Below are positions 1-64,000 of a stretch of 64,000 nucleotides of DNA, piece by piece. Numbering within the stretch: position 1 is the stretch's first letter; the number at the start of each line of letters is the position of its first letter. A program made the translations under genes and the position numbers. Source of the stretch: Rebecca billardiae RCC1528 (Eukaryota > Protista > Haptophyta); contig OZ251224.1 in NCBI GenBank assembly GCA_965240325.2, positions 3,534,001-3,598,000 on the forward strand, read 5' to 3'. The notes beneath the pieces are model-generated. The model ran no database searches. It worked only from the letters and a program-made list of their open reading frames with translations, and was not told the DNA's origin.

Positions 1-1104
1 GGGGTGCCTTTCGCGCTGCGCAAGGCGCTCGTGTGGCTGCTCATTCCTTCGCCCGTCACCATGCTGCGCGTCGACGAGCCGGAGGCCCTCAAGCGCGTCT
101 TCTTTGGCGGCGAGCCTTGGCTGGTGCAGTGCAGCCGCACGGGTCTGACGCGGCGCTCGTTCAGCCAGGCCTCGCGCTACCTGCGCAATGTCACGCACAT
201 CGCCGTGCTCGACTGTGACGCGCCGCTCCCCACGAGCGGCAAGACCACGCGCGACAAGTTCAAGCTGCCCGCGCACGGCGTGTTCACGTGCGCCAACGGC
301 TACGGCCCCAAGCCCGTGCCGGACCGGACGGTCCGCGCGGCGTACAGCCTCGCGGCGCACGCGCGCTCAGCGGCGGCCCTGCCGATACACAGCCTGAGCA
401 CGCAGGCCGAGCTCGACCACGCGTGCCACGCCCGCCCGTGCCTCGCCATCGCCGAGCGCGCCGTCCGCTCAGACGTGATCCAAGCCGTCTCCGCGCGGCA
501 CCGCCGGCTGCGCGTGCTCACCGTGCCGGCGACGCACGCGCTCGCGCTGGGCGAGGACACGAGCGCGGAGGTCGTCGCACTCCGATCCCAGCCGGCCGCC
601 CGCGGCGCCACCGCCGCGGACGAGGATGCACCCGACACGGAGGCGCAGCCGCCCGTGTGGTTTGTGCGCGCGTACGACGGCGCTGCCAAGAACGATGTCG
701 ACGAGCTGTCGGCATTTGCGGTGGCGATCCCGTTCGAGGTGCCGTCGGGCGGGGATGCGTCGGCCTTCCTGTCGCCGGCCCCCGCCGTGGAGCTCAAGAC
801 GCTCTCCCGCGCCTCGGCGGCGGCCGAGCGGCGCAGGGCGGAGATGGAGCGGCGGCAGCAGATGGCCAAGGAGGAGGAGGAGTACAAGAATGCTTTCTTT
901 GCTGGCGCGGGCGAGGACGACGAGGACACGGACGGAGCCTCAGCCACGCGGGCCTCCTCGCCCGGCGCGGCGAGTGGCGATACCGATGGCGCGGGTGCGG
1001 GCTCGTTCGAGAGGGATTTCGAAGACGACGACGACGACGACGACGATGACGACGACGACGGCGACGAAGGTGGCGACGACGACGAGGTGATCGAGCTGAG
1101 CTAG
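1..1104 (+). CDS. Hypothetical protein, possible thioredoxin-like fold, charged helix and Asp-rich C-terminus; start probably just upstream of window
   Basis: Open frame from base 1 to TAG 1102-1104 with protein-like composition (VFFGGEPWLVQC, IAVLDC...SGKT..KFKL) and a GAC-repeat poly-D tail; sequence becomes AT-richer right after the stop. Confidence 0.7.
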   Translation, partial: GVPFALRKALVWLLIPSPVTMLRVDEPEALKRVFFGGEPWLVQCSRTGLTRRSFSQASRYLRNVTHIAVLDCDAPLPTSGKTTRDKFKLPAHGVFTCANGYGPKPVPDRTVRAAYSLAAHARSAAALPIHSLSTQAELDHACHARPCLAIAERAVRSDVIQAVSARHRRLRVLTVPATHALALGEDTSAEVVALRSQPAARGATAADEDAPDTEAQPPVWFVRAYDGAAKNDVDELSAFAVAIPFEVPSGGDASAFLSPAPAVELKTLSRASAAAERRRAEMERRQQMAKEEEEYKNAFFAGAGEDDEDTDGASATRASSPGAASGDTDGAGAGSFERDFEDDDDDDDDDDDDGDEGGDDDEVIELS

Positions 1105-1618
1105 CTAGCTTGGAGCCCTGTGGCGTAGTTGCCTGCTGACACTAAGGATCTTTTCTAATCGACGGTCGACGGGCCGCCTCGCGCGTCCAGAAGTACGTCG
1201 TCGTTGTCCTAGTCGCGACACTGCTGTCAGAGCTTACTAGCTAGCTTAATCAGATCCGATGTACTGCGCCGAGTGGCGAGTGAGTCAAACGACTTTGATG
1301 AATTGCTGATGAAACTCATTGAATCTCATGTCTCAGTGACTCAGTCTCAGTGATGGTGATTGATGATCAATGATGATGTGCATCAGAGAGTGTCAAACGT
1401 CGTCCGAGCTATCGTCCCACTCATCTCCGAGCCGCCGACTGATGCTGATCATCAGCGCAGGCGATTGTCATTGAGTGGAGCTCGTCTCCAGTAGAGGCGG
1501 AGAGTAGGCGGAGAGTACGAGCGTCGCGGCCTGGCCCTGGCTGTTGGCAGCGTGCAGCGCACTTTCGAGTCTGGCAGCGGCGGCGGCGCTCCGACTTGGA
1601 CCATTGGAGCGCAACTGG

Positions 1619-3397
1619 TTAGTAGTCAGCCCACAGAGGCTGGGGGCTGGAATTGCGGCGATGCGAGGACGCAGTCGTGGCGAGCCATCGCTGTATTCGC
1701 TCACGACCCACCGCCACCTCCTCCTCGAGGAGCGCGCCGTCCTCGTACGAGATGTTGTACCGCGGCCCCTTGGTCGCCGAGTGGTCCACCTCCACGTCAG
1801 TCAGCCAGTGCGTGCGCTCGGCGCCGTACACGCTGCTGGCCCAGTCGTCCGAGTACCAGTTGCGGAAGACGCGCGGGAAGTACGTGCCGAAGACCTCAAA
1901 GTGCGTGCAGTGCACGAACGACTGCGTCATGATCTTGCCGTTGTTCCGGTCAAGCCCGCCGGCGATGCCCAGGTTTGGCGGTGACGAGCCATTGAGCGCG
2001 TCGACAAACGCGCTCGCCCAGCCGGGCGAGACGAGCACCAGGTCGTCGTTGAGCTGGTACATGTAGTCCGCGCCCGCCGTGCACGCGGTGCGTAGCAGCG
2101 CGTTCCACGCCCAGCAGGGCGAGCCCGTGTCCTCCGGCGCTATGCGCACGGGCCGCACGCGCACGCGCAGCCCGTCGAGCTCCTCGCGCACCGCGGCGAG
2201 CACTTCGCCCGCTGCCGGCTGCGCGTCGTATGTGGGATCGGACGAATCAAAGCCGAGGTACAGCTCGATGTGGAAGCGCCGGTCGGCGCCGTCGAGCAGG
2301 AGCGTGCGTCTCAGCGACGGCACGAGCACATTCAGCAGCTCGAGCTCCGACGCCGGCGTCGGCTCGCGCGTCTTCACGGCGACCCCGAGTGCGATCGTCA
2401 GGCCAGTCGGCTGCAGCGCCGTCGGCGCGAGCGCCAAGGCCACCGCGCGCGCGGGCTGCACGTCGAAGAGCTGTTCGAGAGGAACCGTCGATTCGCTCTC
2501 GTCGGCGCCACCGCACGCGTCGTCCACGTGCAGCGTGATGCGCGGAGGGCCCTGCTCCAGTGCGTACGCCACGCAGCCGCGGCCGCGTGCGCGCGCGACG
2601 CGAGTGCCGTGCGCCGCGTCGCTCAGGCTCGACGCATCCGCCACGCTCCACACCTCCGCATCGCTGACCGTCTGGTAGTCGGCTTTGAGGGCGGACGGCA
2701 GCGCCTCGCCCGTGAAGAAGTCGTCGCGCTGCGACACCGCGCGCAGGAAGCACCCGTTCTGCACCGATCTGAACGCGGTGACGGGCCGGCCCGTCACGCC
2801 AAACTCGTAGCGCAGCTTGGTGAACACCGTCGCGAGCGTGCGTGTGGCCGAGCGCGCCGCCGCGCGCACCTCGTCGCGGGAGGAGACGGCGAGGAACTTG
2901 CCATTCGCACGGCAGCGAATCGTAACGTTGACGGGCTTCGCCTTCTCGATCAGCCGATACCTGCCGTCGTTCGGCCGCTCCTCCAGCACTGGCCACAGGC
3001 TAGTTGTCGGCCCCGCATGCGGCAGCTTCAATCCGCCGATGGAGCCGTCGTCATCGGGCTCGTTGTCCCCCTTGAAGCTATCGTCGTCATCGTCACCACC
3101 ATCGCGACTACGGTCGTCGTCACCCCAATGTTGAGCGCGAGATCGAGCCGAGCGTACGGGGTCCGGTTTCAGTGCGAGCTCAATGCGCTCGACCGCAGAG
3201 GCGAGATCGCGCACCTCGTGCTCCAGGCGCGTGAGTGTGCGGGCGACGGCCTTGAGCTCGCGCTCGTCCTCCTGCCGCCCGGGCAGGAATGCATGGGCCA
3301 ACGCTAGCAGCACGACAGCCAGCGCAGCGATGGCCGCCAGCAGCAGCACGAGCAGCCTTTGGTTGGGCCTTCTCTGGCGGCCGGGCGTCGACGCCAT
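1619..3397 (-). CDS. Type II membrane GT-A fold glycosyltransferase-like protein with coiled stem and fascin/beta-trefoil-like domain
   Basis: ATG at 3397 (MASTPGRQRR), N-terminal TM (LLVLLLAAIAALAVVLLALA), coiled stem, fascin-like motifs (IRCRANGKFL, FRSVQNGCFL), GT-A motifs (YLGFD, AWNAL, YQLNDD, NWYSDDW). Confidence 0.8.
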   Translation of the reverse strand: MASTPGRQRRPNQRLLVLLLAAIAALAVVLLALAHAFLPGRQEDERELKAVARTLTRLEHEVRDLASAVERIELALKPDPVRSARSRAQHWGDDDRSRDGGDDDDDSFKGDNEPDDDGSIGGLKLPHAGPTTSLWPVLEERPNDGRYRLIEKAKPVNVTIRCRANGKFLAVSSRDEVRAAARSATRTLATVFTKLRYEFGVTGRPVTAFRSVQNGCFLRAVSQRDDFFTGEALPSALKADYQTVSDAEVWSVADASSLSDAAHGTRVARARGRGCVAYALEQGPPRITLHVDDACGGADESESTVPLEQLFDVQPARAVALALAPTALQPTGLTIALGVAVKTREPTPASELELLNVLVPSLRRTLLLDGADRRFHIELYLGFDSSDPTYDAQPAAGEVLAAVREELDGLRVRVRPVRIAPEDTGSPCWAWNALLRTACTAGADYMYQLNDDLVLVSPGWASAFVDALNGSSPPNLGIAGGLDRNNGKIMTQSFVHCTHFEVFGTYFPRVFRNWYSDDWASSVYGAERTHWLTDVEVDHSATKGPRYNISYEDGALLEEEVAVGRERIQRWLATTASSHRRNSSPQPLWADY

Positions 3398-4178
3398 CTT
3401 CCGCGGTCGCCGGTGGGGCTGCGCCAGCCGGGGCGGTGGCCATCGGATTCCGGACTCGTACAGCAGCGGCATCGTGGCCCGCCTCGCAGTGCGGAGGAGC
3501 TCTAGGACTCTACATAGGCAACTAAGACGATGGTCGATCACGATGTACCGGTAAGTGTTTACAACTGAGACTCACTAGATGGCATCAGATATATTCAGAG
3601 ATGAGACGACAGATAACGTCATCCATCGATACGACAGAAGCAGACCAGAACTCAGGAGCCTCGAACCCGAGGGGCGACCGCCTGCGCACTGACGCCGGTC
3701 CCCCGACGCGGTCGGGCGGCGCGGCCCGCCACTCCCGTGCCGGTCCGACCTTCGCAGCGGTGAGCAGTCCGCGCGCCGGCCGCGACCCGCTGGCACGTGG
3801 GAGGCGTCGGGTCCGTGACGGTCACCGACCAGCAGTGGCCACCACACCATGGTAGCGCACATGCGGCGCCCGTCACGCCGGTCGGTGCGCTGGCCGCCTT
3901 AGAGCCAGCAGCATGTGGCGGCCATGGTCTGACCGTGGGTCAAACAGTGACGTGACACGTCCGTGCCCTGCCTGCAAGGCCCTCCGCCGGCAGCAACGCG
4001 AGCAGCGCGCTCGCGCGCGGCCAGACGCCGTGCACTCCTATCGATGGCCGCCGCTTCCATCGCCGCCGCACCACAACTCGCGGTGCCCTCGCTCGCCCAT
4101 CCTCCGCCGTCCTAGATGCAGGCAGGTGGCGCCCCTTCGCAGGGGCGCGCGCAGAGTTGCCGCTGCGCCACCTGCTGC

Positions 4179-4703
4179 TTAGACTCGGCTCGGGTAGAGC
4201 ATCACGCGCACGCGCCCGCCGATCGACTTGGGCGGCAGGTTCTTGCGGAACTTCGCGCGCACGACGCCGCTGTTGCCGTGTGGCCGGCAGACCTTACCCC
4301 AGATCACGCGGAAGCGCGAGCCGTCAATCTCCCGCTTCGCCTTGTAGATGTACGCGAGCCTGGGCGGCGGCAGAGCGCGCGGCGCGCGGCGTGCGGGGCG
4401 GCGCAGCAGGCGGGGTCAGCGTCGACAAGCACGCGCGACCGCGCGCGGGAAGCGCACGTCCGCGCGTCCGCGTCGGCCCCGTGCGCACGCTCGGCGTCGG
4501 AGCGGCCCACGGCATGGCGCGCGTGCACGCGCGCACCGCTTGCCCAGGTAGAAGTCCACGGCGCTGCGCTCGTTGACGCCGTCGATTTTGATGAGCGAGG
4601 TGTTGTTTGTCTGGTTCTTCTTCGCCCGCTTGTAGCCCAGGATGGCGCCCTTGCACCACAACCGGACGGGCTCGCCAGCGCTCTTCTTCTTGTCGACGCC
4701 CAT
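4179..4703 (-). CDS. RPL35A: 60S ribosomal protein L35a (eL33); exons 4703-4537 and 4359-4179, GT-AG intron 4536-4360 (177 nt), 115 aa
   Basis: Spliced product: [44 protein letters not shown]|[51 protein letters not shown], a diagnostic eL33 sequence. Confidence 0.97.
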
Positions 4704-5693
4704 CTTACAAGAGCTCACGCTGGCCTCGTGGATCGTGGACCCGCGCTCTCGCGAGGCCCGCCGCCCGGACCCATCGGCATAGGCGAATGTGCATCCGGAC
4801 CGCCCTGTCCGGCCGGCCAAAGTAAAAAAACCGGACGATGTGTTTCCGCGGGACGGCGGCGCTGGAGAGCTGCCCGACCTGAGTGCGCCCGCGCATCCGG
4901 CCCGGGGGGCGCTCGGAGAGCGCCGCGCATGGGCGCTTCGGCCCATACGCTTGGATCGGCATGGGAGAAATCTGCGATCTCGCTGCGCCGCGCCCGCCGC
5001 GCCGCGCCAGGGCGTGCGATGTGCGCGGGTCGGGCCTTTGCAGCCAAGCCGTCCGCCCGCTGCTGTGTGAGGCCGTCTCCTTAGCAGCTGGGGTGCTGGG
5101 GCGCCTGACGCTGTCCCAGGCGGCTGGGTTACCGCGCTTGGTTGTTTGATGCGTGCGCAACGCCGCAACCCGCTCGGGCCGAGCTTACAGTTTCCTGAGA
5201 ATGAGAAGAGACGCGCTGATGCACGCGGCTCGTCAGGCTGACTGCATCCAATGTCTCAGTCTGTGGGCAGCTTCGGACTCCTCACAGTCGAGTCACCTGA
5301 GACACTGAGAACTATGCAGCGCGTCGTCGGTGAAATCGACGCATCATCAGTCATCAGTGGTAGTCGTCAGCCCGCGCACACAGTTGCACTCCGACAGTGC
5401 GCGCCCCGGCGAGACTCACCGCGTCTCACGTCCGTATGCGGATGCCGCCGCAACTAGTCTATAAATCTTGATCAGACTCAGAGTGACTGAGTCTCCGCGG
5501 CTAATATGACACGCTGACGCGTCGTGGCACCGTGATCGCCGGGAGCCGTCGAGGACACTGTATACATACATATCGACTTGCGGACCGGCGTGTCGCGTGA
5601 GTCACTGACACCGCACCGTTGCCAGACTTGCCAGTTAGGCGAGTTACGAGTGACTCCGCAGCCACCGGGCGTAGTCATGATTAGATGATGACA

Positions 5694-7886
5694 TCATGAT
5701 CCTGCGCTGACTGCTGCTGCGGTAGCGTGCCGACGTCGCCAGATGGTCAGCTCGTCGTTGGTCTGTGGCCACTGGTGCACCGGCGCGACGCGCTCGCACT
5801 CGAACTCCGCCCGCAGCGCCGCGCAGAAGGCGGGCGAGGTCGTCACCGTCCAGCGCGAGCGCGCGCGGCCTGGACCGCGCTCGGCGCCAGGCTCAGGCTC
5901 TGTGATGGAGCCGACGTGCAGCACGAGCTCGCCCTTGTACGCGTCGAGCGCGGCCTTGTCCCACGGCGCGAACGCGCGCCCTTCGCGCAGGTCCTTGCTC
6001 ATCTCCTCCAGCGAGAACGGCCAGACAAGCAGCAGCGCACGCTCCGGGTGCGCGGCGGCGGCGCGCTCATCGCCGCGCCGCACGCGCGCAAACGCGCGGT
6101 GGAAGAAGTTGTTGTTGCCGGCGCGCGCGCTGGGCGGCTCGCGGTCGTAGAGCACGACGTCGACCCCGCGCGCCGCGAGCAGCGCGCCCCAGTACCCCGT
6201 GCCCGCGCCCAGCTCGACTACCGGCACGCCCAGCTGCGCGATCGCGCCGAGGGCCTCGTCAGACGGCACGGCGGAGGCGAACGCGTGCTGCACCGGACTG
6301 AGCACGCCCTGCTGCAGGACGCGCTGGATGGGGCAGACGAAGCCGAGGCCGTTGGGCGAGGGCGCGAGGAGCCTCGCGCCGCGCGACGCCATCGCGCCGC
6401 TCAGCGAGCTGCACAGCCCCGCGTCCGCGTCGCCCAGCTCCGCCTCCGCCGCCCACCACGCGCGCACCAGCCGCGGCGCAGTCGCGTCCAGAGCGCGCCA
6501 GACCTCGGCAAGCGGGTTGCGCTCGAGCGGCGGCAGCGCGGAGGTCGCCGCGGCGCTCTCCGCGTCGGCCGCGCTGGGCACGTCCTCCACGCCGAAGTGG
6601 CGCAGCACCGCCTCGCACGCCCGGCGCTCCTGCGCCAGGCCGCCCTCCCACGCGCTGCGGCCTGTACCGGCGTGCTCCACGAAAACGGCATTGACGGCCG
6701 TCGTGATCTTGTCGTCCACAAACGCGACGAGCGCGCTGAAGCGCTCGGCCTCGGTGCGCTCGTCGTCGGTGGGCGGGCGCGCGGACGCGTCGCAGAGGGC
6801 GCGCATCGCCGGCGAGTCCGCGCCGTGCGCGCGCAGCACGAGCTGCAGCGCGCTGCCGCCCATGCGGTGCGCGCGCCACTCCGCCCGAGCCCGCAGCAGC
6901 AAGCGCTCCGCGGCCGCGTTCGCGCCGCGCGGCGGGAGGGCGAGGAGGCGCAGCCCGAGCGCGGTGCCGCCGAGCGCGGTGCGCGCGTCGATCTCGGAGC
7001 CCGCGGCGAGCAGCACCTCCACCACCCCCACCTTCGTCTCCTCCGCCTCCAGGTTGCACGCGCACAGCAGCGGCGTCCAGAGCTCCGCGTCGCGCGCGTG
7101 CACGCTCGCGCGCGCCTCGAGCAGCGAGCGACACATGCGCGCGCGCTGGCAGCTGGCGGCCGCCATGAGCGCCGTGCGCCCGTCGGCGTCGCGCGCGTCG
7201 ACGGGCGCGCCCGCGCGGAGCATCACGCCCAGCACGTGCTCGCCCCACGCGCACGAGCGCGCCTCGCTCAGCGCGGGGTGGCGGAAGCCCGCCGCGGCAA
7301 AGATGGCGGTGAGGCCGTTCGGGTCGGCCGTCTCGGCGCACGAGCTCAGCTCGTGCGTGAGCGGCTCCGAGGCGGCGGCGGGCGGGAGCACGCCCGCGCT
7401 GAGCAGCAGGTCTTTGAACTCCGACGGCCACTCGCGCTCGTCGCGGACGAGCTGCTCGGCGTGCATGCGCGTGAGCAGCGCGACGGCGCGCTCCTGCGCA
7501 CGCGCGGGCGGAGGCGGCAGCCGCAGCTTGGACGGGCTGATGCCGGCGCGCGCGCAGCAGTAGCGGCCGTACGCGACGGCCGCGCGGCACGCGACGCCAT
7601 CGTCGAGATCCACCAGCACTTGCGCCAGCCGGGCCGCAGCCTTCGCCGCGAGCTCGGGCTGGCGCGCGCACTGCAGCTCGAGCGCGAGCGCTCCGTCCAG
7701 CACGGCGCGCGCGCGCTCGCGCGCGCCGAGCTTGAGGTGACAGAAGCCCAGGTTGGACGCGACTGGCAGGCGCTCCGCGTCCGAGAGGGTCGCATCCGCC
7801 AGCGCCTCCTCGTACGCCTCCGCCGCCGCCGCCACCTCCCCTCGCTTGAAGAGCTCGTTGCCGCGCTCACGGCGCGCGTCCGGCAT
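5694..7886 (-). CDS. TPR + ankyrin repeat + C-terminal class I SAM-methyltransferase-like protein
   Basis: ATG 7886. TPR (RERGNELFKRGEVAAAAEAYEEAL..SNLGFCHLKLG), ankyrin repeats (DADGRTALMAAA, DAELWTPLLCAC), SAM-binding VVELGAGTGYW..VVLYD and LLLVWP motifs. Confidence 0.85.
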   Translation of the reverse strand: MPDARRERGNELFKRGEVAAAAEAYEEALADATLSDAERLPVASNLGFCHLKLGARERARAVLDGALALELQCARQPELAAKAAARLAQVLVDLDDGVACRAAVAYGRYCCARAGISPSKLRLPPPPARAQERAVALLTRMHAEQLVRDEREWPSEFKDLLLSAGVLPPAAASEPLTHELSSCAETADPNGLTAIFAAAGFRHPALSEARSCAWGEHVLGVMLRAGAPVDARDADGRTALMAAASCQRARMCRSLLEARASVHARDAELWTPLLCACNLEAEETKVGVVEVLLAAGSEIDARTALGGTALGLRLLALPPRGANAAAERLLLRARAEWRAHRMGGSALQLVLRAHGADSPAMRALCDASARPPTDDERTEAERFSALVAFVDDKITTAVNAVFVEHAGTGRSAWEGGLAQERRACEAVLRHFGVEDVPSAADAESAAATSALPPLERNPLAEVWRALDATAPRLVRAWWAAEAELGDADAGLCSSLSGAMASRGARLLAPSPNGLGFVCPIQRVLQQGVLSPVQHAFASAVPSDEALGAIAQLGVPVVELGAGTGYWGALLAARGVDVVLYDREPPSARAGNNNFFHRAFARVRRGDERAAAAHPERALLLVWPFSLEEMSKDLREGRAFAPWDKAALDAYKGELVLHVGSITEPEPGAERGPGRARSRWTVTTSPAFCAALRAEFECERVAPVHQWPQTNDELTIWRRRHATAAAVSAGS

Positions 7887-8086
7887 CGGGGCCGAGGTCG
7901 CGCCGATACCGAGAGTGCATGCGGCTTTTGGCGAGGGCACCCGGAACGCGGTGCCGCGTGCGCCGTGAATTGTTTTTCTGGCCAGCATACGTGAGCATCA
8001 CTGACGCCGCGCAGTTACGTACGAAGACTAGCGCCGTGCGCGACACGGTAGCAGCGTCAAGCCGTGCATGCAGGAATCAGCTGCTG

Positions 8087-9286
8087 TCAGGGCTGCTCAG
8101 CGCCCTTCTTCGCCGCATTCTCCTCGGCGTCATGGTACGCCCTGACCGCGTCGTCCACCGCTGCGCACAGAGCCGCCTTGCGCGCATCGCTCGCAAAGCT
8201 GCCATTGGCGGCATTCTTGCACAGCGCGCCGACCTCCTCGGCCGTCAGCCCGCAGTGCTGCTGCAGCAGCACAAAGTTCTCTCCGATCGAGCCGAAGAAG
8301 GCCGGGTCGTCCGAGTTCACCGTCACCTTCGCGCCCGCTCGGATGAGCGCCGAGTACGCCCGGGCGCACGGCTCCCAGCCGCTGAAGAGGCCGAGCTTGA
8401 CGTTCGAGAGCGGAGACGCCGTGAGGCAGATGGCGCGCGCCACCACGTCCGCGAGCAGCGTCGGGTCCTCCCACGCGCGCACGCCGTGGTCCACGCGGTC
8501 AAGCTCGAGCGCGTCGAGCGCGACGCGCATGTGCTCGAGCGAGCGCCGCCCGTCGTCGACCTCGCCCGCGTGCGCCACCAGTTTGAGGCCCAGGCGCCGC
8601 GCGCGCTCGTACGCGGGCTTGTACAGCGCGGGCCAGTCGTCGACGTAGTCGGAGTCGCAGCCGACGGCGACTATGCGCGCGGATTGGATGTGCGGCTCGA
8701 GCGCCTCGAGCGCGCCGAGGGCGCTCTCGCAGCCACGCGTGCGCTGGAAGCACACGATGAGGCCTGACGTGATCCCAAGGTCACGCTCCGCGTCCGCGAG
8801 CGCGGCTCTGATGCCGTCAAAGACGGTGGCCGCGGCCACGCCGTTCGCCAAGTGCTCCTCAAGGTCGATGAACGGCTCGATGTGCGCCACGCCATCGTCC
8901 GCCGCACGCTTGAGGTACTCGTACGTCATGTCATAGAAGTCGGCTGCAGGCGCGCGAGGTGATGCGCGCGCGCGCGTGAGGCGTGCCTGCCTGGGGATGG
9001 GCGCAGGTGCATGCGGCGCGTGTGCAAGCGCACCTTTCGTCTGCAGCACGGTCGCGCCGAGGTAGTACACTTCGAGGAACTGCTCCAACGACTCGTACTC
9101 CTTGTACGCAGCGAACATCTCCGCCTCTGGCGGCAGATCGGCGAGCTTGCCGTTGCGCGCGGCAATCTTGCGCACGAGCGCCGGCTCGAGCGAGCCCTCC
9201 AGGTGCATGTGCAGCTCCGTCTTTGGGATTGTGCGGCACAGCGCGGTCATCGCATCGGAGGCGACGCTGCTCAGCCGCGACGCCAT
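8087..9286 (-). CDS. Adenine/adenosine deaminase (amidohydrolase family); in-frame GT-AG intron 9033-8944 (90 nt)
   Basis: PKTELHMHLEGSL, VAHAGE, RVDHG, PLSN and VNSDDPAFFG motifs. The low-complexity insert (GALAHAPH...) is bounded by G|GTGCGC...CTGCAG|CC. Confidence 0.92.
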   Translation of the reverse strand: MASRLSSVASDAMTALCRTIPKTELHMHLEGSLEPALVRKIAARNGKLADLPPEAEMFAAYKEYESLEQFLEVYYLGATVLQTKGALAHAPHAPAPIPRQARLTRARASPRAPAADFYDMTYEYLKRAADDGVAHIEPFIDLEEHLANGVAAATVFDGIRAALADAERDLGITSGLIVCFQRTRGCESALGALEALEPHIQSARIVAVGCDSDYVDDWPALYKPAYERARRLGLKLVAHAGEVDDGRRSLEHMRVALDALELDRVDHGVRAWEDPTLLADVVARAICLTASPLSNVKLGLFSGWEPCARAYSALIRAGAKVTVNSDDPAFFGSIGENFVLLQQHCGLTAEEVGALCKNAANGSFASDARKAALCAAVDDAVRAYHDAEENAAKKGAEQP

Positions 9287-9399
9287 CGCGACCTAGTACC
9301 GCCTGTGATCGGCCACGCGCGGCGCCCTGGTTGGTTGATTTCGTCGTCATCCTCGGATGTCGTAACTTTGCGACTGGTTGGCGGGCACATGTAACGGCA

Positions 9400-9558
9400 T
9401 ACAGTTTATATTTGTTTTAACGTGCGTAAGGCTCACGGTGGCAGGTTGCCGCGCCATCCTTCATCGCACGCTCTCCGAAGAGAGACCTGGAAACTGGGGG
9501 TTTGAACCCATGACCTCAGACGCAAGAGCACGCCAGTACTCCCACTCGGCCACAGACC
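9400..9558 (-). mobile_element. tRNA-derived SINE, copy 1
   Basis: Minus strand reads GGTCTGTGGCCGAGTGG (A box)...GGTTCAAACC (B box), then a structured body and AAAACAAATATAAACTGTA tail. The body/tail is nearly identical to 52433-52616. Confidence 0.8.
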
Positions 9559-9789
9559 GGCGTTATACGTACCAGCATTTTGCCCCCCCCCGGACGCAAA
9601 AGTCAGAACATGAGAACAGAGCCACGCGCGGTCGGCGGACGAATGATGATCGACGATGTCGATGGCGGCACTACGGCAGCGCGAGGTGGTGTGAATTGGT
9701 CAACATCCGAGATATGCGAGCCGCGGAAGGGGCACTCGCTGACGGACGATGCATCACGTAGATCATCGCTACGACTCTGCTCCTGCTCA

Positions 9790-10687
9790 TGAGCATGCCA
9801 CTACAGTATACTCGGCGACACGGTCGGCTGCGGTCGGCACGCGCCCGGATGGCGGCGGCGGCAGCGGCAGCACACGTCGGCGGCTGCATTGGCGCACGGC
9901 TGCTCCGGCAGGGTTGCGGCTGCGGCTGCGGGCGGGTCGGGCTGGTTGTCGACGCGCTGCGACGGTGGCAGCGGCGGCGGGCTTGGCAGCTGTCTGGGCG
10001 GCTGCTGCAGGCTGGGCGGCAGCGGCGGCTGCAGCGGTCTACTGAGGCATGCGGCGTCGGCGCCGGCCTCGGCGCGCTGGGCGCCTGCCTGCGGCTGCGC
10101 AGCGCGTGCACGGCGCGGGCCGACAGCTGGTCGGCAAGCGTGCAGCGCCGCCGTGCACAGCAGGCGTCCTGCTGCGTGCGTAGGCTGCAGCGCAGCCGTG
10201 CACGCCTGGTACACACATGGCCCTTCAAGCCAGCCGCGGAACTCGGCGCGGCCCCTGACAAAGCTCTCGCGCATGTCGGTGTAGCACTCTGCGTGAAGGC
10301 TGAGCTGGTGGCTCGCACGCTGTCGAGCGCGCGCCGGGCGGCGTCGGCGATGACACACTGGGCGTAGCAGCCGCACGCACTCAGCACGCCCTCGTCCAAG
10401 CGCATGGCGGCGAGCGCAACGAGCACGGCGAGGGCGAGGGCGAACGTGGCGCCCCAGGCGCGCGGCTCGCGGCGACTGCGACATCGAGCGCTGCGCTGAG
10501 CGCACACGCGTGCGCGGCGCGCAGTGGGCGTCGGCCTCGGCGCTGGCACCGGCGGCGGCGGGGGCATCGGCGGTTGCGGCGGCATCGGCGGCAGCGGCCG
10601 CATCTGGGCGGGGGCGCAGGACTTCACTGTCGCTGCCACGCGCAGCGCGCCTGGCTCTCACCAGATCGGGCACGTGCTGTCGGACAG

Positions 10688-10720
<33 letters not shown>

Positions 10721-11437
10721 CTGCAGCACAGCCGTGCACGCCTGGTGCACACATTGCCCTTCAAGCCAGCCGCGGAACTGGGCGCGGCCCCTGACAAAGC
10801 TCTCGCGCATGTCAGAGTAGCACTTGGCGTGAAGGCTGAGCTGGTGGCTCGCACGCTGTCGAGCGCGCGCTGGGCTGCGTCGGCGATGACGCACCGGGCG
10901 TAGCAGCCGCGCGCGCTCACTGCTCAGCACGCCCTCGTTGGCGAGCGCGTGGCCGCGAGCGCACTGAGCACGGCGGCGAGGGCGAGGTCGAACGCGGCGG
11001 CCCAGGTGCGCGGCTCGTGGCGACCGGCGGCATCGAGCGCTGCGCTGAGCGCACACGCGTGCGCGGCGCGCAGTGGGCGTTGGCCTCGGCGCTGGCACAG
11101 GCGGCGGCGGGGCCATCGGCGGCGGCGGCAGCATATTGGCCGAATAATATAACATACGCCACTAATTGTCACGGTCCGGCCGTGCTGAGCGGCTGCTGAG
11201 TCACAGTGAGCGTGTCACGTGCCTCACGGTCGGCTGAGCGGCTCGGCACGCGCTCGGATTGCAGCACCGTTCCGTGACCGGCATGGCATCACCAATTGTC
11301 ATAAGGCGTTGTCGGCGTGCCCACCTGCTGGGCGGGCGCCGCGCCGGTTTATCATCTCACCGCAGCTGTCGAGCAGGTCGTCGATGGCGGGCACGTGCTG
11401 TCGGTCAGTGCCCCCCCCCCCCCTTGGGGCGGCCGAC
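9790..11437 (-). repeat. Degenerate internally duplicated block (modules ~10192-10600 and ~10727-11132; 9880-10600 homologous to 11461-12240), probably part of a decayed transposon
   Basis: Repeated strings such as gccgtgcacgcctgg..cccttcaagccagccgcggaact..ctgacaaagctctcgcgcatgtc occur about 537 bp apart and partly again at ~11700 and ~13270. Frames are broken. Confidence 0.75.
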
Positions 11438-12290
11438 TGCTCCAGCTGGGGTCGGCGTCGGCGGCTGCATTGGCTGACGGCTGCTCCGGCAGGGTTGCGG
11501 CTGCGGCTGCGGGCGGGTCGGGCTGGTTGTTGACGCGCTGCGGCGGTGGCAGCGGCGGCGGGCTTGGCAGCTGTCTGGGCGGCTGCGGCAGGCTGGGCGC
11601 CAGCGGCGGCTGCGGCGGTCTGATGCATCACTGTCAGGCCGGTGGCGTCTGCGCCGGCCTCGTGACTCTGGGCGCCTGCCCTCGGCGCGGCCCCTGGCAA
11701 AGGTCCGTCGCGCATGTCGGAGTAGCACTCGGCGTGAAGGCTGAGCTGATGGCTTGCACGCTGTCGAGTGCGCGCTGGGCGGCGTCGGCGATAGGCGGGC
11801 TCGGCTGATGCGGTGGCATAGGCGGCGGCGGCGGCGCAGGCTGTCGCGGCGGCGGGGGCACCGGAGGATGCGGCGGCATCGAAGGCAGCGGCGGCATCCG
11901 CGGCGGGGGCGCCTGGCGAGCGGCGGAAGGTGGCAGGTGCGATGGATGGCGCCGCCCGGCTGATGCGGTGGCATAGGTGGCGGCGGCGCAGGCTGTCGAG
12001 AGCGCGCGCGCTGGGCGGCGTCGGCGTTGACGCCGGGTAAAGCTTGTGGCCGCGAGCGCGCCGAGCACGGCGAGGTCGAGGACGAACGTGGCGCCCCACG
12101 GGCAAGCTCGCGGCGACCGTGGGCATCGAGCACTGCGCTGAGCGCACGCGCGTGCGCGGCGCGCAGTGGGCATCGGCCTCGGCGCTGGCACCGGCGGCGG
12201 CGGGGGCATCGGAGGATGCGGCGGCATCGGTGGCGGCGGCGGCATCCGCGGCGGGGGCGCCTGGCGAGCGGCGGAAGGTCGGGGCAGCAC

Positions 12291-12646
12291 GGGCGCCTCG
12301 TCCCAGATGACAAGCCGCGCGCTGGCGAGCAGGTCGCCGCGCTGCGTGCTGTGGGACACGTGAAAGGTCTTGTTCTCGTGCTGCTTGTCAACGTGCATGT
12401 GGTGCTGCAAGTGGAAGGTGCCACCGCCATCGAAGGCAAGCGCCGTGATGCCGGACCACGCGCACGGCAGCGCGACGTCCCCAGCCGCGCGCGCGCAGCA
12501 GGGCGCGCAGCATGACCGTCTTTTCCGCGCCAGCGGAGGCGCTGAGCGAGTGCAGCACTCGCCGCGAGTGCAGCACTCCGCGCGGTCGGCGCGTCGACGT
12601 CGGAGAGCACGGCGTGGACGATGCAGGCCTGCTCGTCGTCGAGCAC
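12291..12646 (-). pseudogene. Frameshifted Helitron-type PIF1 helicase fragment, copy 1
   Basis: Across frameshifts: LDDEQACIVHAVL; SASAGAEKT (degenerate Walker A); VALPCAWSGITALAFDGGGTFH; RGDLLASARLVIWDEAP (Walker B typical of Helitron PIF1). Confidence 0.85.
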
Positions 12647-12781
12647 GGGCACGCGCGCGGCGGCCGCACCCACGCGCTCGTCCGCGCGGGCGTCGGCGCG
12701 CCTGGGCTCAGCGCGCGTGGCGGGCGGGAGCTCTGAGCTCTCGTGGGACGGACGTCCGGCGGGGCTGCAACACTTGCAGAC

Positions 12782-13003
12782 TTGCTTGGTCCGGCTTCCG
12801 CATAACTAACTTACTTGGTCCGGCGTTTTTTACTTGGTCCGTGCTTTTTTACTTGGATTGGCGTCTGTTTACTTGGATTGGCGGTTTATGCGGCGTGACG
12901 AACGTTTTTTACTCCGATTGGCGCCTGCTTACTCCGATTGGCGGTTTATGCGGCCCGAACCCGTGACGAAATACCAAGTAATTTCCAAGTAGCGCAAAGT
13001 AAG
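12782..13003. repeat. Phased short-motif array (TTACTTGG/TTACTCCG direct copies plus inverted CCAAGTA copies); duplicated at 14355-14576
   Basis: Direct motifs at 12811, 12830, 12849, 12869, 12909, 12929; inverted copies at 12974, 12985, 12995. AT-rich island. Confidence 0.85.
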
Positions 13004-13863
13004 CAATTTGTGCTCCAGCTGGGGTCGGCGTCGGCGGCTGCATTGGCTGACGGCTGCTCCGGCAGGGTTGCGGCTGCGGCTGCGGGCGGGTCGGGCTGGT
13101 TGTTGACGCGCTGCGGCGGTGGCAGCGGCGGCGGGCTTGGCAGCTGTCTGGGCGGCTGCGGCAGGCTGGGCGCCAGCGGCGGCTGCGGCGGTCTGATGCA
13201 TCACTGTCAGGCCGGTGGCGTCTGCGCCGGCCTCGTGACTCTGGGCGCCTGCCCTCGGCGCGGCCCCTGGCAAAGGTCCGTCGCGCATGTCGGAGTAGCA
13301 CTCGGCGTGAAGGCTGAGCTGATGGCTTGCACGCTGTCGAGTGCGCGCTGGGCGGCGTCGGCGATAGGCGGGCTCGGCTGATGCGGTGGCATAGGCGGCG
13401 GCGGCGGCGCAGGCTGTCGCGGCGGCGGGGGCACCGGAGGATGCGGCGGCATCGAAGGCAGCGGCGGCATCCGCGGCGGGGGCGCCTGGCGAGCGGCGGA
13501 AGGTGGCAGGTGCGATGGATGGCGCCGCCCGGCTGATGCGGTGGCATAGGTGGCGGCGGCGCAGGCTGTCGAGCGCGCGCGCGCTGGGCGGCGTCGGCGT
13601 TGACGCCGGGTAAAGCTTGTGGCCGCGAGCGCGCCGAGCACGGCGAGGTCGAGGACGAACGTGGCGCCGCACGGGCAAGCTCGCGGCGACCGTGGGCATC
13701 GAGCACTGCGCTGAGCGCACGCGCGTGCGCGGCGCGCAGTGGGCATCGGCCTCGGCGCTGGCACCGGCGGCGGCGGGGGCATCGGAGGATGCGGCGGCAT
13801 CGGTGGCGGCGGCGGCATCCGCGGCGGGGGCGCCTGGCGAGCGGCGGAAGGTCGGGGCAGCAC

Positions 13864-14219
13864 GGGCGCCTCGTCCCAGATGACAAGCCGCGCGCTGGCG
13901 AGCAGGTCGCCGCGCTGCGTGCTGTGGGACACGTGAAAGGTCTTGTTCTCGTGCTGCTTGTCAACGTGCATGTGGTGCTGCAAGTGGAAGGTGCCACCGC
14001 CATCGAAGGCAAGCGCCGTGATGCCGGACCACGCGCACGGCAGCGCGACGTCCCCAGCCGCGCGCGCGCAGCAGGGCGCGCAGCATGACCGTCTTTTCCG
14101 CGCCAGCGGAGGCGCTGAGCGAGTGCAGCACTCGCCGCGAGTGCAGCACTCCGCGCGGTCGGCGCGTCGACGTCGGAGAGCACGGCGTGGACGATGCAGG
14201 CCTGCTCGTCGTCGAGCAC
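13864..14219 (-). pseudogene. Frameshifted Helitron-type PIF1 helicase fragment, copy 2
   Basis: Duplicate of 12291-12646 shifted by 1573 nt. Confidence 0.85.
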
Positions 14220-14654
14220 GGGCACGCGCGCGGCGGCCGCACCCACGCGCTCGTCCGCGCGGGCGTCGGCGCGCCTGGGCTCAGCGCGCGTGGCGGGCGG
14301 GAGCTCTGAGCTCTCGTGGGACGGACGTCCGGCGGGGCTGCAACACTTGCAGACTTGCTTGGTCCGGCTTCCGCATAACTAACTTACTTGGTCCGGCGTT
14401 TTTTACTTGGTCCGTGCTTTTTTACTTGGATTGGCGTCTGTTTACTTGGATTGGCGGTTTATGCGGCGTGACGAACGTTTTTTACTCCGATTGGCGCCTG
14501 CTTACTCCGATTGGCGGTTTATGCGGCCCGAACCCGTGACGAAATACCAAGTAATTTCCAAGTAGCGCAAAGTAAGCAATTTGTGCGCAAAGCACGCAAT
14601 TTGGCGAGTTTGGCGAGCCGGATCGTGGAGAGAAACAGGAAGAGCGGAGACTGG

Positions 14655-16101
14655 ATGGCGTCAATCACGCCTTAAGGCCAAAACCGCGCCGTTGCTCGAG
14701 GCGAACGGGCTGGAGCATGGCGACGCGCCTGACAAGCGGGCGCTCGTGCATGGCGCCTTCTTCACGCTCGGCGCCGCGTCGTGCATCACGCACAACAGCG
14801 TGATCATGGCCGTCGCCTACTTTCGCGCGGCCCTGGGCACGTCTGTGCTCGCGCAGATCGCGCTCGCGTACAACGTCACGCTGCTGGGCTCGATGGGCTA
14901 CCTCATCTTCGGCGCGCCGCGCTCGCCCTCGCTCGCCGTGTACAGCCTTGCGCTCCGGGCCGCGATGAGTACGGCGTGCCTCCTGAACTGCGCGCTCGTC
15001 GCCGCCGTGCTCGCGCGCCTCAACATCCGCGCGCACGTGCTGCTGCCCCTGGTCTCGCTCAATGGGTTCGCGGCCGGGCTGACGCAGGGACTGGGCGCGT
15101 CTCTGGGCGGCCTATTCGACCCGTACTCCTTCGTGCGCGGCTGCTCGAGCCAGCAGCTCGCCGGCTCGGGCTTTGGCGTGCTCATGCCAACACTGACACA
15201 GCTCGCGCTGCTGCCGCGCTCGGCCGCGGCGCGCTCGGCCGCCGAGCTGCGTGCGTGCGCACGCATGGGCGCGGTGGTGAGCGCGGCAATCGGCGGTGCG
15301 GTGTGCGTGGCGGGCCTGCTCGCAGTACAGCACCTCCGTTTCACCCGCTGCTGGCGCGCCGTCGACTCGCAATGCGCGCGCGAGCCGGGCCAGTGCGCGC
15401 CTAGACCGCCCGTCGGCAGCGAGGCCGCGCGAGCCAACCCTGCAGAGGACACCGTGGGCAAGTGCGCGGCAGGCGGGTACACGAAGGTGCTGCGCACGCG
15501 GCTCACGCAGCTGCGGTGGTGCATGCTCGCGCAGCTCGTCAACGAGTTTTCATTCGTCTCGCTGATGCTGCTCTCGCCGGCGCTCCCGACGCCGGGCGCC
15601 GCCCTCTGCGCCGCCGGCACTCCCAGCGGCGCCAGCGGCAGCGTGGGCGGACGCGTGGCCGCTGCGTGCTTCTGGCGCGCGTTGCTGCCGACTGTGCTCC
15701 TGATCGCGGCGAATGTGGTCTCGTTCGCCGGCCGCGTGGCGGCCTCTTTCGCCGGGCTGGGAGAGCCGCGCGCGGCCGAGCTGCTCGGGCCGGGCGGGCG
15801 CGCCTCTGCGCTCGTCCTGCTGGTGGCAGTGTGCGTCGCCGCGCCGGTCGCGGCCGCGGCGCACATGAGCGCAGTGCATGTGGGGCGCCAAGCGGCGCTC
15901 TCGCCTTGGGTGCTCGTCGGCGTGTTCGGCGCGGTCTCGTTCGCTTCGGGCTTCAGCGTCCTCTCGCTCAGCCAGCTCGCGCAGCGCTTGTGCAGTCACT
16001 CGCTCGAGTCGCCGTGCGAGATCACCGCGCAGTTCACGTGGGCGTCGATCAACGTCGGCGCGTTCTGCGCGACCTTGCTCTCGCTCGCGGTGCTGCGCTA
16101 A
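14655..16101 (+). CDS. Equilibrative nucleoside transporter (ENT/SLC29)-like multi-TM protein; start codon ambiguous
   Basis: About 11 hydrophobic helices; TM1 FFTLGAASCITHNSVIMAVAYF resembles ENT TM1; later NVVSFAGR and SFASGF motifs. First in-frame ATG (~14806) lies inside TM1; the ATG at 14655 is one base out of frame. Confidence 0.7.
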
Positions 16102-16272
16102 TATTGATCATCATCACTCTGATGATCGCCGGCGATCAATGAGCTTCGTCGTAGTCATCGTCACTGATGGCGCGCTGGAACTACGCCCGCCGGCGCTCGT
16201 TGTCCCAGTGTGGGGCCCCGCCCGCGCTCCGCCGGCGCGTGACTCGTGCGACGACAAGTCATGGGCACTCAG

Positions 16273-19188
16273 CTACCTAGCAGAGCCGCAGGCCAGCAGG
16301 TACTCTGGGTAGGCGTACTCGGGGTGCAGAAGCACCAGCTCAGCCCCGTCGGGACCCTCGAGCACGAGCGAGTGGTAGTGGAGCGGGCCCGCCTTGCGGC
16401 CGTCGAGCCCGGGGATGCGCGCGAGCTCGCGCATGCCGTCCGCGTCGAACGCCAGCTGGCCGTCGGCCGCGCGCAGCCGGCGCCACGCGGCGTGGTCGGC
16501 CGCTTCTGACGCCTCGTCTGCACCGGACATTGCCGCCGACTCCCGCTGCGCGCGCACGCTCGCGCCGAGCGCGACGCGCGCGAGCACGATGAAGCGCACA
16601 GCGCGCGGCGCGCCGTCGGCGGCGTGGGCCCAGAGCTGCTCCTCCAGCGCGGGCGCAGGCCGCTCGGCGCTCGGCGCCGCGGCCTGCTCCGCCGCGCGCG
16701 CGGCGTCGTGGGCAAAGTGCACGCCGCCAGCGAGCGCGCCGGGCGCGTGCGCCAGCGCCATGAAGCCGCGGCCGAGCAGCGGGTGGAGCACGCCCGGCCG
16801 CACGCCGATGAGCACGCGCGCCTCGCACGCTCGCTCGTCCAGAGCGCCCGGGAGGCTGAGCACGGGCTCGTGCGCGGCGCCGTGCACAAGCCTCTGCCCG
16901 TACCCGCGCGCGCGCGCGCGCTCGAGCTCGCTGCCGACCGCGCCGCACGCGGCCGCGTAGCGGCGCCAGAGGGACGGGTGCTCGACCCGCCACGCCTGGC
17001 AGAGCTCGAGGCCTCGACCGTCAGCGCCGGCCGCGCGGAGCGCGCGCTTGAGCACGCGGAACTCGTCGGCACTCGTCGGCATGTCAGCCAGGGGGTGGCT
17101 CAAAGCCAGCAGCGCGCGCTCCGCCAGCGACGACGCGAGCGCGGCGGCGCGGCCCGGCGCGGCCGTGGGCCGGGCGCTCGCGGCCTCGAGCCTGACGAGG
17201 GACACGTCGCCGCCGCCCTGCAGCGGGCAGGTCCAGTGGTGAGGCACGCTCGCGTCGATGGAGCCCAGCCCGAGGGTGGCGCCCCCGAGCACCGCGCCCC
17301 CGATGGCGCTCACCGCCGAGCGCGCAAGCCCCGAGACGGCGTCAAACTGCATGCTGCTGGCGTCCGAGTCCGCTGCCGGCTGATTGGGCGAGCCGTATTT
17401 GTATGGAGGCGGCGGCGGCGGCGGCGGCGCCTCGGGGTCGCGCTCCTCCGAGGCAGCGCGCATCCGGGAGGAGGGCGGGTGCGGCCACAGCCAGAAGGGG
17501 CGCCCGGCCGACGCGCCCGCGCCCGCTCCGTGCGGTTGCCACCCGAGCCGCGCAGGGCAGGTGAACGCCCGCTTCGCTCGACGGCAGCACACGGCGCAGC
17601 CGCACGCGACCAGCACGAATGCCAGCGTGCCGAGGACGACTCCGAGCAGGGCGCGTCGCCAGCGCGGATACGAGCACACCGCGCCGCCCGACTCGTCGCG
17701 ATCCGCGCAGCACATGCCGTCCTCGGCCGCGCGGATCTGGCAGAGCAGCACGTCCACGCGCGCGCCGAGCGTGCACTTGCTCGCGACGAGCGCGTCGCCC
17801 GCCGCCTCGTCATCGCGCGCGAGCATGCACGCAGCGTGCACAGCGTCGGAGTCACCCGCGGAGCCGTGGCCGTCGTCTGTGGGCGCGCCGCACACCTGGT
17901 CGATCATGTGCACGAGGCGGTGCGACGAGTACGCGGAGGCGGCCCGCGCGGGCGCGCCGCTCGGCAGCGCCGGCGCGGCAGGGCCGAGCTTGCACTCGCC
18001 CGCGTCTGCGGCGCACCGCGCCGCGAGCGGGCAGTGCTGCCCAAACGGCTGTCGCGCGTCGTCGTCGAGCGGGAGCGCGCAGCCCAGGTGGAGCATGGTG
18101 TACGGGCACTCGCGCACGCAGCGGCTGAAGCAGCAGAAGCGCGTGCTCATGTAGCTGCACCCCTTGGCGCACGCGCTGCAGTCGAGCCGCTCCGGAGCGG
18201 CCGAGGCCGAGGAGGAGGAGGAGGAGGAGGCGCCGTCGCCGCCGCCGAATAGGCTCATGGCCGCGTCGGCCGCGCCGCGCGACTGCACGAGGGCGTCGAT
18301 CGAGGGCAGCCCGGCGCCGAGCAGCGCGGGCGGCTGCGGCTCGTCCGCCTCGAGCTCGGCCTGGAGGACGTGCGCGCTGGCGTTCTGACCGCTGCCGCCC
18401 GCGTGCCGCACGGTCCACAGCCGGGTGTCAGCCGCCGGCCGCGCGTGCGGCGCGCGCCCGACCGTGCAGCCCACGAGCAGTGCAGCGCCGAGCGCGACGG
18501 CGACGATGGCGGTGACGCGGATGAGTCGGCGCGGCCGCGCGAACGAGCCCTCGTCGACGACGCGGACAGGCGCGTCGCTGCGGGCGTCCGACGGAGCGAT
18601 CAGCGCCGAGCGCGCCGGGATGCCGGTCGTGCGGCCGTGCTCAGACGCGGCCGGTGCGGCCGGCCGCCCCGCAGGGAGCACGGCGGCGGCGGTGGCAGTG
18701 CGGGAGGAGGCGTCCGCCGGCGCGAGCGAGACATGCTCTGCGACGCTCGGGTGGGTGTCGCTCTCGGCGACACCCGCGGGCGGACCCAAGCCGCTCGGTG
18801 CCGTGTCGCGGGCGTCACCGCAGGCGAGCGCCTCGGCGGCCGGCACAGAGGCCGGGATGGCGGGCTCGCGCGCGTCCGCTGGAGCCTCGGCGCGTTGCGC
18901 GTCGGCCGGAGCGCGCACGTCCAGCTGGCTGGCCTCTGCAGCAGCCAATCCAGCTATCGCCGTGGCAGGTGCGCGCGGTGCATCTGAGGCATCTGAGGCA
19001 TGCGCAACCGCCTCCGCATGCGGGGCGTCTGCCCGAGGGGAATCGACTGGGAGCAGGGATGCGTCGTCGGCGCTCTCGGCGGCAGGTGAGAAGGCATCGG
19101 CTGCCACGTCGTCGTCGCTGCCGTCATCCGCAGAGGCCACGGACGCCTGCTCCTCCTCGAGCGCGTCGTAAAAGTGTAGCGCGAGCAT
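16273..19188 (-). CDS. Two-TM membrane protein with Cys-rich loop, PPxY motif and C-terminal degenerate PARP (ART) catalytic domain
   Basis: ATG 19188; TM ~18525-18460 and ~17652-17585. C-terminus RVEHPSLWRRY..EARVLIG..GGVHFAHDA..FIVLARVALG..HYHSL..ELVLLHPEYAYPEYLL matches the tankyrase-type PARP pattern. Confidence 0.8.
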   Translation of the reverse strand: MLALHFYDALEEEQASVASADDGSDDDVAADAFSPAAESADDASLLPVDSPRADAPHAEAVAHASDASDAPRAPATAIAGLAAAEASQLDVRAPADAQRAEAPADAREPAIPASVPAAEALACGDARDTAPSGLGPPAGVAESDTHPSVAEHVSLAPADASSRTATAAAVLPAGRPAAPAASEHGRTTGIPARSALIAPSDARSDAPVRVVDEGSFARPRRLIRVTAIVAVALGAALLVGCTVGRAPHARPAADTRLWTVRHAGGSGQNASAHVLQAELEADEPQPPALLGAGLPSIDALVQSRGAADAAMSLFGGGDGASSSSSSSASAAPERLDCSACAKGCSYMSTRFCCFSRCVRECPYTMLHLGCALPLDDDARQPFGQHCPLAARCAADAGECKLGPAAPALPSGAPARAASAYSSHRLVHMIDQVCGAPTDDGHGSAGDSDAVHAACMLARDDEAAGDALVASKCTLGARVDVLLCQIRAAEDGMCCADRDESGGAVCSYPRWRRALLGVVLGTLAFVLVACGCAVCCRRAKRAFTCPARLGWQPHGAGAGASAGRPFWLWPHPPSSRMRAASEERDPEAPPPPPPPPYKYGSPNQPAADSDASSMQFDAVSGLARSAVSAIGGAVLGGATLGLGSIDASVPHHWTCPLQGGGDVSLVRLEAASARPTAAPGRAAALASSLAERALLALSHPLADMPTSADEFRVLKRALRAAGADGRGLELCQAWRVEHPSLWRRYAAACGAVGSELERARARGYGQRLVHGAAHEPVLSLPGALDERACEARVLIGVRPGVLHPLLGRGFMALAHAPGALAGGVHFAHDAARAAEQAAAPSAERPAPALEEQLWAHAADGAPRAVRFIVLARVALGASVRAQRESAAMSGADEASEAADHAAWRRLRAADGQLAFDADGMRELARIPGLDGRKAGPLHYHSLVLEGPDGAELVLLHPEYAYPEYLLACGSAR

Positions 19189-19501
19189 CCTGTCGCGGGC
19201 GGAGGTGGTGGGCCGGCGCCGCAAAAACTAAGATCGGGGACCACGGGACTTGTGAGCATCGGGGACCAGGGACCGTCCGGCTCGCCGGCCAATCCAATCT
19301 CAAATCTGTCAGTCAGGAATCAAGGGTTCCTTTTTGGTTTGGTCAGGCACAACCGGGTACCCGCCACCGGAGTCCCGGACGCACGCGCGGGTCCGCCCGT
19401 GGGAGAGCGGCCGGGGCAGAAAAGCGCGCGCGCGGAGCCGGTTGCGCCGTCCCTGCTGGAACCATCGAGCCAGTGAATCGTCATCGCGCGGGTCGAGCGT
19501 C

Positions 19502-21787
19502 ATGGCGCGCTTCAGCGTCGTCGGCGTGCTCGCGCTCGCCGCGAGCGCATGCCCGCCGGCGAGCGCACGGCCGAGTACCACGCCCGCCCGCTCGTGGCGA
19601 ACCTCTGCGCGCCCGGTGCCGCTGCTGCGACGAGCCGCACCGCCGCGCGCGCGCGTGACGGGCACCGAGGGCGCCGCGCGCGCGGCGCGCCGCGAGGAGC
19701 GCGCGGCGCAGTGGGCGCAGCTGGGCGCGCTGTGCAAGCAGGAGGCGCCACTCCTCGTCGCGTCCACCTTCTTCATGATCGGCGCCGCCGTGTGCGACGC
19801 CTCGATCCCCTACTACACGTCGGCCGCGCTGTACGCCGCAACCTCGGGCGCAGCGGCTGAGCCGGGCGCGTGCGCGCGCGCGGTGCGTCGGCTGGTGGGC
19901 GTGGGCGTGCTCTCCGCGCTGTTCACGGGCGCGCGGGGCTGCGCGTTCTGGATCGCGGGCGCGCGCGTCCTCCGCCGCCTCAAGGCGCGCCTCTTCGCCG
20001 CGCTGCTCGGCAAGCCGACCCCGTTCCACGACAAGCTCGAGTCCTCGACGCTCGCGAGCCGGCTCGCGTCGGACACGGGCAAGATCTCGGACGTGGTGAG
20101 CTTCAACCTGAACATCATCGCGCGGCAGGGGATCCAGGCCGTCGTCGCGCTCGCGTGGCTCCTCTCCATCCACGCGCGGCTCACGCTTGTCCTCATCGCC
20201 GGGCTGGTCGGCACGTTTGGGCTCAACCAGATCTACACCAAGGTGAACCGTGACCTGGCGGCGCGCACGCAGACGGCGGTGGCGGAGGCGACGACGGTGG
20301 CGACGGAGGACTTCCGGCTGGTGCGCACGATCAAGGTGCACGCCACCGAGCAGCGCGAGGCCGAGCGGTACGACGCCACCTGCCGCCGCATCGAGGCCCT
20401 GCAGGAGAAGCAGGGCACGGTGTACGGCCTTGCGCGCGTGGCCAACGGCATGAGCACCGCGCTGCTCGGCGCGGTGGTGCTGGCGGTGGGGAGCTCGCTG
20501 GTGGCGCGCGGCGCGCTCTCGGCGCAGCAGCTCACCACGTTCGTGCTGAGCGGCTCGACCGTCACCTCCGCCTCCTCCGGCATCGGCGAGCAGTGGGTGA
20601 AGGTGCAGGAGGCGCTGGGCGCTGCTGAGGAGGTCCTCAGGCTGATGCAGCCGCAGCCGCAGCTGCAGCCGCAGGCGCTGCCGCTGCCGCAGACGCAGAC
20701 GCAGACGCAGACTCAGACGCAGACGCAGCCGCTGCCGACGCAGTCGCAGCCGCAGCAGGGGCAGGCACGGGAGCAGGCGCAGGCGTGGGAGCAGGCGCTG
20801 GCGGAGGCGCAGGCACAGCCGGATCGGGATGCACAGGGGCAGGCCGTGTCGCAGCAGCCGCCCGCGCGAGACGCGCCGCGCGAGACGCGGGCCGCGCCTC
20901 GGGAGGGCGAGGCGGCTGCGGAGCCGCCCCACCCGCTGCCGGGCGCAGGCGCTGCCGCCGGGCCTTTGGCGCACGCCGAGGCGCCCGCCATCGAGCTGCG
21001 CGACGTGAGCTTCTCGTACCCCGGCGCGCCCGGCGTGCCCGTGCTGCGCGGCGTGAACATGGTGGTGCGGCGCGGGCAGCTCGCCGCGCTGGTCGGCGCG
21101 TCGGGCTCAGGCAAGTCGTCGGTGATGCGGCTGCTCTGCGGGCTGTACAGCGCCGACGGCGGCGAGGTGCGGCTGGAGGGCGCCGAGCTGGCCGAGCTCG
21201 AGCGCGCGGCGCTCGCGCGGCGCGTGGCGTGGCTGCCACAGGAGCCCCAGCTCTTCATCGGCTCGATCGGCGAGAACATCGCCTACGGGCTCGAGCCTGG
21301 CTCCTTCTCAGCCGAGCAGGTGCGCGCGGCCGCCGAGCGCGCCAACGCGCACGGCTTCGTCACCGAGCTGGGCGGGTACGAGACGCAGGTGGGCGAGGGC
21401 GGCGGCAGGCTGAGCGGCGGGCAGCGGCAGCGCATCGCCGTGGCGCGCGCGCTCATGCGCGGCTCGAGCGTCCTCCTCCTCGACGAGCCCACATCCGCGC
21501 TCGACGCCGCCTCGGAGCGCGTCGTGCACGACGTGGTGCGCACGCTCGTGCCGGAGCGGACGGTGCTCATGATCGCGCACCGGATCTCGACGGTGAAGGA
21601 GGCGGACGTGATCTTCGTGATGGACGGCGGCGTGGTGGTCGAACAGGGCACGCACCAGGAGCTGCTCGCACGCGGCGGCGCGTACGCCGAGCTCGTGCAC
21701 GGCGCGCGGGGACGGCGTGCTGCCAGCGGCGGCATGCTGCTCGGCGATGACGCGCCCACCGCCGGCAGCAGCCTGAGCGCGCGATGA
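19502..21787 (+). CDS. ABCB (TAP-like) half-size ABC transporter, with probable bipartite signal+transit presequence
   Basis: TMD followed by NBD: GASGSGKS, PQEP, LSGGQRQRIAVAR, LLLDEPTSALD, IAHR. N-terminus MARFSVVGVLALAASA then an R/S/P-rich stretch. Q/T microsatellite linker ~20650-20780. Confidence 0.95.
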   Translation: MARFSVVGVLALAASACPPASARPSTTPARSWRTSARPVPLLRRAAPPRARVTGTEGAARAARREERAAQWAQLGALCKQEAPLLVASTFFMIGAAVCDASIPYYTSAALYAATSGAAAEPGACARAVRRLVGVGVLSALFTGARGCAFWIAGARVLRRLKARLFAALLGKPTPFHDKLESSTLASRLASDTGKISDVVSFNLNIIARQGIQAVVALAWLLSIHARLTLVLIAGLVGTFGLNQIYTKVNRDLAARTQTAVAEATTVATEDFRLVRTIKVHATEQREAERYDATCRRIEALQEKQGTVYGLARVANGMSTALLGAVVLAVGSSLVARGALSAQQLTTFVLSGSTVTSASSGIGEQWVKVQEALGAAEEVLRLMQPQPQLQPQALPLPQTQTQTQTQTQTQPLPTQSQPQQGQAREQAQAWEQALAEAQAQPDRDAQGQAVSQQPPARDAPRETRAAPREGEAAAEPPHPLPGAGAAAGPLAHAEAPAIELRDVSFSYPGAPGVPVLRGVNMVVRRGQLAALVGASGSGKSSVMRLLCGLYSADGGEVRLEGAELAELERAALARRVAWLPQEPQLFIGSIGENIAYGLEPGSFSAEQVRAAAERANAHGFVTELGGYETQVGEGGGRLSGGQRQRIAVARALMRGSSVLLLDEPTSALDAASERVVHDVVRTLVPERTVLMIAHRISTVKEADVIFVMDGGVVVEQGTHQELLARGGAYAELVHGARGRRAASGGMLLGDDAPTAGSSLSAR

Positions 21788-22443
21788 GTGCGGCAGTGCG
21801 GTGCTGTGACGACTGACGAGCGCAATCGGACGGTGGTGTCTGCTGACTGCTATCACGGCGGGGGCTTACGTCACAGCAGTCATTCGTCATAGACGCGCCT
21901 ATGCTGTCGACGACGCGACTCCTCGTCTCCTCGGTTACGCGGTAGATCGTCGCCAAGTGCCACTTAGTGAAGTGCGACGACTACTTATTACGACACCGTC
22001 GCAGAGGCCAGACGAGCTCCGGGACGACTTACTTATTAGTACGGCGACCGGTATATTGTCTTACTCTTACGACTGCGCGAAGTACAACGAGACCGAGTTC
22101 AGCAGGTCGTCTACTCGACTGATGACTCGACAGACTCGAGCAGGACGACTCGATCTTACTAACACGATTTATAGGTCATATAGGACTCCTCGGGTAGTGA
22201 GTCAGATACCAGCAGGAGTATAGTTACTCCTTATCATCGTCATCATCAGACGACGACTCAGTCGTCGGCGGCCGTTACTCACGGCCGGGACTACGAGTCT
22301 CAGCGCACAGTAAGCCGAGCGCGTCGCATCAGATAGTTACTACGAGTTCGGATTAATGATGATGACTCATCCGTCATCGTGCATCATCACGGACGGCGCG
22401 GACGTAGATTAAAGTCCGTATATCATAATGACGACCCGACCGA

Positions 22444-22598
22444 GTGAGCAGCGAGGCGTGATGGCAACCGTCGCGGACACTGTTAATAGTGCGTTAATGA
22501 CCAGTAGTAGTTGCGCTGAGTCGTGAGCGGCGAGGCGTGATATGGCAATCGTCGCGGACCGACTGTCAATAGTGCGTTACTGACGGACCCGAGTAGTA
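22444..22598. repeat. Imperfect tandem duplication, period ~79 bp
   Basis: gtgagc.gcgaggcgtga..tggcaa.cgtcgcggac..actgt.aatagtgcgtta.tgac..agtagta starts at 22444 and 22523. Confidence 0.8.
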
Positions 22599-22630
22599 CT
22601 ACTAGTAGAATTATTGCTGACATACAACTG

Positions 22631-22663
<33 letters not shown>

Positions 22664-22816
22664 CTTGCATGATGTCTACTGCTAAAGCTACTAATTTTCT
22701 TACTGCCGTATAAGCCGCTCTCGTTATTCCGATTGCGATTTGCAAATTACATATCAGTCATCGCAGTCCAGACACGGCCGACGACCGAGCCGCGAGCGTC
22801 CGACGTCGAGTAGTTA

Positions 22817-24324
22817 CTACCGCGCGTCGACGCACTGCGTCTTCGCGGGCGGCAGCGCGGCCGGCACGGCAGATCGGGCTCCAGCAGCGCTCGCGTTGGC
22901 GTAGATGGCACCGATCGCCGCCTTCACCTGCCGCCACATGGCCACCTCGTGCTGCAGTCTGCGCCTGAGCTCCGCCGTACCCTGCCCCTTGGCTGCGTGA
23001 CCACCGGCGGGCTGGTGCTTCTCGGGCAAGCAGTTCGCCGCCATCAGCTGCTCGAGCGAGCGCCCGCCGAACCCCCTGCACGTGAGCACGGACCGCCGCC
23101 AGTCGGGTGGGAGCCAGCAAGGCACCTGCCCCGAGCCGCCGCCGCCCTCGAGCCCGCGCCAAAGCTGGCCAAGCTTGTGGCTCATCTCGCCGCGTTGGTA
23201 CCAAAGCAGCTCCTTCTGCGTCGGGTCGTGCGGGTCCCAGCCGGGGACGACGGTGAGCTCGCTCAGGATGGGCAGCGGGTGCGCCTCGTACCAGTCGACG
23301 CGCATGAAGAGGCCAAACGCCTTGCCGAGGACGGACGAGAGCGCGAGCATCACCTTCCCGTGCCCGGGCACAGGGCAGCGCATGCGCTGGCCGCGCTTGA
23401 GCAGGTACATATCGTACGCCTCGGTCGTGAGGTTCGAGCCGCCGTGGAGCCGCCGCGTGCACCCGCGCGGCATGTGCCGGCAGTGCAGGCACACCTGGCA
23501 CGCGTGCGTGTCCGGCCCTGTGTGCGAGCGCTTGGGCAGGAAGAGAGTGAACGCCACGTTGCCGCCGAAGACGTGCATCTTCACGTCGTTGGCGAAGCGC
23601 GTTGGGTTGGCCATCGAGTAGACGAGCTCCTCGACCGCGTAGTTCCAGTGGGCGTGGCCGTCCTCGCGCTGGCGCTCGGCGACGATGTCGGCGATCGTCA
23701 TCCGCTTGCCGCGCAGCTGCTCCAGCCCATTGTGCACCACGTACACCTGACGGCCGCACGGATGCGCCCGGCGAGAGGGGCGCGCGTAGAGTGGGGTGCG
23801 TAGGGTGCGCAGGGCGTGTAGGGTGCGCAGGGCGCGCAGAGGGCGCACGCGCGCGCGTGGTAGGTAGGCGCACGACGCACCTGCTTCGCGCTCGCGCCCT
23901 CGAGCCGCTTGAGCACGTAGTTGCGCGGCGTCCCAATGTGCGGATCGTGGATGCGCAGCAGGTCGCGCACGTTGCTGGTGCAGAAGTAGCGGCGTGCCAT
24001 CTTCACGCCGAGCACTTGCATCAGGTGAAACACGAGGTGCTTCGACTCCATCAACGCCTTCATCCAGTTCAGGTGGTCGCGCGCCGAAGGCGGGTACAGG
24101 CAGTGTCCACACCGTGCCTTGGCGTTGTAATTCAGCCGGTTGAGCCGTGCCTGCATGAGCTCGCGGAGCTGCGTGCGCGAGTTGCACGTCGCGTACAGGG
24201 CAGTACCCGATGCACCAGGGCACGCGCGCAGGCCCTGCGCCGGGGTAACCCCCGCCGCGGCGGTGCCCGCCGCCGCCGTCGCCACCGCGAGAAGAATGTG
24301 CGCTGCTACCTGCACGGCGGCCAT
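22817..24324 (-). CDS. Secreted/lumenal TupA-like ATP-grasp protein; exons 24324-23881 and 23746-22817, GT-AG intron 23880-23747 (134 nt), ~457 aa
   Basis: Signal peptide MAAVQVAAHILLAVATAAAG; YVLKRLEGAS, YAVEEL, DVKMHVFGG, FMRVDWY and LSELTVVPG match the TupA ATP-grasp pattern. CAG|GTGCGT...TCAG|GTG joins the two frames. Confidence 0.8.
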
Positions 24325-24473
24325 GATTGCGACGGCCGACCGGGACGGTGAGGCGGTTCACAATCCGGGCGAAGTGGTCCAACGGTCACGTCGTCTTGCT
24401 CCACTTTTGACGTCAAGGACGCCACGGCGGCGCGCACCGTGCCTCGACGGGGAAGAAGGAGCCGCACGCACAG

Positions 24474-26048
24474 ATGGACGAAGGCAGCGCCGCGGTGAAG
24501 ATGCTTCGGCGCAGATCGGTACGGGGTGACGCGCGTGCCACGTACCTTCTGGCTGTTCGCCTCGCAAGTGGAGACGGCGTCGCTCAGAACGAGCGCGAGG
24601 CGGCCCGCCTGTACCACATCGCCGCCGAGCGTGGGCTGGCGGATGCTCAGTCCAGGCTTGGCGATTGTCATGGTCGGGGCGAGCTTGGACTCGACCAGGA
24701 CGCCATCAAGGCAGTGCACTGGTGCCAGCTGGCGGCTGAGCAGGGCCACGCAGAGGCGCAGTTCAACCTGGGCTGCTGCTACAAGGAGGGCGAGGGCGTG
24801 CCGCAGGATATGGCGGAGGCACTGCGCTGGTGCCGGCTGGCGGCCAAACAGGGCTACGCATTCGCGCAGCTCAACCTGGGCACGTGCTGCTATAAGGGCG
24901 AGGGCATGCCGCAGGACGTGACCAAGGCGGCACGCTGGTACCGGCTGGCGGCCGAGCAGGGCCTCGCATGGGCGCAGTTCAACCTGGCCGTATGCTGCGC
25001 GAATGGGGAGGGCGTGCAGCAGGATATGGCAGAGGCGGTGCGCTGGTACCGGCTGGCGGCCGAGCAGGGAGATGCCGATGCGCAGAACAGGCTGGGCATC
25101 TGCTGCGCGAATGGCAAGGGCGTGCCGCAGGACTGGGCCGAGGCGGCGCGCTGGTACCGGCTGGCGGCCGAGCAGGGCGACGCATCCGCGCAGTGCAGCC
25201 TGGGCTGGTGCTGCCAGAATGGCGAGGGCGTGCCGCAGAACTGGGCCGAGGCGGCACGCTGGTACCGGCTGGCGGCCGAGCAGGGCGAAGCATCCGCGCA
25301 GTTCAGCCTTGGCGTGTGCTACTATGAAGGCAAGGGCGTGACGCAGGACTGGGCCGAGGCGGCGCGCTGGTACCGGCTGGCGGCCGAGCAGGGCAACGCA
25401 GTTGCGCAGTGCTTTCTGGGCTGGTTCTTCAAGAATGGCGAGGGCGTGACGCAGGACTGGGCCGAGGCGGCGCGCTGGTACCGGCTGGCGGCCGAGCAGG
25501 GCAACGCAGTTGCGCAGTGCAACCTGGGCTGGTGCTTCAAGAATGGCGAGGGCGTGACGCAGGACTGGCCCGAGGCGGCGCGCTGGTACCGGCTGGCGGC
25601 CGAGCAGGGCAACGCAGTTGCGCAGTGCTTTCTGGGCTTGTGCTGCAAGAATGGCGAGGGCGTGCCGCAGGACTGGGCTGAGGCGGCGCGCTGGTACCGG
25701 CTGGCCGCTGATGGTGGCGATGCACTCGCGCATTACCGGCTCGGACGGCTTCTGCTGGCAGGCGAGGGCGTGGAGCGCGACATGGTGGAGGGCGCGCAGC
25801 TGCTACGCCGTGCGCATGAGCTCGACAGCACTCTCGACCCTTGTGATGTGCTCGTCACCGAGTACATGGGGGATCGCGAGGTGGCGTCCAAGTGCTGCCT
25901 CGTGTGTGCCAAGACGGACCGTCGCACCTTGAAGAAGTGCGACCGGTGCCACGTGGCGGTGTTCTGCTCGCATGACCACCTGCGGCTGGCGTGGAAGGCG
26001 CACAAGCCGCACTGCAACGAATGGCGGCAGCAGGGACCTGCAGCCTAA
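24474..26048 (+). CDS. Sel1-like repeat protein (12 repeats) with C-terminal MYND zinc finger
   Basis: 36-aa repeats AQxxLGxxxxxGxGVxQDxAEAARWYRLAAEQG; CLVC..CDRC..FCSHDH..WKAHKPHC at the C-terminus. Confidence 0.95.
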   Translation: MDEGSAAVKMLRRRSVRGDARATYLLAVRLASGDGVAQNEREAARLYHIAAERGLADAQSRLGDCHGRGELGLDQDAIKAVHWCQLAAEQGHAEAQFNLGCCYKEGEGVPQDMAEALRWCRLAAKQGYAFAQLNLGTCCYKGEGMPQDVTKAARWYRLAAEQGLAWAQFNLAVCCANGEGVQQDMAEAVRWYRLAAEQGDADAQNRLGICCANGKGVPQDWAEAARWYRLAAEQGDASAQCSLGWCCQNGEGVPQNWAEAARWYRLAAEQGEASAQFSLGVCYYEGKGVTQDWAEAARWYRLAAEQGNAVAQCFLGWFFKNGEGVTQDWAEAARWYRLAAEQGNAVAQCNLGWCFKNGEGVTQDWPEAARWYRLAAEQGNAVAQCFLGLCCKNGEGVPQDWAEAARWYRLAADGGDALAHYRLGRLLLAGEGVERDMVEGAQLLRRAHELDSTLDPCDVLVTEYMGDREVASKCCLVCAKTDRRTLKKCDRCHVAVFCSHDHLRLAWKAHKPHCNEWRQQGPAA

Positions 26049-27125
26049 TAATCATATCACTTCATCGCGTCATCAATCGCACTACCCGGTCAATAGCCGA
26101 TTAGCAGCTATACGTTTTGCTATACAGTATATATATATATAGTGTACTGACGAGAAATATATTCTCGTCGATCATCATTACTTATTATTTATTATTATTG
26201 ATGAGGACATTGTCACATGATGATCATCATCATATCTATCTTTAGTATCTATCTCAGCTGGACGCCAGTGACGTCTGACTGAGTGACGACTCGTCGGTCC
26301 ATCCGCGGGTGACCGGGCCGGGGTGGTCCGACGGTAGTCCCTTTTGGCTCCCGGATTTATGGCGCACGCCCCCCCCCCCCGAAAGGTCTGAGCGTGAGCG
26401 AAACTCCGGGGGGGCGGCGCAATTGCTCCGTCGCAAAATCAAAAAGAGGATGCGCGCAGGATTTTGGGGATTTTGTAGAAGGTGGATTTAGCAGGTGTGA
26501 AAAGCGCATTAATTTGCTGCTAAGTGGATTGCACTGCCCTTGCTCCCCTGAGCAGTAGATTTGATTGCGTTTCTACGACTGCCCCTTAATTTTAAGATAG
26601 TAAGTAATATATATATATATATATATATACGAAGAAATCGAATAAAGCAAATACAGCTGGGGCGGGCCCCAGGCCGCTGCTACGGAGTCAGTCAGTTCTC
26701 GTCCAGACTCCAGCTAGAGTATATATATATATAGCAGCAGCGTACTACGACTGCTGTACTGATACGCGTATATTCGTCTACGTCGTATCTGAGCAGTGTA
26801 GTAGTCTAAGTGAGTCGATCTTAGTAGAATGCGTCGTCATCCGCTGTCATCGGCGGGGCGAATCGGCGGCACATCATCGCGTTGCGATCTTAAATCAGCG
26901 CAGCAAATCACGGACGCGCGATCGATCGATATCGTCATTCGATCGAGAGACTCAGTCAGAGAGCGGGCTTTTACTGGCGAGCTAGAGCTATAGATGAGAC
27001 TGCTAATCAGGACCCTACGACGATGACTACAACGAGTACGTGATGACTGCGTTGTCATGGCCTCGTCCTCATCCTCGCCTGCTTCGATGAAGGTGCCATG
27101 CATCGCCGTCATACTCGTCGCGGCG

Positions 27126-30100
27126 CTAGCGGCGCTTGATGCCAGGCCCGCCCCTCCCGACGCTGAGCGCCTCGAGGTGCTGCTCGAGCAGCTGCTGGGA
27201 GCCGCCGCCGCGCCCGGCACCGGCAGAGATCACCGCGCTCGGGTCGGAGGACATGGCGCCCGTGACGCGCACGCGCCGGGTCGACTCGAGCCGATCGAGC
27301 GCGGCGCCGACGCCCGCGCCACTCGCGAGCGCGCCCTGCCGCGGCTGCGGCGGCGGGAGCGACGGGCGCGCGTGCACGGGGCCGAGGGCGGCCGCAGGCG
27401 TGCCGTCCGCGCCGAGCTCCGTCGCCACCGCCCCGTGGAGCGGTGGCGTCGGCGTCGGCTCTGGAGCGTCCGCGCTCGGCGGCCGGAGGCTGGCCATCAG
27501 CGGCAGCGAGTCGGGGGGCAGCCCCGTGCGAGCGTGCGGCGGCGGCGGCGGCGGGTGCGTCGCGAGCGCGCTCCGCTGCCCCAGCACGACGGCGGGCGGC
27601 AGCTCAACCTCGCTCGGCAGCGCGCGGCGGACCGGGTAGAGCTGCTGCTGGAAGGCGAACTTGGCACGGCCGGCGGCGGCGCCGTCCTCGCGCCGCGCGC
27701 CGCCGGCGTGCTTTGCCTGCTGCCTCTCGGCGCGCGCCTCCCTCGCGGCACGCACCGCGCTGAGCGCGTGCAGCTGCGCGTCCCACACAGCCTGCCCCGA
27801 GCTCAGCAGCTCGGCCTGCCTCGCCTCCCAGCGCGCGAGCGCGAGTGCGAGCTGCTGGCCCTGCCGCTCGAGGAAGGGCTCGGCGGCGGCGTCGGCGCCG
27901 CCCGCCGCCGCCGCGGCGCTCGGCTCGCCCTGCCGCCGGATCTGGCGCAGCACGCGCCGCACCTCGTCGGCGTGCGCGGCGCGCGCCGCCGCGGCCGCGT
28001 CCTGCAGGTCCTTCTGCCGCTTGAGCGCGTGCCGCGCCGAGAGCTGAAGTGTTGCGAGCCGTCGCTCCGCGTGCAGGAGCGCAGTGCCGAGCTTGCCAAT
28101 CTCGGCGGCGGCGAGGCGCACGACCTCGGCGTGCGCGGGGATCTCCGGGATCCCCTCCGCGCCGGGCTGCCCGGCCGAGCCGCCGCTCGCGCGCGCCACC
28201 GCCTCCGCCACCGCCTCCGCCGGCAGCACGGGCACGACGTCGTCCTCGATCGCGTCCGCCACCGCTCGCAGCCCGACGCGCTCCGCGAGCTCGAAGCGGC
28301 GGTAGCTGAGGAGCGCGCGCTCGAGCCGGCCGAGCAGCTCGAGGGTGAGCGAGGTGACGGCGGCAGCCTCGGCCTCGGCGTGGGCGAGCTCGGCGGCGGA
28401 CGCGCCGCCGCCCGCCGCGGGCGCGGCGGGCGGCGGCGTCGGGCGCGCGGCGACGATGGCGGTGCCTGAGACTAGGGCGGCCCGCGCCGCGCCCGCGCCG
28501 CCGCCGGCCGCCGGCTGCGCGGCGGCGGCGGCGGCGTGCTGCAGCCTCGCCGTCTCCCACGCGGTCCGGTGCGCCTTGGACGGGTGCTGCGGCGGGCGCA
28601 GCAGCGCGGCCATCCGCGGGTCATCGCCCCGCGGCAGCGTCGGCAGGATCGGCTTGGTCCGCGCGAGGAACAGCGACACGGCCGCGCGCAGATCGGGCGC
28701 ACCGTCGAGCGGCGCGCCGTCCACGTTCCGCTCGGCCTCGGCGAGGAGGCGCGCCTCGCGCACCTCGAGCGCGTCGCGCTCGGCGCGCGCGCGCGCCACC
28801 GCCTGCCGCAGCGCCAGCTCCGTGCCGTCCGGCTCCGTCTGCGCCGCCGACTGCACGTGCGACGCGCGCCGCGCCGCCTCGGCGGCGAGCGCGCTCCGCG
28901 CCGACTCGAGCTCGGCCGCGGCGGGGCGCAGTGCCCCGAGCTCGGTGTTCTGCCGCTCGACCGTCGCCTCAGCGGCGGCGAGCGCCTCCCGCGCGCTGCT
29001 CAGCTGCGCCTGCAGCTCGCGCCGCGCGCGCACGGCGCTCGCGGCCGTCGTGGCCGCCTTCGCCGCCTCCGTCTCCGCCGTGGTCAGCCGCGTGAGCGCG
29101 CGCTGCGTTCGGTCTCGCTCGGCGGCGAGCGCGCCCTCGGACGCGGCGAGCCGCTGCCCGATAGTTGTGAGCGCGGACGAGGCGGTCATGGGCGCGAGCT
29201 TGGACGCGGACATGCGGGTGGACGAGCGCCTGGACACGCCATGGTGCGAGCTGCCGCCGCCCTCCGTGTCGGTGCCGTGCCCGTCCGCCTCGGGCGCGCC
29301 CTCGGAGGCGGCGGAGGCGCCATCCTCCCCCTCCTCGTGCACGCGGACGGCATGGATGAGTGCGGCCGTCTCCGCGACCGCCGCCTCCGCCGCGTTCCGC
29401 CGCAGCATCTTGCGCCGCCACATCTCGCGCTCCTCGGCGAACTGCGAGGCCTGCGCCTCGAGCATCGTCTCGAGGGACGCGGCCTGCGCCTGCGCGGTGC
29501 CGAGCTCGAGCGTCACCTGCTCGAGCTGGAGCTGCATGCGCGCGGCGGCGGAGCGAGCCACCTTGGCCCTGGCAGCGAGGCTGAGCGCGCGCCCGGCGTG
29601 AGCGCTCAGACCCGGCACGCCGCCCGCTCCGCCGCGCGCGCGCTGCTCGGCCGAGCCGCCCTCCGCCTCCGCCTCGGCCTCCGCCGCCGCCTCGCTCGAA
29701 GCCGTCTGCAGCTCGGCGTTCAGCCGCGCCAGCTCGTCGAGCAGCGAGGCGAGCACGGACGGGTCTGCGGACAGCGCGCCGCGCGCCGCCTCGCGCCGCC
29801 GGAGCGGGTCGACCGCCAGCTCGTCGCGCTGCGCAATCTCGAGCAGATCTCGAGATGCCTGCGAGATGTGCCGGCGCAGCGCGCCGCCCCTGGGCGCCTC
29901 GGCGCCCGCCGCGCCGGCGTCCGCGCCCACGGACGCGCCGCCCGCGGGCACGGCCGCCTCGGCCGGCGCCCCCGCCGCGAGCCGCGGCGGCGGCGCGCCG
30001 TCGCCGTTGTCGCCCACCGCTGGCTCGGGCGGCGCGTTCGCCGCCGTCGCGGCGAGCAGTGAGATGGTGCGCTGGAACGCTGCGCTCGAGGGGCGCGCCG

Positions 30101-33100
30101 GCTCGGTCGGAGGCGTGTGTGGCAGCTCCTGCGCGCTGCGCGCCCGGCTGGGCACGCGCGCGGGCTGCGGCTGGCCGAGCGTGGCGCGCGGCTGCGCGGC
30201 GCCGTCCGTGTTGCGTGTCGACGTCGGCGCCGCGCGCTGCGAGCTGCCCTGCCAGTGGCCTCCACCGCCGGCTCCGCCGTGCTCCCCCTCGCTGACGACG
30301 TGCAGAGCGCTGTGCTGCGCGGCCGCGGCGCTCACCGGCGCGTCGGCCGAGCCGCCGCGCGCCGCGTCGGCGGCGGTGCCAGCGGAGCTGCGCCCGTCGG
30401 CGCCGCCGTCGGCGCCGCCGTCGGCGCCGCGCTCCTCTTCGCGCTCCTCGCCTCGCGCCACGTACAGTCTCTGCCACACGGCGAGCGCGACCGCCTCCAC
30501 CGAGCTCCGCCGCCGGTCCGGCGCGGAGGCGGCGGCGGCGAGGCCTCCGCGCAGCACGCTCTCGCGCACCGCGCGCCACCGCGCCAGCCCCCGCGAGACC
30601 GAGCCGTCCGCGCCCTGCTCCGCGCCGCTGCCGTGCGCGCCGCTCCACTCGGGCGCAGGGCCGTCGCTCGAGTTGAGAGCGAATGACGACACGCGACGGC
30701 GCAGGCTGCCGCCGCCGCGGAAGCTGCCGCCGGCAGCGCTCGCGGCAGCGGCGGCGCCGCCGCGTGCTCTGAACGAGGCGTCGGCGCCGCGCCCGGCGGC
30801 GGGCGCGTCGGCTGCCGCGCCGCCGCGCGCCTCCGCCTCCGCCTCCGCCTCCGCGGCCGCGGCAGGCCCGGACGACAGCAGTGATTGGAGCAGCAGCCGT
30901 TGCTGGAGTGCGCTCAGCGCCGCGAGGCGCGGGTCGACCGCCTTCGACTGCGCCACGTCGGGGTCGTCGTCGTCGTCGTCCTCCAGCCCGCGCCGCGCGT
31001 GCGCCCGCGCCTCCGTCTCCGCCGCGATCACCTCCACCGTCGACTGGATCATCGCCTCCAGGTTAGCGCGGCGCGCGAGCAGCGCCGACACGCGCTGCTG
31101 CCGCGCCGCAATCCGTCGGAACTCCTCGTCGTCCTCGCCGTCGGTGAAGCTGCGCGGCGCAGCCGATCGGCCCGTCGAGGTGCTCACGGTGGAGACGCCC
31201 CTCGAGACGAGCTGCACCACCGGCGCGCTCGGCTCCGCCGCCGGCACCTCGCGCGGCGGCGGCTCGAGCAGCGGCACGGGCGCCAGCCTCAGTCGCTCAA
31301 GCGCGCCGTCTAGCTCGGCCGCCTCCTGCGGCGGCAGCAGCCCGTCCGACCACTCGACGAGGGTGGCGACGGCGGCGCGGACGCGCGAGCCCGGCGAGGG
31401 CGGCAGCGGCGCGGTGAGCGGGTAGCTCACCGGCGGCGCCGCCGCCGGCGCCGCCGGCGCCGGCGGCGTCCGCGCGCGAGGCGGCTCGTGCACCGGAACG
31501 AACGTCTGCACCGACGCGTCGGCCACGTCGGGCGCGGGCGCCGGCGCGTACACGATCACCGGCTCGGGCGGCGGTTGGGGCGGCGCGTCGCGGGGCGGGC
31601 GCTCCCGGCGCGGCGGCGAGACCTCGCGCTCGTACGCGAGCACGAACGGCGAGTTGTTCGGCACGGCGCTCGGCTCGGGCTGCGCGATCGGCGTGGGAGG
31701 CGGCGTCGTCTGTGTCGCGCGCTCCAGGAAGCGCGCGCGGCCGAGCCGAGCCATCAGCTCGCGCTTCCGCCGCGCCTCCGACTCGTCCTCGAGCTGGTTG
31801 GTGCGGGCCTTGGCGGCCTCGAGCTGCTCCTGCAGCTCGCGGATCCTCGACGCCTGCTTGTGCAGCTGCAGCATCATCGCCGCCGCCTCCTGCTCCGCCG
31901 ACTTGACCGCGGAGTGCGCGCGCTTCTCGAGCTCGGCGACCAGGGCGGCCTCATCCTCATCCGCGCGCTGCGAGCGGAGCGTCATCAGCTCGGCGGCGCG
32001 CGCCATCACGTCGTGCGCCCTGCGCGCGTCGTCCTTCGCGGAGCGCACCTCCGCCTCCGCCCGCGCCGTCGCCTCGCGCGCCTCCGCGAGCTCCGCCGCG
32101 TGCGCCGCGCGCTCCGCCTCGAGCTGAGATCCAATCTCGTCGAGCCGAGATTGCATCTCGGCGAGCGCGCGCTCGCCCTGCACGATCTGCAGGTGCGCTT
32201 CGGCGCCGCCGCCGGAGAGCTCGAAGCGCGCCTCGTCGGCGGAGAGCGTCTGGCTGGCGACGGAGGCGTGCGCCTCGCCGTGCCCCTCCTCCCCCTCGCG
32301 CGCCCCGTGCTGCGCGCCGTGCCGGTTCTGCTGCAGCCGCGCCGCCATGACATTCTGCCGCATGCGCGCGCTCGCACGCGCCTCGCTCAGCTCGGTGCGC
32401 ACGACGGCGAGCTCCTTCGCGTCGGCCTCGCGCGCGAGGGCGGCGTGCTCGAGCACGCGCGCGATGCGGAAGAACTGCGCCGGCGGCTGCGCCGGCTTGC
32501 GCGCCAGCCGCGCGTCCCCCTCCGCGTCCGCCACGCCCTCGGCGATTGCCGCGGCCGCGGCGTCGCCGTTGGCATAGAAGAGCGCCAGCGTGGGCGCGCC
32601 GAGCCGCATCGCGCGCGCGGTGCGGCACGCGTCGGCGTCGAGCGAGCTGAGCGAGTTGCGGATGGCGGAGAGCGACGCCGAGTGCGCGCTCAGCGCCTCC
32701 TCCGTGCGCGACGCGCGCTTCGCCGCCACCTCCGCCAGCTGCGAGCGCACCTGATTCAGCTCGTGCTCTCCCCGAGCGTCCTCCTCAGCAATCAGGCTGA
32801 CCGCACGCGTCTCGTGGAGGATGCGGTCGAGCGCGGCCTGCTCCTCGTCGGTGAGCGGCTTGAGCTCCTCGTCGGACGACGAGCCCTCGCTCGAGAACCC
32901 CTCGTCCGCCGCGGGCGCGCCCTCCGCGTCCGACGTGCGGCGCGGGCGGAAGCGGCGCCGGATGGGAGGAAGCGCGCTCGCCTCGCGCACGCGCGCGGCG
33001 GACTCGGCCTCGAGGCGCTGGCGGCGGCGCTCCCACTCGTGCAGCGCGAAGGTGACGTCGCCGCGCTGCGCGAGCAGCAGCTCGCGCTTGTCCAGGTGCG

Positions 33101-33476
33101 GCAGCTTGTACCGCCAGTGCTCGTGCTCAAACGTGTCCTCCTCCTCGTATTCATACAGCAGCGTGTCGATGCGGCGGCGCCAGCTGGCGACGTCCTGCTG
33201 CAGGGTGCGCAGCGTGTCGGACGCCTCGGACGCCTCCACGATGGCGCTCTGCTCCCGCTTCTCCATCCGCTCGATCTCGCTCCCCGCGAGGACCTCCGGC
33301 GGCGCATCGGCGCCCGGCAGGAGCGCCGGCGGCGGCGGCCGTGGCGAGCGCCTGCCACGGCGTTCGTGCTCTGGCGGGCCCGCGGGTGGCGCGAGGGCCG
33401 CGGTGGGGGGTAGTGGGCCTCGTCTGCCCGCCATCCGCCGCCGAGGCGAGCTCGTGCCCACCGACGAGGCAGGCAT
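27126..33476 (-). CDS. Large (~2100 aa) Ala/Glu/Arg-rich coiled-coil protein of unknown function
   Basis: Long uninterrupted ORF with several heptad-rich segments separated by Pro/Gly-rich linkers. Likely start ATG 33476 (alternative 33434). Confidence 0.8.
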   Translation of the reverse strand: MPASSVGTSSPRRRMAGRRGPLPPTAALAPPAGPPEHERRGRRSPRPPPPALLPGADAPPEVLAGSEIERMEKREQSAIVEASEASDTLRTLQQDVASWRRRIDTLLYEYEEEDTFEHEHWRYKLPHLDKRELLLAQRGDVTFALHEWERRRQRLEAESAARVREASALPPIRRRFRPRRTSDAEGAPAADEGFSSEGSSSDEELKPLTDEEQAALDRILHETRAVSLIAEEDARGEHELNQVRSQLAEVAAKRASRTEEALSAHSASLSAIRNSLSSLDADACRTARAMRLGAPTLALFYANGDAAAAAIAEGVADAEGDARLARKPAQPPAQFFRIARVLEHAALAREADAKELAVVRTELSEARASARMRQNVMAARLQQNRHGAQHGAREGEEGHGEAHASVASQTLSADEARFELSGGGAEAHLQIVQGERALAEMQSRLDEIGSQLEAERAAHAAELAEAREATARAEAEVRSAKDDARRAHDVMARAAELMTLRSQRADEDEAALVAELEKRAHSAVKSAEQEAAAMMLQLHKQASRIRELQEQLEAAKARTNQLEDESEARRKRELMARLGRARFLERATQTTPPPTPIAQPEPSAVPNNSPFVLAYEREVSPPRRERPPRDAPPQPPPEPVIVYAPAPAPDVADASVQTFVPVHEPPRARTPPAPAAPAAAPPVSYPLTAPLPPSPGSRVRAAVATLVEWSDGLLPPQEAAELDGALERLRLAPVPLLEPPPREVPAAEPSAPVVQLVSRGVSTVSTSTGRSAAPRSFTDGEDDEEFRRIAARQQRVSALLARRANLEAMIQSTVEVIAAETEARAHARRGLEDDDDDDPDVAQSKAVDPRLAALSALQQRLLLQSLLSSGPAAAAEAEAEAEARGGAAADAPAAGRGADASFRARGGAAAAASAAGGSFRGGGSLRRRVSSFALNSSDGPAPEWSGAHGSGAEQGADGSVSRGLARWRAVRESVLRGGLAAAASAPDRRRSSVEAVALAVWQRLYVARGEEREEERGADGGADGGADGRSSAGTAADAARGGSADAPVSAAAAQHSALHVVSEGEHGGAGGGGHWQGSSQRAAPTSTRNTDGAAQPRATLGQPQPARVPSRARSAQELPHTPPTEPARPSSAAFQRTISLLAATAANAPPEPAVGDNGDGAPPPRLAAGAPAEAAVPAGGASVGADAGAAGAEAPRGGALRRHISQASRDLLEIAQRDELAVDPLRRREAARGALSADPSVLASLLDELARLNAELQTASSEAAAEAEAEAEGGSAEQRARGGAGGVPGLSAHAGRALSLAARAKVARSAAARMQLQLEQVTLELGTAQAQAASLETMLEAQASQFAEEREMWRRKMLRRNAAEAAVAETAALIHAVRVHEEGEDGASAASEGAPEADGHGTDTEGGGSSHHGVSRRSSTRMSASKLAPMTASSALTTIGQRLAASEGALAAERDRTQRALTRLTTAETEAAKAATTAASAVRARRELQAQLSSAREALAAAEATVERQNTELGALRPAAAELESARSALAAEAARRASHVQSAAQTEPDGTELALRQAVARARAERDALEVREARLLAEAERNVDGAPLDGAPDLRAAVSLFLARTKPILPTLPRGDDPRMAALLRPPQHPSKAHRTAWETARLQHAAAAAAQPAAGGGAGAARAALVSGTAIVAARPTPPPAAPAAGGGASAAELAHAEAEAAAVTSLTLELLGRLERALLSYRRFELAERVGLRAVADAIEDDVVPVLPAEAVAEAVARASGGSAGQPGAEGIPEIPAHAEVVRLAAAEIGKLGTALLHAERRLATLQLSARHALKRQKDLQDAAAAARAAHADEVRRVLRQIRRQGEPSAAAAAGGADAAAEPFLERQGQQLALALARWEARQAELLSSGQAVWDAQLHALSAVRAAREARAERQQAKHAGGARREDGAAAGRAKFAFQQQLYPVRRALPSEVELPPAVVLGQRSALATHPPPPPPHARTGLPPDSLPLMASLRPPSADAPEPTPTPPLHGAVATELGADGTPAAALGPVHARPSLPPPQPRQGALASGAGVGAALDRLESTRRVRVTGAMSSDPSAVISAGAGRGGGSQQLLEQHLEALSVGRGGPGIKRR

Positions 33477-33835
33477 CGCGCGCGGCGATGCCAGCCACCC
33501 CGGGGATGGGGCGATGGCGGTGCAGTCGAAACGTTCGTCGCGCTGTACGTGGTCGGGAACCGCTGAAGCCGTGAAGCTGAAGCGTGCGCGCGGGTCCCAA
33601 ATCGCCTCATGATTGTGGTGAGCAGTCGTGCTCGAGCAACCCCCGACGACCACCCTTGCCCCGACGACGGCGAGGGCGGGCTGGAGTCGAGCGTGGCGGA
33701 CCAAGCCCACGTGGGGTCACACAGAACTTCCTCAGCCCGCACGTCGCGCCCGCGCTGTGGCCCGAGCTGCGCGCGTAGTTCGCGCCCTTCGCACGCGTGC
33801 TTACGGCACAGTACAGTAGGCCACATCCGTGTCGG

Positions 33836-34804
33836 ATGATGGCCACACGCGGTGCGGTGCTGTTGTTGTTCGCGCCGGCGAGTGCGCTGCCCGACAAAGT
33901 GTTCTTCCTTGGGGCTGGCTCAACTGGCTCACGCGCGCTCAACAGTTTTATGAACAGCCCCAGGATGGGCTACCGCTCAGCTCATCTACAGTGCGTGAAC
34001 GACACCGAGAGGAATCGCCCGGACTTGACCGATCTCGAATGGAGAAGCTGGGCACGCTGGGCACGTGCCTCAACACAGCACAACTCCGACTCAGCCTGCT
34101 GGTCCCAGTTCGACGCCTTCACAGACCAAGGCGAGCAGGCCGACTTTGAGTGGCTCGACGCGCACTTTGCGGGTGCGCGCTTCGTGCTCAACACGCGGCC
34201 GCTGCTGCCCTTCCTCGTCAGCCGGCTTGACCACTACAGGAAGGACGGCTATCGCAGGCGTTACATCCGCGGCGTATGCGCGCGGAAGAAGGACGAGGCG
34301 CGCTGCGCACGGCTCAGGCGCGGCGAGGAGGCCCTCGAGTGGCAAGAGCTGCCCCTCCCTCCGGACACGACCGAGCGGATCGTGCAGCTCATCTTGACAA
34401 ATGCGGCGCACCAGCAGCGGGTCCTGCGCCACTTCAGCGCGAGCTGGGAGCGCATGCAGCGCTTCGTCGTCGTGTCCGTGCAGACCATGGAGCCGTGCGA
34501 GGTGGGCGAGCTGCTCAGGTGGGTGACGCGGCCCGACTGGCGGGGCACCCGCACGACGCGCGAGCTCGTGGACGACCCAGCCAAGCTGCCAGCACCCGCC
34601 CCGCCGCTCAACTCGAGTCATCGACTGTGTTTCCCAACACCGAAGAACCCGCGCCGCGGGGACGAGCGGCATCCCTCGTCCTCGCTGGACGCCGTGAGCT
34701 CCGTCGTGAAGGACACGCTCGGGTGTCGAGCAGTCGCTCAGCTCATGTACAGGCGCTGCGCACGGCGCGCGCGGCAGTACGCAGCATCGAGGAAATCATT
34801 ATAA
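33836..34804 (+). CDS. Sulfotransferase-family (P-loop) protein with N-terminal signal peptide
   Basis: KVFFLGAGSTGSRAL (5'-PSB-like), FDAFTD, ARFVLNTR..FLVSR (3'-PB-like); hydrophobic N-terminus. Confidence 0.8.
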   Translation: MMATRGAVLLLFAPASALPDKVFFLGAGSTGSRALNSFMNSPRMGYRSAHLQCVNDTERNRPDLTDLEWRSWARWARASTQHNSDSACWSQFDAFTDQGEQADFEWLDAHFAGARFVLNTRPLLPFLVSRLDHYRKDGYRRRYIRGVCARKKDEARCARLRRGEEALEWQELPLPPDTTERIVQLILTNAAHQQRVLRHFSASWERMQRFVVVSVQTMEPCEVGELLRWVTRPDWRGTRTTRELVDDPAKLPAPAPPLNSSHRLCFPTPKNPRRGDERHPSSSLDAVSSVVKDTLGCRAVAQLMYRRCARRARQYAASRKSL

Positions 34805-35721
34805 TGCGATATTCATATAGGCACTGGCACCCTCTTTCTCCAGCCGGCCGCCGGCTGCATCGCCTCGGGGGGCGATGCAGCAGGTGGACGCCGCTGCACC
34901 CATCTGGCCCTTGGCGCTGGCCGCCTGGCCTCCTCCGTGCCCTTCGCTCCACCCTAGGTGGGGCAGGGGGTGCGGGGTGTGACGCGCCCAGGGGCCAGGT
35001 TCCCCAGCATCAAGCACTGCTTCTGCAGCAGCCCGCCGGCGGGCCGGGCTGCGACATCGACTACCACCTCATCTGCTTCATCGCCCAGAGCGCGCTAGGC
35101 GGCGCGCTCACTCTCCAAGCCCCTCTTCTGCAGCTGCGCGCCGCTTGGCCCGCATTGGCCGGCGCGCGGCGACGCGTACTACGACCTCATCCTCATCCAG
35201 GCGCCCACGCGGGCGCACGGGGGCGACAGCCGCGGCTGCCGCTTGCCGGAGCTGCTCGCCGCTAGGTCGGCGGGCGGCGACATCGACTACGACCTCACCC
35301 TCATCCAAGTGCTCCGGAAGGCGCTCGGCCGCGGCGGCATCTGCCGTCGCCGCCGCGTGCCCCAGGCCGAGGTGGTGCTCCATCCCGGCCCCGCTCCTGT
35401 AGGGGGGCAGGGCTGCGGGTGGCGCACTGTCTGACCTGGACGGAAGGCGCGGACGCATTCTATGTGTCTGTTGCACTCTGAGCCTGACGCTTGTCCGATG
35501 CTGCCACGTCGTTAAATATATAGCTATATATATAGTTTTAGTTTGACAGCATCATTATAATTAGGCGACGAATACTATTCTGACCGGACGAATTATTACT
35601 ACGACAGCTCAGTATCATATAGACTAGAGAGAGACGACGGATAAGAGACGGAGAGACTCACTTATAAGAGAGCTAGGTGAGTAGGTCCTTCCGGTAGTAA
35701 CTTAACTCTTTTGTTGGTAAG

Positions 35722-35724
<3 letters not shown>

Positions 35725-35763
<39 letters not shown>
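35725..35763. repeat. (AT)n microsatellite
   Basis: Perfect dinucleotide run. Confidence 0.95.
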
Positions 35764-35765
<2 letters not shown>

Positions 35766-35878
35766 AGTTTCAGTAAGTACATTAGGACCTACTGATGAGT
35801 GGCATTCAATCTAAATCCCCCGAGTCAGCACTCAGCCGTAGCTCTAAGTCTAAGCTCGGGCCGCATTGTATACTGCTG

Positions 35879-35906
35879 CGCACGTTAAAACATATAGTAA
35901 ACTGTA
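35879..35906 (+). mobile_element. SINE tail remnant
   Basis: cgcacgttaaaacatatagtaaactgta resembles the SINE 3' end cgcacgttaaaacaaataaactgta. Confidence 0.45.
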
Positions 35907-36516
35907 ATTAACTTTCAGACGGATGACTCTAGAACTAGTAGAAGCTAGCGGCTAGCTCCGTGAATCAGAGATTACGGCCTGCTGTGTACACGGCTCGTCA
36001 CTGAGGCTCAGCCCGTGTCAGCAGGTCCGTAACTGGCTCGGGCGTTATTGAGATTATTTCAGAGCAGATGACTTATTATACTTGACCAGTTCCAGTTAAC
36101 CGTAGGCGTAGACCGCCTCTTAGGCAGTGACGGCATTGTCTCACGGTCGGATCACGGATGTCTTTGTCAACACGGTCCGTGCTCCGAGACTAGTCGGAGT
36201 CGGGAGTGCGCAGAACCCGGGAACGCGCGGCAGAAGGCTTCGGACTTAGTGACTCTACTCTAGATAACTCAAGTGACAAGTCCGAAGACAGATATTAGTC
36301 GCCAAGACTAAGAGTGCCACGGCTGACGGCGCGCGCGCTAGGCCGGGCATAGATCGCAATGTACTGCGTCGTCGGAATGACTACACTATATGCTATTCAC
36401 TGACGCCAAGGCCGAACGAAGGCGACGGCAGAGCCAGTCAGTTGCCAGGTAGCTCAGCTAGGTACTGGCGTGGAGGCGGGAGCGGGGACTCGGGGCGTTC
36501 GTGTGAATTGTCGTGA

Positions 36517-37044
36517 TCACACGACAATATCGATCCGAGGGGCTGCGCCACGAGGGCAGACGGCCGACTTGAAGGCGTGCGCGCTGCTGTCCTCGCACAG
36601 GTGGACCGTACACGCGCTTGGGCTCATGCCCTTGCACTCCTCCGGCATGTGCTCTTGCTGGAAGACGACGGCCAGCGCCCATTTGCTCTCCTCGCACACC
36701 AGCTTAAACAGGTTCGAGCTCGAGAGCGCGCACGGGTTGGACCGACAGTCCAGGGGCAGTTCCCTGGTCTGGCAGATCGTGTGCTTCGAGATCATCAGCG
36801 GATCGAATGCAAAGGATTTCTCCGCCAGCTTGGGCATGCCATCCCGTGCGCCGGTGTGGCTTCTGGCCCGCCGCTCGCGCTTTGCCGCGCTGCGCTCCCC
36901 ATGTGCGAGTGATGCATCGGGGCTCGACGCAGACAGCACGAGCGCGAGGACGCACAGGAGCGAGCCGGCAATGACCAGACCACCGACCAGCCGGCGCTGC
37001 CGACTCGGATGGTCGCCGCCGTCGGGTTCACGCTCGGTGACCAT
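36517..37044 (-). CDS. Small membrane-anchored Cys-rich protein (175 aa)
   Basis: ATG 37044; TM LVGGLVIAGSLLCVLALVLS; eight Cys in two similar C-x4/6-C..FK..VC halves. Confidence 0.6.
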   Translation of the reverse strand: MVTEREPDGGDHPSRQRRLVGGLVIAGSLLCVLALVLSASSPDASLAHGERSAAKRERRARSHTGARDGMPKLAEKSFAFDPLMISKHTICQTRELPLDCRSNPCALSSSNLFKLVCEESKWALAVVFQQEHMPEECKGMSPSACTVHLCEDSSAHAFKSAVCPRGAAPRIDIVV

Positions 37045-37399
37045 CCCTCCGCGTCACCGTCAGGAGAAAGTGGTCGCCGCGGCACCGGCGTGTCGACCCG
37101 GCCGGGCGGCCGCTCATCAAATCCCGCTGGCGCTAAAATCCCAGCCAAGGACTATGGGATGATGGTACCCATGTTGTAGTATCCCTGCTACCATCGATCA
37201 TAGTAGAACTTGTACAGAATTACCCGCAACATACGATTTGGTGCGCTCATGGAGCGGGCTGAGCAGCTGAGAACCTCGACTGTATCGCATGTACGACTGT
37301 AACGCTCACCACGCGATGGCAACGGTACAGTAGCAGTCGAGTTCTCTCCCAGACGAGTCCATCCGCTTCCTAAGCATCCACATCAGCTCAGTGACATCA

Positions 37400-38591
37400 T
37401 CAGAGCGTGTAGAAGCCGAGCGGCTTGCCGTGCTCGCCGAGCAGCATCACGGTCGAGGGCGACGTCCACTCGAGCCGGATGGGCGTCGTCGCGCGCGCGG
37501 CGGCGGCGGCCTCGGGCGCATTCGGCCGCGCCGGCGCCGCGCCGTCGCCCTCCGCAACGGCGCCCGGCTTGGCGCCGCCGTCGGTTGGCAGCGTCACCTT
37601 GAGCACCTTCTGGCAGTGCCCGTGCAGCCCGAAATAGCCGAGCAGCGAGGACGAGCCCGCCTGCCACCAGCGGAGCGTCGAGTCTGCGGCGGAGAAGGAG
37701 GCGACGAGGTCGCCGCCCGCCGCGAAGGCGACGGCGGAGACGGCGCCGTCGTGGCCCTGCAGGATGCGCCACTTGGTCGCCGTGCGCAGGTCGTAGATGA
37801 TGATCACGCCGGCGGTCGTGCCGATCGCCAGCCGCTGCGTCGTCTGGTGGAAGGCCGCCATCGAGTAGCGCTTCACGAGCTCGCGCAGCGCGAGCGTGGA
37901 CGCCTGCGTGCGCGCGGGCGCGGGCGCGCGGGCGCGGGCGCGCGGGCGCGGGCGCGTGGGGGCGGGCGCGTGGGGGCGGGGGCGCGAGAAGGGCGGTGCC
38001 GGGCGGTGATCCTCGTGCCGCGTGGCGCGCGCGCTGGGCCTCATCGCCCGGCCGCCGTCCCCTCTCCACGCGGCGGCGGCGCGGCGCGCGCCGCGCCGCG
38101 CCGCGCTCACCTGCAGACAGCCCTCACGCAACGACGGCACGGACGGGTCTAGGGGTCGCAGGATGGCTTCCACGATGGCGGGCAGCTCGCGCTCGAGGGT
38201 GCACTTGGCGCGCACGAGCGAGACGAGCGAGACGATCGCGGCGGACCTGCGCGCGCGCCAGAGCCGTGCGCGCGTGGCAGGGGAGCGTCGCGGCGCCGGT
38301 GGCGCGCGCGCGCGCACGCGCGCTCAGCTGAGGCGTGCGCGCCGTGCGCGCGGCGCGCGCGGGCGGCTCGGGCATGGCGGCGCGCACGCGCGCGCGGCCA
38401 GCCGGTCGGCGCGCGGCGCGCGGCGCGGCGCGGCGGCGTGCCTGCGCGCAGAGTCGATGTCGATCTGCACCGCGATGTCGCCCATCAGCTGCGCGAACAG
38501 CGCCGGCTGCGCCCCGCCGATACTGATCAGGGCGCCCAGGTAGGGGTTGCCTCCGAGCGAAAGCCGATCAAGCGCACCGCCGCCGTGCCGC

Positions 38592-38630
<39 letters not shown>

Positions 38631-39603
38631 CGCGCGTGGATGGAGTGCTGCAGGCCCGCCGTCGCCGCCATCAGCGCGAAGAGATGCTTGATCAGCCGCG
38701 GCACCGCCGCGCTCACGATCGGCGCCCACAGCTGGAAGCCCAGCCCGAGCATCTCCCCTGCGAGGCGGCGGTGCGTGTCGTGTGGCGCGTGCAGAAGCCG
38801 CGTCCACACCTCCGCGAGCGTGCGCGTCACGGCCTCGTCGAGCGGCTGGTCGAACTTGCACGCGAGGAGGGTGACGACGAGGACGGCGATGCCCGCGGGC
38901 GAGTGGATCTCGAACGCGGGCTGCTGCTGCGCCTGCGCCTGCGCCTGCGCCTGCGCCGCGAGGCCGGACTTGGCGCCGGAGGCGCCGCCGTCCGCGCCGC
39001 CGGCGCTTGCGGCGAGCAGGGGCGCTGCGCGCAGCACGCGCGGCGACCACGCCTGCAGCAGCTGCGCGCGCGTGCTCGCGGGCATGCGGCGCAGCGTGCC
39101 CTCCATCAGCACGCGCGCCGCCTGCTGCACCGTCTCCACCGGGTCGACGTACGTGCGCGCCAGCAGCGTGAGCGACGGCGGGCAATACCCGGGAAGGGAC
39201 TCGGGCAGACGCACGGTGTAGTGCGCGGCGAGCAGCGCGGCAAAGTTCCGCACGCGCTCCGAGCCGGGGTGGGCCATGAGCGTGTTGCACAGCGTGACGG
39301 CGGCGAGCGAGTGCAGCGCCGTCATGTGCGAGGAGCACCGCCACCGGCTCGCCGCGCGCGACGCGGCGGGCACGAGCAGCGACAGCAGACCGCCATAGCC
39401 GCGCACGCCATAGCTCACCTCGGGCCGAGGCTGCGGCAGCTCGAGGTCCAGGCGGCAGTGGCGATCAAAGTCGGCGTCCACGCCCCACGGGAGGAGGTAC
39501 GAGAGGGCGAGGCGGCACATGGACACCTCGACGCTCTGCTGCTGGCTGCCGTGGTGGTGGTGGTGGTGGTGGTGGTGATGGTGCCCGCCGCCGTGCCCAG
39601 GGC

Positions 39604-39673
<70 letters not shown>

Positions 39674-42271
39674 ATGTCCGTGGTGGCCGCCGCCCCCAGC
39701 CGAGCCGCCGGGCGCGCTCCCCGACGCCGACGCCGCCGCGACCGCCGCGACGTTGTTCACCGCGGACGCCAGCCGCCGCACCGACAGCATGATCAGCAGC
39801 AGCGGGCTCGGCAGCTCGGCCGCGCCTACGCCGTCCGCGCCGAGCGCGGGGGCGCCGCCCAGAGGGACCATCTCAATCGCACCGCTCAGCGAGCCCGTGG
39901 CGTGGAGCTCGTCGACGGCGGAGGGCGAGAGGCGCTGGACGCACACGGCGGAGGTGGGCGCGCGCTCCGCCGTCCACCACTGCACGATCTCGCGCGCCCC
40001 CGCCGCCGCCGGCACCACGCGCTCGAGCGAGCCGTCGGCCAGGGCCCACACATGCAGCGCACTCGGCGTGCGCGCGCACACGTGGCCGGCCTCGGGCAGC
40101 CAGAGCAGCTCGGTTGGGACGGACGGGTGGCCGGAGAGGTTGAGCACGCGCGTCGCCTCGCCCGACGCGGACATCGCGTACAGCACGACCGCGCGGTCGG
40201 CGCCCACCGAGAGAAAGCCGCCGTCCAGCCGACGCGCCGACGCAGCGCACTGCTGCGAGCGCCCGCCGACGCTCGCTGGCGTGCCCGCCGCGCCCGCGCC
40301 CGCGCTGGCGGCGTGCTCTGTGGCTCCGGGCGCGGCGTGGCCGCCGCCGCCACCGCCGAGCTGATCCGGGCACGGCAGCAGCCGGCACACGTGCGCGTGC
40401 AGCCGCTGCAGCATCGCCGGCGGCTGCACGGACCACACACACACGACGCCGTCGTCGCCGCCCGAGACGAGGCGGCCCCAGCCGGCGGCGGCGGCCTTGG
40501 CACCGCTGCTGCCGCCGCTGGTGCTGCCGGCGCCGGCGCCATCCGAGCGTATGCTCATCAGCGCGGCGACGGGCGCGTCGTGCCCTCGCAGCACGGTGGG
40601 CGGGCGCTCGTCCGCTGGCAGCAGGCTCACCCGAAGTGTCCCATCAGAGCAGCCGGCGGCGAGCAGCATGGCCGCGCCGCGCTTGACGGTGGCGACCGCG
40701 AGCGCGACCGCGCGCGCGCCGCCCGCGCCACGCTCCGCCGTGCCCGGCTCCGCGCGCGCGGCCGCGCCGTTCGCCGCCGGCTCGGGCGGCGCCGCCCAGC
40801 CATCGCCCAGGCAGCCTGCCGCGCGCGCCGGCGGGAGCGCGCCACCCGCGCCGACGCCGTCGTCGGCCGACAGCGCATGCAGGCGCAGCGCGCCGCCTGC
40901 CGAGCCCACGACCGCGAGCAGGATGCCACTGCCGCCGTCTGCCGCGGCGCTGGGCGCGGCGCTGGGCGCGGGCCGGGCGAGCAGCACGGCCGACGTGCAC
41001 GCGCCGCGCGGCCCGACAGTGCCGCGTTCGCCCGGCGCCGCCGACTCGCCCGCGCCGCCGTCAGCCGCAACGCCCGCGGCCACGGCTGCTCCGTTGGTGA
41101 GCGCGGCGCCGGCACCGGGCTGCGCGTGCTCGGGCGCGGGCGGCGCGCGCTCGGGGACGTCGACGACGAGCGGCTCGTCGTACAGCGACCAGAGCAGCAC
41201 CGTCGCGCACGCGCCGCGGCCTTGCTCGTCGGTGCGGCCGCCCGCCGCCGCTGGCCGAGCGCACTGCACGCGCGCGCCCAGCCAGCACACGCGCGCGCGT
41301 GGGCAGCCTAGGGCTAGCAGCGCAGCGGCGGGCTCGGCGACGCGGGCCACGTAGCACGCGGCGTGCGTGAGCACGACGACGAGCTGCTGGTCCGACGAGA
41401 AGGCGGCATCGACGCAGCGGCGCGCAAGCGTGCCGCCGGCCGCGCCGGCGCCGCCGTCGGCGCCACCTCCGCCGTCGTCGGCTGGCGCGGCCTCCTTCGT
41501 GCCCGGCGGGCCGGGGCTGAGCGCGCTGCTGCCGACGAGCCCCAGCTCGCGCGAGCTCACCACCGCCCACACGCTCGCGCCGCCGCTCGCGCCGCCGCTC
41601 GCGCCACCGCCCGGAGCGGTCTTGGCAGGCGGCGCGGCGGAGGCGGCGCCGCCGCCGGAGCGCGCGTCGCCGTTCGAGGCGGTGTCGCGGTGGAGCGTCC
41701 ACACGCGGAGGACGCCGCCGATGCCGACGGAGGCGATGGCCACGCCGTCGTGCCGCGGCGCGCCCTCTCGCGCCTCCGCCTCGAGGTGCACGCCGCGCGC
41801 GCTCAGCGCGAGGGACCAGTCGTGTGCGCCGCGCAGCGTGCACACGCGGTTCAGGCTGAGCATCTCGACGACGTGCACGCCGTCGTACTGCCCGCCGTAC
41901 GCGATGTGCCGGCGCTGCGGGAGGACGGCCATCGCCGTCGTCTCGCCGCCGAGGCTGGGCGGGCTGCTCAGCGCCACGAGGCAGCGCCCGTCGACGGGAT
42001 CCCACTCGGAGAGCATCCCGTCCGCCGAGATTGCGATCACGGCGTCGCCGCGGTCGTACACGACCGAGTCGATGGCGACGATGCGCGTGTCGTGGCCGAG
42101 GAGGACGGCGCGTGGGACCACACGCGCGCCGTCCACCGCCCAGAGGCAGAGCTGCCCGCTGCACGAGCCGGTCACGAACGCGAGCGGGCCAGCGCCGGCG
42201 GCGGCGTGCACCGCGCAGATCTCGTGCCGCGGTGGGCGCGGCCAGAGTGCGACGGGCACGAGGAGGGACAT
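37400..42271 (-). CDS. WDR7: WD40 protein WDR7/rabconnectin-3 beta homolog; introns 38441-38247 (GC-AG, 195 nt) and 38110-37904 (GT-AG, 207 nt)
   Basis: N-terminus LLVPVALWPRPPRHEI..FVTGSCSGQLCLW..PRAVLLGH..EWDPVDGRC and C-terminus RLAIGT..IIYDLRT..LQGHDGAVSAVAF match WDR7/WDR72. Poly-Gly/poly-His insert ~39550-39690. Confidence 0.88.
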
Positions 42272-42514
42272 GGCTCGCTCGCAAGGCGGCCAGCCGCCAC
42301 GCCGACGGCGAGCGCACCGCCCGTGCGCGCGCCGCGCCGAAGGGTGGCCCTCGAGACGGCGCGCCGCCCCCACTCGGCTCGCAGAAGGATGGCGGTGCTG
42401 AGCGCGCGCGCTGTCGTGGCGCCGGCAAGCAGCCAAAAATGAAAAATCGCAGCCATCAAATATGGGGGTACTTTCTGTGGAGCGAATCTCAAATACTCGT
42501 GGTAGCGCTTCAGG

Positions 42515-43924
42515 ATGGGGGCCGAGGTGAGGCCGGGCGTCATCTTCCTTCTTGGTCAGGCCGGGCGTCTCGACCCGGCGCCGCTCGCGTGTGGCGCCGC
42601 GCTGGTGGCGGCCGCCGTGGTCGCCGCCGCGCTCTACCGCCGCCGACCCCGCGCGCGCGCACACGCCGCGCCGTGGGAAGCCGACGCGGCCGTGCACGGC
42701 GGGAGCTCCGCGCCGGGCCGCGCCGTCGTCATCTGCAACCCGATCGCCGGGCGCGGCGCGGCCGCCGAGGCGGCACGCGCGCTGCGCGAGATGCTGCGCC
42801 GCGCGGGCTGGAGCGTGAAGACGCACGAGAGCCGGCACATCGGCCACGCGCGCGAGATCGCCGCCACCGCCGCCGCGCGCGGCTTCACCCACGTCCTCTC
42901 TGTGGGCGGCGACGGCCAGCTGCACGAGGTGTGCAACGGGCTGCGCGACGCGCGCGCGCTCGACGCGATCCGCGTGGGCGTGGTGCCCGCGGGCACGTGG
43001 AACGGCGTGGCGAGCAGCCTCGGCGTGCGCGACGCCGCGCATGCCGCGCGCGCGCTCACGTCCGACCGCTGCGCGCAGCTGGACGTGTGGGCGGTCGCGA
43101 CGCGGCCGAGCCGCGCGCAGCCGACGGTGGCGGTGCTGTCGGTGGGCTGGGGCGCGCTCGCGGACGCGGACGTGCTCAGCGAGCGCGAGTGGCGGTGGAT
43201 GGGCGCGCTGCGCCGCCTCGTCGTCCCGCTCTACGTGCTCGCCCGCCACCGCCGCCACGCCGGCCGCATCTGGCTGCGGCCCGCGACAGGCACGGCCGCT
43301 CAGCGCGCGACGCTGGCGCACGCGATCGCACGCGGCCGGCTGCACGCGCGCGCCGGCGGCCCGGCGGGCTGCACGCACGCGACGCGCGCGGACGAGTTCC
43401 TGCTCGCGCACGCGTGCAACGTCGCGTACATGGCGCGCGGCATCCTCCTCGCGCCCGCCGCCGCGCCGGACGACGGCTGTCTCTCGCTGCTGCTCGTGCG
43501 GCACGGCGCGGGGCGGCGCGTCGCGCTGCGCGCCTATCTGGCGCTCGAGCGCGGCGGCCACGTCGCGCTGCCCGGCGTTGAGCTGTACGCGTGCACGGCG
43601 CTCGTGGTCGAGGTGACCGCGGGCACCGACGACTTCGCCATCGACGGCGAGCCCGTGCGCGCCGAGGCGGTCAGCATCACCCGCGCGCTCGGCCCCAAGG
43701 GCCGACCGCAGGCGGTGCGCGTGGCCGTGCCGCCGAGCCGCCGCGCCGCGACGTCCCCGCCTGGGCAGCCTGTCAGGGACCCTGGGCCGCCTGACGCACC
43801 CGGCGGCGTGGGGCGCGCGGACGGCACGCCCTCGGACGGCGCCGCCGGCGCGACCATCGCCGCCACGCCCACGGATGCCGCAGTCGCACACAGAGCATGG
43901 CACACGCGTGCCAGATCAAGATGA
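42515..43924 (+). CDS. Sphingosine kinase / diacylglycerol kinase catalytic-domain protein with N-terminal TM
   Basis: VICNPIAGRG, VGGDGQLHEVCNGL, VPAGTWNGVA, APAAAPDDG, IDGE motifs. Confidence 0.9.
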   Translation: MGAEVRPGVIFLLGQAGRLDPAPLACGAALVAAAVVAAALYRRRPRARAHAAPWEADAAVHGGSSAPGRAVVICNPIAGRGAAAEAARALREMLRRAGWSVKTHESRHIGHAREIAATAAARGFTHVLSVGGDGQLHEVCNGLRDARALDAIRVGVVPAGTWNGVASSLGVRDAAHAARALTSDRCAQLDVWAVATRPSRAQPTVAVLSVGWGALADADVLSEREWRWMGALRRLVVPLYVLARHRRHAGRIWLRPATGTAAQRATLAHAIARGRLHARAGGPAGCTHATRADEFLLAHACNVAYMARGILLAPAAAPDDGCLSLLLVRHGAGRRVALRAYLALERGGHVALPGVELYACTALVVEVTAGTDDFAIDGEPVRAEAVSITRALGPKGRPQAVRVAVPPSRRAATSPPGQPVRDPGPPDAPGGVGRADGTPSDGAAGATIAATPTDAAVAHRAWHTRARSR

Positions 43925-44185
43925 CTCTGTAGTCTAGGTCTAGACTACTGCTAGACAGCCGTAGTGCTAGCGAGGCGTCGCGGCGCGCACAGGCGGCGCG
44001 ACTCCGCCCCTCACGCACGGTACAATTATTGTCGTCATATTATTCGGAATAATATTGCCGTCAAGTTCAAATCGTCGGACCCGGCGGACGACATCGAGAA
44101 CTCGGCGAGAAGGACTCAGGAGCGCCTGCGGCACTCTGCAGAGTGCAGGGTAATCGTCGACGGCAACTTTTTCAAGCAAGTCTTA

Positions 44186-44186
<1 letters not shown>

Positions 44187-44258
<72 letters not shown>

Positions 44259-44294
44259 TATATATATGTATATATACATATATATACACATATA
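44187..44294. repeat. (TA)n/(CA)n microsatellite
   Basis: Long TA run with CA interruptions. Confidence 0.95.
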
Positions 44295-44515
44295 AACTGA
44301 ACTACTGACTTAACTACGCCGGTCCGCGATTCCGAGACTTAGTCTGCGCATCAGATGAGTAGACTACTTAGTGATCGTGACACAATCCGTAATCTAATCT
44401 CCAGAGCAGCGCTGGACTAATCTCAATATTCTCAATTCATTATCTGGCACTAAATACTAATCTGTCGGCCGGCAGCGTCATACACGCCTTATTAACCAAG
44501 TGTGCACGTTAAATC

Positions 44516-45375
44516 ATCATAGTAAACTGCAGTCATGTTGTAACCCTGCCACTGTGTCCTTCTGTGGGGCTTTCTGAGTCTGATCAGGTTGCCCCCCCCC
44601 CGCCCCGCCCGGCCCCGCCTGCAGCGTCTGGCGGCCCGAGGTGGTAGCCCCCCCCCTGCACCGGAGGCGAAGAATTTTTTTGGCCCTTTTTGAGTTTTTG
44701 GCGTGCTTTCTATGAGGAACAGCATCGCCGAAGGCGCGCGCTCGATCGAGACGATGGCGGCGCTGGATTCCCCCGCGGCCCCCCGGCCGCCTGGCCAAGC
44801 GTGCGTTGTGCGCGTACGTGCAACGGAGAGCGCTGGTGGGCTGGCAGCGCGCTGGCGCGCCACGTACCTTCGTGCTACGGTCCGTGCTCAATCCAACCGC
44901 GACGGCAGGCGGACGCGGTGGCGTGGTGTCCGCGCCGCTGCCGCGGTTGCGGGCTTGGTCCGACCAGGGCGCACCGGTTGCGCTCGCCACGCGGTGGCAT
45001 GGTGGCTGAGCTTGCGGGCCGGCGTGGGGCGTCTGCTTCGGAGTAAGTGCGTCGCGAGCAGCGACGCGCCGACCGCCCTAGGCAGGGTGCCGCTCGCGCA
45101 GTCGGCGGCCGAGTCCCAATCGGGAGTGACGAGCGTGCGAGCAGTCCGTAGACGTCACGGTTGGCCGCGCCGACACGAGTCACGCGCGGTGCGCTCGGCG
45201 CGATGGCCCCCGCTTAGGCGGATATCATGAGATGGCGGATGGGTGATGAAGACTACTGCTATGAAGGCCAGTCCTTGCGCCGCAGGCGCGCTCTGCAGAG
45301 CTCTGGGACCACTTCCTGCACTGCGACGGCCTGCCCGGGCCCGCGGCGCGCGCCTGCCGCAGCACCCCACCGGGC
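44516..45375 (+). mobile_element. Non-autonomous TIR element (MITE-like), copy A, right end not found
   Basis: Co-linear homology over ~860 bp with 54883-55780, starting atcatag..actgcagtcatgttgtaacc..ccactgtgtccttctgtggg. Confidence 0.75.
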
Positions 45376-46254
45376 GCCTCAACTTTTAGCGCAGGATGAA
45401 TTATTGTTTTTGCTGATTTATTTGTAGTGCTGTTCATCCGATTTTCGCTTTTAATTCTTGTCCGTCGGCGCCCTTGCAACGGAGGTTCAGACTGCAGCGG
45501 CGGCTTCATCTCAGATTTCAGATTGGTGCGAGATCCGGCCATACCGGTGCGGGTGCGAAGCACTCAGAATTCAGACCGAGACGCATCATCATGAGCCACC
45601 CAATGATGTGCTTGCTACTCCTAATCAATCATTGCGTAATGACTAAATATCGGAGTCTCAGAGCGCGGGGGGTCGGAGTAAGTCTAACCATTAGCGGTAG
45701 TTTTGATGCTCATCACTGCTACATCATCGGTCATCACCGATTTGTACCGATAGCAACTTTGCGCGTGGCTGAAATACATGCATTCGGCCTTTCGAGATTG
45801 TGGAAGCCCCGGCTGAACACCCGCCGTGGGTTCGCATACTATTTGTGCAGGGGGCGGGAGGTTCCTGTATACGTACGGGAGGGAGGTTCGCGCCTGGATT
45901 CTTAAATCATATGCACCCGCCGCCCGCGGGCGCCAGGCCGCATCAATTTCAAATTGGTAGCCGTTCGGTAGTTAGCAATGCTTCTTTACCGTTTACGTCG
46001 TTTCGATTCGCCGCGAACGTGCTTTCGCCGTAGCAACTCATCAACTTTGCGACCTCGTGAACCTCCGGTTCTCGACCAAACGCAAGATCCCTGTTGCGAC
46101 CGCGTGATGAAAGCTGGCCGCGTGGCGTCGTGATCCAGCGGAGTTCGTCAGTTCCCTCGCCACGCGTCCTTGGGGCAGGCCGCCTCGCCCCAACAGTGTG
46201 CTGCGCACGTCCACGAGTTCGCCCGAACCTCGTTAAAAAGGCACCGAGCTCGAG

Positions 46255-47529
46255 ATGCTCGCGCCGCCGATGACCGCACGCCAGCCCCCGGTGCAGCACG
46301 CCAAGTCTCCGCGCGAGCTGGCCGACATGCTCATCCTCTCCGCGCTGCAGTCGGGCGGTTCGCCCGCCGCGTTTGAGTGCTGCTCGGATGGCACCCTGGT
46401 GGCGCGCGGTGCCGACGCGCTCGGCGCCGGCGTCGGCCCTGTGCGCAGCGCGGCGCCGCCACGCCCGACACCGTACCCGCCGCCGCCGAGCGCACGCCAC
46501 GCCCCGGCGCAGCCGCGCCAGATGCAGCACATCCAGCCGGCGCCTGGGTCGATGATGCCACGGTCGGGCGCGCTCGACATGGCGGCCGCCCGCCTGTTCA
46601 TGCAGGCGCAGATCGCGCCGCACCAGTTCGGCCTGATCGGCGGAGGCCTCGGCGTGCCGTCCGTCGTCGCCAAGGCCGCCGCCGCGCAGACCGCCCCCGC
46701 GCTCCCTGACGGCGCGTACGCGATCATGCGCACGCCGCCGCAGTCGTGGGAGGCGGGCAGCGCGACCGCGTCGCCCGCCACGTCGCCACAACGGCCGGCG
46801 AAGGGCGCCTCGCGCCCGCTCGTGCGGCGTGCACCCGCGCCGCTGCAGCCGGCGCCGCCGTCCGAGCCCCAGCCGATGCCCCACGTGCCGCCGCTGTCGG
46901 CGACCGCACCCGCGACCGCACCCGCGACCGCCACGGCCGCGGCGCCGACCGCGCCGAAGGCGGCCCGGCTGGCAGACCCGCAGGAGCGCGCATGCCCGCA
47001 CTGCCGGGTGCGCGGCTTCTCTTCGACCGAGGACCTGCTCGCGCACGCCAAGGCGTGCAGCACCACCTTCTCGTGCTCGTGCAGCCTGCGCTTCCCGACG
47101 CGCGCCAAGCTGATGCGCCACTGCCACCGCTGCGGGCACGAGCCATGGAGGCCGACGGCTCCGGCGAGTGTGCCGCCGCTGCCGTCCGTGAGCAGCATGG
47201 ACACGGCCTCGCTGCTCAGCTCGCTCGGGAGCGGCGCGGACGCGGCCGCGACGCACGCCGCCGAGATGCGCTCCACCGAGGCGCCGGCCCAGCCCGCGCC
47301 GCAGCTGTCGTCGCCGCCGCCGCCGCTCGCGCTCACGGATACGGCCTCGTTCGTCTCAGCAGACACGTACACGCCGAGCGGTGGCACGAGCCCGTTCGCG
47401 CAGCCGGCGCTCACCACGGACACCCCCGCGAGCACGCAGCCGTCGGCGCAGAACGAGCTATCCGACCTCATCTCCATGCTCGACGGTGACGACGACGCGG
47501 AGATCCTCTCGTTCCTCGCAGACATGTGA
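46255..47529 (+). CDS. Zinc-finger transcription factor (tandem C2HC + CxC-H2 fingers, ATMIN/STOP1/WIP-like), Pro-rich with acidic C-terminus
   Basis: CPHC..GFSSTEDLLAHAKAC-STTFSCSCSLRFPTRAKLMRHCHRCGH at ~46993-47139; ends DLISMLDGDDDAEILSFLADM. Confidence 0.8.
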   Translation: MLAPPMTARQPPVQHAKSPRELADMLILSALQSGGSPAAFECCSDGTLVARGADALGAGVGPVRSAAPPRPTPYPPPPSARHAPAQPRQMQHIQPAPGSMMPRSGALDMAAARLFMQAQIAPHQFGLIGGGLGVPSVVAKAAAAQTAPALPDGAYAIMRTPPQSWEAGSATASPATSPQRPAKGASRPLVRRAPAPLQPAPPSEPQPMPHVPPLSATAPATAPATATAAAPTAPKAARLADPQERACPHCRVRGFSSTEDLLAHAKACSTTFSCSCSLRFPTRAKLMRHCHRCGHEPWRPTAPASVPPLPSVSSMDTASLLSSLGSGADAAATHAAEMRSTEAPAQPAPQLSSPPPPLALTDTASFVSADTYTPSGGTSPFAQPALTTDTPASTQPSAQNELSDLISMLDGDDDAEILSFLADM

Positions 47530-48694
47530 GTGTGGGCAGTGCTGCTGCTCGGGACGCGAGGCAGCCGTTGCAACGGCTGGCAAGTGCTGCATGCTCCACC
47601 CGTCGCGCACACGCACGTACACCTGTGATGCACGACCTGCCGCATCCCATGCCGTGACACAGTCCGTGATGCCCCTGTTCCTCACCCACACGGTGACGTG
47701 CACTTGGTTGGGGAAGGCGCCGAGCGCGCTGAAGACGCGTCGCTCGAGCGCGGTGGCACCCCGAGCTGCTCCATCGGGGTGTGCCTGTTGATTGAATGTC
47801 TCTGGGCGGTGGCGAGCACCTGACGCCGGCGACGGCGCCGCTACCGCCGATGCGGCAGCGCGGGCCCTGTTGGATGCCCGGTGCGCTCGGCCTGCATTGA
47901 TGTGATTGACGGCGACTACTTTGCGACTTTGCGAATGGCTGCTGCATGTACGTGACGAGGCGGCTCGACTCGGCAGAACCTGTGCTGGGTTCTGCTTCTC
48001 GGCCTCGGGGGGCGCAGTGCGATGACACTGCGGTCACGGGCAGAATTCTCTGCTCGGACTGCCAGGTGGCTCGCGGCGACTGCCGGACGGGCCTTGGGCT
48101 CGGGGCTGAGTGGGCTGGCGTGTGTGATACTGGACTGATGATTGATTCATCATTGAAGGCATGACGATCGTCACTCACCGTGACACTAGCTACTGACTCT
48201 GCACTCTCTATGACGATCTCGTCCGTGGCTCTCGCCTCTCTCATCTCTATTCAGTGGGAGTATTCTCTCATGACTCATCTCTGTCCGTGGCTCCGCGTAG
48301 TCTCCGTCTCTCCGTCTGTCTCTCACCGTACTGACTCACTCAGCTCAGACGATTCACTACTCAGTATCAGTTATCTGCATCGTGATATTCATAATCATAT
48401 TGTCAGTTCGCGGATCCGTCATCCGAGCCCGAGGGCTCTCCGGAGTCTCGCAGTGACTCGTCGTAGACTTTAAGTTTACTCTTTAGACCGAGTCGTCACA
48501 CTCACTCTGACTCTGTAGTCTGTCTCACTGACGTGTACTCGTCAGCAGCTCTCTCTCATCAGACATCACACTCTGTAATGCTGTGCTAGTCTGTCTGATA
48601 TGTCGATGGAATGACAATATAGTCGTTATATAGTACTTAGTACGACGGCACAGCGTGCGGCCGCGTTGACTGCGTACTCAGGCTCAGCGTAGCC

Positions 48695-48704
48695 TCTCTC
48701 TCTC

Positions 48705-48747
<43 letters not shown>

Positions 48748-48901
48748 CTCTCTCTCTCTCTCTGGCTCTCTCGATCTCTCTCCGTCACTGCCGAGCTCAT
48801 CTAAGTGCCGTGCGTCCCACATTAAATTTATAAACGGCTCATTAATTAACGACTACATTCGTCCTGCTAATAATAGCGTAATAATACGCAACTCGGACAG
48901 T

Positions 48902-48947
<46 letters not shown>
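48695..48947. repeat. (CT)n and (AT)n microsatellites
   Basis: CT run 48695-48781 and AT run 48905-48947. Confidence 0.9.
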
Positions 48948-48949
<2 letters not shown>

Positions 48950-49178
48950 TTCGTCTGAGAACTCTGAGCTGCCGCGCCACCGTGCGTGACGACCCGCGCG
49001 GCCACACGCGGTGCCAAATCCCGGACTCGGGTACGGTCGCAAGCACTGAGCAGACAGGCAGTAGCCAGTAGGGCTAGGCTGTAGGGACTAGGGCGTAGCC
49101 AGTAGTGACTGTGATTCCAGCAGTGAACAGCGTCCGAAGTCAGCAGTACCGAGTACGGCAGTAACCCGCACGACTATG

Positions 49179-50975
49179 CTATGTTCTCCGCCTCCGGCGA
49201 GCCAGCTCCAAGTACGACATGCTGATGCCCGTGTCGATCCACGGCCCCCACGTGCCGTTGTACACGTACAAGGCGTGCACGCACGCCCCCGGCTGCTCAC
49301 CGCCGCGGTCGGGCTCGTACTCATCGCGCTCGAGCTCCATCACGCGCGACAGCATGGCGCGGTGTGTCGCCTGGTGCGCCGGCGCACCGGCCAGGTTGAC
49401 GCGCTCGCCCTCGTCCGCAAGCACGTCGAAGAGGCAGCCGCGCGAGCAGTTGAGCTTGGGCAGCCTGGGCTTCGGCGTCGGAGGCACGTCCGCTGGGAAC
49501 ACGGCGGCGCCGACGTCGTTGGCGAAGCGCACCTTCCTCGCCACGATCAGCTTGTACGCGCCGCGGAGCAGGAAGCCGCCAAAGCGCGCGCCGCCGTAGA
49601 TCTCGGTGCGCGCGCCGCCGTGGGCGAGCGGCGGGCTGGCGGTGATGCTGCTCCACACGTCGATCGAGTCGACGGGCGGCAGGCCGGCGGCGCGCGCGCG
49701 CGCATCGCCGCGCACGACTCGCGGCGGCGCGCCGCCGAGGGCGGCGAGGGTGAGGTACCAGTCGGCCATGTGGACGTACGCGCCGCTGCGAAGGCCGCGC
49801 GCGTGGGCGGGCAGCGCGCCGCCGCTGACGAACGCCGGGACGCGCACGCCGCCCTCGAGCGGGCTGAACTTGCCGCCGCGCAGCGGCCAGTTGTTCCCGC
49901 CCGACGTGGTGTGCCCGCCGTTGTCCGAGACGAACACGAGCAGCGTGCGCTCCCACATGCGCCGCGCGCGTAGCGCCGCGCGGATGCGCGAGACCGCGCG
50001 GTCGAGGAGCGCCATCATCACGGTGGTCGCGCGGCGCGCGGGCTGGCGGATGCGCGCGAAGGGGACCGCCACGCCCTCGGGCAGCTGGTGGGGCAGGTGG
50101 ACGAGGTGCGAGCTGTACAGCAGGAAGAGCGGCGGCGTGCCGTCGGCCGGCGCGCGCGGCGGTCGGCGCGGGTGCAGGGACGGTGCGGACGTGCGCGCCC
50201 CGGGCGTCAGCCTGGGGGGCAGGAGTGAGCGGCCGCCGGCAGGGTGGCTCTCGATGATGGCGACCGCCTCGGCGGTGAACAGGTCCTCCTCGTACTGGCG
50301 CTCCGGCCTCGGGGGCACGCTCGCCGGCCCCTCGGCCCGGAGCAGCTCGTCCGTCGCCCACAGGTCGATCAGCTGCGGCCGGCCGCCGCGGCCGCGCATC
50401 TCAAGGCTCAGCTGGCAGACGCCGCCGTGGTACGAGAAGTAGTCGTTGCCGTGGTGGAAGTACACCAGCCCGCGCTCGAAGCCGCGGCCCCTCGGCGTGT
50501 GCTCGGGGGTCGCCATGCCCGCGTCCCACTTGCCCACGACCGCCGTCCGATACCCGGCCCGCCGCAGCACGTCGCCCAGCGCTGTCATGTTACGCGGGAT
50601 GCCCTGGAAGCCGCCAACGGGGTCCGCGCGATTGTGGATGGTCGGGGGCTGCAGCTTGTCGTTGACGTGCGCGGGCAGTCGTCCCGAGAGAAGCGCCGCG
50701 CGCGACGGCGAGCACGTCCAGTGCGCGTAGTGCCGGTCCAGGCGCACGCCTTCGCGCGCGAGCGCGTCGAGCGTGGGCGTGCGGATCTCGCCGTTCTCGT
50801 TGTTCCAGCCGACGTTCGACCATCCCACGTCATCCGCGAGGACGATGACGATGTGAGGCCGCAGCTCGGCCCGGGAGCTCGGCGCCTGCAGCGCGATCGC
50901 CACGAACAGCATCAACCTGCCGGCCGGAGAGCTCACACGAGAGACGGAGAGCTCGCACGAGACGGGCGTCGCCAT
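49179..50975 (-). CDS. Arylsulfatase B-like type I sulfatase
   Basis: HIVIVLADDVGW, TPTLDALA, CSPSRAALLSGR (formylglycine CxPxR), VGKW, FVSDNGG, NWPLRGGK..EGGVRVP, LFDVLADEGERVNLA. Confidence 0.95.
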   Translation of the reverse strand: MATPVSCELSVSRVSSPAGRLMLFVAIALQAPSSRAELRPHIVIVLADDVGWSNVGWNNENGEIRTPTLDALAREGVRLDRHYAHWTCSPSRAALLSGRLPAHVNDKLQPPTIHNRADPVGGFQGIPRNMTALGDVLRRAGYRTAVVGKWDAGMATPEHTPRGRGFERGLVYFHHGNDYFSYHGGVCQLSLEMRGRGGRPQLIDLWATDELLRAEGPASVPPRPERQYEEDLFTAEAVAIIESHPAGGRSLLPPRLTPGARTSAPSLHPRRPPRAPADGTPPLFLLYSSHLVHLPHQLPEGVAVPFARIRQPARRATTVMMALLDRAVSRIRAALRARRMWERTLLVFVSDNGGHTTSGGNNWPLRGGKFSPLEGGVRVPAFVSGGALPAHARGLRSGAYVHMADWYLTLAALGGAPPRVVRGDARARAAGLPPVDSIDVWSSITASPPLAHGGARTEIYGGARFGGFLLRGAYKLIVARKVRFANDVGAAVFPADVPPTPKPRLPKLNCSRGCLFDVLADEGERVNLAGAPAHQATHRAMLSRVMELERDEYEPDRGGEQPGACVHALYVYNGTWGPWIDTGISMSYLELARRRRRT

Positions 50976-51628
50976 CGTGCGTCGCCTTTATGGCGGGCCG
51001 TAGGTCCGCCCCTTGTAGTGCCCGGGAAAAAGATAAGAAAAAGAAAAGGAAAAAAGAAAATCGCCTCGCAAAGAAAAGAAAATCGCCTCGCTCACTGCCG
51101 GGTCGCTTCGCTCACTACCGGGCGCCCTCGCAGCTCCCACTGGGGACGCTCGGCCGAAAGAGAGTCCTGGATGGCGCGGAGCGCGTGGGCCGCGCGCGCC
51201 GAATCCAACGCCGGCGCGGACATCGCGCGGGGATTCCCGAGACGTGTTTTCGCCCGATTCGCGTTTGCTGCCCTCGTCGTCTCGCGTGCAGGTCGAACGG
51301 GGGCCAAAGTCGACGCGTTTGGAGGCACGCTCGGCGCGTCGACACGATCGTGCGACCTGGGGCGGTCCTCGCCCGACTTGCACGTCGAGCGCTCGCACGA
51401 GCCATAGTATTAAGCGCTGCGCACGACAACCACCTCGCGCGATCCACCGTCGCGCGTCGAGCTCGGTGCGGAAAGGCCCTCATCACGAGGTGTCTCGCGG
51501 GCGGGAAGCGCCATCGCACGCGACGCAAGATTTGGCGCGGCCTTCTGAACTCGATCGCCGGAATCCGCGCACCGGACTCAGTCATTGCTCGCGGTCCGGT
51601 CCCTCAGCCGAGCCCACGTCCGGCCTGC

Positions 51629-52400
51629 ATGGCGCATGGCGTCGACGGTGACCAATGCGACGGAAGCGCAGCGCTAACGGCGTACGACGCGCAGCGGACG
51701 CACCTCCCGGGTCTGTCGCCGTGGCAGCAACCGCCTCTTCGCGAGTTGGCGACCCTCGCCGCAGCGCGACACAGACAAGCCCGTGATGCCATCCGCAGAG
51801 AGATGAATCGTCGAGCATGCAACATCGCCGCGTCATCCTCGTCCATGGCGCAGGCGCTGCGGGACGAGGCGGAAGTCGTCACGCCGGTGACTGATGCGCT
51901 GCGATTCGTGTGCCCGCGTGAGCAGCGCTTGCCTACTCTCAATCGCGAGTGGCACACGCTGTCGCTGCGCGCGCGCGCGCGCACGACCGCGTGAACGTCA
52001 ACGCGCTCGTGCTCAGCGTGGCGGCCGTGTACGACGTCAACGCGACCTGCGCCGAGCCCATCGTGCCTGGAGCGGACATCGGCAAGCATCCTCGCGACGA
52101 CCGCTCTCGGCTGGCGGCAGGAGGACATGCACATGATCTACTCTGGCGGCTTCGGCGGCGGCGAGGCGCTCGATTACGCCATCGCGGTCGACATGCGGCA
52201 CATACAGCGCGTACCCGCGCTCGCGCGGAGCAACGGGCTACCCGTCCCGCCCCGCGTGCTGACATTCCCTCGTGGGTGTGGGCGGCCTCGCGTTGCTGGT
52301 CCTTGCACTCGACTGTCCGTCACCCACGGCCACAAGCGAATGTGGAAAGACGCGAACCCTCAGAGGATACATTGCGACAGCACTGGCACGGCCCGCCGAC
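51629..52400 (+). pseudogene. Possible frameshifted gene fragment abutting SINE copy 2
   Basis: Protein-like segments switch frame (..LNREWHTLSLRA / HDRVNVNALVLSVAAVYDV.. / MHMIYSGGFGGGEALDYAIAVD). No family recognised. Confidence 0.3.
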
Positions 52401-52432
52401 CCCCCCGCCCGCCAGGGCAGAGTTTTTACTGT

Positions 52433-52616
52433 GGTCTGTGGCCGAGTGGTCAGGAGTACTGGCGTGCTCTTGAGGTCATGGGTTCAAACCAGTTTCCAGG
52501 CAAAGGGGTATTTGATGGTCCTTTGTTCCAGGTCTCTCTTCGGAGAGCGTGCGATGAAGGATGGCGCGGCAACCTGCCACCGTGAGCCTTACGCACGTTA
52601 AAACAAATAAACTGTA
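52433..52616 (+). mobile_element. tRNA-derived SINE, copy 2
   Basis: A box TGGCCGAGTGG and B box GGTTCAAACC; ~32-nt insertion bounded by repeated TTCCAGG; tail identical to copy 1 except for a TA indel. Confidence 0.8.
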
Positions 52617-53876
52617 GCGCGCAGTCTTTCACTCTTTATTACGCACAACACACTTTTACCTGATGCTCCCCCCCGACTCCTCTACCCTATTTGCAAATAG
52701 TGAAATACGACATTGCGGTTCGCTGCGCGAGGCGTCCAATCTTGGCGTATGTGCGAAATCGTTTACTTTCATACAAACGGGCCTCCTAGGACAACCTACA
52801 AGAATGTGTTTATTTTGCGCGCAGTCTTTATGGCCCGCGGTGCAGGGCGGAGCGCGCAGCGTGGAGCCCGCACCAGCGGGCCCGAACCACGTTTCAAACA
52901 GATCTTTGATCAAGAAAAAAGGGACGGGGGGCGATTTTTTAGGGCTGGAGGAGACCGAGTTTCGATTTTGAGACTCCCTTACAGGTGCATTAGCGTCGAA
53001 AAAGGGCGCGTCCGCCGTCTTGAATAGTGAACAGAGGAATCAACGAAACCCACGCCCAAGTGCGCCAGGCAGGGTAATTGTGGGTAGCCTCTCGTTCATG
53101 TGTGACCATAGTAATAAATAAATATGGCCTCGCCGCCGCAACGACTCTCATCGTATTTATCTTCACCGCGGGCCATAATGTATCGTAGTACCCGCGTATG
53201 CCGAAAGCTGGGATTGCAGAGGAAGCGGGTCGCGTATGACCGGACTCTTTTATTAGTTTGCCTCCGCCTTGATGAATATGAACTTGGCTTCGCGGCGGTT
53301 GGTATCTAGAGTCTAAAACCCGCAAGCCTTATTGAAAATACCCGCGCAGCTATTCGTTGCCAGCCCATTCCATAGTCACTGACTTACCGAGCTGGCGAGC
53401 TCAAAACCTGCCGCCGTCGCAAGGACGACGTGTGCAGGTTTCTTCGTTCGGGGGTGGCGAGCGAGCCGCGACGCCACTCTTGGTTGGTCCGCAAGGGGGC
53501 GCTCGATGGGCAGGTGCGCGTGGCGAGTGCCGAGTGGCGCCTGGAGCGCGCGTCTGCGGCGGGTCCCGACGGCCGTCGACATCGCGTTCGTGCCCGCTCA
53601 CTAGTCACTCCGCACGCCCCTGCCGCGCGCCCGCGCCCTGTCGATGCCTGCGCGGCCGGCCGCGCGGCCGTGCCGCCGCCGCCGCAGCCGCCGCCCTGTG
53701 TTCGGGCTCTCGCAAGCTCGGGGGCAGCGGCGCATGATGCCGGACTGATCGATCTCTGAGTCTCCGACTTCACCACACACCCCCCTTGCCATGCCTCTCC
53801 GCCAGGGTCTCCCAGAACTCTTCTTCAGAGCAGGCGCAAGTCGAACTCGGAACTGGCCGCGGCCCCGCGCGCCGTC

Positions 53877-54378
53877 GGCTCCCCGTGGCTGTCAGCTCCG
53901 CGTGGCCTGGGCGCCTGGCGTGCCCAGAGCTGGCCGTGCCTCTGCGACGCGTGCCGAGCCTGACCGAGGTGTGTCACCCCGTGCACGCGCGGCGCGCGCA
54001 AGCACCGGTGCTGCATGGCTGCTCGCACCGTGCTCCCTGGCTCGCGGTCAGTCAGCTCGGCCGCGTGGTGCCTGGTGTGCACGTAGAGTCGCGCTCATGC
54101 GTCGCTCACGCCTCGCGCCCGCCTGTCGGCCGTCGCGCAGGCGCGCAGGTCGAACCCTACTGACCTGCAGATCATCTACTCCTGCGCTGCTGGCGTCGCG
54201 GCGACGACGGTCAGCGGCAGGCCCGAACGAACGGTCGAATCCGCGCGGTCCCGCGCCGTCCGGCTCCCTGGCTGTCAGTCAGCTCCGCCGGTGGCCTGGC
54301 GTGCAAGAGTCGCGCTCGTGCGTCGATCACGCCGAGTCGCATCCGCCTGTCGGCCGTCGCGCACGCGCAGGGGGTCAG
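53877..54378 (+). repeat. Three imperfect dispersed copies of a ~50-120 bp unit
   Basis: gctccc(c)..ggct..gtcagctc..gtgg..cctgg.gtgc..agag at ~53877, ~54032 and ~54262; the last two extend to cgcctgtcggccgtcgcgca. Confidence 0.7.
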
Positions 54379-54882
54379 GTAAGGGCCGTCTGTGATGAGG
54401 GCAGCTCGGCCGACGACCGACAGTCCACACTCGGCGCACGCCGGCGGCGGCGCGGCGCTGGGCGGCGCGCCGCTGGATGGAGTCTAGTTACACGTGTACG
54501 GGACGACTGCGACGGAGGGTGCACCGCCACCGCGGGCCCCGAACTACGTTCGTTCTACGGAAAAGGACCGCGGAACGCGGTCATTAATACTACCCCCATA
54601 CGACTCATTCCAGGATGATTTATAATCATAACGACACAGGTGGCCAGGTATCGCAGTAGGTAGGACGACGCGGGTCTCCTGATTCGTCGGCCGGCAGTGC
54701 CCGATCGTCGACACGAAGTCGGCGTTGGACGGTTGGTGGCAGAGCATAGCCTGCACCGCGATCGGATTGCTTGAGCGCGGCCTACTACTACTGCGACTGC
54801 TGAATTTAATAAGTATAGCCGAATTGGCCGGTATACGGGGTTGGCTGCCGCCGCCGAGCCGTGCCGCTGTGCTCAGTACTGT

Positions 54883-55965
54883 ATCATAGTCATACTGCAG
54901 TCATGTTGTAACCCGGCCACTGTGTCCTTCTGTGGGCCCTTCTGGGTGTGAGCAGGTTGCACCAACCCCCTCCTGAGCGTCTCGCCGCCCCGAGGCGGTA
55001 GCCCCCCCCCCCCCCCCCTGCACCGGAAGTCCAGGGGCGCCAGCCCCCGGACCCACGGGGCCGCCGGCCCGAGGCGAAGAAAAATTGTGGCGCCCTTTTT
55101 GCTGGCGCGCTTTCCTAGCGAGGAACAGGCGAGGCGAACAGCATCGCCGAAGGCGCGCGCCCAAGACGATGGCGGTGCTGGATTCCCCCACGGCCCCCGG
55201 CCGCCCGGCCAAGCCGTGCGTTGTGCGCGTACGTGCAACAGAGAGCGCTGGTGGGCTGGCAGCGCGCTGGCACGCCACGTGCCTTCGTGCTACGGTCCGT
55301 GCTCAATCCAACCGCGACGGCAGGCGGACGCGGTGGCGCGGCGTCCGCGCCGCTCCCGGCCGTTGCGGGCTTGGTCAGCCGAGAGCGCACCGGTTGCGCT
55401 CGCCACGCGGTGGCATGGCAGTGGCCGAGCTTGGGCCGGGCTGGGGCGTCTGCTTGGGTGGGCACTTTGCGAGCAGCGACGCGCCGACCACCCTAGGCTG
55501 GGTGCCGCTCATGAATACCGAGTCGGCGGCCGAGTCCCTGGCAGGGGCGACGATTGCGGTCGCCAGTCCGCGGACGGCACGGTGGGCCGCGCCGACACGA
55601 GGCACGTGCGGTGGCCCCTGGGCAGGCGCATATCGTGAGGTGGTGGATACGTGATGAAGACTACTATGAATTGAAGGTCACTCCCTGCGCCGCAGGCGCG
55701 CTCTCCAGAGTTCTGGTACCACTTGCTACACCGCGACAGCCAGCCCGGGCCCGCGGCCCGCGCCTGCAGCAGCCAACCATGGGCCTGCTGAAGTCGGGTT
55801 GCCTACACCCCGCCCCCTGCGGCTGCAGCCTGCCAGCCCGAGAGGTTGCGCAGGTTGCCCCCCCCCCCCCCCCCCCCCCTGCAGCCCATCAGCCCTTCGA
55901 GCAGGGTGCACCTATACAGAAGGACGTGGGGGGGGGGGGTGCTTCAACATGACTCATTCTATGAT
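54883..55965 (+). mobile_element. Non-autonomous TIR element (MITE-like), copy B, with both imperfect TIRs
   Basis: Left atcatag..agtcatgttg..gtccttctgt; right acagaaggac..caacatgact..ctatgat is its reverse complement. Body homologous to 44516-45375. Confidence 0.78.
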
Positions 55966-56485
55966 TAACGCAGTATCACACGTTCCGGTATTATTTTTGG
56001 GGACTGATGAAACGCAAGCGCAATCAACTCCGCCTCTCTGATCACCAACTGCCAACATCAACGTGCTCACACCACTGCCACTGCTGCAAGCTTCGACCAG
56101 TACCACTACAGACGAATCAGGAGAGCTGCGCCCTCGTGCCTGTGTCACAGGGTACGTTCCACGTAGTTCTGGGTAGTTTATTGAAATTTTGGACTGAATT
56201 TTGGATTGAATTGAAATCGCCTAATGAAGGTGTATCGACTCGAAATCGCCTTCCCGAAGGTGTACTATGGTATTAATCGCGATGTCATCAACCTTTTCGC
56301 AATCTGCGCGCTGGAATGTACCCGCATACACTGATTACCATGAGATCTCAACGCATCAACGCACAGCGACAAGCGGTGCTTGATGATTGCGCGCTGATTC
56401 TCAATTCAGACCGCCTCGTCACCTCGTGGGCCGTGACCTGGTCGGCAACAGGGGCGGGGCTACGGCACGCACTCGCTACCAGACC

Positions 56486-57001
56486 ATGAGAGCCGCGCAA
56501 CGTGGGCCAATGTTCTCGGCCTCGTTGGACGAGCAACTGGGTTTCGTGGAGCTGGACCCGCCAGGAGTGGGCGGTGGCGCACCGACGCTCTCGTCGTCGT
56601 CACCAGCGTCGACAAGCAAGTTGGCGTCCCCAGTCCTCTCTGACAGGCTCCGACGTTCAAAGCGCAACAGTGCCTACTTGCGAGTGCACTTTGAACAAAG
56701 CGATCATCACGAATCAGACGGCGTTTCGACCGACCCCGACGCTGGGACGCCAGGTTCCCAGGATCGATTCCAAACGCCGTCGCCGCAGAGGCAGCAGCAG
56801 GCGATGAACCTGAAGGCTGACCTGGAGCCGCAAACTGCCTTCCTCACCAGCAGTGAACTCGCATCTGAGCTTCAAGCCCTCGGCTTGAAGCTCCAAACGC
56901 AAGCACCGCAGCAGCCGATTCTCTTTGTGCCGCCCGAAACTCACGGCCTAATGAATGCAGATGAGCTTCCCGGCACACCGTCTCGCCGTCGCCGATTCTG
57001 A
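56486..57001 (+). CDS. Small disordered hypothetical protein (171 aa)
   Basis: ATG 56486; S/P/Q-rich, several S/T-P sites, basic C-terminus RRRRF; no family recognised. Confidence 0.4.
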   Translation: MRAAQRGPMFSASLDEQLGFVELDPPGVGGGAPTLSSSSPASTSKLASPVLSDRLRRSKRNSAYLRVHFEQSDHHESDGVSTDPDAGTPGSQDRFQTPSPQRQQQAMNLKADLEPQTAFLTSSELASELQALGLKLQTQAPQQPILFVPPETHGLMNADELPGTPSRRRRF

Positions 57002-58897
57002 ACCCTCTCCGCGACGACATGCGACAGACCGACTCTCGGCGGCCGACCTGGACGCGCTGAGTCATGCCGAGGCCGGCTCGGCCGACGGCTCGGCGTCTGG
57101 TCCACCGAGCGCGGCCAGTCGACTGCTGCTTGACCGTTGAGTGACTCTGAACTGGCGGCTGCCCGGCCCACACACAGCCGCACACTCCGGCTGGCGGCTC
57201 GGCCTAGAGTCGCTGCGACACGGTGTGATCACGGATGCATGTTCTGACGAATGAAAGTGAGAGCATCTTTGACTCATCATCTGACGTGCTTCATCGTCAT
57301 CATGAGGCATCAGACAGTCGCCTGATCAGCCAGTACCCGGGCCCCGGGCCCGTGAGTACTACTGACGGAGTACTCCGACGAAGTGGAAGTCAAGTGCCGC
57401 GCCGGTCGCCCGGTATTACGGCCCTAGCCCTAGCTAGGCGCCCCCGCGCCCGCGGCCGCGCGCATTGCTCGCCCCGGCCCGGCTCCGCCGGGGCCGGGGA
57501 CGAGTGTCAGTGTGGGGCATGCCGCCGTGCATGGTCTGAGCCCTACTCGGACGGCGCGGACGCCGCCCGGCCGGCGCCGGCCGTGGACCCAACCGCCAAA
57601 CTAGATCTGAAAGTGTATACAGTATAGCAGAGGCTCGTGGGGATTCACCTGGCATCAGCATCTGAGGGCGGTCGATCGACAGTAGTGAATAGTGATGACT
57701 CCGGCCGGTTGCGCGCTGGCACTGCTCTGCGAAATAACTAATATAATAATACAAGTCGTCGCACGGCTCTTCGCCACTCTCGGCGACACCCGGACTCGCT
57801 GAGTCACGTCGCGGCGGCCCGCTTACTCAAACGACAATTAAAACGGCCGGCGCACCGCGCACAGACGCACAGTGTGCAATACTCAATAGTCAGGAGTGGG
57901 CTGCCTGGCCTCAACTAGCGAGTAGGGCAGGTGGTGTCTACTTGTATGAAAATTTGCAGCTGCTAAGCTACTAGGTACGAAGTATAGTGATGCTGCGATT
58001 CATGACTACGTCGTAATTAGTAACACTAGAGACAACATGCATCATTGACGAAACCAATGAATACTGCTGGTCCGTACGTACGCGGTACAGTAAGCTACCC
58101 TAGCAAAGAATCTGATATGCTAGGTGCGCACAGCTCAGGCGCCCTTCAATCTCTCTGGACAGATGGTGATGCCTGCTGTCACCGCCCATCAAGCCTTCGC
58201 CGTAGCGCTGCCGCACGATCCATTCAGCCGTCCGCCTGAGGGGGCTGGATGGGGGCACCAGCACCAGTCGTCCTCGCCCCGCGCAGTCATCCACAAAACG
58301 TCGTCGTCGTGCGAACTCTCCGACTGAGCGCCGATGCGACAGTGCGCCGACAGGAGGACGAGAAAGGGAATGTGGGGCCCCACTTTCGGATGGGTCAGGC
58401 GCATATCGAACGGCAAGATGAACAGGGGTATCACATCACGCAGGCGGAGGCCGGAGGGCAGCTGCTCCTGAGGTCTGGATCTCGGTGCAAGTGAGCATAC
58501 GCCATACAACTTACAAGCTAGCTTGCTCATGCGTTATTGCGTGTCGGAAACAACCGGATGCCACGGAACGAGGTCGGCGCCAAGCGCTCCTAGGGCAGTG
58601 GCGAGGACGCCGGCTTGGTAGCCAAGGTATCAGGCCGCGCGTGCTCATCCGTCAGGTCATCAAGACATGAAGTGTCTCATCAGTCCGAGTCAGAGCGGAC
58701 CAATCCGTACCGAGTGACGGTACTGTACACCGGCAGATGAAGTTCGGCGTGGTTTGTGGAAGACACAGCATGCGGCTGGTCACTCCGAGAAGAGTATAGT
58801 GGCGACAGCCACTGTTGATGGTGTGCTCATATGCGCGCTCATGTGGCCGATGATGTGCGACAGTGCGAGGTGTGACATGTACTCCGCGCGCGGCACC

Positions 58898-59395
58898 TCA
58901 CGCGGCTGCGATCGGCTCCGGGGCCTCGATAGGGACGCCAGAAGAGCGAAGCGAGGACTTGCGCTTCTCGTGGTTGCCCTTCTCCTCGTTGCTGAGCTTC
59001 CGCTTCTTCTTCTCCTTGGCCGGCTTCTTCTCCTTCTTGGCGACGGCGGGCGTGTCGAGCGCCGAGCGATCAGGAGGAGATTCGGCGCCGGCGTCGTCCT
59101 CGGCACCAGCTGGGTCCGCGTCCTCAGCGCCGGTAGCGTCCTTCGCCTTTGAGCTCGAGGCTGCTTTCTTCTTCCCGCCGCCCTTCGCCTTGCCCGTGCC
59201 CTTCTTCTTCGCGCCCTTCGAGCTGTTCTCGTCAGCCTCTGCGTTTGCGTTGGCCTCGCCGTCCGAGACAAAGTCGATGTCCCGCTCGGTAGCGGCGGGC
59301 GCCTCGCCGCCCTTGTTCTCCGAGTTGAGGTCACGTTCCTCGTCGTGCGCCAGCTCCTGCATCTCGGCCTCGGGCTCCTGCGGCTCGGTGGACAT
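58898..59395 (-). CDS. Small highly charged (Glu/Asp, Lys-rich) protein, 165 aa
   Basis: ATG 59395 MSTEPQEPEAEM..; AAG/GAG-biased codons; NLS-like KEKKKRK. Confidence 0.7.
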   Translation of the reverse strand: MSTEPQEPEAEMQELAHDEERDLNSENKGGEAPAATERDIDFVSDGEANANAEADENSSKGAKKKGTGKAKGGGKKKAASSSKAKDATGAEDADPAGAEDDAGAESPPDRSALDTPAVAKKEKKPAKEKKKRKLSNEEKGNHEKRKSSLRSSGVPIEAPEPIAAA

Positions 59396-59624
59396 CGCGC
59401 TCGCGGTGGCGGCCTGGCGGGTGTGGGAGGCCGGTTGCGCTGAGGTCAAGTGCGCGGCGCGCCGCTGTGCGCTCGCTCGGACGCGCGCTGGCGCTCACCA
59501 ACGCACGCCTGCCCCGCGCCAACGGTCTGCCCTGCTGACTCCCTTGGCCCTGCACAAGTCCGGGAGGCGAGCACGCTGCACGCCGGACGGTGTCCGGGCG
59601 CGGCTCAGCCAAGCTGAAAGCGCG

Positions 59625-62600
59625 ATGGCGATGCGGCGCCTCTCCGCCGCGCCGATGCGGCGGCTCGCCGCGCTCTCGAGGACGGTCGGCCCGCCGATCG
59701 CCCCGCACCGGGGCCTGCTGACCCACCGCGTGCCGTGCACGCCGCCCGGCGACGGGCTGCGCGCCGTCGAGGGCGCCAACGCGGAGCGCGTGCTCGCGTG
59801 GATGGCCAAGAAGGCCGCGCTGCGGCAGGACATGTTTTTGCTCGGCGCGCCCGGCCCGGAGATGCGGCGCCTGGCGTTCCGCTTCTGCGAGCTCGCGCGG
59901 CGCGAGTGCGAGTACGTCGCGCTCACGCGCGACACGAGCGAGGCCGACCTCAAGCAGCGGCGCGAGATTGAATCTGGCACGATGGCGTACGTCGACCAGC
60001 CCGCCGTGCGCGCGGCGCTGCACGGCCGCGTGCTCGTGCTCGAGGGCGTGGAGAAGGCGGAGCGCAACATGCTCCCGCTGCTCAACAACCTCCTCGAGAA
60101 CCGCGAGATGTCCCTTGACGACGGCCGCTTCCTCGTCGCCCCGGCGCGCTACGACTCGTTGCTCTCCGAGGGCTCGAGCGCGGCGGAGCTCGAGGCGCGC
60201 GGCCTCGTGCGCGTCTCGCCGGACTTCCTGGTGATTGCGCTCGGGCTGCCGGTCGCGGCGTTCGGCGGCACGCCGCTCGACCCGCCGCTCCGCTCGCGCT
60301 TCCAGGCGTGCACGCTGCACCCGCTGCCGCCGGCCGCGCGCGCGGCCGCGCTCGCGGCGCTCGCGCCGGCCGTGCCGCCTGAGCAGCTTGTCCGGGTCTC
60401 GACGGCGACGGACGCGCTGCGGCTGCTCTCGAGCCTCGAGCGCGGCGGCGGCGGCGGCGGGGGGGGCGGGGGCGCGTCCGCCGCGTCGGCGCAGCGCGGC
60501 TGGGGCGCGGTGCCGTGGCTGCCCGAGGCCGCGCTCGCGCCGCTCGCGCGCGGGCTGAACGTTCTCGGAAACTTCGGCGGCGCGCCGGAGGCCTCGGCGG
60601 CGGGGGCGGCGGAGGCGGCGGCGGTGCTGCTGCACCGCGCGCTGCCCTACTCGCTGCTCGCGCCGCAGGCCGCCGCGGCGACTAGCGGCGCGCTCCGGCA
60701 GTGCGGCCTGCTGCCGCCCGCGCACCCATCCGCGCCGCCCGACGCCGCCGGCGCGGCGGGCGGCGGTGGCGCGCCGGGCGCGGACGCGGCCGTTCAGCCG
60801 CCGTCGCTCGGCCTTCGCCTCGAGGCGGTCGCGCCCGGCGCGGCGCCGCCCGCCGATCCGAAGCGCGAGGGCGCGCGCGCGGCGGCCGGGGACCCCGCCG
60901 CGCCGCGCGTGCTCTCGCTCGAGCTCGCCAACGCCCTCGGCGCGCGCGTGCGCCTCGAGGCGGCGCTCGCGGGCGAGGGCGGCGCGCTCCGAGGCGCGGG
61001 CCCGCTGCGCTCAGAGCTCGCACTGGCCAGCCAGGAGGAGGCGCTGGGCGCGCTGGTGCAGTCGCACGCGCTGGGCGCGGACAGCTGCGTGGTCGGGAGC
61101 AAGGGCTCGGGCAAGACGCAGCTCGCGCGCCGCTTCGCCCGCGCGCTCGGCTACCACGTCGCCACGATGCACTGCTACCAAGACATGACGAGCCGAGACC
61201 TTTTGCAGCGGCGCGCGACCGACGCGCGCGGCGACACGGTCTGGCAGGACTCCTTGCTGGTCCGGGCGGCGCGCGAGGGGTGGCTCGCGGTGCTCGACGG
61301 CGTGCACAGGCTGGCGCCGGGCGTGCTCCCCGCTGCGCTCGGCCCGCTGCTCACCGACCGCCACGCCGAGCTCCCCGACGGCACGCGCCTCCTCTCGGCG
61401 GAGCAGTGGGATGCGCTGCGCGCGCGCGGCCACTCGGCTGCCGAGCTCGGGCGCTGCGGCTGCGTGCGCGTGCACCCTGCCTTCCGCGTGCTCGCGACGG
61501 CGGAGCCGCCGGACGCGGCGCGGCCGTGGCTCGGGCCGGAGGTGCTGCCGTGCTTCCAGTTCCACGTGCTGCCCGCCTCGCCGCCCGCCGAGGTGATCGA
61601 ACAGCTCGGCGCGCGGCTCGAGCGCGCGGCTGCGGACGCGCACGGCGGCGCGGGCGGCGGCGCGGGCGGCGGCGCGGGCGGCGGCGCGGCGCGCGCAGAC
61701 GGAGTGCCGCCCGCGGACGCGCGCGCGGCGCTGGGCAAGCTGCGCGCGCTGGCGGACGCGCTGTGGGCGGGCCTGGAGCACGACCCCGCGCTGCGCGCCT
61801 CGCTCCTCTCCACGCGCGCGCTCTGCCGCCTCGGCGCGAGCGCGGTCGCGCGCCCCGAGCAGCTGGACGCGTCCGTGCGCCGGCTGATTGCCCCACGGCT
61901 GCGCTCGATGCCCGCGGCGGCGCGCGAGGCGGTGCACGAGCTGCTCGGCGCGGCCGGGGTGCTGCACGCGAGCACGGCGCTGCCGGGGCTGGCGCGTGGC
62001 GGCGCGCCCGCCGCCGCGCTCGCCGAGTCCGACCTCACCTCGCTCGACGCCGACGGCCACCTGCGCATCGGCGCCGTGCGCTCGGCGCGGCAGGTGCCGA
62101 GCGCGCCGGCTCGCCCCGAGCTCGTGCCCGAGATCGAGTTCCACGAGACGGCGGCGCACGCGGCGGTGCTCGCGGAGATGCTCGCGGACGACAACGCGGG
62201 GCACGCGCTGCTGCTGCTGGGGGACCAGGGCGTGGGCAAGAACAAGCTGTGCGACCGGCTCCTCCAGCTCCTCCGCCGCGAGCGCGAGTACGTACAGCTG
62301 CACCGAGACACGACGCTTCAGGCGCTCACGCTCGCGCCGACGCTCGAGGGCGGCGTCGTCGTGTGGCGCGACTCGCCGCTGGTGCGCGCGGCGACGCTGG
62401 GGCGCACGCTGGTGGTGGACGAGGCGGACAAGGCGCCGCTCGAGGTGGTGTGCGTGCTGCGCTCGCTCATCGAGGACGGCGAGCTGCAGCTCGCCGACGG
62501 CCGCTTCCTCTCGCGCGCGGCGTCGCTGGCGGGCGCGGCCGCGCCGGGCGCGGCGGGCGCAGCGGCAGCGGGCGCGGCGGCGGGCGGCGCGCCTCGCGGC

Positions 62601-64000
62601 CAGGGCGGCGAGGGCGGCGGCGCGTCGGGCGCGCACGCGGTGCGCACCGTGCCCATCCACCCCGAGTTCCGCGTGATCGCCCTCGCCAACCGGCCGGGCC
62701 ACCCCTTCCTGGGCAACGACTTTTTCCGCGAGTGTGGCGACGTGTTTGCTTCGCACGTCGTCGACAACCCTGACCCGCATGCGGAGGCGACGCTGATCGC
62801 GCGCGCCGCGCCGGGCGTGCCGCACGAGCTGGCGTGGCGGATCGCGTGCCTGTTCGCCGAGCTGCGGGCGCACGTGGCGGAGGGGCTGCTCACCTACCCG
62901 TACTCCACGCGCGAGGCCGTCCAGCTCGCGCGCCACCTCGAGGCGTACCCGCGGGACGGGCTCGTGGGCGCGTCCGAAAACATCTTTTGCTTCGACGAGC
63001 ACGACCCGGCGCTCGCCGCGCAGCTCGCGGCCGTGCTGCGGCACCACGGGATCCCCGTGGTCGGCGGGGGCGGGCTCGCGGGCGCGGGCGCGCGGTTCGT
63101 CGAGGCGCTCGCCGAGCGCGTGCCGCTGCCGCCGCTCGAGCCAACTGAGCTCTGGAGCCTCGGAACAGCGCCGCGCGAGGGCGGCGCCGCGCGGCGCGCG
63201 ACTCCCGCCGCCCGCGCCGAGCCGGCGGCGGCGGCTCCGCTCGAGCTGAGCGCAACCCTCGAAGACCTGACCGCCGACGTGCGCACGTTCGCGCTCGAGA
63301 ACCCGCCGCCGGTGCCGCTGGGCGAGAGTGCCGCCGAGGGCGCGCTCAGCCCGGGCCGGATGGAAATCTTCTCAGAGGAGAGGCTTCGGCTGCGGCTGCC
63401 GCGCGCGCGCGACGGCAAGCCGACTGCCATCGTCTCGGTGGCGGCGACGGCGGACGGCCGCGTGCACGCGCTGAGCGCGGACCTGTGCCTGCACTCGGTC
63501 GACCCGGCGGCGCGGGCGCGAACCGAGCTCGAGCTCGGCGGGATCTTCCTGCACGCGGCGCGCGGCGTCGGCCGCGGCGCGCGCGTGTGGCTACTGCCCC
63601 CGCGCCCGGCCGCGGCCGGCTCGGGCGGCGAGGAGGAGGAGGAGGCGGAGGCGTCGACGCCAGAGCTGGCTCTGTGGGCGCCCGCGGCAGGGCTGCTGCT
63701 CACGCTGGCGCGGCGCAACGGCGGAGCGGCGGGCGCCGAGGCGGGAGCCGACGGCGCGGCGCGCGCCGAGGCGGGGCGGCCGCCCTCGATCGGATTCGAC
63801 GTTGTGCGATCGGTGCGCGTGCCCGCCGCGCTGCGCCCGCCGCAGTCGTTCGGCCTTGGCGCGCGCGCGCTGTTCGGCGGCGGCGGCGGGCAGGCGGGCG
63901 CGGCGGGCGCGAGCGGCGCTCCGGAGTGGCGCGCCGCGGCCGGCTGCGCGCGCTGGGCGAGCTGGCTCCCGCCGTCGGCGGAGGGCGAGGGCGAGAGCCT
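59625..64000 (+). CDS. VWA8: von Willebrand factor A domain-containing protein 8 (multi-AAA+ ATPase), 3' end outside window
   Basis: Not in the ORF track because it has no stop. ATG 59625, mitochondrial-type presequence, WMAKKAALRQDMFLLGAPGP..EYVALTRDTSEADLKQRRE..LEGVEKAERNMLPLLNNLLENREM; in-frame Walker A GSKGSGKT (~61095) and GDQGVGKN (~62220); YPYSTRE. Confidence 0.93.
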   Translation, partial: MAMRRLSAAPMRRLAALSRTVGPPIAPHRGLLTHRVPCTPPGDGLRAVEGANAERVLAWMAKKAALRQDMFLLGAPGPEMRRLAFRFCELARRECEYVALTRDTSEADLKQRREIESGTMAYVDQPAVRAALHGRVLVLEGVEKAERNMLPLLNNLLENREMSLDDGRFLVAPARYDSLLSEGSSAAELEARGLVRVSPDFLVIALGLPVAAFGGTPLDPPLRSRFQACTLHPLPPAARAAALAALAPAVPPEQLVRVSTATDALRLLSSLERGGGGGGGGGGASAASAQRGWGAVPWLPEAALAPLARGLNVLGNFGGAPEASAAGAAEAAAVLLHRALPYSLLAPQAAAATSGALRQCGLLPPAHPSAPPDAAGAAGGGGAPGADAAVQPPSLGLRLEAVAPGAAPPADPKREGARAAAGDPAAPRVLSLELANALGARVRLEAALAGEGGALRGAGPLRSELALASQEEALGALVQSHALGADSCVVGSKGSGKTQLARRFARALGYHVATMHCYQDMTSRDLLQRRATDARGDTVWQDSLLVRAAREGWLAVLDGVHRLAPGVLPAALGPLLTDRHAELPDGTRLLSAEQWDALRARGHSAAELGRCGCVRVHPAFRVLATAEPPDAARPWLGPEVLPCFQFHVLPASPPAEVIEQLGARLERAAADAHGGAGGGAGGGAGGGAARADGVPPADARAALGKLRALADALWAGLEHDPALRASLLSTRALCRLGASAVARPEQLDASVRRLIAPRLRSMPAAAREAVHELLGAAGVLHASTALPGLARGGAPAAALAESDLTSLDADGHLRIGAVRSARQVPSAPARPELVPEIEFHETAAHAAVLAEMLADDNAGHALLLLGDQGVGKNKLCDRLLQLLRREREYVQLHRDTTLQALTLAPTLEGGVVVWRDSPLVRAATLGRTLVVDEADKAPLEVVCVLRSLIEDGELQLADGRFLSRAASLAGAAAPGAAGAAAAGAAAGGAPRGQGGEGGGASGAHAVRTVPIHPEFRVIALANRPGHPFLGNDFFRECGDVFASHVVDNPDPHAEATLIARAAPGVPHELAWRIACLFAELRAHVAEGLLTYPYSTREAVQLARHLEAYPRDGLVGASENIFCFDEHDPALAAQLAAVLRHHGIPVVGGGGLAGAGARFVEALAERVPLPPLEPTELWSLGTAPREGGAARRATPAARAEPAAAAPLELSATLEDLTADVRTFALENPPPVPLGESAAEGALSPGRMEIFSEERLRLRLPRARDGKPTAIVSVAATADGRVHALSADLCLHSVDPAARARTELELGGIFLHAARGVGRGARVWLLPPRPAAAGSGGEEEEEAEASTPELALWAPAAGLLLTLARRNGGAAGAEAGADGAARAEAGRPPSIGFDVVRSVRVPAALRPPQSFGLGARALFGGGGGQAGAAGASGAPEWRAAAGCARWASWLPPSAEGEGES

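Follow-up and report, generated by a model that had tools for sequence, protein, structure and literature searches.

A predicted two-pass membrane protein that is probably a pseudo-PARP descended from a receptor-like PARP

The window, the whole 64-kb stretch of DNA that was analysed, contains on its minus strand a gene whose product is referred to here as the query (CDS 16273..19188; Table 1). The maximal open reading frame, 16273..19224, counts 983 aa from a TTG and has an in-frame TAG immediately upstream; its first ATG, at 19188, gives 971 aa, and no second in-frame ATG is found in it ahead of the first transmembrane (TM) helix. GC content falls in the upstream flank, an ABC transporter gene begins ~315 bp upstream on the opposite strand, and a convergent ORF ends at 16101 on the other side. 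At the 75% GC of this DNA, a frame free of stops counts for less than it normally would, and other frames here contain chance ORFs that overlap and reach 542 aa. From codon ~120 to the end, GC3 stays between 0.85 and 1.0 without a dip, which identifies a coding frame and gives no sign of an intron in that part. Codons ~20–140 have a lower GC3 (0.55–0.82), and the first ~140 codons are the least certain stretch of the gene model. Two Logan contigs encoding the identical protein were considered as transcripts and rejected, being collinear genomic DNA that spans three genes.

Table 1. Features of the query gene and protein, in positions of the window
Feature	Position	Strand	Residues and remarks
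Whole CDS	16273..19188	minus	971 codons, then the TAG stop at 16273-16275; apparently one exon
N-terminal acidic Ala/Asp/Ser-rich low-complexity region	18517..19188	minus	aa 1-224; predicted cytosolic
TM helix 1	18460..18516	minus	aa 225-243; Kyte-Doolittle 2.43; flanking K+R: N side 4, C side 3
Loop stalk	18184..18459	minus	aa 244-335; contains a poly-Ser run
18-Cys module	17665..18183	minus	aa 336-508; no Pfam family
TM helix 2	17584..17640	minus	aa 517-535; Kyte-Doolittle 2.58; flanking K+R: N side 3, C side 5
P8Y stretch (PPPPPPPPY)	17401..17427	minus	aa 588-596; contains PPPY, aa 593-596; cytosolic linker
PARP/ARTD-fold domain	16276..17262	minus	aa 643-971, ~330 aa
VLIG	16804..16815	minus	I794 in the triad His column; H in 133/159 aligned rows, 10 gapped
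GVHFA	16711..16725	minus	H824 in the triad Tyr column
E950, retained triad Glu	16339..16341	minus	placed by alignment
AYPEYL	16297..16314	minus	C-terminal strand; conserved across the family

The query contains exactly two strong hydrophobic segments (Kyte-Doolittle, 19-residue window). The loop between them measures 273 aa and carries 18 cysteines, all within aa 337–505, which bears out an earlier, sequence-only reading in which a Cys-rich loop of ~270 aa lies between two TM helices. The basic stretch RRAKR directly follows TM helix 2, and the only N-X-S/T sequon, NAS at 269, lies in the stalk. The positive-inside rule and the sequon positions agree with an N-in, loop-out, C-in arrangement, both in the query and in its sister protein P0152, described below. 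Both ends of the query are thereby predicted to be cytosolic and the 18-Cys module to lie outside or in an organelle lumen, where it may act as a sensor. The N-terminal region (aa 1–224) gave no match in the Pfam scan.

The 18-Cys module is 42% identical (E 2e-26) to a module of a calpain membrane protein (G000:C7) and 38% identical to that of P0152, and its 18 cysteines are invariant across the three proteins. A module HMM matches P0152 at 2.9e-33, and the query's genome holds two copies only, in the query and in the calpain fusion. An ESM Atlas search with the module gave no match, word-index searches with the Cys regions of the query and of P0152 added no further relative, the first retrieving the query's own entry alone and the second P0152's own cluster alone, and the Cys-module alignment, scanned against metagenome contigs, yielded 179 pattern matches, 0 of them confirmed. 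The AF2 model of the module, computed from the three-sequence alignment, has a pLDDT of 46, too poor for a fold search. Its occurrence on a calpain as well suggests that the module is a reusable ectodomain of an undescribed kind.

The closest relative of the whole protein is P0152 (MMETSP Transcript_22180, 756 aa), whose 90% cluster also contains P0002, a 530-aa JGI fragment. P0152 comes from a transcript-like contig of 2.8 kb, in which one ORF encodes all 756 aa, and has the parts of the query in the same order: TM1, stalk, 18-Cys module, TM2 and PARP domain. It differs from the query in its N-terminus of ~50 aa, in its short TM2–PARP linker and in having H-Y-E and the whole NAD pocket intact. 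The two proteins are reciprocal best matches, with a BLASTP E-value of 2e-46 across both the Cys part and the PARP part, and they are sisters in the domain tree with a support of 0.94, the branch of the query being 1.8 times longer than that of P0152 and the third longest terminal branch of 131 domains. HMMER, word-index searches and the metagenome contig scan found no close orthologue of the query. The single-gene, two-TM layout is supported by an independent transcript from another protist, in which the domains have the same order; computational evidence from few sequences places the TM–Cys module–TM–PARP layout in at least two protists, and 12 relatives were counted as membrane-anchored. 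The cytosolic linker of the query does contain the PPxY motif noted earlier, but the motif is weak and is not conserved: neither P0152 nor the C7 calpain paralogue has it. At least 46 WW matches are present in the query's genome, of which 0 adjoin a PARP locus; recruitment by the PPxY motif of a WW-PARP, which is the architecture of P0010, is unsupported, as no WW match lies near the genome's PARP loci.

The C-terminal domain scores below the threshold of the PARP profile. PF00644 matches the query with 11 bits (E 0.31; gathering score 26.7 bits), the only other Pfam match of the whole query or of its last 325 aa is TM_ErbB1, which is noise, and a genome-wide PF00644 scan found 12 other loci and missed this one. 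A phmmer search of the domain against PDB sequences gave no match, and a word-index search with the PARP region returned the query's own entry only. Exhaustive HMMER searching, in contrast to Pfam alone, identified 164 relatives of the domain at E ≤ 1e-3, the best at 2.9e-20, and PF00644 is above its cut-off in 10 of the 10 best relatives, the only ones scanned. The family profile, run against the PDB, placed tankyrase-1 at the top (3.7e-20), followed by TNKS2, PARP15, PARP14, PARP10, PARP12 and ZAP. An AF2 model built on an alignment of PARP homologues (pLDDT 83, pTM 0.84) gave TNKS1/2 as top Foldseek matches (E 2e-9), together with PARP10 and PARP12, at target TM-scores of 0.65–0.75 and a probability of 1.00, and ESM Atlas returned PARP clusters at 0.95. 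The domain is a true PARP/ARTD homologue, and three lines of evidence confirm the proposed ART/PARP fold: transitive homology, the profile-to-PDB search, and AF2 with Foldseek. An R-S-E-type (cholera-toxin-like) ART was dropped as a candidate, every sequence and fold match being to H-Y-E PARPs. Descent from a marine-protist H-Y-E PARP clade, with the tankyrase catalytic domain as nearest solved relative, is the best explanation of these matches. Chrysochromulina and MMETSP occur among the taxa of the relatives.

The motifs quoted in the sequence-only reading are all present, VLIG at aa 792, GVHFA at 822, AELVL at 949 and AYPEYL at 959. The first three are not chance look-alikes: aligned with 150 relatives, they line up with the triad His, Tyr and Glu. 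The H-to-I and Y-to-H changes thus fall at true triad positions, and the erosion is wider than was first noticed: 16 of the 25 conserved positions of the pocket segment are lost, comprising the triad His (to Ile) and Tyr (to His), a second conserved Tyr column occupied by Q835, ten residues past H824, and 13 further positions. The changes include K189R, D191A, D197P, H207E, H218A and Y224F (domain numbering), at positions conserved in 95–100% of 37 aligned relatives. The pocket segment, domain positions 150–224 with limits set once the differences were known, keeps 9/25 conserved columns in the query, against 22/28 (79%) elsewhere in the domain (Fisher p 0.0023); the relatives' median retention is 96% in the segment and 90% outside it, with a minimum outside of 71%. 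The query keeps the triad Glu, in a column with E in 136/159 aligned rows and 21 gapped, and G795, the Gly of the HG motif, which is invariant. H-Y-E is found in 122 of the 150 best relatives and I-H-E in the query alone; some relatives have S or T at the triad His and keep Y and E.

The query has a PARP fold without at least two NAD+-binding residues, the feature that defines a pseudo-PARP (PMC7532188). Loss of the donor-site residues (His to Ile, both stacking Tyr and most of the pocket) means that NAD+ binding is most likely gone, and the degeneration is specific to the lineage of the query, because P0152 retains H-Y-E. Orthologues with an intact H-Y-E, combined with neutral evolution of this copy, had been named beforehand as grounds for doubting a pseudoenzyme, and P0152 supplies the first half of that combination. 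We consider it probable that the query, a predicted two-pass membrane protein encoded by an apparently intronless gene, is a pseudo-PARP descended from a receptor-like PARP that was active. The ancestor would have been a membrane-anchored ('receptor-like') ADP-ribosyltransferase, probably active, a state that would persist in P0152; in the lineage of the query the NAD+ donor site would have been dismantled and the remaining fold retained. The domain probably now binds or scaffolds without catalysis, like those of PARP13/ZAP, TASOR and plant RCD1, and the protein would link a ligand of the Cys module to cytosolic partners.

Decay is an unlikely alternative, in which function was lost with the active site and the frame stays open only since the loss is recent and stops are rare in GC-rich DNA. 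The long branch, with its rate 1.8 times that of the sister, the score below the Pfam threshold, the lack of a close orthologue in our searches and the chance ORFs in other frames are consistent with a relic, but the 971 codons run without a stop or frameshift at a high in-frame GC3, retention outside the pocket lies within the range of the relatives, and 18/18 module cysteines are kept relative to paralogues only 38–42% identical. The loss is focal and the rest is kept, which fits selection on a scaffold and not uniform drift. That the query is still an enzyme of altered chemistry, with Glu950, Gly795 and His824 as a remodelled site, appears improbable. The donor of such an enzyme could be NAD+, a different dinucleotide or a nucleotide-sugar, or its reaction could be hydrolysis instead of transfer; the retained Glu and Gly and the intact AYPEYL strand would suit this reading, and the S or T at the His column of some relatives implies that the clade tolerates change there. 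Against it, three aromatic/His donor-site contacts were lost together, along with the six residues from K189 to Y224 listed above, and the PARP folds without at least two NAD-binding residues that were tested (ZAP, RCD1 and TASOR) are inactive (PMC7532188). A wrong gene model, in which the PARP part and the membrane/Cys part belong to different genes, or are exons of different genes, fused by a chance open frame, is very improbable: the atypical codon-position composition of the first ~140 codons would allow it, but P0152, from another organism, has the same part order within a single ORF of a single transcript-like contig, the coding signal is unbroken across TM2, linker and PARP domain, and there is no room for further exons between the neighbouring genes.

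Placed among known systems, the putative pseudo-PARP resembles tankyrase 1/2 (ARTD5/6) in the C-terminal strand AE.V....AYPEYL, and tankyrases also share the NE..L.HG and FG.G.Y.AE..K..QY motifs with its clade. The label 'tankyrase-type' given earlier holds insofar as the closest solved catalytic domain is that of a tankyrase, but the query is membrane-anchored, has the triad I-H-E, and showed neither ankyrin repeats nor a SAM domain in the Pfam scan of its full length. Judged from these residues and domains, it is not a tankyrase orthologue, and poly(ADP-ribose) synthesis is unlikely. PARP16, an active mono-ART, is tail-anchored through a C-terminal TM, unlike the query, and belongs to clade 6. 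The PARPs of that clade are without the triad Glu (PMC2964712). Membrane-tethered PARPs have been described as PARP16, a sponge protein with an N-terminal TM and rhizarian clade 3 proteins (PMC4245714), and none of them is described with a Cys-rich loop between two TM helices. The pseudo-PARPs PARP13/ZAP, TASOR, plant RCD1/SRO and PARP9 have a degenerate NAD+ site and non-catalytic roles (PMC7532188, PMC4245714); they are soluble, reside in the nucleus or cytosol and have zinc-finger, WWE, macro or RST domains as partners, whereas the query is integral to a membrane, carries a Cys-rich ectodomain and keeps the Glu that most of them are without. The earlier reading did not recognise the architecture from described PARP families; membrane-anchored and dead PARPs are each known (PMC4245714, PMC7532188). 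Pseudokinase receptors and receptor enzymes, in which an ectodomain and a TM precede a cytosolic catalytic-fold domain that is dead in some, offer an analogy only, with no homology.

This disposition of domains bears on how ADP-ribosylation may be used. For the most part, ADP-ribosylation is known from the nucleus or cytosol as a signal of stress and repair. To our knowledge, its links to membranes are confined to PARP16, which is tail-anchored, and to the ecto-ARTs, which are unrelated. With a disulfide-rich module and a PARP on opposite sides of the membrane, the layout suggests that ADP-ribosylation can be wired in the manner of a receptor enzyme. The pair of P0152 and the query, one apparently active and the other apparently dead, is a natural experiment on the role of the PARP fold after catalysis has been lost. 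More tentatively, and by analogy, haptophyte-like marine protists might possess a class of receptor-type ADP-ribosyltransferases in which portable ectodomains, of the 18-Cys or another kind, relay an outside or lumenal cue to a cytosolic PARP, the query being a dead ('pseudo-receptor') member that acts as scaffold or decoy in the manner of pseudokinase receptors. Other membrane-anchored layouts are found in ~8% of the PARP clade.

The 971-aa protein (the query) is encoded by one uninterrupted open frame, which is preceded immediately 5′ by an in-frame TAG; beyond this codon the GC content drops, as in an intergenic spacer. The assembly that holds the window comprises 72 Mb in 41 contigs at about 70% GC, and in the query frame every 40-codon window after about codon 120 has a GC3 of 0.85–1.0, with GC2 close to 0.6, which marks this frame as the coding one. 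At this window size, no intron-like GC3 dip was found across TM1, the loop, TM2, the linker and the C-terminal domain. The least secure portion of the gene model is the acidic, Ala/Asp-rich stretch at codons ~20–140 (window 18769–19128), where GC3 is only 0.55–0.82; it could be either fast-evolving disordered coding sequence or non-coding, and no alternative in-frame ATG was found ahead of TM1. The gene fills its slot between an ABC half-transporter and a convergent hydrophobic ORF, for which a Pfam scan gave no match at E ≤ 1e-5. In the transporter (ABC_membrane plus ABC_tran), a long Q/T/P-rich low-complexity insert containing a (QT)n run separates the membrane domain from the ATPase.

Coordinates of the query gene, its neighbors and the related proteins
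Feature	Position	Strand	Remarks
Query open frame	window 16273-19224	minus	first ATG at 19188, 971 aa
ABC half-transporter	window 19334-21787	plus	PF00664 plus PF00005; ATG ~315 bp from query gene, by eye on sequence
Convergent ORF, 506 aa, hydrophobic	window 14581-16101	plus	end 172 bp past query stop
Calpain multi-TM protein, 1249 aa	locus L016:2823-6569 of the query's own genome (G000), contig 7, about 384822-388568	minus	Cys module and PF00648
P0152 (sister protein), 756 aa	TM1 53-71; Cys module 191-375; TM2 379-397		short N-terminus; stalk between TM1 and Cys module; PARP domain after TM2

Hydropathy analysis yields exactly two strong segments (aa 225–243 and 517–535) around a loop of 273 aa with 18 Cys at 337–505, in agreement with the two TM helices and Cys-rich loop of about 270 aa described in the sequence-only reading; the catalytic-domain motifs quoted there are likewise all in place (VLIG 792, GVHFA 822, AELVL 949, AYPEYL 959). 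The C-terminal domain is a true PARP homologue that ordinary annotation overlooks. Pfam PF00644 scores it at 11 bits (E 0.31), below the cut-off of 26.7; a whole-genome scan with this model missed the locus and detected 12 other PARP loci, and phmmer of the domain against the PDB gave no match. An exhaustive HMMER search (1.84 billion representatives) recovered 164 relatives at E ≤ 1e-3, the best at 2.9e-20 and 35% identity. PF00644 is above threshold in all ten best relatives, the only ones scanned, some of which carry fused kinase or WW domains; the named members of the relatives' clusters trace to MMETSP, a dinoflagellate and Chrysochromulina. Aligned with 37 of its relatives, the query gave a profile that matched tankyrase-1 best (3.7e-20), followed in order by tankyrase-2, PARP15, PARP14, PARP10, PARP12 and ZAP. 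The AF2 model built on this alignment (pLDDT 83, pTM 0.84) retrieved PARP catalytic domains with Foldseek (tankyrase 1/2, PARP10, PARP12; E ~1e-9 to 1e-8, target TM-score 0.65–0.75), and the ESM Atlas independently placed the domain with PARP clusters (0.95), of which a haptophyte one came first. The earlier label "tankyrase-type" suits the catalytic domain but not the whole protein, in which neither ankyrin repeats nor a SAM domain was found. At least 12 further PF00644 matches in the genome (loci L002–L013, at least 11 separate places, open frames of 159–1166 aa) indicate a large PARP repertoire.

The NAD+-binding triad is H-Y-E in 122 of the 150 listed relatives and I-H-E (I794-H824-E950) in the query alone, the three residues being those that had been read by eye; in the column of the second nicotinamide-stacking Tyr, a Y in 97% of relatives, the query has Q835. 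Domain positions 150–224 begin at the HG strand, take in the Y...Y helix and end with the loop after it; this segment matches the known NAD+ donor site. There the query keeps 9 of the 25 conserved columns (at least 80% consensus among relatives, the query being left out of the definition), compared with 22 of 28 elsewhere (Fisher p 0.0023, for segment bounds set after the data had been seen). The relatives retain a median of 96% in this segment and 90% elsewhere, with minima of 52% and 71%; the query scaffold is thus preserved to the same degree as that of ordinary members, whereas none of them has a donor site as poorly kept. Judged from this alignment, degeneration of the active site is selective to the NAD+ donor site, and the loss of triad and pocket residues on a preserved scaffold supports the proposed pseudoenzyme-type reading. 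Published work describes ZAP/PARP13 and RCD1, each missing at least two NAD-binding residues, as inactive and TASOR as a functional pseudo-PARP (PMC7532188). The query fits this standard of two or more lost residues, so its domain is predicted to be unable to bind NAD+. Altered chemistry, for which the retained Glu950 and Gly795 would speak, is a minority possibility. Among the relatives, P0085 is a second degenerate clade member, with R-A-K replacing H-Y-E and the lowest pocket conservation (52%).

The best HMMER match of the query, P0002, is a fragment, and the full-length member of its cluster is P0152 (MMETSP Transcript_22180), encoded by one ORF (249–2519) on a 2.8-kb contig with short UTR-like flanks. 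Several results point to orthology of the query and P0152. BLASTP between them gives 2e-46, spanning the Cys module and the PARP domain. When P0002 was searched back against the query genome, each of the two parts had its top match at the query locus (8.2e-23 and 4.3e-14), and the next-best PARP reached only 1.2e-4. A FastTree phylogeny built from 131 domains pairs the query with P0002 as its sister (support 0.94). The layout of two TM helices, Cys module and PARP domain is therefore ancestral to the query and P0152, and the single ORF of P0152 argues for one transcript for the query. The I and H substitutions are not shared: although the order TM1-stalk-Cys module-TM2-PARP is the same, P0152 has H-Y-E and the full pocket. 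With the long query branch (1.48 vs 0.81 for P0002; the third-longest terminal branch), the intact sister indicates that the site was lost specifically in the query lineage, alongside faster evolution. An orthologue with intact H-Y-E, combined with neutral evolution of this copy, had been named as grounds against the pseudoenzyme reading; P0152 is such an orthologue, while neutral evolution is not supported, given the focal pattern of residue loss. The query as a lineage-specific pseudo-PARP derived from a receptor-like PARP is the interpretation supported by these comparisons.

Flanking K+R counts favor an N-in, loop-out, C-in arrangement for both the query and P0152, and every N-X-S/T sequon of the two proteins lies within the loop; we infer this topology for both. 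With 42% identity (E 2e-26), the Cys module matches part of a multi-TM protein encoded on contig 7, where this part likewise lies between the first and second TM helices and is combined with a C-terminal calpain protease domain (PF00648, 5.5e-55). All 18 Cys are invariant among the query, P0152 and the calpain protein (3/3), an even number compatible with a disulfide-bonded ecto- or lumenal domain. A profile search of the query genome found only the copies in the query and the calpain protein, no Pfam family matched the module, and word search, Atlas and metagenome scan gave no relatives; its AF2 model (pLDDT 46) was unusable. The module is a real, portable domain, one ectodomain type joined to two different cytosolic enzyme domains, PARP-type and calpain. 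The PPxY motif suggested as a WW-domain ligand is present in the query as PPPY within a P8Y run at aa 588–596, and WW domains are many in its genome, but it is absent from P0152 and the calpain paralogue. Since poly-Pro runs also arise easily from GC-rich coding sequence, the motif is treated as a weak lead.

PARP16, a sponge N-terminal TM-PARP and rhizarian TM-PARPs are known from published surveys (PMC4245714). Our literature search turned up no account of a PARP with two TM helices and a Cys loop, in keeping with the initial impression that the architecture lies outside described PARP families; the query joins two known themes, membrane-tethered PARPs and dead PARPs, to an undescribed ectodomain. 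A strongly hydrophobic segment N-terminal to the PARP domain occurs in 12 of 149 relatives, so that membrane anchoring is recurrent in this protist clade. Several of the 12 look like type-I receptor-like PARPs with unrelated ectodomains (Ser/Thr/Pro stalks or other Cys-rich regions). Relatives with a TM-like segment include P0081, P0093, P0148, P0096, P0073 and P0014.
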